Shown: positions 1 through 5,002 of the stretch, in pieces
How positions within the stretch are numbered: the first letter of the stretch is position 1
Layout: every line of letters starts with the position of its first letter
Source: a virus
Taxonomy: Duplodnaviria > Heunggongvirae > Uroviricota > Caudoviricetes
Reading direction: 5' to 3' (one strand)
Length of the DNA: 5,002 bases
Virus record (IMG/VR): IMGVR_UViG_2675903396_000008
The notes under the pieces: model-generated
Told to the model about the DNA's origin: nothing
Database searches by the model: none
Seen by the model: the letters and a program-made list of their open reading frames with translations, nothing else
Made by a program: the position numbers and the translations under genes

Positions 1-9
1 GAGGCGCTT

Positions 10-402
10 ATGGCAAAAGTATTTACACCAGAAGAGCGGGAAGAAGTGAAGGCGCGCATTGTGGAATTCGTGCGCCTGAGCGGACGAGAAACTTTTCGAC
101 AACTGGCAGATAAAACGGGTGTCAGTAAGACCGCTATTCGTTGTTTATCTGGTGCGCTTGCGGCCAGTGGTGATGTCTGGCTCTCTGGTTGCGGGGTATT
201 TCCATCAGAGCAGGCGTATCGCGTATGGCGTAAGACACCGGAGAAGGCTGCTGACCCGACACTGATTCGAAAGTTACCTGACGGAGAAATACGTCGTTAC
301 AACAGACGGCAGAACATAATTTGTCGTGAGTGCCGCCAGAGCGAAGTTATGCAGCGTGTGCTGGCGTTCTATCGGGGAAACTTTCAGGAGGCGGTACTGT
401 GA
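10..402 (+). CDS. Hypothetical phage protein, 130 aa, with a helix-turn-helix-like segment (QLADKTGVSKTAIRCL) and a Cys-containing C-terminal motif (ICRECRQ)
   Basis: ATG at 10 preceded by GAGG at 1-4; open to TGA at 400-402. No stop in frame upstream, so the true start could lie outside the window. Product guessed from motif inspection only. Confidence 0.5.
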   Translation: MAKVFTPEEREEVKARIVEFVRLSGRETFRQLADKTGVSKTAIRCLSGALAASGDVWLSGCGVFPSEQAYRVWRKTPEKAADPTLIRKLPDGEIRRYNRRQNIICRECRQSEVMQRVLAFYRGNFQEAVL

Positions 403-458
403 GTGAATTAGCTATCAGGCTTCAATTGTCGCTGGCATTCGCATCAAAGGAGAATGAG

Positions 459-1043
459 ATGACCACTTTTACAAAAGAGCAGTTAATCAGTCATGTTAGT
501 GAAAATGTAAAGGCGATGAAATTTGCAGTAAAACAGACAGCATTCAAAAATTCTCTCGAGGCAATTGAGTTGGATTTAGCACTGGCCCTTGTTGCTCAGG
601 CTTCGCTGGAAGCAGAGCCCGTGCTTTATATGAATCGATTTACCGGAAAGACATTCTCACTGGAAGAGCAACCCGGTGCTGATAAGGAACCGGAAATATA
701 CGTGCCGCTATATGCTGCCCCGCCAGACAGCGCCGCCATGCTTCAGGCTGGAAACTTTCGGGAAAAGAAGGGTTCGTCAACCAATAATTTTCGGGAAATC
801 TCGGAAACGTCAACCAACTATCCGGTAACTCTGGATGGTTGGATAAGCTGTAGTGAGCGAATGCCGGATGACGGTCAGCACGTAATTATTTTATGTGATG
901 GCGCATTCGTTCTTTATGCGCAATATCGAGACGGTGAGTTTTTTGATGTAGTCCGTGATGGTGATGAATTTTTCGAAACACAGAGCCGCAATGTAACCGA
1001 CTGGATGCCGCTACCAGAACCGCCGCAGGAGGTGCGCCAATGA
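459..1043 (+). CDS. Phage protein, 194 aa, C-terminal region resembling the DUF551 family (WISCSERMPDDGQHVIILCDG...)
   Basis: ATG at 459 with AAGGAG at 447-452 (6-nt spacer); stop TGA at 1041-1043. An alternative in-frame GTG at 399 has AGGAGG at 386-391 and overlaps the upstream stop (GTGA). The ORF-track start at 330 overlaps the upstream gene and is rejected. DUF551 assignment is from memory. Confidence 0.6.
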   Translation: MTTFTKEQLISHVSENVKAMKFAVKQTAFKNSLEAIELDLALALVAQASLEAEPVLYMNRFTGKTFSLEEQPGADKEPEIYVPLYAAPPDSAAMLQAGNFREKKGSSTNNFREISETSTNYPVTLDGWISCSERMPDDGQHVIILCDGAFVLYAQYRDGEFFDVVRDGDEFFETQSRNVTDWMPLPEPPQEVRQ

Positions 1044-1123
1044 ACTGGCCTGAAGCATTTGCAATTACAGGCGTTGCTATGGCTATCGCTTTTTTAGTAT
1101 ATGTTATTTGTCGGTGGGGGTAA
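1040..1123 (+). CDS. Micro-ORF, 27 aa hydrophobic peptide (MNWPEAFAITGVAMAIAFLVYVICRWG), predicted single transmembrane helix
   Basis: ATG overlaps the upstream stop (ATGA at 1040-1043); AGGAGG at 1026-1031; stop TAA at 1121-1123. Too short for statistical gene calling; supported by the SD and coupling geometry. Confidence 0.4.
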   Translation: MNWPEAFAITGVAMAIAFLVYVICRWG

Positions 1124-1158
1124 AAACGTTCGCCGGGATTAACACCAAAGGAGGGAAT

Positions 1159-1263
1159 ATGTCGGATGATATTTTACTGGCAATGGAAGGTGCGCTGGCT
1201 GTTATTGCTGTTGTGGGCGTTTACTGCCTGGTTGTGTTTTTGATGGATCGACTAGGGAACTGA
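1159..1263 (+). CDS. Micro-ORF, 34 aa hydrophobic peptide (MSDDILLAMEGALAVIAVVGVYCLVVFLMDRLGN), predicted single transmembrane helix
   Basis: ATG at 1159 preceded by AAAGGAGGG at 1147-1155; stop TGA at 1261-1263. Confidence 0.45.
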   Translation: MSDDILLAMEGALAVIAVVGVYCLVVFLMDRLGN

Positions 1264-1271
1264 ATTCATTA

Positions 1272-1293
1272 CGATATGGGAATTCCCATATCG
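1272..1293. promoter_or_regulatory. Perfect 22-bp palindrome CGATATGGGAATTCCCATATCG; candidate operator for a dimeric DNA-binding protein, or an RNA hairpin
   Basis: Read directly from the sequence: the two 11-nt halves are exact reverse complements, centred on GAATTC. No T-run follows, so it is not a classical intrinsic terminator. It sits between the second micro-ORF and the hok locus. Confidence 0.5.
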
Positions 1294-1305
1294 GGTAAAA
1301 ACGGT

Positions 1306-1333
1306 TTGCGGTAAAGCGAGAGTTAAGTAGAAT
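1306..1333 (+). promoter_or_regulatory. Candidate promoter for the mok/hok mRNA (-35 TTGCGG at 1306-1311, 16-nt spacer, -10 TAGAAT at 1328-1333)
   Basis: Hexamer match only. A start near 1340 together with the terminator at 1733-1754 would give a transcript of roughly 400 nt, in line with known hok mRNAs. Confidence 0.25.
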
Positions 1334-1394
1334 TGCTGCGGGTGCTTGAGGCTATCTGCCTCGGGCATGAACACCAACGGCAGATAGAGAAAAG

Positions 1395-1460
1395 CCCCAG
1401 TTAACATTACGCGTCCGGCAAGACGCTTAACATTAATCTGAGGCCATATCTATGCTCTAC
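1395..1460 (-). ncRNA. sok: Candidate Sok-like antisense RNA covering the mok translation initiation region; boundaries approximate
   Basis: Inference from hok/sok architecture. A minus-strand promoter-like pair (-35 TTGCCT at plus 1495-1490, 17-nt spacer, -10 TAACCT at plus 1472-1467) would start transcription near 1460, antisense to the mok SD and start codon. I could not identify a terminator. Confidence 0.25.
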
Positions 1461-1664
1461 ACACGTAGGTTAGCCTCTTACGTGCCGAAAGGCAAGGAGA
1501 AGCAGGCTATGAAGCAGCAAAAGGCGATGTTAATTGCCCTGATCGTCATCTGTTTAACCGTCATAGTGACGGCACTGGTAACGAGGAAAGACCTCTGCGA
1601 GGTACGAATCCGAACCGGCCAGACGGAGGTCGCTGTCTTCACAGCTTACGAACCTGAGGAGTAA
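1452..1664 (+). CDS. mok: Mok-like leader reading frame, 70 codons, in frame with hok and ending at the same stop (N-terminal extension MLYTRRLASYVPKGKEKQA)
   Basis: ATG at 1452 is in frame with hok. The extension resembles my recollection of MokC (ML.T.R...K.KEK.AMKQ.K). In hok loci, mok translation is coupled to and required for hok translation. Confidence 0.5.
   Translation: MLYTRRLASYVPKGKEKQAMKQQKAMLIALIVICLTVIVTALVTRKDLCEVRIRTGQTEVAVFTAYEPEE
1509..1664 (+). CDS. hokD: Hok/Gef-family type I toxin, 51 aa (MKQQKAMLIALIVICLTVIVTALVTRKDLCEVRIRTGQTEVAVFTAYEPEE)
   Basis: ATG at 1509 with AAGGAGAAG just upstream; stop TAA at 1662-1664. The sequence matches my memory of E. coli HokD (RelF): single transmembrane helix, conserved C..R and TAYEP motifs. 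Family assignment is high confidence; the exact paralog is from memory. Confidence 0.85.
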   Translation: MKQQKAMLIALIVICLTVIVTALVTRKDLCEVRIRTGQTEVAVFTAYEPEE

Positions 1665-1732
1665 GAGACCAGGCGGGGGAGAAATCCCTCGCCACCTCTC
1701 ATGTGTCAGGCATCCTTAACGCACCCGCACTA

Positions 1733-1754
1733 AACCCGCTTCGGCGGGTTTTTT
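1733..1754 (+). terminator. Rho-independent terminator ending the hok transcript (stem AACCCGC / GCGGGTT, loop TTCG, T6 tail)
   Basis: Hairpin and T-run read directly from the sequence, about 70 nt after the hok stop. Confidence 0.65.
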
Positions 1755-1900
1755 GTTGCGCGCTGAATGCGCAGGGTGAAAAATAACCATATATTTGATT
1801 ATATACACAACAAAAAATAAAAGTCATTGTACCTGCACATTAAATAATCAAATATACGGCGTGAAATAAATATTTTTCAGATTAATATTTTTGTCTCTAT

Positions 1901-2152
1901 GTGGATATAACCGTTTGTACTTATAAACTCGGAGGCATCGTGGAAAAAATAAAGAAACTATTTAGTTGCAAATACGCAGTCATACGTCGTGATGACCTGT
2001 CAGTTATAGTCGAAATGGATTACTTCCCTGAAACCCCAAAATCAATGATGTATCGTAATGGTCGAAAGGCAATTTTTTTACCGATGAGGGTAAGTGACAT
2101 TATGGGAAATGATAAACTGCTGGATGAATTGCGAGTCAGAGCATCCTGTTAG
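1901..2152 (+). CDS. Small hypothetical protein, 83 aa, possibly Rem-like; alternative GTG start at 1940 gives 70 aa
   Basis: ATG at 1901 has no obvious SD; GTG at 1940 has GGAGG at 1931-1935 with a short 4-nt spacer. Stop at 2150-2152. In E. coli K-12 Qin, an 83-aa rem gene lies beside hokD, but I cannot recall its sequence, so the link rests on context and length only. Confidence 0.4.
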   Translation: MDITVCTYKLGGIVEKIKKLFSCKYAVIRRDDLSVIVEMDYFPETPKSMMYRNGRKAIFLPMRVSDIMGNDKLLDELRVRASC

Positions 2153-2223
2153 TATTGGCATTAATTCTGGTATACTACATAACGGGCTGAACACCCATTC
2201 TACTGCGCCAGCGGAGAACTACG

Positions 2224-2823
2224 ATGGCGCATATACAACTGGTCAAACAAACCTCTTCCGGATTACTTCTCCCGGCGACGCCGGAGAGTTGCGATTTTTT
2301 GCATCAAATCAAAATAGGTGAGTGGATACACGCAGACTTTAAGCGTGTGCGTAACTACGCATTCCACAAGCGTTTTTTCAAACTTCTGCAACTCGGATTC
2401 GATTACTGGACTCCGGTCGGTGGGGCGATCACTCCTCGCGAACGAAAACTGGTGTCCGGTTTCGTTGATTATCTGTGTGAATCAGTAGGCCGGGAACATA
2501 CGCCAGCTCTGAGCGAAGCCGCAGAGCAATATCTGAATACAGTTGCGACACGCAGAACCCGAGATACAGCATTGCTAAAGTCGTTTGAGGCTTTCCGCGA
2601 GTGGGTAACCATTCAGGCCGGATTTTACACCGAGCATATTTATCCGGACGGTAGCCGTGGGCGCAGGGCGAAATCCATCTCGTTTGCGAATATGGACGAA
2701 ACCGAGTTTCAGCAGGTTTATAAATCTGTGCTGAATGTACTGTGGAACTGGATCCTGTTCCGTAAATTTTCCTCTCCGGAACAAGTCGAAAATGTGGCCG
2801 CGCAGCTACTGGAGTTTGCGTAA
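2224..2823 (+). CDS. DUF1367-family phage protein, 199 aa
   Basis: ATG at 2224 with GGAG at 2211-2214; stop TAA at 2821-2823 overlaps the next start (TAATG). Family from memory; it conventionally precedes DUF1364 and Q in lambdoid prophages. Confidence 0.65.
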   Translation: MAHIQLVKQTSSGLLLPATPESCDFLHQIKIGEWIHADFKRVRNYAFHKRFFKLLQLGFDYWTPVGGAITPRERKLVSGFVDYLCESVGREHTPALSEAAEQYLNTVATRRTRDTALLKSFEAFREWVTIQAGFYTEHIYPDGSRGRRAKSISFANMDETEFQQVYKSVLNVLWNWILFRKFSSPEQVENVAAQLLEFA

Positions 2824-3113
2824 TGGTGGATTTACGTAAAGCGGCGCGGGGGCAGATGTGCACCGTCAGAATTCCTGGCTACTGCAATCACGATCCGGAA
2901 ACGTCTGTGCTGGCGCATTACCGACTGGCGGGAACGTGCGGAACAGCGATAAAGCCACACGATATGCAGGCAGCGATTGCCTGTAACTCATGCCACGATT
3001 TAATCGACGGGAGAGTAAAAACCAGCGATTACACCAAAGAAGAATTGCGCCTGATGCATGCAGAAGGTGTTTTTCGCACACAAGAGATCTGGAGAAAGGA
3101 CGGTTATTTATGA
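2823..3113 (+). CDS. DUF1364 / YbcO-like Cys/His-rich phage protein, 96 aa, putative nuclease
   Basis: ATG at 2823 overlaps the upstream stop; stop TGA at 3111-3113. Conserved-looking motifs RKAARG, C..RIPG.CN, ETSVLAH, IAC..CHD; length and motifs fit my recollection of DLP12 YbcO. Confidence 0.7.
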   Translation: MVDLRKAARGQMCTVRIPGYCNHDPETSVLAHYRLAGTCGTAIKPHDMQAAIACNSCHDLIDGRVKTSDYTKEELRLMHAEGVFRTQEIWRKDGYL

Positions 3114-3664
3114 TTTACCCAACGAACACAGGAAAAAGCGGAGAGCACCTTCGTCTCACCACGCTGGAAAGTGTCTGGATTCAGGGGAAACTACGTATGT
3201 GGGGGCGCTGGTCGTATATTGGCGGCGGTAAGACGGGAAATATGTTCAACCAGTTGCTGACCTCTAAAAAGCTGACAAAAACGGCAATTAACGAGGCGCT
3301 CCGGAGGATGAAAAAAGCAGGTCTGGACAAACCTAAACTTGAGGCTTTTTTGCGGGATATGATCAACGGCAAGCAAAAAAGCTGGCTGGTGCATTGTACC
3401 GATTCAGAGGCGTTAATAATCGACAGGGTTATTGGTGAAGTACTGGCAGGTTATCCCGGGCTGCTCAATGTTCTGAGTCAGCGTTATGTGGGGCGGGGGA
3501 TGACTAAGCGCAAAATGGCTGAACTGCTGAATGATGCACATCCGGAATGGAGTTTAAGAACCTGTGAAAGACGCATTGAGCATTGGCTAAAGGTGGCAGA
3601 ATTTATTTTGTACAAACCAATGGTTATGGCTTTTGGTATAGAGAAAAAAGTTATTGCTTTTTGA
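3110..3664 (+). CDS. Late-gene antitermination protein Q-like, 184 aa
   Basis: ATG at 3110 overlaps the upstream stop (ATGA); stop at 3662-3664. It sits directly upstream of a terminator and a tRNA cluster, the canonical Q position. The WG.W motif region resembles QuuD-type Q proteins as I remember them. The ORF-track start at 2990 overlaps the upstream gene and is rejected. Confidence 0.6.
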   Translation: MIYPTNTGKSGEHLRLTTLESVWIQGKLRMWGRWSYIGGGKTGNMFNQLLTSKKLTKTAINEALRRMKKAGLDKPKLEAFLRDMINGKQKSWLVHCTDSEALIIDRVIGEVLAGYPGLLNVLSQRYVGRGMTKRKMAELLNDAHPEWSLRTCERRIEHWLKVAEFILYKPMVMAFGIEKKVIAF

Positions 3665-3740
3665 CGTAAAAACTGCTTTAATTCCGGTAAGCTTAGCAAA
3701 GCTGTATCGCGAGGCGAACCAAACGCATGAACTTTACCAG
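3655..3740 (+). promoter_or_regulatory. Candidate late promoter PR' / qut region immediately after Q
   Basis: TTGACG at 3661-3666 overlaps the Q stop, as the -35 of lambda PR' does. I could not find a -10 hexamer at 16-18-nt spacing (the best, TAAGCT at 3688-3693, is 21 nt away), so this rests on position only. Confidence 0.3.
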
Positions 3741-3764
3741 AACCCGCCATTGAGCGGGTTTTTT
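3741..3764 (+). terminator. Rho-independent terminator, tR'-like (stem AACCCGC / GCGGGTT, loop CATTGA, T6 tail)
   Basis: Hairpin and T-run read directly, about 80 nt after the Q stop. Confidence 0.6.
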
Positions 3765-3803
3765 ATTGCGGAATTAATTACGGACCGTTATTATTCTGCT
3801 CCC

Positions 3804-3879
3804 GGCCCTTTAGCTCAGTGGTGAGAGCGAGCGACTCATAATCGCCAGGTCGCTGGTTCAAATCCAGCAAGGGCCACCA
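3804..3879 (+). tRNA. ileZ: tRNA-Ile2 (anticodon CAU, lysidine type), 76 nt with encoded CCA
   Basis: Cloverleaf folded by hand: 7-bp acceptor stem GGCCCTT/AAGGGCC, anticodon loop CTCATAA, T-loop TTCAAAT. Near-identical to my recollection of E. coli ileX, which makes it Ile2 rather than Met. Confidence 0.85.
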
Positions 3880-3888
3880 TATCACATA

Positions 3889-3965
3889 CCGCCATTAGCT
3901 CATCGGGACAGAGCGCCAGCCTTCGAAGCTGGCTGCGCGGGGTTCGAGCCCCCGATGGCGGTCCA
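3889..3965 (+). tRNA. argN: tRNA-Arg (anticodon UCG), 77 nt with encoded CCA
   Basis: Cloverleaf folded by hand: acceptor stem CCGCCAT/ATGGCGG, anticodon stem CCAGC/GCTGG, loop CTTCGAA, T-arm CGGGG-TTCGAGC-CCCCG. The symbol is assigned by its order in the Stx-phage ileZ-argN-argO array and is uncertain. Confidence 0.8.
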
Positions 3966-3978
3966 TTATCGGTATTCT

Positions 3979-4055
3979 GCGTTGTTAGCTCAGCCGGACA
4001 GAGCAATTGCCTTCTAAGCAATCGGTCAGTGGTTCGACTCCACTACAACGCGCCA
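3979..4055 (+). tRNA. argO: tRNA-Arg (anticodon UCU), 77 nt with encoded CCA
   Basis: Cloverleaf folded by hand: acceptor stem GCGTTGT/ACAACGC, anticodon stem ATTGC/GCAAT, loop CTTCTAA, T-loop TTCGACT. Symbol by array order, uncertain. Confidence 0.85.
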
Positions 4056-4068
4056 CACTTATTTTCCA

Positions 4069-4092
4069 GGCTCGCTTCGGCGGGCCTTTTTT
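4069..4092 (+). terminator. Rho-independent terminator after the tRNA cluster (stem GGCTCGC / GCGGGCC with one mismatch, loop TTCG, T6 tail)
   Basis: Hairpin and T-run read directly from the sequence. Confidence 0.55.
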
Positions 4093-4224
4093 GTATCTGC
4101 GCCACGCCCGGCGCATATCAACCACAGAGCCTTTCGGGGGTGAGCTTACGGAGTGGTCAGTGTGACTTTCTCTGTGGGCAGATCGCTCCCGGGCGTTGGC
4201 TCACCCACCCAAAGGAACGTCACG

Positions 4225-4531
4225 ATGTTTGGAATCTTCAAAAAGAAAACCCGCAGAGCGGCAGCGGAAATTAAAAAGTTTGAGAAACGCGATCTGGCAC
4301 AGGCGGTGATTAACGCTGCATACCTGGTGGCCTATGCAGATGGTGAATGCGAGGCATCCGAGAAAGCGAAGATCGAACAGGTCTTACGTAATCAGCCTGC
4401 GTTGTCTGCGTTTACCTCGGAAATTAATGCGATTAGCGCAACTATTATCGGTCAGCTGGATACCAATTTTAAAATTGGTCGTCGTGCCGCGTTACGCGAG
4501 ATTGAGGATGTGAAACACGATACGCGTGAAG
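4225..4531 (+). CDS. TerB-like domain protein, N-terminal 102 aa; the 3' end runs into the N-run
   Basis: ATG at 4225 with AAAGGAA at 4211-4217 (7-nt spacer). The motif AAYLVAYADGECEASEKAKIEQVL looks like the TerB tellurite-resistance fold as I remember it. The ORF-track start at 4153 has no SD. Confidence 0.55.
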
Positions 4532-4588
4532 NNNNNNNNNNNNNNNNNNNNNNNNNNNNNNNNNNNNNNNNNNNNNNNNNNNNNNNNN
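4532..4588. other. Run of 57 N: assembly gap or masked sequence
   Basis: Read directly. Coding frames on the two sides differ, so the N-run length is probably a placeholder. Confidence 0.95.
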
Positions 4589-4789
4589 CGGTGTTCTGGG
4601 TCTTCGTCTGGAGAATCACCTGTGACGGTAAAACTGCGCCTGGCTGTGGCTGCACTCCTGCTGTTTCTGGTGGTGATGGTGGATTTCACCAGCAGAATCA
4701 TGTCGGTGCTGGCGGATGGGGTGCTGGTCTGCGGCATTGTGGTATTGCTGTGGCCGGTGATAAAAAGAAACAGCCTGCATAATGCTTGA
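4589..4789 (+). CDS. C-terminal fragment (67 aa visible) of a membrane protein (...LAVAALLLFLVVMVDFTSRIMSVLADGVLVCGIVVLLWPVIKRNSLHNA); the 5' end lies in the N-run. Probably the same gene as 4225-4531.
   Basis: Frame 2 gives a protein-like hydrophobic sequence ending at TGA 4787-4789. Frame 1, the continuation of the 4225 ORF across the N-run, gives Gly-rich low-complexity sequence and is rejected. Confidence 0.45.
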   Translation, partial: RCSGSSSGESPVTVKLRLAVAALLLFLVVMVDFTSRIMSVLADGVLVCGIVVLLWPVIKRNSLHNA

Positions 4790-4956
4790 TTTTTTTGTTT
4801 GCTGTTTATTAAAAACACTTCTGCATGGTGAATCCCCCTGTGCGGAGGGGCGATCAGCAACCAGGTATATGGGATAATCGCGGATTCAGGTGCTGATACT
4901 GAATTCACCGGGAGGCACCCGGCACCATGCAAGAAAAAGAATGTGCATGCAAACAT

Positions 4957-4980
4957 GCCCCTCTCCGGAGGGGCTTTTTT
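4957..4980 (+). terminator. Strong hairpin with T6 tail (GCCCCTC-TCCG-GAGGGGC-TTTTTT); terminator or attenuator
   Basis: Perfect 7-bp GC-rich stem read directly. The 3' arm GGAGGGG sits 7 nt before the ATG at 4981 and could serve as its SD, suggesting structure-gated translation. Confidence 0.5.
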
Positions 4981-5002
4981 ATGGGTAAAAAATGCCCGAA
5001 TG
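4981..5002 (+). CDS. 5' end of the next gene (MGKKCPN...), truncated by the window; alternative in-frame start at 4927
   Basis: ATG at 4981 follows GGAGGGG at 4968-4974. ATG at 4927 is in frame with GGAGG at 4911-4915, but that reading passes through the hairpin. Too short to identify. Confidence 0.2.

Follow-up and report, generated by a model that had tools for sequence, protein, structure and literature searches.

Two tandem micro-genes upstream of hok/sok in an E. coli lambdoid prophage are probable inner-membrane micro-protein genes

ORF1 and ORF2 are adjacent small open reading frames in a 5,002-nucleotide stretch of Caudoviricetes DNA (the window; IMG/VR record IMGVR_UViG_2675903396_000008). 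They are probably genuine genes for one-helix inner-membrane micro-proteins that act as accessory modulators rather than as type I toxins, a reading to which we give a probability of roughly 0.6. The best explanation of their arrangement is that ORF1 and ORF2 are unrelated micro-genes of two different mobile modules, juxtaposed over 224 bp in an E. coli lambdoid prophage. The features of the micro-gene region are the following:

459..1043, plus strand: upstream early gene encoding a DUF551 domain protein (Pfam DUF551, E=1.1e-20); its TGA overlaps the ORF1 start
1027..1033, plus strand: Shine-Dalgarno (SD) site of ORF1, AGGAGGT, within the final codons of the DUF551 gene and 7 nt before the ATG
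1040..1123, plus strand: ORF1, putative membrane micro-protein of 27 aa (ATG at 1040, TAA at 1121-1123), encoding MNWPEAFAITGVAMAIAFLVYVICRWG
1148..1154, plus strand: SD site of ORF2, AAGGAGG, read from the sequence, 4 nt before the ATG
1159..1263, plus strand: ORF2, putative membrane micro-protein of 34 aa (ATG at 1159, TGA at 1261-1263), encoding MSDDILLAMEGALAVIAVVGVYCLVVFLMDRLGN

The initial annotation had described tandem micro-ORFs of 27 and 34 aa with strong SD sites, and the sequence and the ORF list confirm this description. The start/stop overlap that it reported is also present, as the ATGA at 1040-1043 is shared by the TGA of the DUF551 gene and the ATG of ORF1. Pfam recognizes the DUF551 domain, and the gene at 1509-1664 as Hok/Gef (E=1.2e-23; PGAP name 'hokD'). 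The PGAP coding sequence WP_000206794.1 has the same coordinates as the DUF551 gene in a 100%-identical E. coli genome. Both ORFs have an early or accessory placement; the region is nin-like here and exo-xis/ea in Stx phages. Positions 1020-1300 were shuffled 5000 times with dinucleotides preserved; 0.7% of the shuffles contained one or more ATG ORFs of 25-60 aa that had an SD-like site and a GRAVY of at least 1, and 0.04% contained two. ORF1 and ORF2 are the sole ORFs of this kind in the whole window. A structured RNA was considered as an explanation for the ORF region and was rejected, the fold of 1020-1340 reaching a z of only -1.9.

Judged from its conserved 27-codon frame and its substitution pattern, ORF1 looks like a real gene. 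An IMG/VR search anchored solely on the DNA of codons 1-7 returned 118 matches, 100 of which are exactly 27 aa long; they comprise 53 distinct alleles with TAA or TGA stops at one shared position. When the anchor was placed wholly outside ORF1, in the 3' end of the DUF551 gene, an intact 27/28-aa ORF1 was found in 83 of 155 loci, and several further loci carry MSWPDAI or MSWRDAI variants of the same length. In this outside-anchored, unbiased set, pN/pS is 0.39 in frame versus 0.93 and 1.49 in the other frames; as with ORF2, these ratios are pairwise sums without phylogeny and are moderate (0.4-0.5). The entropy by codon position in the same set is 12.9, 9.1, and 25.9. The family follows the pattern M[NTS]WP[ED]AF...G...Y..CRWG. 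Alleles differ in 30-45% of their residues, yet the frame of 27 codons, the motifs at both termini, and the ATGA coupling persist. Degraded copies exist and speak against a gene; for ORF1 they include a 25-aa allele with a stop at W26 (4 loci), an allele reading M-T-stop (locus L252), and a decayed copy (locus L309). The view that genuine peptide genes were overlooked here is supported by the length and stop position kept across diverged alleles of both ORFs. The synonymous-versus-nonsynonymous comparison that the initial annotation had proposed agrees with it, since most substitutions in both ORFs are at third positions or conservative.

ORF1 is widely distributed. Full-length tblastn matches were obtained in 99 phage records, mostly at 55-70% amino acid identity. 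ORF1 is also present in 181 plasmid records, 174 of which are non-mobilizable plasmids. Among the matches listed, these plasmids are mostly ~90-100 kb, and the single example inspected is IncY. The 27-aa form recurs in lambdoid/Stx phages, IncY (P1-like) phage-plasmids, and lytic Avunavirus phages. At all inspected loci, ORF1 starts at the stop of the upstream coding sequence and fills a gap that is otherwise without annotation. It is an ATGA-coupled 3' passenger of mosaic early genes of the ea22/eaA/DUF551 type. At least three unrelated C-termini precede it (..PEPPQEVNQ, ..NGLISVEDVLR, and ..NDLKNIEQEVNR), all of them ATGA-coupled, and whichever of the three gene types precedes ORF1, its last codons retain a GGAGG. 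In the BP-4795 type, the overlap reads ATGATGA. ORF1 therefore has the sequence marks of a putative translationally coupled pair, namely a start over the stop, an SD site inside the upstream coding sequence, and conservation of both across homologues. Downstream, the neighbors vary, with hok in 52 of 94 loci and other genes in 42 of 94; hok is missing within 700 nt for ~45% of the ORF1 copies.

The view that such peptides are routinely missed by annotation held for ORF1, which is unannotated in 11 of the 11 annotated records inspected that carry it or a homologue. It did not hold for ORF2, which PGAP lists as a hypothetical protein (WP_001278447.1 / WP_001278450.1). ORF1 has no family in Pfam, PHROGs, or NCBIfam. 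It is a new family of an already known kind, and ORF2 is already catalogued. Cluster names hinted at a fusion of ORF1 to DUF551 proteins. This was rejected because ORF1 sits in a different frame, and it is absent from both the 121- and the 185-aa 'DUF551' proteins that had been clustered with 27-aa peptides. Short entries named 'partial DUF551', for example GGESMTWPEAF..., are wrongly labelled pieces of the ORF1 frame. In the CPS-53 prophage of E. coli K-12, where the DUF551 gene is yfdS, an ORF1 homologue was not found, so K-12 start-site profiling data are unusable for that region. A search of the DUF551 protein against species-representative genomes yielded a single locus, from a MAG with the label Segatella copri, and was uninformative. 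No translation match to ORF1 was obtained in the RIBOseq and microproteome datasets searched; the Sakai study excluded ORFs of <30 aa (PMC5597208). Neither peptide was found in the EDL933 RIBOseq supplements or in the portion of the Enterobacteriaceae microproteome catalogue supplements that was available. A literature search on the motif 'WPEAF' returned no relevant paper.

ORF2 is the RefSeq hypothetical protein WP_001278447.1, with WP_001278450.1 as a related PGAP entry. Its exact sequence is deposited as 'hypothetical protein [Escherichia coli]' on 279 contigs in the protein collection. Of 5426 complete E. coli genomes, 673 carry the ORF2 segment, with a median of 3 and a maximum of 6 matches each. 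ORF2 forms two clades that are ~47% identical and share their length and a stop position; the same end codon is found in 121 of 123 anchored matches. Clade A alleles are mostly >92% identical among E. coli genomes, and in a sister clade the protein has 29 aa and a GTG start. Between the clades, pN/pS is 0.43-0.50, again as pairwise sums and with one other frame giving a similar ratio (0.51-0.65), and entropy is highest at the third position. No significant family was found for ORF2 in Pfam, PHROGs, or NCBIfam. A phmmer search against 1.84 billion representatives gave 7 matches, 76-100% identical over the matched stretch; it missed even clade B because the query is too short. For clade B, the candidate promoter TTGAAx-N17-CATATT is kept in two sub-clades, scores 8/12, and was unreported by the promoter scan; it is only a hint that clade B ORF2 has a promoter of its own.

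Ribosome occupancy had been named as a check on both starts, and for ORF2 it is available from O157 Sakai. The Sakai allele, XECs145, is 97% identical to ORF2, differs at one residue, and ends MSDDISLAMEGALAVIAVVGVYCLVVFLMDRLGN. In LB, XECs145 was shown to have an RNA RPKM of 79.1, a RIBOseq RPKM of 346.1, a ribosomal coverage value of 4.35, and an ORF coverage of 0.99 (Hucker et al. 2017, PLoS One, PMC5597208). It was reported as a transcribed, ribosome-covered, predicted inner-membrane protein, and its occupancy is high in uninduced cells (PMC5597208). The published ORF was called from an upstream ATG, has 54 aa, and reaches into the end of ORF1 (PMC5597208). From the SD-linked ATG, the product has 34 aa. 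It is possible that the XECs145 reads map to more than one prophage copy.

ORF2 lies upstream of the hok/sok cassette, and the following features lie around the two:

1118..1128, no strand: left copy of an 11-bp direct repeat, GGGTAAAAACG, which includes the ORF1 stop codon
1272..1293, no strand: 22-bp perfect palindrome, located after the ORF2 stop and ahead of the hok promoter; a possible hairpin or dyad site
1293..1303, no strand: right copy of the 11-bp direct repeat GGGTAAAAACG, adjoining the hok -35 region
1340..1754, plus strand: hok/sok type I toxin-antitoxin cassette, with the hok mRNA leader, the hok coding sequence at 1509-1664, and a terminator at 1732-1751

The Rfam sok/hok-leader model matches 1340-1514 with 111.7 bits. 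As RNA, the palindrome would form a hairpin of -21.2 kcal/mol (z=-4.0), and it is retained upstream of hok in loci without ORF2. In 933W, the left-copy sequence of the repeat continues straight into the hok -35 region. ORF2 stops at a constant spacing of a few dozen bases before the hok promoter, at a very short distance from the -35 region, and the hok mRNA 5' motif follows it at a fixed distance in 114 of 123 loci. Of the 47 clade A loci, 46 have ORF1 upstream of ORF2, versus 10 of the 76 clade B loci. ORF2 occurs in only 15 of the 59 hok loci that the ORF1/ORF2 pattern searches missed, and in one lineage an intact ORF2 has no hok downstream. Remnants of ORF2 fused to other genes also occur, which indicates that hok does not need ORF2. 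The proposed link to Hok therefore holds for one ORF of the two: ORF2 is linked physically with the hok cassette, but ORF1 is tied to the upstream early gene. No source searched was found to describe the fixed hok/sok linkage of ORF2 or its second clade.

Each peptide has one hydrophobic window of 17-19 residues, in agreement with the single helix first predicted. In ORF1 it spans residues 6-24 (mean Kyte-Doolittle 2.45; Hessa-scale summed dG -1.66 kcal), and in ORF2 it spans residues 13-29 (2.95; -3.02 kcal). The net charge is 0 for ORF1 and -3 for ORF2. We infer the membrane insertion, topology, and binding partner of both peptides from such sequence properties. The SD site of ORF1 sits in the final codons of the gene before it, and its start codon shares bases with the stop of that gene, so ORF1 would be translated by coupling or re-initiation each time the early operon is transcribed. 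An N-out/C-in orientation is predicted from the acidic N-terminus (E5) and the C-terminal R25. Conservation in ORF1 falls at the membrane interfaces (W3-P4-E/D5-A6, Y/F21, and R25-W26-G27) and in a central G11-x3-small15 packing motif, which suggests that it may bind another membrane helix of host or phage origin. ORF2 travels with the hok/sok cassette and has its own strong SD site.

KdpF, CydX, AcrZ, and MgtS are proteins of <50 aa with one helix that are often co-transcribed or translationally coupled and act via another membrane protein. A modulator of this type is the functional analogy that we favor for the two peptides. The two peptides have no sequence similarity to these modulators, as the weak KdpF and SecE matches are far below the curated cut-offs. 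The upstream gene of ORF1 encodes a soluble-looking DUF551 protein, and the variable C-terminal domain of that protein makes a fixed partner encoded beside ORF1 unlikely. Antiholins and T4 Imm, which serve lysis timing or superinfection exclusion, are tiny membrane-embedded proteins from phage operons, but ORF1 and ORF2 lie in early/accessory regions rather than in lysis cassettes. Neither peptide is similar to any PHROG of known function. In NCBIfam, Pfam, and PHROGs, the only matches were below cut-off (PTR2, KdpF at E=0.024, SecE at E=0.069, phrog_38566, and phrog_4612) and are explained by hydrophobic composition.

The initial annotation had raised small membrane toxins as one reading. One or both peptides would then be type I-like membrane toxins, or lysis or depolarising peptides, that add to Hok-dependent killing or lysis of the host. 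This is unlikely. Like Hok/Gef and Ldr, TisB, ShoB, DinQ, and Ibs, both products are small, hydrophobic, predicted single-helix inner-membrane peptides, and both ORFs adjoin a functional hok/sok-type cassette. Two minus-strand matches resembling consensus promoters (1183->1156 and 1124->1096) make antisense RNAs possible in principle. However, unlike Hok/Gef-type toxins, neither ORF has a detected antisense RNA or translation-blocking leader by Rfam search, and Rfam at E<=1 finds no RNA family over 1040-1263. Neither peptide is a Hok/Gef (PF01848) member by hmmscan against Pfam or matches another family, and their net charges argue in the same direction. Translation of type I toxins is normally repressed, whereas both SD sites here are strong and unoccluded, ORF1 is start/stop-coupled to a normal gene, and XECs145 reaches a RIBOseq RPKM of 346 in exponentially growing, uninduced cells (PMC5597208). 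Occupancy of this allele in such cells suggests that ORF2 is tolerated, and its expression level argues against acute toxicity, as does the presence of up to 6 segment matches in a genome. ORF1 is also found in lytic phages and at loci without any toxin cassette.

It is improbable that the peptides are irrelevant and the ORFs act in cis. In that case, transcription or translation through ORF2, and likewise through ORF1 in 933W-type phages, would tune hok/sok by promoter occlusion or by a 5'-extended hok mRNA on induction. The hokW-sokW pair has been shown to be functional, and RecA-dependent production of HokW in response to mitomycin C was reported; the paper mentions no upstream small ORF (PMC8621323). 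This induction would fit early-operon read-through, a connection made here. The spacing fits as well, given how close ORF2 ends to the hok -35 region and the 11 nt that separate this region from the ORF1 stop in 933W. An intervening intrinsic terminator is absent, only the palindrome without a T-run being present. What weighs against a cis role is constraint at the amino acid level: synonymous and conservative changes dominate and the stop is kept, even with the ORF2 clades as far apart as they are. The lineage with ORF2 and no hok, the many ORF1 copies far from hok, and the hok loci that have no ORF2 also speak against it.

We regard as quite improbable that ORF1 defines a pan-coliphage family of 27-aa inner-membrane effectors and ORF2 is a protein-level partner of Hok, forming one multi-peptide membrane module. 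ORF1, with its M-x-W-P-E-A-F, helix, and C-R-W-G, would bind a specific host membrane machine, and in Shiga-toxin phages the module, Hok included, would set when the host is killed, when phage is released, or when exclusion occurs. That the ORFs are non-functional open frames, hydrophobic ORFs that arise easily and have recently spread with mosaic prophage DNA, is very unlikely: the near-identity of clade A, the pN/pS only moderately below 1, the broken or shortened copies, and the lack of a curated family would fit, but diverged ORF1 alleles keep frame, motifs, and coupling across lambdoid phages, phage-plasmids, and Avunavirus, only the ORF frame shows variation concentrated at the third position of codons, two such ORFs are rare in shuffles, and ORF2 has RIBOseq coverage (PMC5597208).

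Stx-converting and related prophages shape O157/STEC virulence, and their early accessory regions are rich in genes of unknown function. ORF1 is a conserved gene of no fewer than 99 phage genomes on deposit and 181 plasmids or phage-plasmids, and it is almost never annotated. Deletion or cloning of neighboring loci could therefore unknowingly remove or include it. An example is hokW-sokW in Sp5, where the ORF1 stop is ~11 nt from the hok promoter. ORF1 and ORF2 could be phage micro-proteins that act on the inner membrane of the host or modifiers of Hok-dependent killing. Annotating ORF1 and placing ORF2 in the hok neighborhood provides two concrete candidates.

The window comes from the delayed-early (nin-like) part of a lambdoid prophage. 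Over 1000-1300 it is 100% identical to a prophage of E. coli 2013C-4974, in which the PGAP order is ydaT-like, ydaV, DUF1627, DUF977, DUF551, a 34-aa hypothetical protein, hokD, a 70-aa hypothetical protein, DUF1367, DUF1364, DUF1133 (Q-like) and three tRNAs. DUF1367, YbcO and DUF1133/antiterminator Q are also Pfam matches in the window. Its main features, on the strand given, are:

459-1043, DUF551 gene (Pfam)
1040-1123, ORF1, ATG to TAA, 27 aa; the ATG overlaps the DUF551 stop (ATGA), with AGGAGGT 7 nt upstream
1159-1263, ORF2, ATG to TGA, 34 aa; AAGGAGG 4 nt upstream
1340-1514, hok mRNA leader and sok target (Rfam)
1509-1664, Hok/Gef (Pfam)
1940-2152, 70-aa ORF between hok and DUF1367, hypothetical WP_001356604.1; matches the uncharacterised family phrog_1813 (E=5.8e-33)

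An isrK match (Rfam) at 1673-1754, over the hok mRNA 3' end and terminator, is sub-threshold (31.2 bits vs a gathering score of 50). Downstream of the tRNA cluster, the STnc100 sRNA family (RF02076) matches at full length at 4794-4986 (145.8 bits, E=2e-33). A TerB-like ORF starting at 4225 is broken by a run of N (4532-4588), directly after which lies a very hydrophobic open frame at 4623-4782 (VTVKLRLAVAALLLFLVVMVDFTSRIMSVLADGVLVCGIVVLLWPVIKRNSLHNA).

The initial annotation proposed ORF1 and ORF2 as two overlooked genes for hydrophobic peptides, and the coordinates, Shine-Dalgarno (SD) sites, ATGA overlap and hydrophobic helix that it described are borne out by the sequence and the ORF list. 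Each peptide has a single hydrophobic stretch of membrane-spanning length. When 1020-1300 was shuffled 5000 times with dinucleotides preserved, 0.7% of the shuffles gave one such ORF and 0.04% gave two, and no further ORF of this kind lies elsewhere in the window. ORF1 is indeed unannotated, whereas ORF2 is already in RefSeq (WP_001278447.1).

Full-length homologues of ORF1, mostly 55-70% identical, were found by tblastn in 99 phage records, and homologues in 181 plasmid records, 174 of them non-mobilizable. These non-mobilizable plasmids, whose hosts are E. coli, Salmonella and their relatives, are mostly ~90-100 kb among those listed. The records examined were phages BP-4795, 933W, Stx2a_WGPS2 and Stx2 II, Av-05 and 24-2-1 (both lytic Avunavirus phages), a phage whose record names Actinobacillus as its host, and one plasmid of the IncY type, a P1-like phage-plasmid. 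Each of them has the homologue starting where the upstream CDS stops, in an otherwise empty gap, and in none is it annotated; the GenBank records that do call it are very few, such as AOM45384.1 ('bacteriophage protein'). The C-termini of the upstream genes are of at least three unrelated types, each ATGA-coupled and each providing GGAGG, and ORF1 with its own SD thus behaves as a small self-contained module. Downstream of ORF1, hok is present in 52 of 94 copies (37 directly) and other genes in 42 (in the BP-4795 type, a DUF4222 gene). ORF1 is a conserved gene tied to its upstream gene, not to hok.

Two anchors were used to collect ORF1 from IMG/VR, a sample dominated by E. coli prophages in which locus counts are those among the loci listed. 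A DNA pattern on codons 1-7 only returned 118 complete ORFs, 100 of exactly 27 codons; the latter comprise 53 distinct alleles, with the stop, TAA or TGA, in a constant position. The second anchor, the last codons of DUF551, lies entirely outside ORF1 and was followed by an intact 27/28-aa copy in 83 of 155 loci, by MSWPDAI/MSWRDAI variants in several more, by a 25-aa allele in four and by a decayed copy in one or two; other genes occupy the slot elsewhere. In this unbiased DUF551-anchored set, pN/pS (pairwise Nei-Gojobori sums, no tree) was 0.39 in the ORF1 frame vs 0.93 and 1.49 in the two alternative frames, and entropy at the third codon position was double that at the others. Conserved residues are M1, W3, P4, E/D5, A6, G11, a small residue at 15, Y/F21, R25, W26 and G27. 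No model in Pfam, PHROG or NCBIfam covers ORF1. Peptides of 23-34 aa with an MxWPEAF or M[NT]WP[ED]AF start and a hydrophobic helix occur on viral contigs of GC 0.40 to 0.66 (IMG/VR loci L016, L025, L071, L073, L083, L087, L106, L108, L119 and L121), many directly behind a long ORF. A wider family may thus extend beyond coliphages, though some anchor matches are due to chance.

That ORF1 might be part of the DUF551 proteins was considered and rejected; these proteins do not contain the 27-aa peptide. Protein-collection clusters group 27-aa ORF1 peptides with 'DUF551 domain-containing protein', sometimes under that name, and fragments at contig ends that follow the ORF1 frame, GGESMTWPEAF... 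among them, are mislabelled DUF551. In loci L307, L308, L311, L312, L314 and L319, the slot overlapping the DUF551 stop holds other small hydrophobic ORFs, such as MNKCNALLYAMVIGFGLVAGIRVYITWESLINLAWSAIRG (40 aa) and MDSFAKYTIIDWIAFIQVLLIWFYMAY..., and the slot behind DUF551 genes seems to collect membrane peptides.

Of 5426 complete E. coli genomes, 673 have the ORF2 segment, at a median of 3 segment matches each, whereas deposited phage genomes almost entirely lack it (4 weak matches). An anchor on codons 12-23 returned 123 IMG/VR loci among those listed, in two clades. Clade A reads MSDD[IL][SL]LAMEGALAV[IV]AVVGVYCLVVFLMDRLGN and starts with ATG. Clade B reads (M)LVLKCALAIAAVMAIYCL[AV][VI]VLM[DEN][RH]LSD, is 29 aa long and starts with GTG 5 nt after AGGAGG. 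Identity between the clades is ~47%, several codons for shared residues differ synonymously, and the stop is at the identical codon in 121 of 123 loci. Between-clade pN/pS was 0.43-0.50, which discriminates less well than the ORF1 values.

XECs145, the ORF2 allele of O157 Sakai, ends in the ORF2 peptide with one substitution, and its published start codon is upstream of the SD-linked ORF2 ATG (Hucker et al. 2017, PMC5597208). It was classified as 'real' by machine learning and predicted to be an inner-membrane protein. With reads that may be multi-mapped across prophage copies, RNA RPKM, RIBOseq RPKM, RCV and ORF coverage were 79.1, 346.1, 4.35 and 0.99 in LB, 121.3, 150.1, 1.14 and 0.84 in the BHI control, and 73.3, 1.1, 0.01 and 0.37 under BHI stress (PMC5597208). 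ORF2 is thus ribosome-occupied, whereas ORF1 was unreportable in that study because its minimum ORF was 30 aa.

ORF2 is strongly linked to hok. The hok mRNA 5' motif lies at a constant distance downstream in 114 of 123 loci, and ORF1 lies upstream in 46 of 47 clade A loci and only 10 of 76 clade B loci. Only 15 of 59 hok-anchored loci not already found by the ORF1 and ORF2 patterns contain ORF2; some others have just its last codons, or the palindrome described below, fused to unrelated genes. One lineage (L136, L156, L178, L198, L217) carries an intact clade B ORF2 (...LMERLSD) with a convergent gene and terminator in place of the hok cassette. The linkage is therefore obligatory in neither direction. 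In Sp5, hokW-sokW works as a type I system that mitomycin C induces and that accelerates phage release (Takada et al. 2021, PMC8621323); the paper makes no mention of a small ORF just upstream of it.

An 11-bp direct repeat (GGGTAAAAACG) at 1118-1128 and 1293-1303 flanks a 175-bp segment with ORF2 and the palindrome, and in 933W (L004) the hok -35 region, TAAAAACGGTTTGCGG, adjoins the ORF1 stop directly. The arrangement resembles a mosaic joint and suggests insertion or deletion at a microhomology. Between the ORF2 stop and the hok -35 region is the perfect 22-bp palindrome (CGATATGGGAATTCCCATATCG, 1272-1293), centred on an EcoRI site. In RNA form it folds into a -21.2 kcal/mol hairpin (z=-4.0) that is not followed by a T-run. 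It is retained upstream of hok in the ORF2-less loci L249 and L251, and a variant in L237 has a single compensatory A-T to G-C change.

Promoter-like sites in 900-1900 number 5, vs 1.5 expected from shuffles. Minus-strand sigma-70-like matches, 9/12 each, lie opposite the ORF2 5' end (1183->1156) and the ORF1 3' end (1124->1096). In clade B (L128, L024, L042 and others), TTGAA[TG]-N17-CATATT lies ~35-75 nt upstream of the ORF2 SD and is kept in two sub-lineages with differing spacers; it may be ORF2's own promoter, though its score is just 8/12 and it is missing from the promoter scan's output. Just upstream of the ORF2 SD, 17 nt at 1135-1151 (GGGATTAACACCAAAGG) are 82% identical to 1364-1380 (GGCATGAACACCAACGG), where the loop of the hok leader's first hairpin lies, which may reflect chance or a trace of duplication.

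ORF1 would be made through coupled translation from the early operon. Its acidic N-terminus and C-terminal Arg point to N-out/C-in insertion, and its interface motifs and G11-x3-small15 face may bind another membrane helix. ORF2 would be a single-pass peptide with a very acidic N-terminal tail. The membrane toxins that the initial annotation had considered, here type I-like, are an improbable reading: ORF2 is probably tolerated at appreciable expression, and accessory membrane modulators are favoured over toxins. ORF1, unlike the neighbouring hok, falls outside the Hok/Gef family. A purely cis role on hok expression, marginally less probable still, would fit the position of ORF2 next to the hok promoter. 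That the frames are non-functional is very improbable, as both are conserved as coding.

ORF2 was already known as an uncharacterised hypothetical gene with RIBOseq support; the sources searched gave no description of its linkage to hok/sok, of its second clade or of the ORF1 family, which is almost never annotated. ORF1 belongs to a known kind, the small membrane proteins with a single pass that phages and bacteria encode. Both ORFs are with good confidence real coding genes, and with a probability of roughly 0.6 they are genes for accessory membrane modulators.

Follow-up and report, generated by a model that had tools for sequence, protein, structure and literature searches.

A 22-bp palindrome upstream of hok in a lambdoid prophage belongs by its sequence to a palindrome family housed inside KilA-N genes

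Upstream of the hok toxin gene in the window, by which we mean the whole 5,002-nucleotide stretch of Caudoviricetes DNA analyzed here (IMG/VR record IMGVR_UViG_2675903396_000008), lies a perfect 22-bp palindrome, hereafter PAL. Judged by its sequence, PAL is a non-coding (orphan) copy of the commonest member of a family of palindromes located inside genes that encode KilA-N domains. Comparisons across genomes establish its membership in this family and show that selection acts on the nucleotide sequence of these sites, not on the peptide they encode. As for function, we tentatively regard PAL as a free-standing member of the family that would serve as an accessory double-stranded DNA docking site for a KilA-N-type dimer, a reading to which we give slightly less than an even chance.

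A first-pass annotation of the window had described an exact inverted repeat at positions 1272-1293, unlikely to arise by chance. The window indeed reads CGATATGGGAATTCCCATATCG there. This is its longest perfect palindrome, and about 0.001 (0.0012) palindromes of at least 22 bp are expected per 5 kb; one of 2000 mononucleotide shuffles of the window reached 22 bp. Since the stop codon of micro-ORF2 occupies positions 1261-1263, PAL starts 9 nt past its last base, as had been stated, and the placement just upstream of the candidate hok promoter is equally correct. The annotation was also right that the element does not look like a terminator: neither strand has a T-run, the + strand continuing past the stem with GGTAAAAACGG and the - strand with TAATGAATTC, and a terminator scan was silent. 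We thus rejected an intrinsic terminator. Folded as single-stranded RNA or DNA, PAL forms a 9-bp stem with an AAUU loop, and an Rfam search found no RNA family at the site with E<=1. We also discarded an adapter or assembly artefact, because hundreds of E. coli genomes that were finished independently have PAL. Neither the sequence ATGGGAATTCCCAT nor the combination of KilA-N with a palindrome led to anything relevant in the literature.

Table 1. Features of the window around the palindrome
Feature	Position	Strand	Basis or remark
PAL, perfect 22-bp palindrome CGATATGGGAATTCCCATATCG	1272..1293	none	Sequence
Left flank of PAL, GAACTGAATTCATTA	1257..1271	none	From here on, L003 and L005 are homologous to the window
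11-bp direct repeat GGGTAAAAACG, copy 1	1117..1127	none	Overlaps the micro-ORF1 stop
11-bp direct repeat GGGTAAAAACG, copy 2	1293..1303	none	Starts on the G that ends PAL
micro-ORF1, 27-aa hydrophobic peptide	1040..1123	+	Kept directly upstream of hok in 933W-type prophages
micro-ORF2, 34-aa hydrophobic peptide	1159..1263	+	Hypothetical protein WP_001278450.1 in EDL933
Inferred hok promoter, TTGCGG, 16-nt spacer, TAGAAT	1306-1311, 1328-1333	+	Read relative to the Rfam start at 1340
hok mRNA 5' leader (tac element, mok start)	1340..1514	+	Rfam RF01794 sok, 111.7 bits, E 1e-25
Sok antisense RNA	1390..1460	-	Homology: 933W sokW misc_RNA (L002 1595-1665) via alignment offset
mok and hok, same frame, type I toxin	1452-1664 (mok), 1509-1664 (hok)	+	Homologues annotated hokD / mokW / hokW
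Intrinsic terminator of the hok mRNA	1732..1751	+	Terminator scan

The surroundings of PAL are listed in Table 1. We placed the start of the hok mRNA near position 1340 because the Rfam sok/hok-leader model begins there; the leader overlaps the antisense sok gene, and PAL, ending at 1293, lies outside both the mRNA and sok. The -35 and -10 elements (TTGCGG/TAGAAT) were not flagged by a consensus scan and are conserved in all the hok loci compared. With the -35 element read at 1306-1311, PAL ends 12 nt upstream of it and its centre falls near -57. Together with micro-ORF2, PAL makes up a small cassette, which one genome carries without a downstream hok. In 933W-type loci the stop of micro-ORF1, ...GATAAAAACGGTTTGCGG, runs straight into the hok promoter, and the 176 bp between the two copies of the 11-bp repeat, with micro-ORF2 and PAL, are therefore absent. 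On its left side, paa-linked prophages (PPompW type) have the flank GAACTGAATTCATTA together with PAL and hok. Compared by eye, this flank agrees at 9 of 14 bases with the reverse-complemented stretch that immediately follows the palindrome on its 3' side in KilA-N genes, a weak hint of descent from such a gene that is not significant alone. A degraded remnant of such a gene was rejected: this one-sided 9/14 match is all that the flanks of the window offer, and other orphans have none.

The exact 22-mer is far from confined to this locus. It has 63 matches in GTDB species genomes, where 0.03 would be expected (about 2000-fold above expectation), and occurs in at least 120 IMG/VR contigs, in unrelated contexts that range from 27 to 70% GC. 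Among the GTDB matches, 38 of the 63 fall inside KilA-N ORFs (Pfam PF04383, E values from 4.8e-27 to 3.8e-19), where all copies begin at one shared alignment column. This position lies about 170 nt inside the ORF, 9 codons past an LRLKST motif and about 61 nt before the codons for QGTW. The copy in the window is off that position, and the window encodes no KilA-N protein. Being intergenic, with no KilA-N ORF in the window or in neighbouring prophage DNA, it was filed as an orphan.

Within KilA-N genes the 22-mer is read in two frames, as D-M-G-I-P-I-S and as R-Y-G-N-S-H-I, and so is a second family member, GAAACGGGAATTCCCGTTTC. The second frame is backed by six GTDB genomes and by one further locus (L409) with a different palindrome; a search for second-frame covariation in viral contigs gave nothing with a first pattern and only chance matches with a second. 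In Bacteroidota KilA-N genes the same DNA encodes a different peptide, and the encoded peptide therefore cannot itself define the specificity. Placing the heptapeptide between helix B and the wing is tentative, since the alignment of KilA-N with Mbp1 is weak (E 0.008).

To describe the family without reference to one sequence, we drew an unbiased sample of KilA-N genes by scanning for the codons of QGTWVHP, which gave 86 unique genes. A perfect 22-nt palindrome is present in 23 of the 86 and one with 10 of 11 pairs in 22 of them; 52% have at least 10 of 11 pairs, mostly 61 nt upstream of QGTW, whereas control windows in the same genes never exceed 8 of 11. About 27 different sequences fill the site. 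They share a 22-nt dyad, a GGRATYCC-type core, CG ends and variable arms, and the PAL of the window matches the commonest of them at 22 of 22 positions (7 unique genes of the unbiased sample, besides the 38 GTDB KilA-N ORFs). Other members of the family are CGAAACGGGAATTCCCGTTTCG and CGATATCGGAATTCCGATATCG.

The sites covary in a manner that preserves the dyad. Overall, 87% of the cells are paired, against 72% in shuffles, and eight of nine pairs vary on both sides. The covariation score of 0.38 was reached by none of 500 shuffles, which give 0.15, and slid controls score at most 0.09. Codon usage is constrained accordingly: the Pro codon at the site is only CCC (35) or CCG (17), a choice that matches exactly the third base of the paired codon (G in 35, C in 17); GGA accounts for 40 of 52 codons at the Gly position, whereas a control Gly codon uses all four; and 45 of 52 genes have TCG or ACG for Ser/Thr. 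The centre of the palindrome is self-complementary (AATT, ATAT or TATA) in both reading frames. Among mismatches, sense G.T (12) is not in excess over A.C (17).

In Proteobacteria the genes that carry these palindromes encode proteins of the BstA family (phrog_6287, E 2e-83; PADLOC BstA C-terminal domain, E 3.5e-21), and some KilA-N genes that bear PAL lack the BstA C-terminal domain. Examples of the PAL-type KilA-N/BstA-like proteins are URE76544.1 of phage vB_EcoS-613R10 and XSB41358.1 of PhiR5_2. In E. coli prophages BstA-like genes are neighbours of cI; the gene directly follows cI in phage PhiR5_2 and occurs in 139 of 5426 E. coli genomes. The BstA abortive-infection system is neutralized by a short DNA element, aba, in its own locus; aba works as DNA and not as RNA or peptide, is specific to the cognate BstA variant and protects any phage that bears it (Owen et al. 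2021, PMC8585504). The only aba that has been mapped is that of BTP1, those of BstA-Ec and BstA-Kp being unmapped (PMC8585504). The likeness to the palindrome family lies in the location inside BstA-like genes, in a sequence that differs by variant and in copies on other phages. However, the aba of BTP1 is a non-palindromic 63-bp element that spans the bstA start and needs its terminal CCCGCC direct repeats, whereas PAL is a palindrome, and the two have no similarity in sequence or position. The BstA of BTP1 has a different N-terminal domain and its gene has no such palindrome. We thus rejected the identity of PAL with the published element. While family members sit inside BstA-like genes, the copy in the window is outside any bstA locus, and no KilA-N/BstA-like gene was found near hok in any of 173 loci, with or without PAL, within the approximately 7 kb of flanks that were fetched.

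Orphan copies occur widely in non-coding phage DNA. One occupies the moron slot among head genes where HK639 carries a micro-ORF, and another lies in the nin region of Hafnia phage Pocitis76, with no hok. Virulent Dhillonviruses carry it next to an iteron-rich region, between 32-bp duplicated copies of the target, with filled and empty alleles: about 63% keep PAL and about 36% are empty, with welsh, KarlBarth and PaulFeyerabend among the filled phages and HK578 and TheodorHerzl among the empty ones. Some orphans form arrays of different family members, with four within 175 bp in one locus (L142) and two adjacent in another (L178). PAL occurs at 1-4 copies per E. coli genome (median 4 places, maximum 15, where each palindrome counts on both strands), and one O157 strain has four orphans. 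Many orphans stand just after stop codons, a location that equally fits a role as an RNA hairpin, and mosaic breakpoints cluster around PAL with no uniform signature of insertion. ARAGORN found no tRNA in the context of two of the loci (L152 and L182). Decay is visible as deletion derivatives at hok and as one-sided central changes in Dhillonviruses. As orphans are often lost or decayed, selection on them is weak or fluctuating.

The first-pass annotation had implied a link between the palindrome and the hok promoter, with the HTH-containing protein at 10-402 as a speculative partner. In its general form, a nearby-encoded dimeric regulator, such as this DUF977 protein (Pfam), would bind PAL as a local operator and control the hok promoter or the flanking genes. 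PAL is dyad-symmetric, with its centre about 57 nt before the point where the hok mRNA begins, and DUF977 has HTH-like matches, albeit weak and below the Pfam cut-offs. Yet the association with hok is loose. Of 5426 E. coli genomes, 977 have PAL in front of hok, but in a hok-anchored sample of 120 viral stretches, drawn without regard to the presence of a palindrome, about 32 have an exact PAL, about 11 a near-PAL and about 77 none. It is thus missing at about 64% of the sampled loci, including hokW of 933W. The spacing to the -35 element varies from 12 nt in the window to 30 nt in another hok lineage (L023/L112). Some prophages have PAL and hok with paa upstream in place of DUF977/DUF551, which speaks against the proposed partner, and PAL is also found in hok-free contexts, virulent phages and other phyla. 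A search with the half-site CGATATGGGAA, which the annotation had suggested, gave no further copy in the window (at most one mismatch) or in the EDL933 homologue, so a local operator lacks a second site in the window. Homologous prophages without PAL, which the annotation had named as a refutation, thus exist and refute a role specific to hok. PAL is probably not part of the hok/sok control circuit, and a local operator seems extremely unlikely.

A stem of 9 bp with an AAUU loop could instead act as RNA, at the 3' end of a micro-ORF2 message transcribed from the upstream early or nin operon. There it would protect the upstream mRNA from 3' exonucleases, be cut by RNase III or otherwise processed, or keep read-through transcription out of hok/sok; in KilA-N genes its task would be to adjust translation or mRNA decay. 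The predicted hairpin is stable (region MFE -22 kcal/mol, z -4.5), and many orphans lie 2-20 nt past the stops of co-directional genes, as in the window, five other loci (L127, L119, L032, L024 and L023), Pocitis76 and the Dhillonvirus helicase-primase gene. Base-pair covariation would be equally expected of an RNA stem. This reading does not account for the self-complementarity of the four central bases in two frames, which a hairpin loop does not need, nor for the arrays of different palindromes in non-coding DNA; there is no U-run and no Rfam family at the site, and the non-Watson-Crick cells (sense G.U 12, A.C 17) lack an excess of G.U. We consider it unlikely. We are similarly doubtful of a functionless scar or recombination hotspot, in which lambdoid mosaic exchange, through illegitimate or short-homology recombination, brought in a copy of the 22-mer from a KilA-N gene, and this copy persisted neutrally, perhaps promoting further exchange as a cruciform or hairpin. 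The locus does have the marks of exchange: paa-linked homology starts 15 nt left of PAL, L023 differs on both sides at the edges of PAL, the 11-bp direct repeat brackets micro-ORF2 and PAL, and deletion derivatives between short repeats (ATT..ATT, CAT..CAT) were found. The 32-bp duplications in Dhillonviruses and the frequent absence of PAL fit as well. However, more than 15 unrelated contexts and phyla have the identical 22-mer, cut off at exactly the same ends, and so many independent exact acquisitions are hard to explain without selection or an active mechanism. A scar would also not predict the compensatory variant upstream of hok (CGATGCGGGACTTCCCACATCG, where A5G is paired with T18C), the arrays of different members, or the retention of PAL in about 63% of Dhillonviruses despite flanking repeats that ease its deletion.

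PAL could also be a mobile mini-element, either the joined ends of a transposon (two 11-bp terminal inverted repeats that excision left behind) or a hairpin of the REP kind mobilized by an HUH/Y1 enzyme. The same palindrome does occur at many unrelated sites, in-frame in unrelated ORFs at six loci (L125, L072, L130, L153, L158 and L191), and filled and empty alleles exist. But there is no constant target duplication: the two copies of the 11-bp repeat here are separated by 176 bp, Dhillonviruses have a 32-bp duplication, and a segment is replaced relative to HK639. The 1-4 copies per genome contrast with the tens to hundreds of REP/REPIN; we saw no full-length element that these ends would bound; and long-term covariation at a fixed KilA-N position is not how transposons behave. 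We find this very unlikely. A transposable element, a MITE or an excision footprint was likewise rejected, as the flanking repeats are inconsistent and no longer element has these ends. Finally, scanning many 5-kb windows will occasionally yield 22 bp, as one shuffle in 2000 did, but a sequence that recurs about 2000-fold above expectation across phyla, within a covarying family, leaves a meaningless chance palindrome with practically no probability.

Several known systems resemble PAL in part. The iterons of the lambda origin lie inside the O gene, as dyad-symmetric sites within the gene of the protein that binds them, and they covary with specificity among related phages. The layout, a site inside its own gene, is that of the PAL family, but lambda has four tandem 19-bp iterons with an AT-rich region in a replication origin, whereas PAL is one 22-bp site with orphan copies elsewhere. 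REP/BIME are short palindromes found after stops between co-directional genes, can stabilize the upstream mRNA and vary between strains. PAL shares the post-stop intercistronic location and the gain or loss between strains. Yet REP are imperfect, have a GTAG head, number hundreds per genome and are species-specific, whereas PAL is perfect, lacks GTAG, numbers 1-4 per E. coli genome and has the same sequence in different phyla, so we rejected REP/BIME and REPIN. Rickettsia palindromic elements (RPE), the subject of a study by Ogata and colleagues in 2000, are reportedly selfish DNA inserted in-frame in protein genes. Like PAL they occur both in ORFs, where they are translated and tolerated, and in non-coding DNA, but they measure 100-150 bp and are found in many genes of one genus, whereas PAL has 22 bp, a fixed position in one domain family and compensatory evolution. 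Phage palindromes are also known to trigger Lamassu/DdmABC, by which the host senses any palindrome able to form a hairpin, to the disadvantage of the phage (Robins et al. 2024, PMC11707656). These too are short hairpin-forming phage palindromes relevant to defence, but nothing in that system suggests sequence-specific conservation or a home in a gene family, unlike PAL.

A site bound by a dimeric protein, which the first-pass annotation had put forward, remains the best reading of these data, given that the dyad of the family, its centre included, is kept by compensatory changes; the missing excess of RNA-type G.U mismatches also points to a site read as DNA. PAL is probably a protein-docking site carried by phages, because the identical palindrome is kept base-for-base inside KilA-N genes of many phyla. 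A symmetric dimer would bind it in double-stranded form, and the likeliest candidate for this partner would be a KilA-N domain protein of matching specificity, since this is the only factor that travels with PAL from Cyanobacteria to Proteobacteria. The PAL that separates micro-ORF2 from the hok promoter may have entered the lambdoid prophage together with a small moron cassette, or beside one. Through this orphan the phage genome would then be able to engage PAL-type KilA-N proteins that another prophage, co-resident or competing, produces, with the possible outcomes that the protein is titrated by PAL or that PAL is recognized as 'self'. A bolder extension, which we think rather unlikely, is that the palindromes are the cognate DNA ligands of KilA-N domains, retained in the genes of effectors such as BstA-like abortive-infection proteins as inbuilt tags of self-immunity or of 'self', like a second, palindromic kind of aba, and that the orphans are counter-defence decoys. 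Candidate decoys would be PAL upstream of hok in STEC prophages, the Dhillonvirus copies and the arrays of several palindromes, and they would permit phage replication in cells armed with the matching KilA-N effector.

Whatever its function, the palindrome is a case of unusual selection at the nucleotide level, a coding-region palindrome kept base-for-base across phyla, in two frames and with compensatory evolution. If our reading is true, a candidate recognition site for KilA-N, a very common DNA-binding domain of phages, could be read directly off the gene that encodes the domain, and the family would amount to a table of natural specificity variants. The self-immunity of BstA/aba would have a testable candidate for most BstA-like genes, namely those with a canonical KilA-N domain. 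Likewise, 22-bp non-coding 'morons' of temperate and virulent coliphages, among them the copies in STEC prophages and in BASEL-type Dhillonviruses, would be anti-defence elements acting at the level of DNA, a class that is invisible to protein-centred screens.

The sequence CGATATGGGAATTCCCATATCG is a perfect 22-bp palindrome (hereafter PAL), and the window contains no longer one. Palindromes of this length are expected ~0.0012 times per 5 kb, and 22 bp was reached in 1 of 2000 shuffles. The first-pass annotation was thus right to regard PAL as improbable by chance: it is real and non-random. Its position just upstream of the hok promoter was also confirmed, since PAL begins 9 nt past the stop of micro-ORF2 and, with the promoter as read here, ends 12 nt upstream of the hok -35. 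The sok/hok-leader match places the start of the hok mRNA near 1340. As initially noted, PAL does not resemble a terminator: no T-run follows it and a terminator scan of the window makes no call there. Further copies of the half-site, which the first-pass annotation had proposed to look for, are absent from the rest of the window. The whole stretch is of the lambdoid prophage nin type, and the PAL region is 100% identical in E. coli O157:H7 EDL933 and many other STEC genomes. Clusters of tRNA genes downstream of Q, as found here, are known from Stx-type lambdoid prophages.

Features of the window in order of position
Feature	Position	Strand	Remarks
DUF977	10-402
DUF551	459-1043
micro-ORF1
11-bp direct repeat, left copy	1117-1127
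micro-ORF2	1159-1263
PAL	1272-1293
11-bp direct repeat, right copy	1293-1303
hok promoter, TTGCGG	1306-1311		read from sequence
hok promoter, TAGAAT	1328-1333		read from sequence
sok/hok-leader	1340-1514		Rfam model match, 111.7 bits
AT-rich 19-nt inverted repeat	1787-1805 / 1841-1859		89% complementary, arms 35 nt apart; promoter-like region 5' of the 83-aa ORF
83-aa ORF	1901-2152		no Pfam match
DUF1367
YbcO
Q-type antiterminator
three tRNA genes	3804-4055	+	Met (cat), Arg (tcg), Arg (tct)
N run (masked sequence)	4532-4588		splits an ORF
STnc100 sRNA family	4794-4986	+	full-length Rfam RF02076 match, 145.8 bits, E 2e-33

PAL is dispensable for hok. Many prophages, 933W (hokW) among them, have the micro-ORF1 stop (...GATAAAAACGGTTTGCGG) fused straight to the hok promoter and lack a 176-bp segment that contains micro-ORF2 and PAL. 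The window has the 11-bp direct repeat GGGTAAAAACG on either side of this segment, which suggests that the segment was gained or lost via short-homology recombination. Searching with the hok promoter as anchor, and hence without regard to PAL, gave at least 120 viral stretches; among the 120 listed, whose frequencies are those of a sample, ~32 have the exact PAL, ~10 differ from it at 1-2 positions, one more is a variant in which both bases of a pair have changed in compensation, and ~77 lack it, 933W hokW included. Hence, PAL is not a constant feature of otherwise homologous prophages, as its proposed regulatory role would have had it. Two kinds of deletion derivative retain the right arm only. 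In PPompW-type prophages, which have paa upstream, homology to the window starts just 15 nt left of PAL, and in another hok lineage PAL follows an ORF6N gene, with both flanks different and with 30 nt instead of 12 nt between it and the -35. One E. coli genome has micro-ORF2 and PAL, with one central mismatch, next to other genes in place of hok. Since absence, spacing and flanks vary in this way, an operator role specific to hok is unlikely.

The exact 22-mer is found far beyond hok. At least 120 IMG/VR stretches contain it; among those listed, 84 have the hok promoter and there are at least 15 further contexts, from 27 to 66% GC. In GTDB, scanned with one genome per species, we found 63 stretches where 0.03 were expected, in Cyanobacteria, Bacteroidota, Alpha-, Beta- and Gammaproteobacteria, Spirochaetes, Chloroflexi, Bacillota and others. 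In 38 of these 63, PAL lies inside a KilA-N ORF (Pfam, E 4.8e-27 to 3.8e-19) and starts at a constant alignment column, nine residues past the LRLKST motif. It is translated as D-M-G-I-P-I-S in most phyla and as R-Y-G-N-S-H-I in six Bacteroidota genomes, the second frame of the family being based on seven genes. That a single DNA sequence keeps its place in the domain while being read in two frames reveals selection on nucleotides rather than on the peptide. Aligned weakly (E 0.008) to yeast Mbp1, the heptapeptide tentatively falls into a gap that separates the wing from the recognition helix region. The 22-mer is also in frame as D-M-G-I-P-I-S in unrelated long ORFs of six comparison stretches (L125, L072, L130, L153, L158 and L191), in linker-like parts such as the N-terminus of an ASCH-like protein or a 1988-aa Azospirillum ORF.

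To sample KilA-N genes without selecting for the palindrome, we retrieved them via their QGTWVHP codons. Among the 86 unique genes listed, 23 have a perfect 22-nt palindrome and 22 have one with 10 of 11 pairs, mostly exactly 61 nt upstream of the QGTW codons, whereas control windows of the same genes reach at most 8 of 11. The site holds ~27 different sequences, e.g. CGATATCGGAATTCCGATATCG, CGAAACGGGAATTCCCGTTTCG, CGATGTCGGAATTCCGACATCG, CGTTGTGCAAATTTGCACAACG and GGAAACGGGATATCCCGTTTCC. In an alignment of 47 sequences, 87% of the cells pair (72% after shuffling), and both sides change in 8 of the 9 pairs. The covariation score is 0.38, which 0 of 500 shuffles reach (0.15 for shuffled alignments), and it does not exceed 0.09 when the partner is displaced by 1-3 columns. 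Synonymous sites in the codons are fixed in the way that keeps the dyad: the Pro codon is only CCC (35) or CCG (17), exactly matching the third base of the paired codon, Gly is GGA in 40 of 52 genes while a control Gly uses all four codons, and Ser/Thr is TCG or ACG in 45 of 52. The genes with a covarying palindrome are in L035, L044, L058, L064, L073, L113, L129-L190 and L194-L296. A second member, GAAACGGGAATTCCCGTTTC, occurs inside KilA-N genes from 27 to 58% GC, once in the other frame, and also as orphans, i.e. free-standing copies outside such genes. Two of its carriers (L413, L415) are contigs labelled GVMAG, binned as giant viruses. In the KilA-N gene of a 27% GC contig (L419, ~1970-2020), it stands in tandem with TATGGGAATTCCCATA, which doubles the encoded xGIPx peptide.

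Among the cells that do not pair, sense-strand G.T (12) is not in excess over A.C (17), and the four central bases, the would-be hairpin loop, stay self-complementary (AATT, ATAT, TATA) in both frames. A dyad in double-stranded DNA, bound by a symmetric dimer, thus fits better than an RNA stem-loop, and we infer that PAL acts in this form. A hairpin ending the micro-ORF2 message is unlikely on these two counts, although the predicted stem-loop is stable and many orphans directly follow stop codons.

The proteobacterial carriers are BstA-family proteins, with a KilA-N N-terminal and a BstA C-terminal domain (phrog_6287, E 2e-83; PADLOC BstA, E 3.5e-21). Their gene is present in 139 of 5426 complete E. 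coli genomes and directly follows cI in phage PhiR5_2, a position matching that of bstA in BTP1. BstA, a prophage protein of the abortive-infection type, blocks the replication of phage DNA and is neutralised, in a variant-specific manner, by aba, a short DNA element within the bstA locus (PMC8585504). PAL is not the published aba, which has been mapped for BTP1 only and not for the E. coli or Klebsiella homologues: that aba, a 63-bp element with direct repeats, lies at the start of the gene, whereas PAL is a palindrome inside the gene, and BTP1 BstA has a different N-terminal domain, without the palindrome. PAL goes with the KilA-N domain and not with the BstA C-terminal domain, since it is also found in cyanobacterial and Bacteroidota KilA-N genes whose C-terminal regions are different. 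Phage vB_EcoS-613R10 (L192) has an exact PAL in a BstA-like KilA-N gene (3109-3882), ~340 bp from a divergent hok locus (~4225-4524) without its own orphan.

Orphans occur in ~18% of E. coli genomes, usually in 1-4 copies, and no KilA-N gene was found within ~7 kb of any of 173 hok loci. In an HK639-like phage (L127, ~290-320), PAL occupies a head-gene intergenic slot that in HK639 (L298, ~830-950) is taken by a 38-aa membrane micro-ORF; the spot appears to be one where tiny morons replace each other. Hafnia phage Pocitis76 has PAL in its nin region after DUF1367, without hok, and Providencia redjacviruses have an imperfect copy near cos. Many virulent E. coli Dhillonviruses carry PAL ~20 nt past the helicase-primase stop, next to an origin-like region rich in iterons (TGTCCCGC x8, GCAACCAAT boxes). 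HK578 (L408) and ~36% of Dhillonvirus relatives are 54 bp shorter there than filled alleles such as welsh (L402, 2469-2554), the difference being PAL plus a second copy of a 32-bp target; in Teewinot (L401, 2380-2640) the unit is amplified five-fold, as five tandem partial copies. Four different members (GTTGTGGGAATTCTCACAAC, GAAACGGGAATTCCCGTTTC, PAL and GTTGCAGGAATTCCCGCAAC) lie within 175 bp of non-coding DNA in an Alcaligenaceae MAG (L142, 2529-2704), between two ORFs without Pfam match, and L186 has a second, partial copy of this array. Pairs of members in non-coding DNA are adjacent in a Tolypothrix genome and 335 bp apart in one viral contig. In Xenorhabdus beddingii (L147, L159), orphan PAL is part of a larger repeat with similar ~90-nt flanks. 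Two Alcaligenaceae MAG contigs (L152, L182) share their first 22 nt, after which come PAL and the tRNA T-arm-like GGTTCGAGTCCCGC; ARAGORN found no tRNA there.

The window PAL is therefore an orphan copy of a nucleotide-selected palindrome family living inside KilA-N genes. Since no factor other than the KilA-N protein goes along with the element in hosts so diverse, this protein is the most plausible binding partner. Lambda O provides an architectural precedent for such a site: it binds ori within the gene that encodes it. Orphans on other phages might titrate KilA-N effectors, BstA-like proteins for example, or be recognised by them. Such a role as decoy or in immunity is attractive because aba is a direct precedent, and it would also fit the arrays, with their different palindromes, and the gains and losses among virulent phages; it is a tentative possibility.

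A neutral recombination scar or hotspot, for which the 11-bp repeats and the Dhillonvirus target duplication may speak, is doubtful to a similar degree; the compensatory variant at hok and the arrays of different members count against it. A mobile mini-element would be consistent with the many contexts and the filled and empty alleles, and is quite improbable. Even less credible is a local operator of hok, or one bound by DUF977, the protein first suggested as a possible partner: PAL does lie 12 nt from the -35, but hok loci commonly do without it. Chance is practically negligible given the expected counts.

We found no description of PAL or of a conserved KilA-N-gene palindrome in the searchable literature, whose coverage is incomplete. 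The family would be a further case of a familiar type of element, the cis-acting dyad site carried within its own gene, here accompanied by orphans that resemble aba. What is surprising is its base-for-base conservation across phyla and reading frames.

What the first reader, a model, noticed from the sequence alone, without database searches (positions are those of the whole stretch)
1306..1754. Apparently complete Mok/Hok(/Sok) type I toxin module inside the prophage early-late junction
The Hok peptide matches HokD as I remember it. In E. coli K-12, hokD is a remnant co-transcribed with relBE and lacks its own mok/sok elements. Here there is no relBE upstream. Instead there is a 70-codon in-frame Mok-like leader ORF, a candidate promoter, an intrinsic terminator and a plausible antisense promoter inside the mok 5' region. 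It could therefore be an autonomous Hok/Sok module carried as phage cargo, relevant to prophage maintenance or superinfection exclusion.
Basis: partly seen in the sequence, partly recalled or inferred. Interest (0 to 1): 0.55.

Follow-up and report, generated by a model that had tools for sequence, protein, structure and literature searches.

The report
Intact prophage hok/mok/sok toxin-antitoxin locus
The region is a complete, ordinary copy of the well-known hok/sok toxin–antisense-RNA module carried by a lambda-like prophage; near-identical copies occur in most sequenced E. coli genomes, and a 94%-identical copy has already been characterised experimentally.

Summary
Window 1306-1757 holds a complete hok/mok/sok type I toxin-antitoxin locus.

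- **Toxin and leader ORF:** Hok is 1509-1664 (51 aa, Pfam HOK_GEF E=1e-23, identical to K-12 HokD). The in-frame mok is 1452-1664.
- **RNA elements:** The hok leader matches Rfam RF01794 at 111.7 bits (threshold 59). A 5'-3' tac/fbi pairing (1340-1351 with 1714-1726) appears in the minimum-energy fold and is kept, with compensatory changes, in 22 homologues.
- **Antisense gene:** The sok promoter hexamers are identical to those of sokW in phage Sp5, whose -10 element was mutated experimentally. The predicted Sok RNA is 1460→1390 on the minus strand.
- **Terminator:** 1732-1751.

It is not the K-12 relBEF remnant, whose homology begins only at about 1494.

It is not new. The locus is 93.9% identical to mokW/hokW/sokW of phages 933W and Sp5, which was annotated long ago and shown in 2021 to be a working toxin-antitoxin pair that aids phage release. 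The same mok-hok-DUF1367-DUF1364-Q gene order is deposited for a Rac-type phage. Copies covering at least 80% of the locus occur in 3952 of 5426 complete E. coli genomes.

The one mildly interesting by-product is that the Sok 5' tail/target segment is hypervariable and falls into discrete classes.

The parts
1306..1333 (+). Putative hok/mok promoter: -35 TTGCGG (1306-1311), 16-nt spacer, -10 TAGAAT (1328-1333)
   Evidence: Read from the sequence. Both hexamers are identical in 933W hokW. Homology to distant hok loci starts at ~1326-1338. The consensus scan did not report it because the -35 matches only 3 of 6 positions. Promoter activity was not tested.
1340..1757 (+). Predicted full-length hok mRNA (~418 nt), from G1340 to the T-run after the terminator
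   Evidence: The 5' end is inferred from the start of the Rfam model at 1340 and its distance from the -10 element. The 3' end is the terminator. The minimum-energy fold is -171 kcal/mol with the 5' and 3' ends paired.
1340..1351 (+). tac element (GGGUGCUUGAGG), the 5' end of the hok mRNA
   Evidence: Pairs with 1714-1726 in the full-length fold. Pairs with 1392-1398 (ucb) or 1358-1368 (metastable hairpin) in truncated or nascent folds.
1392..1400 (+). ucb / anti-SD box
   Evidence: In the full-length fold, 1394-1400 pairs with the mok SD region 1438-1444. In one truncated fold, 1392-1398 pairs with tac.
1390..1460 (-). Predicted Sok antisense RNA (~71 nt): 5' single-stranded tail of ~15 nt, a long hairpin, then a U-rich 3' end
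   Evidence: Coordinates transferred from the 933W sokW annotation (ungapped offset). Fold. The transcript itself was not observed here.
1467..1495 (-). sok promoter: -35 TTGCCT (1495→1490), 17-nt spacer, -10 TAACCT (1472→1467)
   Evidence: The sequence is identical to 933W/Sp5. The Sp5 'pro-less' primers YO-421/422 change exactly this -10 to GAGCCG and abolish the antitoxin effect (PMC8621323; the primer mapping is my inference).
1440..1443 (+). mok Shine-Dalgarno sequence GAGG
   Evidence: Lies 8 nt upstream of ATG 1452. Invariant in the homologues aligned. Sequestered by ucb in the full-length fold.
1452..1664 (+). mok ORF (70 codons, in frame with hok)
   Evidence: 64 of 70 residues identical to MokW.
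1473..1477 (+). dcb (GCCUC), alternative partner of the mok SD
   Evidence: The Rfam consensus structure pairs GAGGC 1440-1444 with GCCUC 1473-1477.
1509..1664 (+). hok ORF (51 aa), preceded by SD AAGGAG at 1494-1499
1647..1650 (+). TACG motif at the Tyr47 codon, a candidate TadA A-to-I editing site (Tyr→Cys)
   Evidence: Read from the sequence. Editing of hokD at this position is reported in K-12 (PMC5630033). Some homologues hard-code TGC here.
1672..1693 (+). 3'UTR stem-loop, the expected 3' end of the processed (truncated) hok mRNA
   Evidence: A 9-bp stem is present in all folds. The role is assigned by analogy with R1 (PMC9841398).
1714..1726 (+). fbi element (CCUUAACGCACCC)
   Evidence: Pairs with tac in the minimum-energy fold. 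The duplex is -18.9 kcal/mol, reached by 0 of 200 shuffles, and is kept with compensatory changes in 22 homologues.
1732..1757 (+). Intrinsic terminator (stem-loop 1732-1751, then a T-run)
   Evidence: Shared with K-12 hokD but not with 933W hokW.

Best explanation
Window 1306-1757 is a complete hok/mok/sok type I toxin-antitoxin locus of the hokD/hokW lineage. It sits in the nin-like region of a Rac/Qin-type lambdoid prophage, upstream of the Q antiterminator.

Shown here, in silico:
- A stable ~418-nt hok mRNA (from G1340) would fold with its 5' tac element paired to the 3' fbi element, and with the mok SD sequestered by ucb. In that state it is neither translatable nor open to Sok.
- The convergent sok promoter inside the 5' end of mok would produce a ~71-nt antisense RNA (1460→1390), with a free 5' tail complementary to the mok start region.

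Inferred from the plasmid R1 paradigm:
- Slow 3' trimming removes fbi and the leader refolds into the tac/ucb and SD/dcb pairings.
- Either Sok then binds and RNase III destroys the duplex, or, if the labile Sok has decayed, mok is translated. hok is translated by coupling, and Hok depolarises the inner membrane.

Inferred from the 94%-identical Sp5 hokW-sokW:
- In a lysogen both RNAs are made.
- On RecA-dependent induction Sok disappears and Hok is produced before holin and endolysin. This advances lysis and raises phage release.
For: - Rfam RF01794 matches 1340-1514 at 111.7 bits against a threshold of 59.
- Pfam HOK_GEF E=1e-23 for both Hok and Mok. Hok is identical to K-12 HokD.
- tac/fbi pair in the full-length minimum-energy fold, and the mok SD pairs with ucb.
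- The tac/fbi duplex is retained in 22 of 22 homologues. Compensatory changes include GGGCGC/GCGCCC and GAGA/UCUC in Photorhabdus, and GAAG/CUUC in Citrobacter.
- Homology to distant loci spans ~1326-1726, that is from the -10 element to the end of fbi.
- The sok promoter hexamers and spacer are identical to Sp5 sokW, whose -10 mutation abolishes antitoxin activity.
- Sok folds as a tail, a hairpin and a U-tail.
- The locus is 93.9% identical to the annotated mokW/hokW/sokW.
- The same gene order (mok, hok, DUF1367, DUF1364, DUF1133-Q) is found in a Rac-type phage record and in a Rac prophage at ttcA.
- The mechanism summary for R1 comes from PMC9841398. Sp5 function comes from PMC8621323.
Against: - No transcript, toxicity or antitoxin data exist for this exact locus.
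- The hok and sok promoters are weak matches to consensus, and the scan missed both.
- Truncated-mRNA folds alternate between conformations depending on the chosen 3' end, so the refolding step is not cleanly reproduced in silico.
- Chromosomal hokA/B/C loci with intact elements reportedly failed to mediate post-segregational killing (cited in bioRxiv 10.1101/2025.08.07.668861).
- In Sp5 the locus lies near attR, not in the nin region, so its induction behaviour may not transfer.
- NCBIfam Hok models score below their curated cutoffs (48.5 against 73).
Confidence: 0.9

Rival explanations
1. The locus is structurally intact but functionally silent, a 'domesticated' chromosomal hok copy. It makes RNAs but never releases enough Hok to matter, as was reported for chromosomal hokA/B/C.
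For: - Chromosomal hok loci with all elements failed to mediate post-segregational killing or rifampicin-induced killing (summarised).
- Both promoters match consensus weakly.
- Some genes of the best-matching prophage are frameshifted or interrupted by insertion sequences.
Against: - All regulatory elements are conserved. They show compensatory changes across genera, which implies selection on the RNA mechanism.
- The same allele is the commonest among 120 phage contigs.
- The 94%-identical Sp5 locus is active in its native prophage.
- The HokD peptide is toxic when expressed.
Confidence: 0.15
2. Its main role is defence or exclusion: it aborts infection by other phages that shut off host transcription, as R1 hok/sok does against T4. 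Alternatively it acts in prophage addiction, killing cells that lose the prophage. Under this view it does not assist the prophage's own lysis.
For: - R1 hok/sok reduces T4 plating efficiency and plaque size (cited).
- hok genes are about four-fold enriched in prophages.
- The labile-antitoxin logic fits both roles.
Against: - The only direct test of a prophage copy (Sp5) found no growth effect in the uninduced lysogen and a positive effect on release of the phage's own progeny.
- hok loci are not enriched near defence systems.
- Nothing in the sequence discriminates between these roles.
Confidence: 0.25
3. It is simply the K-12-type relBEF-hokD remnant with relBE removed. That would mean a bare hok ORF with no regulatory elements of its own.
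For: The Hok protein is identical to K-12 HokD, and the 3'UTR and terminator are 97.7% identical.
Against: - K-12-type homology starts only at ~1494.
- The window has 154 nt of conserved leader (1340-1493) that K-12 lacks. This leader matches the Rfam model and the 933W mokW/sokW.
Confidence: 0.01

Closest known systems
mokW/hokW/sokW of Stx2 phages 933W and Sp5 (VT2-Sakai)
   Same: - 93.9% nucleotide identity over window 1306-1731.
- Same hok promoter hexamers, leader, in-frame 70-codon mok, sok promoter and Sok hairpin.
- Hok is identical at 47 of 51 residues and Mok at 64 of 70.
- The Sp5 locus has been shown to be a type I toxin-antitoxin pair (PMC8621323).
   Different: - Six of the first 16-17 nucleotides of Sok and its target differ.
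- The Hok C-terminus is TAYEPEE here and VDYESEK in HokW.
- The 3' end diverges after 1731: 933W lacks this terminator.
- In 933W the locus lies near attR beyond the tail genes, whereas here it lies between the replication/nin genes and Q.
E. coli K-12 hokD (relF) in the Qin prophage relBEF operon
   Same: - Identical 51-aa Hok.
- 97.7% identity across the hok SD, ORF, 3'UTR with fbi, and terminator.
- Same general position upstream of a Q antiterminator gene in a lambdoid prophage.
   Different: - K-12 has relB-relE immediately upstream.
- K-12 lacks the hok promoter, tac, ucb, the mok start, and the sok gene and promoter. Homology starts at ~1494.
- K-12 hokD is transcribed as part of relBEF (PMC3598666).
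Rac-type phage record MN652886.1 (E. coli 442/2) and the Rac prophage of strain 2013C-4974
   Same: - Same gene order: mok-hok, a small ORF, DUF1367 (irsA), DUF1364 (ybcO), DUF1133 Q.
- Strain 2013C-4974 is 99.8% identical over 1306-1754, and the locus sits in a prophage integrated at ttcA with intR/xisR/recET/kil.
   Different: - MN652886 is 94.5% identical. It has a 1-nt insertion (GGTCAAGG) that puts mok out of frame with hok, and it carries a different Sok tail class.
- RefSeq annotates only hokD, not mok or sok.
hok/sok (parB) of plasmid R1, the family prototype
   Same: Same architecture: tac/fbi, ucb/dcb, mok-coupled translation, and a convergent sok promoter inside mok (Rfam model; mechanism from PMC9841398).
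   Different: - HokW, which is 47/51 identical to this Hok, shares only 44% identity with R1 Hok. R1 itself was not aligned here.
- The carrier is a plasmid, with a demonstrated post-segregational killing role.

Membership tests
[quoted passage not shown] | ~50-aa Hok/Gef peptide with an N-terminal hydrophobic helix | tested here: met
   PF01848 HOK_GEF E=1.2e-23, 82.9 bits against a cutoff of 22, profile positions 1-42 of 42. Identical to K-12 HokD. NCBIfam Hok models hit but fall below their cutoffs.
[quoted passage not shown] | An overlapping mok reading frame with its own SD, starting upstream of hok | tested here: met
   ORF 1452-1664. GAGG at 1440-1443 lies 8 nt upstream. 64 of 70 residues identical to the annotated MokW.
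[quoted passage not shown] | Conserved hok mRNA leader structure (tac stem, complement of the Sok hairpin, SD/dcb hairpin) | tested here: met
   Rfam RF01794 full-length match at 1340-1514, 111.7 bits against a gathering score of 59. The model is in the sense orientation of the hok leader.
[quoted passage not shown] | Long-range 5' tac / 3' fbi pairing that locks the full-length mRNA | tested here: met
   1340-1351 pairs with 1714-1726 in the minimum-energy fold. The duplex is -18.9 kcal/mol, reached by 0 of 200 shuffles. It is retained in 22 of 22 homologues with compensatory substitutions.
[quoted passage not shown] | A cis-encoded antisense Sok RNA, made from a promoter inside the 5' end of mok and complementary to the mok translation-initiation region | tested here: inconclusive
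   The sequence criteria are met. The -35, spacer and -10 are identical to Sp5 sokW, which was tested experimentally. The predicted 71-nt RNA folds as a tail plus a terminator-like hairpin. The transcript itself cannot be observed with these tools.
[quoted passage not shown] | Refolding triggered by 3' processing, which exposes the mok SD and the Sok target | tested here: inconclusive
   Truncated folds show tac/ucb pairing for a 3' end at 1700, but the metastable 5' hairpin for ends at 1695, 1705 and 1710. Settling this needs RNA probing or northern blots.
[quoted passage not shown] | Hok toxicity neutralised by Sok | not testable with these tools
   Shown for hokW-sokW (PMC8621323). HokD peptide toxicity is reported. 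Neither has been shown for this locus.
K-12 relBEF-hokD remnant | relB-relE directly upstream, and a hok ORF lacking tac, mok and sok | tested here: not met
   The upstream genes are DUF977 and DUF551 family genes plus small ORFs. K-12 homology starts only at ~1494.

The most novel reading that the evidence does not exclude
The Sok 5' tail and its target (window ~1444-1466) may form a set of discrete, rapidly diversifying 'specificity alleles'. There are at least 8 major classes among otherwise ≥87-95% identical phage-borne loci. These classes could keep the hok/sok pairs of co-resident lambdoid prophages from cross-protecting one another, so that each prophage's Hok responds only to the loss of its own Sok. 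This rests on sequence statistics only, and I did not find the point made in the few papers I searched.
Probability: 0.4. Interest if true: 0.35.

Novelty: already known. Interest (0 to 1): 0.12.

Why it matters
The finding adds little beyond annotation. It shows that this prophage carries the intact ancestral form of the locus that K-12 retains only as the relF/hokD stump. RefSeq labels such loci 'hokD' and does not annotate mok or sok. Anyone studying induction or lysis timing of Rac/Qin-type prophages should expect a HokW-like helper of lysis here. The hypervariable Sok tail is a small testable lead on how several hok/sok copies could coexist in one genome without cross-talk.

Tried and rejected
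- **Promoter scan.** It found neither the hok nor the sok promoter, because both fall below its 4-of-6 hexamer rule. Its only plus-strand hit (1427-1456, 9 of 12) lies inside the leader and is at chance level, so I gave it no role.
- **Rfam minus-strand 'sok' hit.** The hit at 1267-1398 scores 17.7 bits and is noise. The real match is on the plus strand because the Rfam model represents the hok leader sense strand.
- **Sub-threshold isrK hit.** The hit at 1673-1754 (31 bits against 50) is driven by the 3' stem-loop plus the terminator, with little sequence identity. I treated it as a structural coincidence.
- **NCBIfam.** Only below-cutoff Hok and HokA hits were returned.
- **ORF 1901-2152.** I first took it for Rem because it has the same length and position as K-12 rem. 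The proteins are unrelated.
- **Minus-strand ORFs.** ORFs 1252-1407 and 1478-1642 lie antisense to the conserved RNA and hok elements and have no support.
- **Truncated-mRNA folding.** It did not give one stable 'open' conformation, so that step rests on the R1 literature.

Full report
**What is in the sequence.** The window is a stretch of a lambdoid prophage.
- Genes for DUF977 (10-402) and DUF551 (459-1043) family proteins and two small hydrophobic ORFs come first, followed by the finding.
- After the finding come an 83-codon ORF (1901-2152), then DUF1367 (2224-2823), YbcO/DUF1364 (2823-3113) and a DUF1133/Q-type antiterminator (3110-3664).
- Three tRNA genes, a TerB-like ORF interrupted by a run of N, and an STnc100 sRNA complete the window.
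- Inside the finding's coordinates, the ORF listing gives a 70-codon ORF at 1452-1664. A 51-codon ORF starting at ATG 1509 lies within it, in the same frame.

**Check of the observation.**
- Both products hit Pfam HOK_GEF over the whole 42-position profile (E=1.2e-23 and 2.9e-23, about 82 bits against a cutoff of 22).
- The 51-aa peptide is residue-for-residue identical to HokD of a K-12-type strain.
- Rfam's RF01794 ('sok antitoxin, CssrC') matches 1340-1514 on the plus strand across the full model, at 111.7 bits against a gathering score of 59 (E=1e-25). The model is written in the sense of the hok mRNA leader. It therefore tests the tac stem, the complement of the Sok hairpin and the mok-SD/dcb hairpin rather than the antisense transcript itself.
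- The terminator scan finds an 8-bp stem at 1732-1751 followed by a T-run.

**It is not the K-12 remnant.**
- A megablast of 1306-1754 against 5426 complete E. coli genomes finds matches in 4725 of them. Of these, 3952 have a copy covering at least 80% of the query.
- K-12-type strains match only query positions 190-448, which is window ~1495-1753.
- In a K-12-type record that segment is preceded by relB-relE.
- The four-way alignment shows homology beginning at the hok Shine-Dalgarno sequence.
- So K-12 keeps the hok SD, ORF, 3'UTR, fbi and terminator. It has lost the promoter, tac, ucb, the mok start and sok. The window keeps all of them.
- relBEF co-transcription in K-12 is documented in PMC3598666.

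**Anatomy and predicted RNA behaviour.**
- *hok promoter.* Upstream of G1340 lie TAGAAT (1328-1333) and TTGCGG (1306-1311). Both are identical in 933W.
- *Full-length mRNA.* Folding 1340-1757 gives a minimum-energy structure of -171 kcal/mol. In it, 1340-1351 (GGGUGCUUGAGG, tac) pairs with 1714-1726 (CCUUAACGCACCC, fbi), and the mok SD region 1438-1444 pairs with 1394-1400 (ucb).
- *Nascent and truncated mRNA.* These fold tac either onto 1358-1368, the metastable hairpin described for R1, or onto 1392-1398 (tac/ucb), depending on the chosen 3' end. The alternative pairings are all encoded, but the processing-driven switch is not cleanly reproduced in silico.
- *sok promoter.* On the minus strand it reads TTGCCT (1495→1490), 17 nt, then TAACCT (1472→1467).
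- *Sok RNA.* Transferring the 933W sokW annotation through the ungapped alignment gives 1460→1390, 71 nt. It folds as a ~15-nt free 5' tail, a long hairpin and a CUUUU tail.

**Comparative support.**
- A scan of one genome per species returned 61 related loci in Escherichia, Shigella, Kluyvera, Citrobacter, Pantoea, Erwinia and Photorhabdus.
- BLAST shows that homology to many divergent copies runs from ~1326-1338 to 1726, that is from the -10 element to the last base of fbi.
- In 22 full-length homologues the first 12 nt always form a duplex with the 3'UTR tail (-15.7 to -25.0 kcal/mol; at most 1 of 200 shuffles as good in 21 of the 22).
- The differences are compensatory. Photorhabdus has GGGCGC...GAGA paired with UCUC...GCGCCC. 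Citrobacter has GAAG paired with CUUC.
- This reproduces the family's published covariation logic (summarised in PMC9841398) and places the window's locus squarely within it.

**What is already known about it.**
- The locus is 93.9% identical over 426 nt to mokW/hokW/sokW of phage 933W and VT2-Sakai (Sp5), where all three genes are annotated.
- Takada et al. (PMC8621323) showed the following for Sp5:
  - HokW is toxic, and sokW expressed from its own promoter neutralises it.
  - RNase III and Hfq contribute to that neutralisation.
  - Both RNAs are present in the uninduced lysogen.
  - sokW RNA vanishes and HokW appears in the inner membrane after RecA-dependent induction, about an hour before endolysin.
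  - Deleting the locus delays growth arrest and halves phage release.
- Their promoter-less construct, read from primers YO-421/422, changes the same TAACCT that is present unchanged in the window (the mapping is my inference).
- The gene order mok-hok-small ORF-DUF1367-DUF1364-DUF1133(Q) is deposited and annotated for a Rac-type phage (MN652886).
- The best genomic match, at 99.8%, lies in a Rac prophage integrated at ttcA with intR, xisR, recET and kil.
- The finding is therefore correct but already known.

**Mechanism and function.**
- I rate the identification as an intact hok/mok/sok locus working by the R1-type RNA switch at about 0.9.
- The biological role is less certain. By homology to Sp5, the best-supported role is acceleration of lysis on induction.
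- Phage exclusion (as for R1 hok/sok against T4) and prophage addiction are not excluded. Nothing in the sequence discriminates between them.
- One untested inference is specific to this location. The locus is co-oriented with early rightward transcription toward Q. Antiterminated read-through on induction would therefore collide with the convergent sok promoter and would also produce hok transcripts with an extended 5' end instead of a terminal tac. Either effect could tip the balance toward Hok.

**By-products.**
- *Hypervariable Sok tail.* The segment encoding the Sok 5' tail and its target is the most variable part of the locus.
  - It has 17 of 21 variable columns, against 96 of 366 elsewhere, among 16 distinct loci that are at least 87% identical.
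  - It shows 21 variants in about 8 major classes among 120 phage contigs selected for identical flanks. The window's class is the commonest, at 24 of 120.
  - Mean per-site diversity is 0.336, against 0.02-0.16 in the other segments.
  - Classes differ at 2-9 of 17 positions. Predicted tail-target duplexes are -26 to -29 kcal/mol for cognate pairs and -5 to -23 for non-cognate pairs.
  - Co-resident copies in one genome carry different classes.
  - The sequences are related, so these counts are descriptive and not probabilities. They do fit diversification of antisense specificity.
- *Mok sequence is unconstrained.* The Mok N-terminus changes freely across classes. A 1-nt indel (GG[T]CAAGG) toggles mok between in-frame and out-of-frame in close relatives. 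This fits mok mattering only through its translation.
- *Possible RNA editing.* Tyr47 is encoded as TAC within TACG (1647-1650), the TadA editing motif reported for K-12 hokD (PMC5630033). A few homologues hard-code Cys at this position.

Noticed in passing
window 1444-1471 (both strands): The Sok 5' tail/target segment is hypervariable and falls into about 8 discrete classes among otherwise near-identical phage-borne loci. Mean diversity is 0.336 against 0.02-0.16 elsewhere, with 21 variants in 120 phage contigs. Co-resident copies in one genome differ. This may reflect orthogonal antisense specificities.
   Followed up: partly
window 1647-1650: The Tyr47 codon of hok is TAC within TACG, the TadA A-to-I editing motif reported for K-12 hokD (Tyr→Cys). 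Homologues L048, L050 and L059 encode TGC at the same position.
   Followed up: partly
window 1492/1493; loci L017-L020, L066: A single-base indel (GGCAAGG versus GGTCAAGG) in close relatives puts mok either in frame with hok (window, hokW) or out of frame (Rac-442 record). It also changes the sok -35 from TTGCCT to TTGACC.
   Followed up: partly
window 4794-4986 (+): A full-length match to Rfam STnc100 (RF02076) at 145.8 bits against 47. It lies downstream of the Q gene, the tRNAs and the TerB-like ORF.
   Followed up: no
window 3804-4055 (+): Three tRNA genes lie downstream of Q, with anticodons CAT, TCG and TCT. ARAGORN calls the first one Met, while RefSeq annotates the same gene as tRNA-Ile in matching prophages.
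   Followed up: no
window 4532-4588: A 57-base run of N interrupts a TerB-like ORF (starting at 4225) on the plus strand. The best-matching genome (2013C-4974) has a different gene (DUF6645) after the tRNAs, whereas an O157:H7 prophage has TerB there. The window is therefore mosaic relative to its best hok match.
   Followed up: no
window 1673-1754 (+): A sub-threshold Rfam hit to isrK, a Salmonella Gifsy-1 sRNA (31.2 bits against 50, E=7e-5). It covers the hok 3'UTR stem-loop and terminator and looks structural rather than homologous.
   Followed up: no
window 1040-1123 and 1159-1263 (+): Two very small hydrophobic ORFs lie just upstream of the hok promoter: about 27 aa (my own reading of the sequence) and 34 aa. 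The second is annotated as a hypothetical protein in RefSeq. Function unknown.
   Followed up: no
window 1901-2152 (+): An 83-codon ORF occupies the position of K-12 rem and has the same length, but it is unrelated in sequence. It has no Pfam hit.
   Followed up: partly
L008, L012, L040, L046, L053: Near-identical hokD-type loci appear on short contigs attributed to Veillonella, Xanthomonas, Acinetobacter, Haemophilus and 'Scatousia' genomes or MAGs. This most likely reflects E. coli/phage contamination or mis-binning.
   Followed up: no

Follow-up and report, generated by a model that had tools for sequence, protein, structure and literature searches.

Three tRNA genes stand in a row in the stretch of viral DNA analysed here (5002 bases, hereafter the window), and the question that they raise is which codons they serve, how they could be transcribed, and whether it is the phage, its host, or a conflict with host defences that accounts for their presence. 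The source of the window is, to judge from its sequence, a Rac-like lambdoid prophage of E. coli. Its genes follow the order DUF977, DUF551, hok/sok, DUF1367 (NinB-like), YbcO, Q-like, the three tRNAs, and TerB/TciA-like, and stx genes are absent from all 5002 bases. E. coli ML35 is 96.7% identical across 94% of the window, and its counterpart region is 7068 bases long as compared with 5002 in the window, with three additional genes in the interval from Q to the tRNAs. Strain 2013C-4974 is 98.1% identical over positions 1-4058.

The Q-like open reading frame matches PHROG 753 ('anti-termination protein Q-like') with an E-value of 2.6e-80 and, in Pfam, DUF1133 with 350 bits and Phage_antitermQ with 32.8 bits (cut-off 26); its product is labelled 'antitermination protein Q' in several phage records. 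From its stop codon to the start of tRNA1 there are 139 bp. In the closest genomes, the 3' side of the cassette is occupied by cargo (tciA, an esterase or DUF6645 gene), followed by holin, lysozyme, and terminase genes. The cassette lies in the late region, 3' of Q and 5' of the cargo and lysis genes. The earlier note had placed the trio directly downstream of Q. The trio is indeed found 3' of the Q-like gene, but a tR'-like terminator and a cassette promoter, both putative, intervene (Table 1).

Table 1. Positions of the tRNA genes, their control elements, and the neighbouring genes in the window.
Feature	Position	Strand	Details
Q-like late-gene antiterminator gene (DUF1133 family)	3110..3664	+	PHROG 753, Pfam, and phage-record annotation
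Putative tR'-like intrinsic terminator, end of Q module	3739..3764	+	hairpin 3739-3762, U-tract to 3764
Putative sigma-70-type promoter of the cassette	3766..3794	+	-35 TTGCGG (3766-3771), 17-nt spacer, -10 TATTAT (3789-3794)
tRNA1, tRNA-Ile2, ileZ equivalent, predicted to decode AUA	3804..3879	+	anticodon CAT (CAU, read as lysidine-AU); Rfam 72.5 bits
tRNA2, tRNA-Arg, argN equivalent, predicted to decode CGA and probably CGG	3889..3965	+	anticodon TCG (UCG); Rfam 55.9 bits
tRNA3, tRNA-Arg, argO equivalent, predicted to decode AGA and AGG	3979..4055	+	anticodon TCT (UCU); Rfam 67.3 bits
Intrinsic terminator closing the cassette	4068..4093	+	stem 4068-4087, T-run 4088-4093; terminator scan
TerB/TciA-like gene (tciA, late-region cargo)	starts 4225		3' of the tRNA trio

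In the window, ARAGORN called three tRNA genes and no more, all of them on the plus strand, and reproduced exactly the coordinates, the order, and the anticodons CAU, UCG, and UCU that had been read from the sequence before; Rfam supports the same calls. The trio is far beyond chance, because its Rfam RF00005 scores all exceed 29, the gathering score, and the E-values lie between 5e-15 and 2e-10. The 3' CCA is encoded by all three genes, and all stem pairs of the standard cloverleaf are canonical in the window copies, with the sole exception of A27.C43 in tRNA1. Single-sequence minimum free energy folding yields no cloverleaf for tRNA1 or tRNA3, which is usual for lone tRNA sequences and was not counted against them. 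Two other Rfam matches over the cassette region, one on the minus strand to 'Plastid-ycf2' (36 bits, gathering score 65.7) and one to 'Trp_leader' (21.8 bits), fall below threshold and were set aside as echoes of the tRNA and of the hairpin of the terminator.

The CAU anticodon of tRNA1 is ambiguous as to the amino acid, and ARAGORN, from the anticodon alone, labels this gene 'Met'. This label was rejected after alignment with ileX, ileY, metT, metU, and the initiator metZ of K-12 (NC_000913.3), since tRNA1 aligns with ileX and ileY and differs throughout from the three Met genes. In the acceptor stem, GGCCCTT/AAGGGCC, it matches ileY at every position, and its anticodon loop and four of the five anticodon-stem pairs are those of ileX and ileY. 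Where both host genes have G27.U43, tRNA1 has A27.C43, and a few further differences fall in the D-loop, position 26, the variable loop, and the T-loop. The acceptor stem contains C4-G69 and C5-G68, which we take to be determinants for the lysidine synthetase TilS. The same gene is labelled tRNA-Ile by RefSeq in E. coli ML35 and 2013C-4974. Because of the grouping with ileX and ileY, the shared stems and loop, and the RefSeq label, it is sound to regard tRNA1 as an Ile2 (lysidine, ileX-type) tRNA rather than a tRNA-Met. The comparison with host ileX thus bears out the Ile2-CAU assignment proposed earlier.

Both tRNA2 and tRNA3 carry A20 and C35, together with G36 in tRNA2 and U36 in tRNA3; these are presumably the identity nucleotides of ArgRS. 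The discriminator of tRNA2 is U73, and the Arg tRNAs of K-12 carry A or G at this position. The K-12 Arg tRNAs used for comparison have the anticodons ACG, CCG, UCU, and CCU but none has UCG, so tRNA2 is without a counterpart among them. tRNA3 has the same anticodon loop as host argU, whereas most of its stem pairs differ, including four of the five in the anticodon stem. The codons read are shared between tRNA1 and tRNA3 on the one hand and host ileX, ileY, and argU on the other.

A trio of this kind is known from Stx-converting phages. From 3764 to 4103 the window is 94-96% identical to Stx2-converting phages (95.6% to AP012536, in which the genes are annotated ileZ, argN, and argO, have the same order and anticodons, and lie directly 5' of stx2A). 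Elsewhere among the Stx2 phages, the genes are labelled tRNA-Ile, tRNA-Arg, and tRNA-Arg. The cassettes of Stx2a_1447 (AP012536), VT2-Sakai (AP000363), Stx2 phage 86, and other Stx phages have the same trio, order, and spacing, and the likeness to Stx2 phages extends over the promoter-like hexamers and the 3' terminator; in both settings the cassette is in the late region, 3' of Q. The alleles of the window differ by a few bases from the Stx2-phage cassette, as in the T-stem of argO (G-C versus C-G). The two settings differ more on either side, where the cassette in the window follows a DUF1133-type Q and a terminator with no DNA methylase gene between, and is followed by tciA (TerB-like) instead of stx2AB. 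The suggested match to the ileZ-argN-argO cluster of Stx phages therefore holds in order, anticodons, and identity. The same cassette has reportedly been described for phage 933W. The names ileZ, argN, and argO, presumably the historical ones, are taken here from the GenBank annotation of AP012536.

The trio was matched in 3061 of 5426 complete E. coli genomes and is full-length in 2577 of them. A single genome has it at up to 13 places, and the O157:H7 and similar genomes listed have it at 6-9. An exact-pattern scan with one genome per species gave four loci (E. albertii, Escherichia sp., and two metagenome bins), a result with little bearing on host range. By sequence comparison, the window trio can be identified as the known and very common ileZ-argN-argO cassette, present in more than half of the complete E. 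coli genomes.

To describe how the cassette is built, the trio and its flanks were taken from 118 related loci, mostly on IMG/VR prophage contigs. The TATTAT hexamer stands at the same offset, 9 nt 5' of tRNA1, in 110 of the 118 loci and is shifted by 1 nt in the other eight; in the window, the 9-nt stretch between it and tRNA1 is rich in G+C. A -35 hexamer beginning with TTG lies 17 nt further 5' in 107 loci, and the spacer between the two hexamers varies across the set. The DNA 5' of the promoter belongs to at least four unrelated contexts, namely the end of a methylase gene, two others, and a terminator as in the window. A consensus scan for promoters and terminators called neither the cassette promoter nor the hairpin at 3739-3762, and the promoter was missed because its -35 hexamer has only three of the six consensus bases. 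Both elements were spotted by eye and then backed, the promoter by conservation across the 118 loci and the hairpin by folding.

On the 3' side, the terminator that closes the cassette has an RNA fold of -14.6 kcal/mol (z = -3.93), and a comparable hairpin with a T-run follows tRNA3 in most related loci. The hairpin at 3739-3762 with its U-tract folds at -13.1 kcal/mol (z = -2.84). It ends the Q module, since phages that have the same Q are homologous to the window only as far as 3762, and it may act as tR'. Homology breakpoints, i.e. mosaic joints, were found at 3762/3764, 4058, and 4103; the homology to Stx2 phages starts at the first of these (3764) and ends at the last. Overall, the cassette looks like a self-contained, mobile unit of promoter, tRNA genes, and terminator. 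A lambdoid moron is an extra gene with its own promoter and terminator. The cassette resembles such morons in its promoter-cargo-terminator layout, in its place between conserved phage modules, and in moving independently of them; it differs in that the cargo is three tRNA genes and not a protein-coding gene.

An own promoter for the cassette is not new, as the start site that drives these tRNAs has already been mapped by dRNA-seq in the Stx2a phage of the Sakai lysogen (PMC7547250). The promoter would likewise be active in the prophage of the window. It was also considered whether the cassette promoter could be the Q-dependent promoter pR'. This was rejected since a methylase gene lies between the tRNA promoter and the DNA upstream of it in Stx2 phages, and the Sakai study lists the tRNA promoter and PR' as separate start sites (PMC7547250). 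For pR' itself, no confident site was found in the window between the stop codon of Q (3664) and the hairpin at 3739, and TTGACG at 3661-3666 is not followed by any acceptable -10 hexamer at a distance of 16-18 nt.

Across the 118 loci, tRNA1 is nearly invariant, its A27.C43 mismatch included. The T-stem pair of tRNA3 that is G-C in the window is C-G in 19 distinct variants, which is a compensatory double change. The invariance of tRNA1 despite unrelated flanks, together with this change in tRNA3, is evidence that the tRNAs of the cassette may be under selection for function. tRNA2 is the most variable of the three; in one sub-lineage it has A.A and A.C stem mismatches and A58G, and the window copy is intact. 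In other relatives the middle tRNA is disrupted or remoulded, and some loci have a truncated argO.

These damaged copies, together with the mosaic joints at the edges of the cassette (3762/3764, 4058, and 4103), would suit a different reading in which decoding is dispensable and the genes serve as a structural or processing element (RNase P or RNase E cuts in the late transcript), as a recombination hot spot, or persist as a decaying hitch-hiker. Such a role seems very unlikely. The anticodon loops, identity nucleotides, and stems are far better conserved than the flanks, and mere processing sites would not need intact anticodons. The compensatory stem change also speaks against it, as does the agreement between the anticodon set and the codon excess of the prophage described below.

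The demand for the codons in question was estimated by counting codons in the annotated genes of the ML35 prophage and in 17 flanking host genes (6372 codons). Per 1000 codons, prophage and host values are 7.8 and 1.6 for ATA (p = 2e-8), 7.4 and 1.6 for AGA (p = 7e-8), 4.4 and 0.3 for AGG (p = 9e-8), and 13.5 and 4.4 for CGG (p = 3e-9). Thus AUA, AGA, and AGG are 5- to 14-fold above the flanking host genes, a baseline of only 17 genes by one related prophage. The genome-wide frequencies of these codons in E. coli are higher than in this host sample, and therefore the real excess is probably closer to 2- to 4-fold. In stx2AB, ATA reaches 36.6 per 1000 codons, or 68% of the Ile codons, and AGA 14.6.

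The pattern of CGA is different. Against 4.1 per 1000 in the host genes, this codon is found at 11.6 in the early genes of ML35 (p = 1.5e-4) and at 13.1 in the open reading frames of the window (p = 9e-4), but at 4.6 in the late genes of ML35, which is not significant; in stx2AB, too, CGA is not enriched. The enrichment of AUA, AGA, and CGA that the earlier note led one to look for is accordingly present for AUA and AGA, and for AGG as well, whereas for CGA it is seen in the early genes and window reading frames but not in the late genes. These counts support codon supplementation for AUA, AGA, and AGG and are less clear for CGA. Within codon supplementation, the UCG tRNA has the least support, because neither the late genes nor stx2AB have an excess of CGA.

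The rare-codon bias could also reflect merely the base composition of mobile DNA, so that the tRNAs would be of little measurable benefit. Gene identity, conservation, cassette anatomy, and codon bias are what was observed here. It appears quite probable that the ileZ-argN-argO cassette is a self-contained unit whose most likely effect is to raise the supply of rare tRNAs for translation.

The mechanism can be potentially described as follows. The cassette has the Q/tR' module on one side and tciA, the cargo gene of the late region, on the other. C34 of tRNA1 would be converted to lysidine by host TilS, which would allow the reading of AUA, while Arg-UCG would read CGA and CGG and Arg-UCU would read AGA and AGG. 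These codons are rare in E. coli and their tRNAs scarce, and the prophage and its cargo use them several-fold more. In the lysogen, the tRNAs would be supplied from the own promoter of the cassette, and after induction an extra supply may come from Q-modified late transcription through both terminators. The outcome would be efficient translation of the prophage, of cargo such as Stx, and of other horizontally acquired genes. In the prophage of the window, the tRNAs would be expressed, aminoacylated, and, in the case of tRNA1, modified to lysidine, and their benefit to translation would follow this scheme.

The bias 5' of the cassette is at least as strong as that 3' of it, which fits expression from the own promoter and not late read-through alone. 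The host may even be the main beneficiary. In that case the cassette would be a form of lysogenic conversion of translation, in which constitutive expression from up to 13 copies raises the rare-tRNA pools and helps AT-rich acquired genes to be translated. The conserved promoter and terminator would allow expression without induction of the prophage, and the start site was mapped in the Sakai lysogen (PMC7547250). The high copy number in EHEC genomes (6-9 places in those listed, 13 at most) and the top enrichment of rare codons in early and cargo genes, not in late genes, point in the same direction. However, the cassette is always in the late region of a phage by lysis and cargo genes, which a phage-centred role fits at least equally well, and lysogenic conversion with the host as main beneficiary is considered unlikely. 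It overlaps with the rare-tRNA supply preferred here and differs from it only in the beneficiary.

The anticodon set had also been taken as a hint at defences that the phage had to withstand. According to this explanation, the cassette replaces host tRNAs destroyed by anticodon nucleases, PARIS, retron or Septu effectors, or colicins, and its anticodons record the defences met. In other systems, T5 among them, phage tRNAs do counteract defences that cleave tRNAs (PMC10264068, PMC11555353, PMC11464382, PMC12409363), and the window trio resembles the tRNA clusters of the virulent phages T4 and T5 in being phage-encoded tRNA genes in a tight array. In T5, however, the tRNAs are altered at the site where the nuclease cuts, and the set comprises Lys, Thr, Asn, and Tyr (PMC12409363, PMC11555353), whereas the window trio consists only of rare-codon isoacceptors and has host-like anticodon loops in tRNA1 and tRNA3. 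A limited check of the literature on tRNA-targeting phage defence gave no nuclease against Ile2 or Arg tRNAs; the targets described are Lys, Thr, Asn, and Tyr. For tRNA-Arg, the same literature reports a single nuclease, colicin D, which is a bacteriocin.

Features of the tRNAs themselves bear on both sides of the defence explanation. None of the host Arg tRNAs compared shares the anticodon of tRNA2, and tRNA3 is unlike argU in four of the five anticodon-stem pairs. Against this, both Arg tRNAs retain A38 and G39, the loop and four of the five stem pairs of tRNA1 are those of ileX and ileY, and the loop of tRNA3 is that of argU. Evasive phage tRNAs typically have substitutions in this loop, and tRNA1 and tRNA3, with their host-identical loops, show none. 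As the anticodon stem of tRNA3 differs in most pairs, a nuclease that recognises the stem is still conceivable. The codon bias already accounts for the anticodon set. Overall, the anticodon-nuclease suggestion is not supported for this trio, given the host-identical loops of tRNA1 and tRNA3 and the defence targets in the literature covered, and it appears decidedly improbable as the reason for the cassette.

A sister cassette in E. coli E1624 has Ile2, Lys(UUU), Thr(UGU), and Gly(UCC), and its 'Lys' tRNA is an argN body with a different anticodon arm (UUU). Sister E. coli prophage cassettes carry Lys(UUU) and Thr(UGU), which favours a defence role inasmuch as both are prime targets of the PARIS nuclease AriB. 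However, the Thr gene of E1624 is identical to host thrU, so that it would not be resistant to cleavage either, and the Gly gene is one base off glyT; both look like captured host genes and not resistant variants. From these cassettes it might be speculated, with considerable doubt, that the family is a modular 'tRNA insurance' in which the Ile2 slot is fixed and the later slots are swapped or remoulded under tRNA-targeting defences. If this were true, the Arg-UCG and Arg-UCU genes of the window would represent one state of an array whose members are exchanged under pressure from defences, and not a pure codon supplement.

The analysis confirms the observation and bears out the identification, and the element itself is already known. 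Lambdoid and Stx prophages carry the trio as a textbook accessory; standard pipelines annotate it, and the majority of pathogenic E. coli genomes have it. The modest additions of this study are the description of a promoter-to-terminator unit with joints at its edges, the finding that the rare-codon excess of early and cargo genes is as strong as that of late genes, and the recognition of the UCG tRNA as the weakest link. In practice, the cassette is of use as a landmark for the start of the late-region cargo slot, which is filled by stx in Stx phages and by tciA here. The prophage of the window shares this cargo-slot architecture with Stx phages.

In the first tRNA of the cassette, the prophage Ile2, the topmost pair of the anticodon stem is the mismatch A27.C43 (window 3830 and 3846), whereas the pair at this position in the host ileX and ileY genes is G27.U43. 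The mismatch is unchanged throughout the 118 related loci examined. The Ile2 gene and its promoter are also identical in two sister cassettes, from E. coli E1624 and phage PPompW, in which the later slots are different (see the table). The 'Lys' tRNA of these sister cassettes has the acceptor, D, and T arms of argN with a different anticodon arm, and it has C33 in place of U33. The Thr gene of the E1624 cassette matches host thrU base for base, and the Gly gene of that cassette differs from glyT by one nucleotide. The PARIS nuclease acts mainly on Lys(UUU) and Thr(UGU).

Features located in the window and in sister cassettes
Feature	Location	Content or basis	Score
hok/sok-type type I toxin-antitoxin locus	window 1340-1664	Rfam sok + Pfam Hok/Gef	
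isrK-like match (Hfq-binding sRNA family)	window 1673-1754	sub-threshold	31.2 bits vs gathering score 50
STnc100 (Rfam sRNA family)	window 4794-4986	full-length match	145.8 bits vs gathering score 47
Sister cassette, E. coli E1624	L017 (related contig) 2501-2810	Ile2, Lys(UUU), Thr(UGU), Gly(UCC)	
Sister cassette, phage PPompW	L015 (related contig) 2532-2772	Ile2, Lys(UUU), Arg(UCU)	

In one sub-lineage of the cassette, comprising variants v1, v8, v14, v18, v22, v42, v48, and v52 of the related loci, argN (UCG) has A.A and A.C stem mismatches and the T-loop change A58G, with the anticodon loop kept. The middle tRNA of E. coli A30 is 81 nt long and is annotated as 'tRNA-OTHER'. It appears that the UCG tRNA is decaying in some prophages. 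A deletion shared by seven related loci fuses the argO anticodon arm directly with a stretch similar to window ~4678-4711. In these loci argO lacks its 3' half, both the terminator and tciA are gone, and the junction maps near window 4678, close to the annotated tciA/tciB boundary. The E. albertii locus, in which ARAGORN finds two tRNAs only, is probably among the seven.

The E. coli-type trio was also found on two contigs labelled 'uncultured Collinsella sp.' (L014) and 'MAG: Proteobacteria bacterium' (L011), whose bins are of unrelated or vague taxonomy; both contigs most likely come from Escherichia prophages and were misbinned.

Downstream of the cassette, the TerB/TciA-like gene beginning at 4225 cannot be read continuously in the window, and 57 consecutive N (4532-4588), standing for masked or unknown bases, lie inside it. 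The STnc100 match, in the prophage late region, is positioned 3' of the tciA/tciB-like genes and terminates with a strong terminator (4957-4974); in E. coli ML35, an STnc100 match lies directly 5' of a SASA-family esterase gene. Upstream, the hok/sok-type locus is made up of a match to the Rfam sok model (1340-1514, 111.7 bits) and a Hok/Gef family ORF (1509-1664, Pfam E = 2.9e-23), which is named hokD in the annotation of the closest genome. The isrK-like match starts directly 3' of hok and could be either a distant relative or a chance match.

Homology breakpoints against different phage and prophage groups fall at window 3762/3764, 4058, and 4103, and so cluster where the tRNA cassette begins and ends. 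Position 3762 is the end of the Q module, homology to Stx2 phages extends from 3764 to 4103, and the match to strain 2013C-4974 stops at 4058, three nucleotides 3' of argO. The two ends of the cassette thus act as mosaic joints.

Follow-up and report, generated by a model that had tools for sequence, protein, structure and literature searches.

The locus analysed here raises the question of what a lambdoid prophage carries at the place where Stx phages carry their toxin genes, and whether that cargo is one gene or two. The window, that is, the whole stretch of DNA analysed, is 5,002 nt long and corresponds to the late-regulatory region of a lambdoid prophage. For positions 4225–4789, the initial annotation had described a single membrane-anchored cargo gene with a TerB-like N-terminal domain and a hydrophobic C-terminal part, the two being separated by a 57-nt run of Ns across which the reading frame changed. 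The only N-run of the window is indeed exactly 57 nt long and lies at 4532–4588 (without strand), with frame 1 on its left and frame 2 on its right. The left ORF starts at ATG 4225 and reads MFGIFKKK...HDTRE in frame 1 up to the Ns, and the hydrophobic ORF on the right comprises 55 codons in frame 2, from GTG 4622 to TGA 4787–4789. The N-run, both ORFs and their frames being as described, the earlier description of the sequence is accurate; its interpretation as one gene is a separate matter.

One explanation that the initial annotation had offered for the frame change, Ns put in as a placeholder of arbitrary length, is borne out by comparison with related loci. The two flanks of the Ns are 88 nt apart in the Sakai prophage Sp10, compared with 57 Ns here. 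Both exact 20-nt flanks were present in 76 fetched related loci, and the spacing between them was 88 nt in every one (76/76) and 57 nt in none (0/76); the intervening sequence was identical in 72 of these 76 loci. This sequence, as read from the relatives, is CGGAAGATGTGCTGGATGTGGCGGTGGCCATTGCGGAGGCAGACGGCGAAATTGAGCCGGAAGAGCGCAAGGTGCTGGAAGAGATTGC and codes for TerB residues 103–132. Against window positions 4060–5002 (943 nt), the best 25 records listed are 100% identical at all non-N bases, and the matching stretch in each is 974 nt long. A search of viral contigs yielded 80 E. coli prophage loci, nearly identical to one another, which settled the length of the gap and added no diversity. Ten loci of other species were obtained from a search of genome contigs, and none of them (0/10) contains Ns.

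To the right of the Ns, frame 3 translation of 4590–4625 gives GVLGLRLENHL*, the C-terminal end of this TerB protein, and insertion of the 88 nt taken from relatives would restore the C-terminal frame of tciA to ...TREAEDVLDVAVAIAEADGEIEPEERKVLEEIAGVLGLRLENHL*. The frame break is only apparent because the real gap is 88 nt and not 57 nt, a difference of 31 nt that moves the frame by one. Therefore, the 57-nt length of the N-run is uninformative, and the run is, judged from the relatives, an arbitrary-length placeholder for 88 nt. It presumably represents a scaffold gap of estimated size, since EHEC genomes in the complete E. coli set carry 8–11 copies of the region and numerous "partial" TerB and DUF3927 proteins from public draft assemblies end within the 3′ half of that gene.

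With the gap filled, the first ORF is 432 nt long, encodes 143 amino acids and ends at TGA 4623–4625. The GTG start of the second ORF and this TGA share four nucleotides (GTGA, 4622–4625), and a ribosome-binding site GGAG, read from the sequence, is located at 4610–4613 on the plus strand, inside the 3′ end of the first gene and 8 nt before the GTG. Because of the 4-nt overlap between start and stop and the GGAG 8 nt upstream, the pair is arranged for coupled translation. RefSeq annotates the same arrangement in relatives, with a 432-nt CDS named "tellurite resistance TerB family protein" and a 168-nt CDS named "DUF3927 family protein" overlapping by 4 nt. The region is thus composed of two separate genes, tciA (4225–4625, plus strand; 401 positions here including the N-run, compared with 432 nt and 143 amino acids in intact relatives) and tciB (4622–4789, plus strand; GTG start). 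The proposed single membrane-anchored TerB gene did not survive the comparison, the hydrophobic part being a 55-amino-acid DUF3927 gene of its own and the TerB protein having no transmembrane segment. The initial annotation had also envisaged that closing the gap might reveal two unrelated ORFs. Two ORFs are present, but they form a conserved and coupled pair. Programmed frameshifting at the overlap was considered and rejected, as AATCACCTGTGACGG lacks a slippery heptamer.

Three other readings of the locus were weighed against these relatives. If the N-run were a mask of true length, a 31-nt deletion in this prophage would shift the frame and inactivate tciA. Frame 1 is open across the Ns as far as 4782, and internal deletions of tciA are known in databases, one protein (P0230) lacking 27 residues between repeated EIE motifs; however, the complete lack of 57-nt spacing among the 76 loci with both flanks, the 100% identity of the flanking bases to intact copies and the frequent breaking of draft contigs in the 3′ half of tciA, which together with the 8–11 EHEC copies fits a scaffold gap, make this very improbable. 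Less probable still is one gene with a TerB domain and a C-terminal membrane anchor whose frame is broken by the Ns alone. Such a fusion is contradicted by the TGA that lies 4 nt into the DUF3927 ORF in relatives, although rare database proteins with both domains exist, namely P0124 (197 amino acids, five members), P0186 (170 amino acids) and P0298. The junctions of these three consist of an out-of-frame linker peptide (e.g., ...LEN-TCDGKTAP-AVAALLL), which identifies them as indel products, and the two-domain proteins have at most five members, compared with clusters of 680 and 848 for the separate 143-amino-acid protein. An exhaustive HMMER search with the DUF3927 profile against 1.84 billion cluster representatives gave 139 hits, nearly all of them stand-alone and 20–90 amino acids long. 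Three hits are longer; two of these are read-throughs, frameshifted or chimeric, and in one the motif is joined to an unrelated ATPase-like sequence, so that native TerB-DUF3927 fusions number 0 of 139. The least credible reading takes the real gene to be a long antisense ORF at 4492–4956 on the minus strand (ECs_1960 of the original Sakai annotation). It is open for 154–172 codons and was once annotated in Sakai; nevertheless, neither Pfam nor PHROG assigns it to a family, RefSeq in its current annotation of E2863 does not call it at this locus, it runs opposite a high-scoring Rfam RNA, and the third-position substitution bias at the locus tracks the plus-strand frames instead.

The two-gene reading with placeholder Ns is therefore followed below, beginning with the proteins. 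TciA is a soluble TerB-family protein. Its TerB-like N-terminal domain, which the initial annotation had proposed from the letters and suggested searching with HMMs, was recovered as Pfam TerB (PF05099), for which gap-filled TciA scores 60.2 bits against a cut-off of 24.4 (E = 2.9e-16, residues 26–138). The N-terminal fragment before the Ns matches the same family by itself, at 24.6 bits against the gathering threshold of 24.4, and gap-filled TciA matches PHROG 632 at 1.7e-69. The solved TerB structure 2JXU_A was matched at E = 4.4e-8 (TciA residues 14–137 against 20–144). D39, E46, D117 and E124 of TciA are conserved acidic residues. Weak profile matches to DjlA (1e-6) and DUF533 (3.4e-5), both below the family cut-offs, lie over the TerB repeats. 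The AlphaFold2 model predicts an all-helical protein with eight helices (pLDDT 87.7). In a Foldseek search of this model against the PDB, small helical proteins matched best; the top hit was 2h5n, which we take to be a member of the TerB-like superfamily, with a probability of 1.00, TM-scores of 0.53–0.61 and an E-value of only 0.018; 2ou3, a COG3793 "tellurite resistance protein", ranked 24th, and the Foldseek E-values are weak throughout. The 19-residue Kyte–Doolittle mean peaks at 1.01, and no transmembrane segment was found in TciA on this measure.

TciB is a predicted small membrane protein of 55 amino acids. It matches Pfam DUF3927 (PF13064) at 62.3 bits against a cut-off of 25 (E = 4.3e-17) and PHROG 1470 at 4e-30 over positions 1–54 of 54. 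The hydropathy profile has two peaks above 2.7, near residue 14 and at residues ~36–40. A DFTSR motif starting at D21 is conserved between the two hydrophobic segments, basic residues are found at both ends, and the conserved residues are D21, F22, D32 and P45. A hairpin topology for TciB would draw on hydropathy and charge distribution alone, because the AlphaFold2 monomer model draws one continuous helix over residues 2–54. Both genes were compared with a relative of ~88% DNA identity. In tciA, 44 of the 47 differences fall at third codon positions and three amino-acid changes result, and in tciB the third-position share is 16 of 28. Both frames are, on this substitution pattern, evidently under purifying selection.

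Upstream of the pair, the plus strand of the window carries DUF977, DUF551, a hok/sok module, DUF1367 and DUF1364 genes, followed by an ORF for a Q-like late antiterminator of the DUF1133 family (3110–3664, plus strand). The latter is annotated as "phage antiterminator" in Sakai Sp10 and as "DUF1133 family protein" in RefSeq, and it marks the start of the late unit. Three plus-strand tRNA genes follow at 3804–4055, with anticodons CAT (3804–3879), Arg-TCG (3889–3965) and Arg-TCT (3979–4055); the CAT tRNA is called Met by ARAGORN and ileZ/tRNA-Ile in the annotation of relatives. A terminator-like hairpin at 4068–4092 (plus strand), with an 8-bp stem including six GC pairs followed by TTTTTTG, recurs in Stx2a phages, with which homology extends to 4103. 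The cassette leader (4104–4224, plus strand), whose left boundary was set by blastn against an Stx2a phage and a relative with an empty slot, contains AAGGA at 4212–4216, 8 nt before the ATG. Behind tciB lies an STnc100-family small RNA element (4794–4986, plus strand; Rfam RF02076, 145.8 bits against a gathering score of 47), which belongs to the phage backbone and not to the cassette and is closed by a terminator at 4957–4981 on the plus strand. In relatives, the genes downstream are a SASA-family esterase and then holin, endolysin and spanin genes.

The placement of the cargo directly after the Q-tRNA block, in the slot of stx, was also confirmed. Homology to an Stx2a phage covers window positions 3764–4103 at 95.6% identity and 4805–4979 at 69%, and stx2AB is located between these same two blocks. 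A homologous STnc100 element also follows stx2B in Stx2a phages; STnc_100 has been described as lying 75 nt downstream of the stx2 operon (PMC12370729), and the STnc_100 PCR primers of that study match the window exactly. Comparison of the post-tRNA slot in related prophages, as the initial annotation had suggested, showed three states, namely tciAB, stx2AB or, in a relative with the same Q-tRNA block, ~80 nt without cargo. From the homology boundaries with the Stx2a phage and the empty-slot relative, the cassette extends over ~4104–4804. The tciA-tciB pair is thus a mobile cargo cassette between the Q-tRNA block and the STnc100 element, with the esterase and lysis genes downstream. Like tciAB, stx2AB follows the ileZ-argN-argO tRNAs and the terminator and precedes STnc100, the esterase and the holin. 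The Stx2 proteins, however, are unrelated to TciA and TciB, and the analogy is one of position, without toxin function here.

A promoter scan of the plus strand detected no sigma-70 promoter between the tRNA terminator and the ATG of tciA. As no promoter of its own was found and terminator-like hairpins lie on both sides, the cassette would probably be read by Q-modified polymerase only, during lytic growth and not in the lysogen.

The two genes are already catalogued and ordinary. They correspond to tciA and tciB, first named in phage P1, and to PHROGs 632 and 1470, and phage records carry these names for such genes. The names tciA, tciB and tciC derive from the C1-repressed ban operon of P1, beside tRNA genes, and were assigned by homology only. 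In the literature searched, DUF3927, TciA/TciB and TerB-like prophage proteins receive mentions at annotation level, with no functional study among them. The region is very common in E. coli, with 2,894 of 5,426 complete genomes matching window positions 4060–5002 (median of two places and maximum of 15 per genome) and a place covering at least 80% of this query in 743 complete genomes. For the whole window, the best match among complete E. coli genomes has 94% coverage at 96.7% identity and is split by a ~2 kb insertion; the closest continuous matches end at 4058.

The order TerB then DUF3927 recurs in very different phages. In lambdoid prophages, across three types of the Q antiterminator, the two genes overlap by 4 nt; in phage P1 and P1-like elements the overlap is 1 nt, and in virulent N4-like phages infecting E. 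coli and Klebsiella they abut or overlap by 1 nt. Among species-representative Enterobacterales genomes having the DUF3927 motif, 8 of 10 show this order. An exception is the phage 434-type DUF3927 subfamily (52 amino acids), which follows a 247-amino-acid TfpB-family membrane protein and not TerB; because of this, TciB is not strictly dependent on TciA. TerB proteins without DUF3927 are more widespread, being present in Erwinia jumbo phages and in Vibrio and Pseudomonas phages.

The P1 operon, tciAB(C), offers the closest known comparison by name. It encodes TerB (PF05099) and then DUF3927 (PF13064) in the same order as the window, and it resembles the window pair further in its abutting or overlapping ORFs, its adjacent tRNA genes and its repression in the lysogen. 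By tblastn, TciA shares 42% identity with the reference P1 record and 51% with another; for TciB and its P1 counterpart, identity is 50% in alignment and 58% over the part aligned by tblastn. The two systems differ in that the window pair belongs to a Q-dependent late operon whereas the P1 pair belongs to the C1-controlled ban operon, in that the overlap is 4 nt (GTGA) here and 1 nt in P1, and in that P1 has tciC whereas the window does not. P1 TciC gave no alignment with the sole ORF after tciB, where the STnc100 element occupies the space. Synteny of tRNA and tci genes in P1 and phage JLK-2012 was considered but set aside, the resemblance amounting to only ~75% generic tRNA similarity. In P1, both tciA and tciB are non-essential by CRISPRi (PMC10695390), and the operon has been lost from nearly half of one P1-like subgroup (PMC9603915). 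Lytic expression through Q alone would fit both the C1 repression of the pair in P1 and its presence in virulent N4-like phages.

What the pair might do can be approached through other TerB-domain proteins. The TerB protein of Klebsiella pneumoniae (terZABCDE, 2JXU) belongs to the same Pfam family and matches TciA over almost its full length, and both have paired acidic "ADG...E" helical motifs. However, the TerB of the ter operon has TerC as its partner, whereas the partner of TciA is DUF3927. The neighbours of the pair in relatives are Q, tRNAs, DUF3927, the SASA esterase and the holin, with no ter genes (terC, terD, terE or terZ) within 6 kb on either side. The N-terminal region of DjlA and proteins of the DUF533/YebE type resemble TciA in the broad notion that a TerB domain may act at the inner membrane. 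In these, the domain is tethered to the membrane within one polypeptide, whereas any membrane element of the TciA system is a separate product, and TciA lacks a J-domain. TerB itself has been reported to be membrane-associated and amphitropic, switching between cytoplasm and membrane. TerB-domain proteins also occur as components of three defence systems, Bunzi, Shango and Dionysus, whose proposed task is "membrane surveillance". The combination of a TerB-domain protein with membrane proteins in these systems is reminiscent of TciA-TciB, but their partners differ from TciB, and tciAB is phage-encoded and apparently acts in the lytic phase. A search against PADLOC-DB v2 did not place the pair in a known defence system, TciA giving just 0.0035 over 35 residues to the unrelated candidate PDC-S48 and TciB giving no match. 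In a comparison of jumbo phages, phage Ter genes were suggested to act against superinfecting phages (PMC7824862).

Based on these comparisons, TciB may be an inner-membrane protein whose N- and C-termini both face the cytoplasm; it would recruit TciA or be regulated by it, and the two proteins together might alter the membrane state of the infected cell in favour of the phage. The most plausible outcome would be exclusion of superinfecting phages or buffering of membrane or ion stress before lysis. An inner-membrane TciB that works with TciA in this way during lytic growth is a tentative proposal to which we assign somewhat less than an even chance. Superinfection exclusion or pre-lysis membrane protection is favoured over the rival functions because the literature links TerB to membranes and defence. 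A more specific version is doubtful, namely a two-protein membrane device in which TciB might form a small oligomer around the conserved acidic residues D21 and D32 and TciA, through its TerB domain, might respond to a ligand or metal signal by gating TciB or docking to it, so as to exclude superinfecting phages or neutralise TerB- or membrane-based host defences in lytic growth.

The initial annotation had named stress response, defence or lysis timing as candidate functions, a suggestion that is speculative. Two further functions have been considered for such genes, and both appear less probable than a membrane-linked role in favour of the phage. The pair could time lysis, with TciB acting as a holin- or antiholin-like protein tuned by TciA. 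The lambdoid pair does lie upstream of a class II holin, directly in some prophages (0.5 kb) and with the esterase between them in the closest relatives, and the size and apparent two-segment layout of TciB resemble class II holins. However, the prophage has a class II holin of its own, encoded separately and further downstream, and no holin family in Pfam matches DUF3927 at E-values up to 1. In P1 and N4-like phages, the pair is located in early or replication-linked regions, a long way from the lysis genes, and its dispensability in P1 likewise argues against a part in lysis timing, which we regard as unlikely. Slightly more unlikely is lysogenic conversion, in which TerB would be expressed in the lysogen and the host would gain resistance to tellurite or colicin. 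The family name and the PHROG label point to tellurite resistance, and the canonical ter operon is associated in the literature with resistance to tellurite, colicin and phage; against this stand the lack of terC, terD, terZ or other ter genes nearby and the remoteness of the match to the operon TerB 2JXU (E = 4.4e-8). Expression in the lysogen is further disfavoured by the lack of a detected promoter between the tRNA terminator and the ATG, by the control of the P1 operon by the C1 repressor and by the occurrence of the pair in virulent N4-like phages, which have no lysogeny.

Taken as a whole, the best explanation of the locus, which we consider likely, is a coupled tciA-tciB pair with placeholder Ns, carried as a cargo cassette in the slot of stx2AB; a membrane-linked role in lytic growth is its tentative part. 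As an artefact of Ns lying over two catalogued genes, the "interrupted, membrane-anchored TerB gene" should not be propagated as a new architecture. The interest that remains is modest and lies in the fact that the pair is very common, that its close coupling is conserved across phage types and that it occupies the slot of stx2AB. If the membrane device proved true, it would provide the first function for a cassette present in more than half of the complete E. coli genomes, in the slot of the Shiga toxin genes.

The region 3' of tciB, the DUF3927 gene (4622-4789, + strand), is occupied by the small RNA STnc100 (4794-4986, + strand), identified by a strong match of 145.8 bits to Rfam family RF02076 (gathering score, 47). 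The element starts 5 nt past the tciB stop codon and ends with the terminator at 4957-4981, and the published STnc_100 primers (PMC12370729) match the window exactly at 4826-4845 and 4897-4916. In Stx2a phages, a related element comes after stx2B. The STnc100 element is part of the phage backbone and lies outside the cassette formed by tciB and the TerB-family gene tciA.

Upstream of the cassette, a tRNA gene with anticodon CAT is located at 3804-3879 (+ strand), which ARAGORN assigns to Met and which RefSeq and phage records list as tRNA-Ile (ileZ). It shares 86% identity with trnI of phage P1, which lies immediately 3' of tciC. tRNA genes adjoin tci genes in P1, phage JLK-2012, and the present prophage. 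About 80 nt beyond the stop codon of the antiterminator gene Q, a GC-rich stem-loop with a T-run on its 3' side (AACCCGC-CATTGA-GCGGGTT-TTTTATT; 3740-3775, + strand) was found by eye only and is absent from the list returned by a terminator scan of the window; its position is that of the short, early-terminated late transcript in lambdoid phages.

A hok/sok type I toxin–antitoxin module was identified at 1340-1664 (+ strand), comprising a sok RNA (1340-1514, + strand; RF01794, 111.7 bits) and a HokD-like toxin ORF ending at 1664; the same module is annotated as hokD in a close relative. Directly past the hok gene, the stretch at 1673-1754 (+ strand) weakly matches the Rfam model of isrK, an Hfq-binding RNA, at 31.2 bits, below the gathering score of 50, and closes with a hairpin and a T-run.

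The upstream partner of DUF3927 is not always TerB. In four loci (L007, from phage 434, and L097-L099), a 52-aa DUF3927 subfamily is preceded by a 247-aa TfpB-family membrane protein (PF27470, PHROG 1521) and lies in the same Q-to-holin interval.

Many NCBI "partial" TerB or DUF3927 proteins from public draft assemblies end or start within the second half of tciA (equivalent to about 4488-4607 in the window), indicating that short-read contigs frequently break there, probably because EHEC genomes hold 8-11 near-identical copies. A mechanical ORF list contains a 209-codon frame running through the Ns (4153-4782, + strand, frame 1), the downstream portion of which reads VFWVFVWRITCDGKTAPGCG...; we rejected this portion as a gene product because it represents tciA and tciB read out of frame and is stop-free by chance. 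Rare database proteins from relatives join TerB (P0124, P0186, and P0298) or an unrelated phosphatase (P0252) to DUF3927. All four carry out-of-frame peptide at the junction and are therefore indel or gene-calling artefacts rather than native fusions. They illustrate the same misreading that the N-run encouraged in the initial annotation, in which tciA and tciB were taken as one gene.
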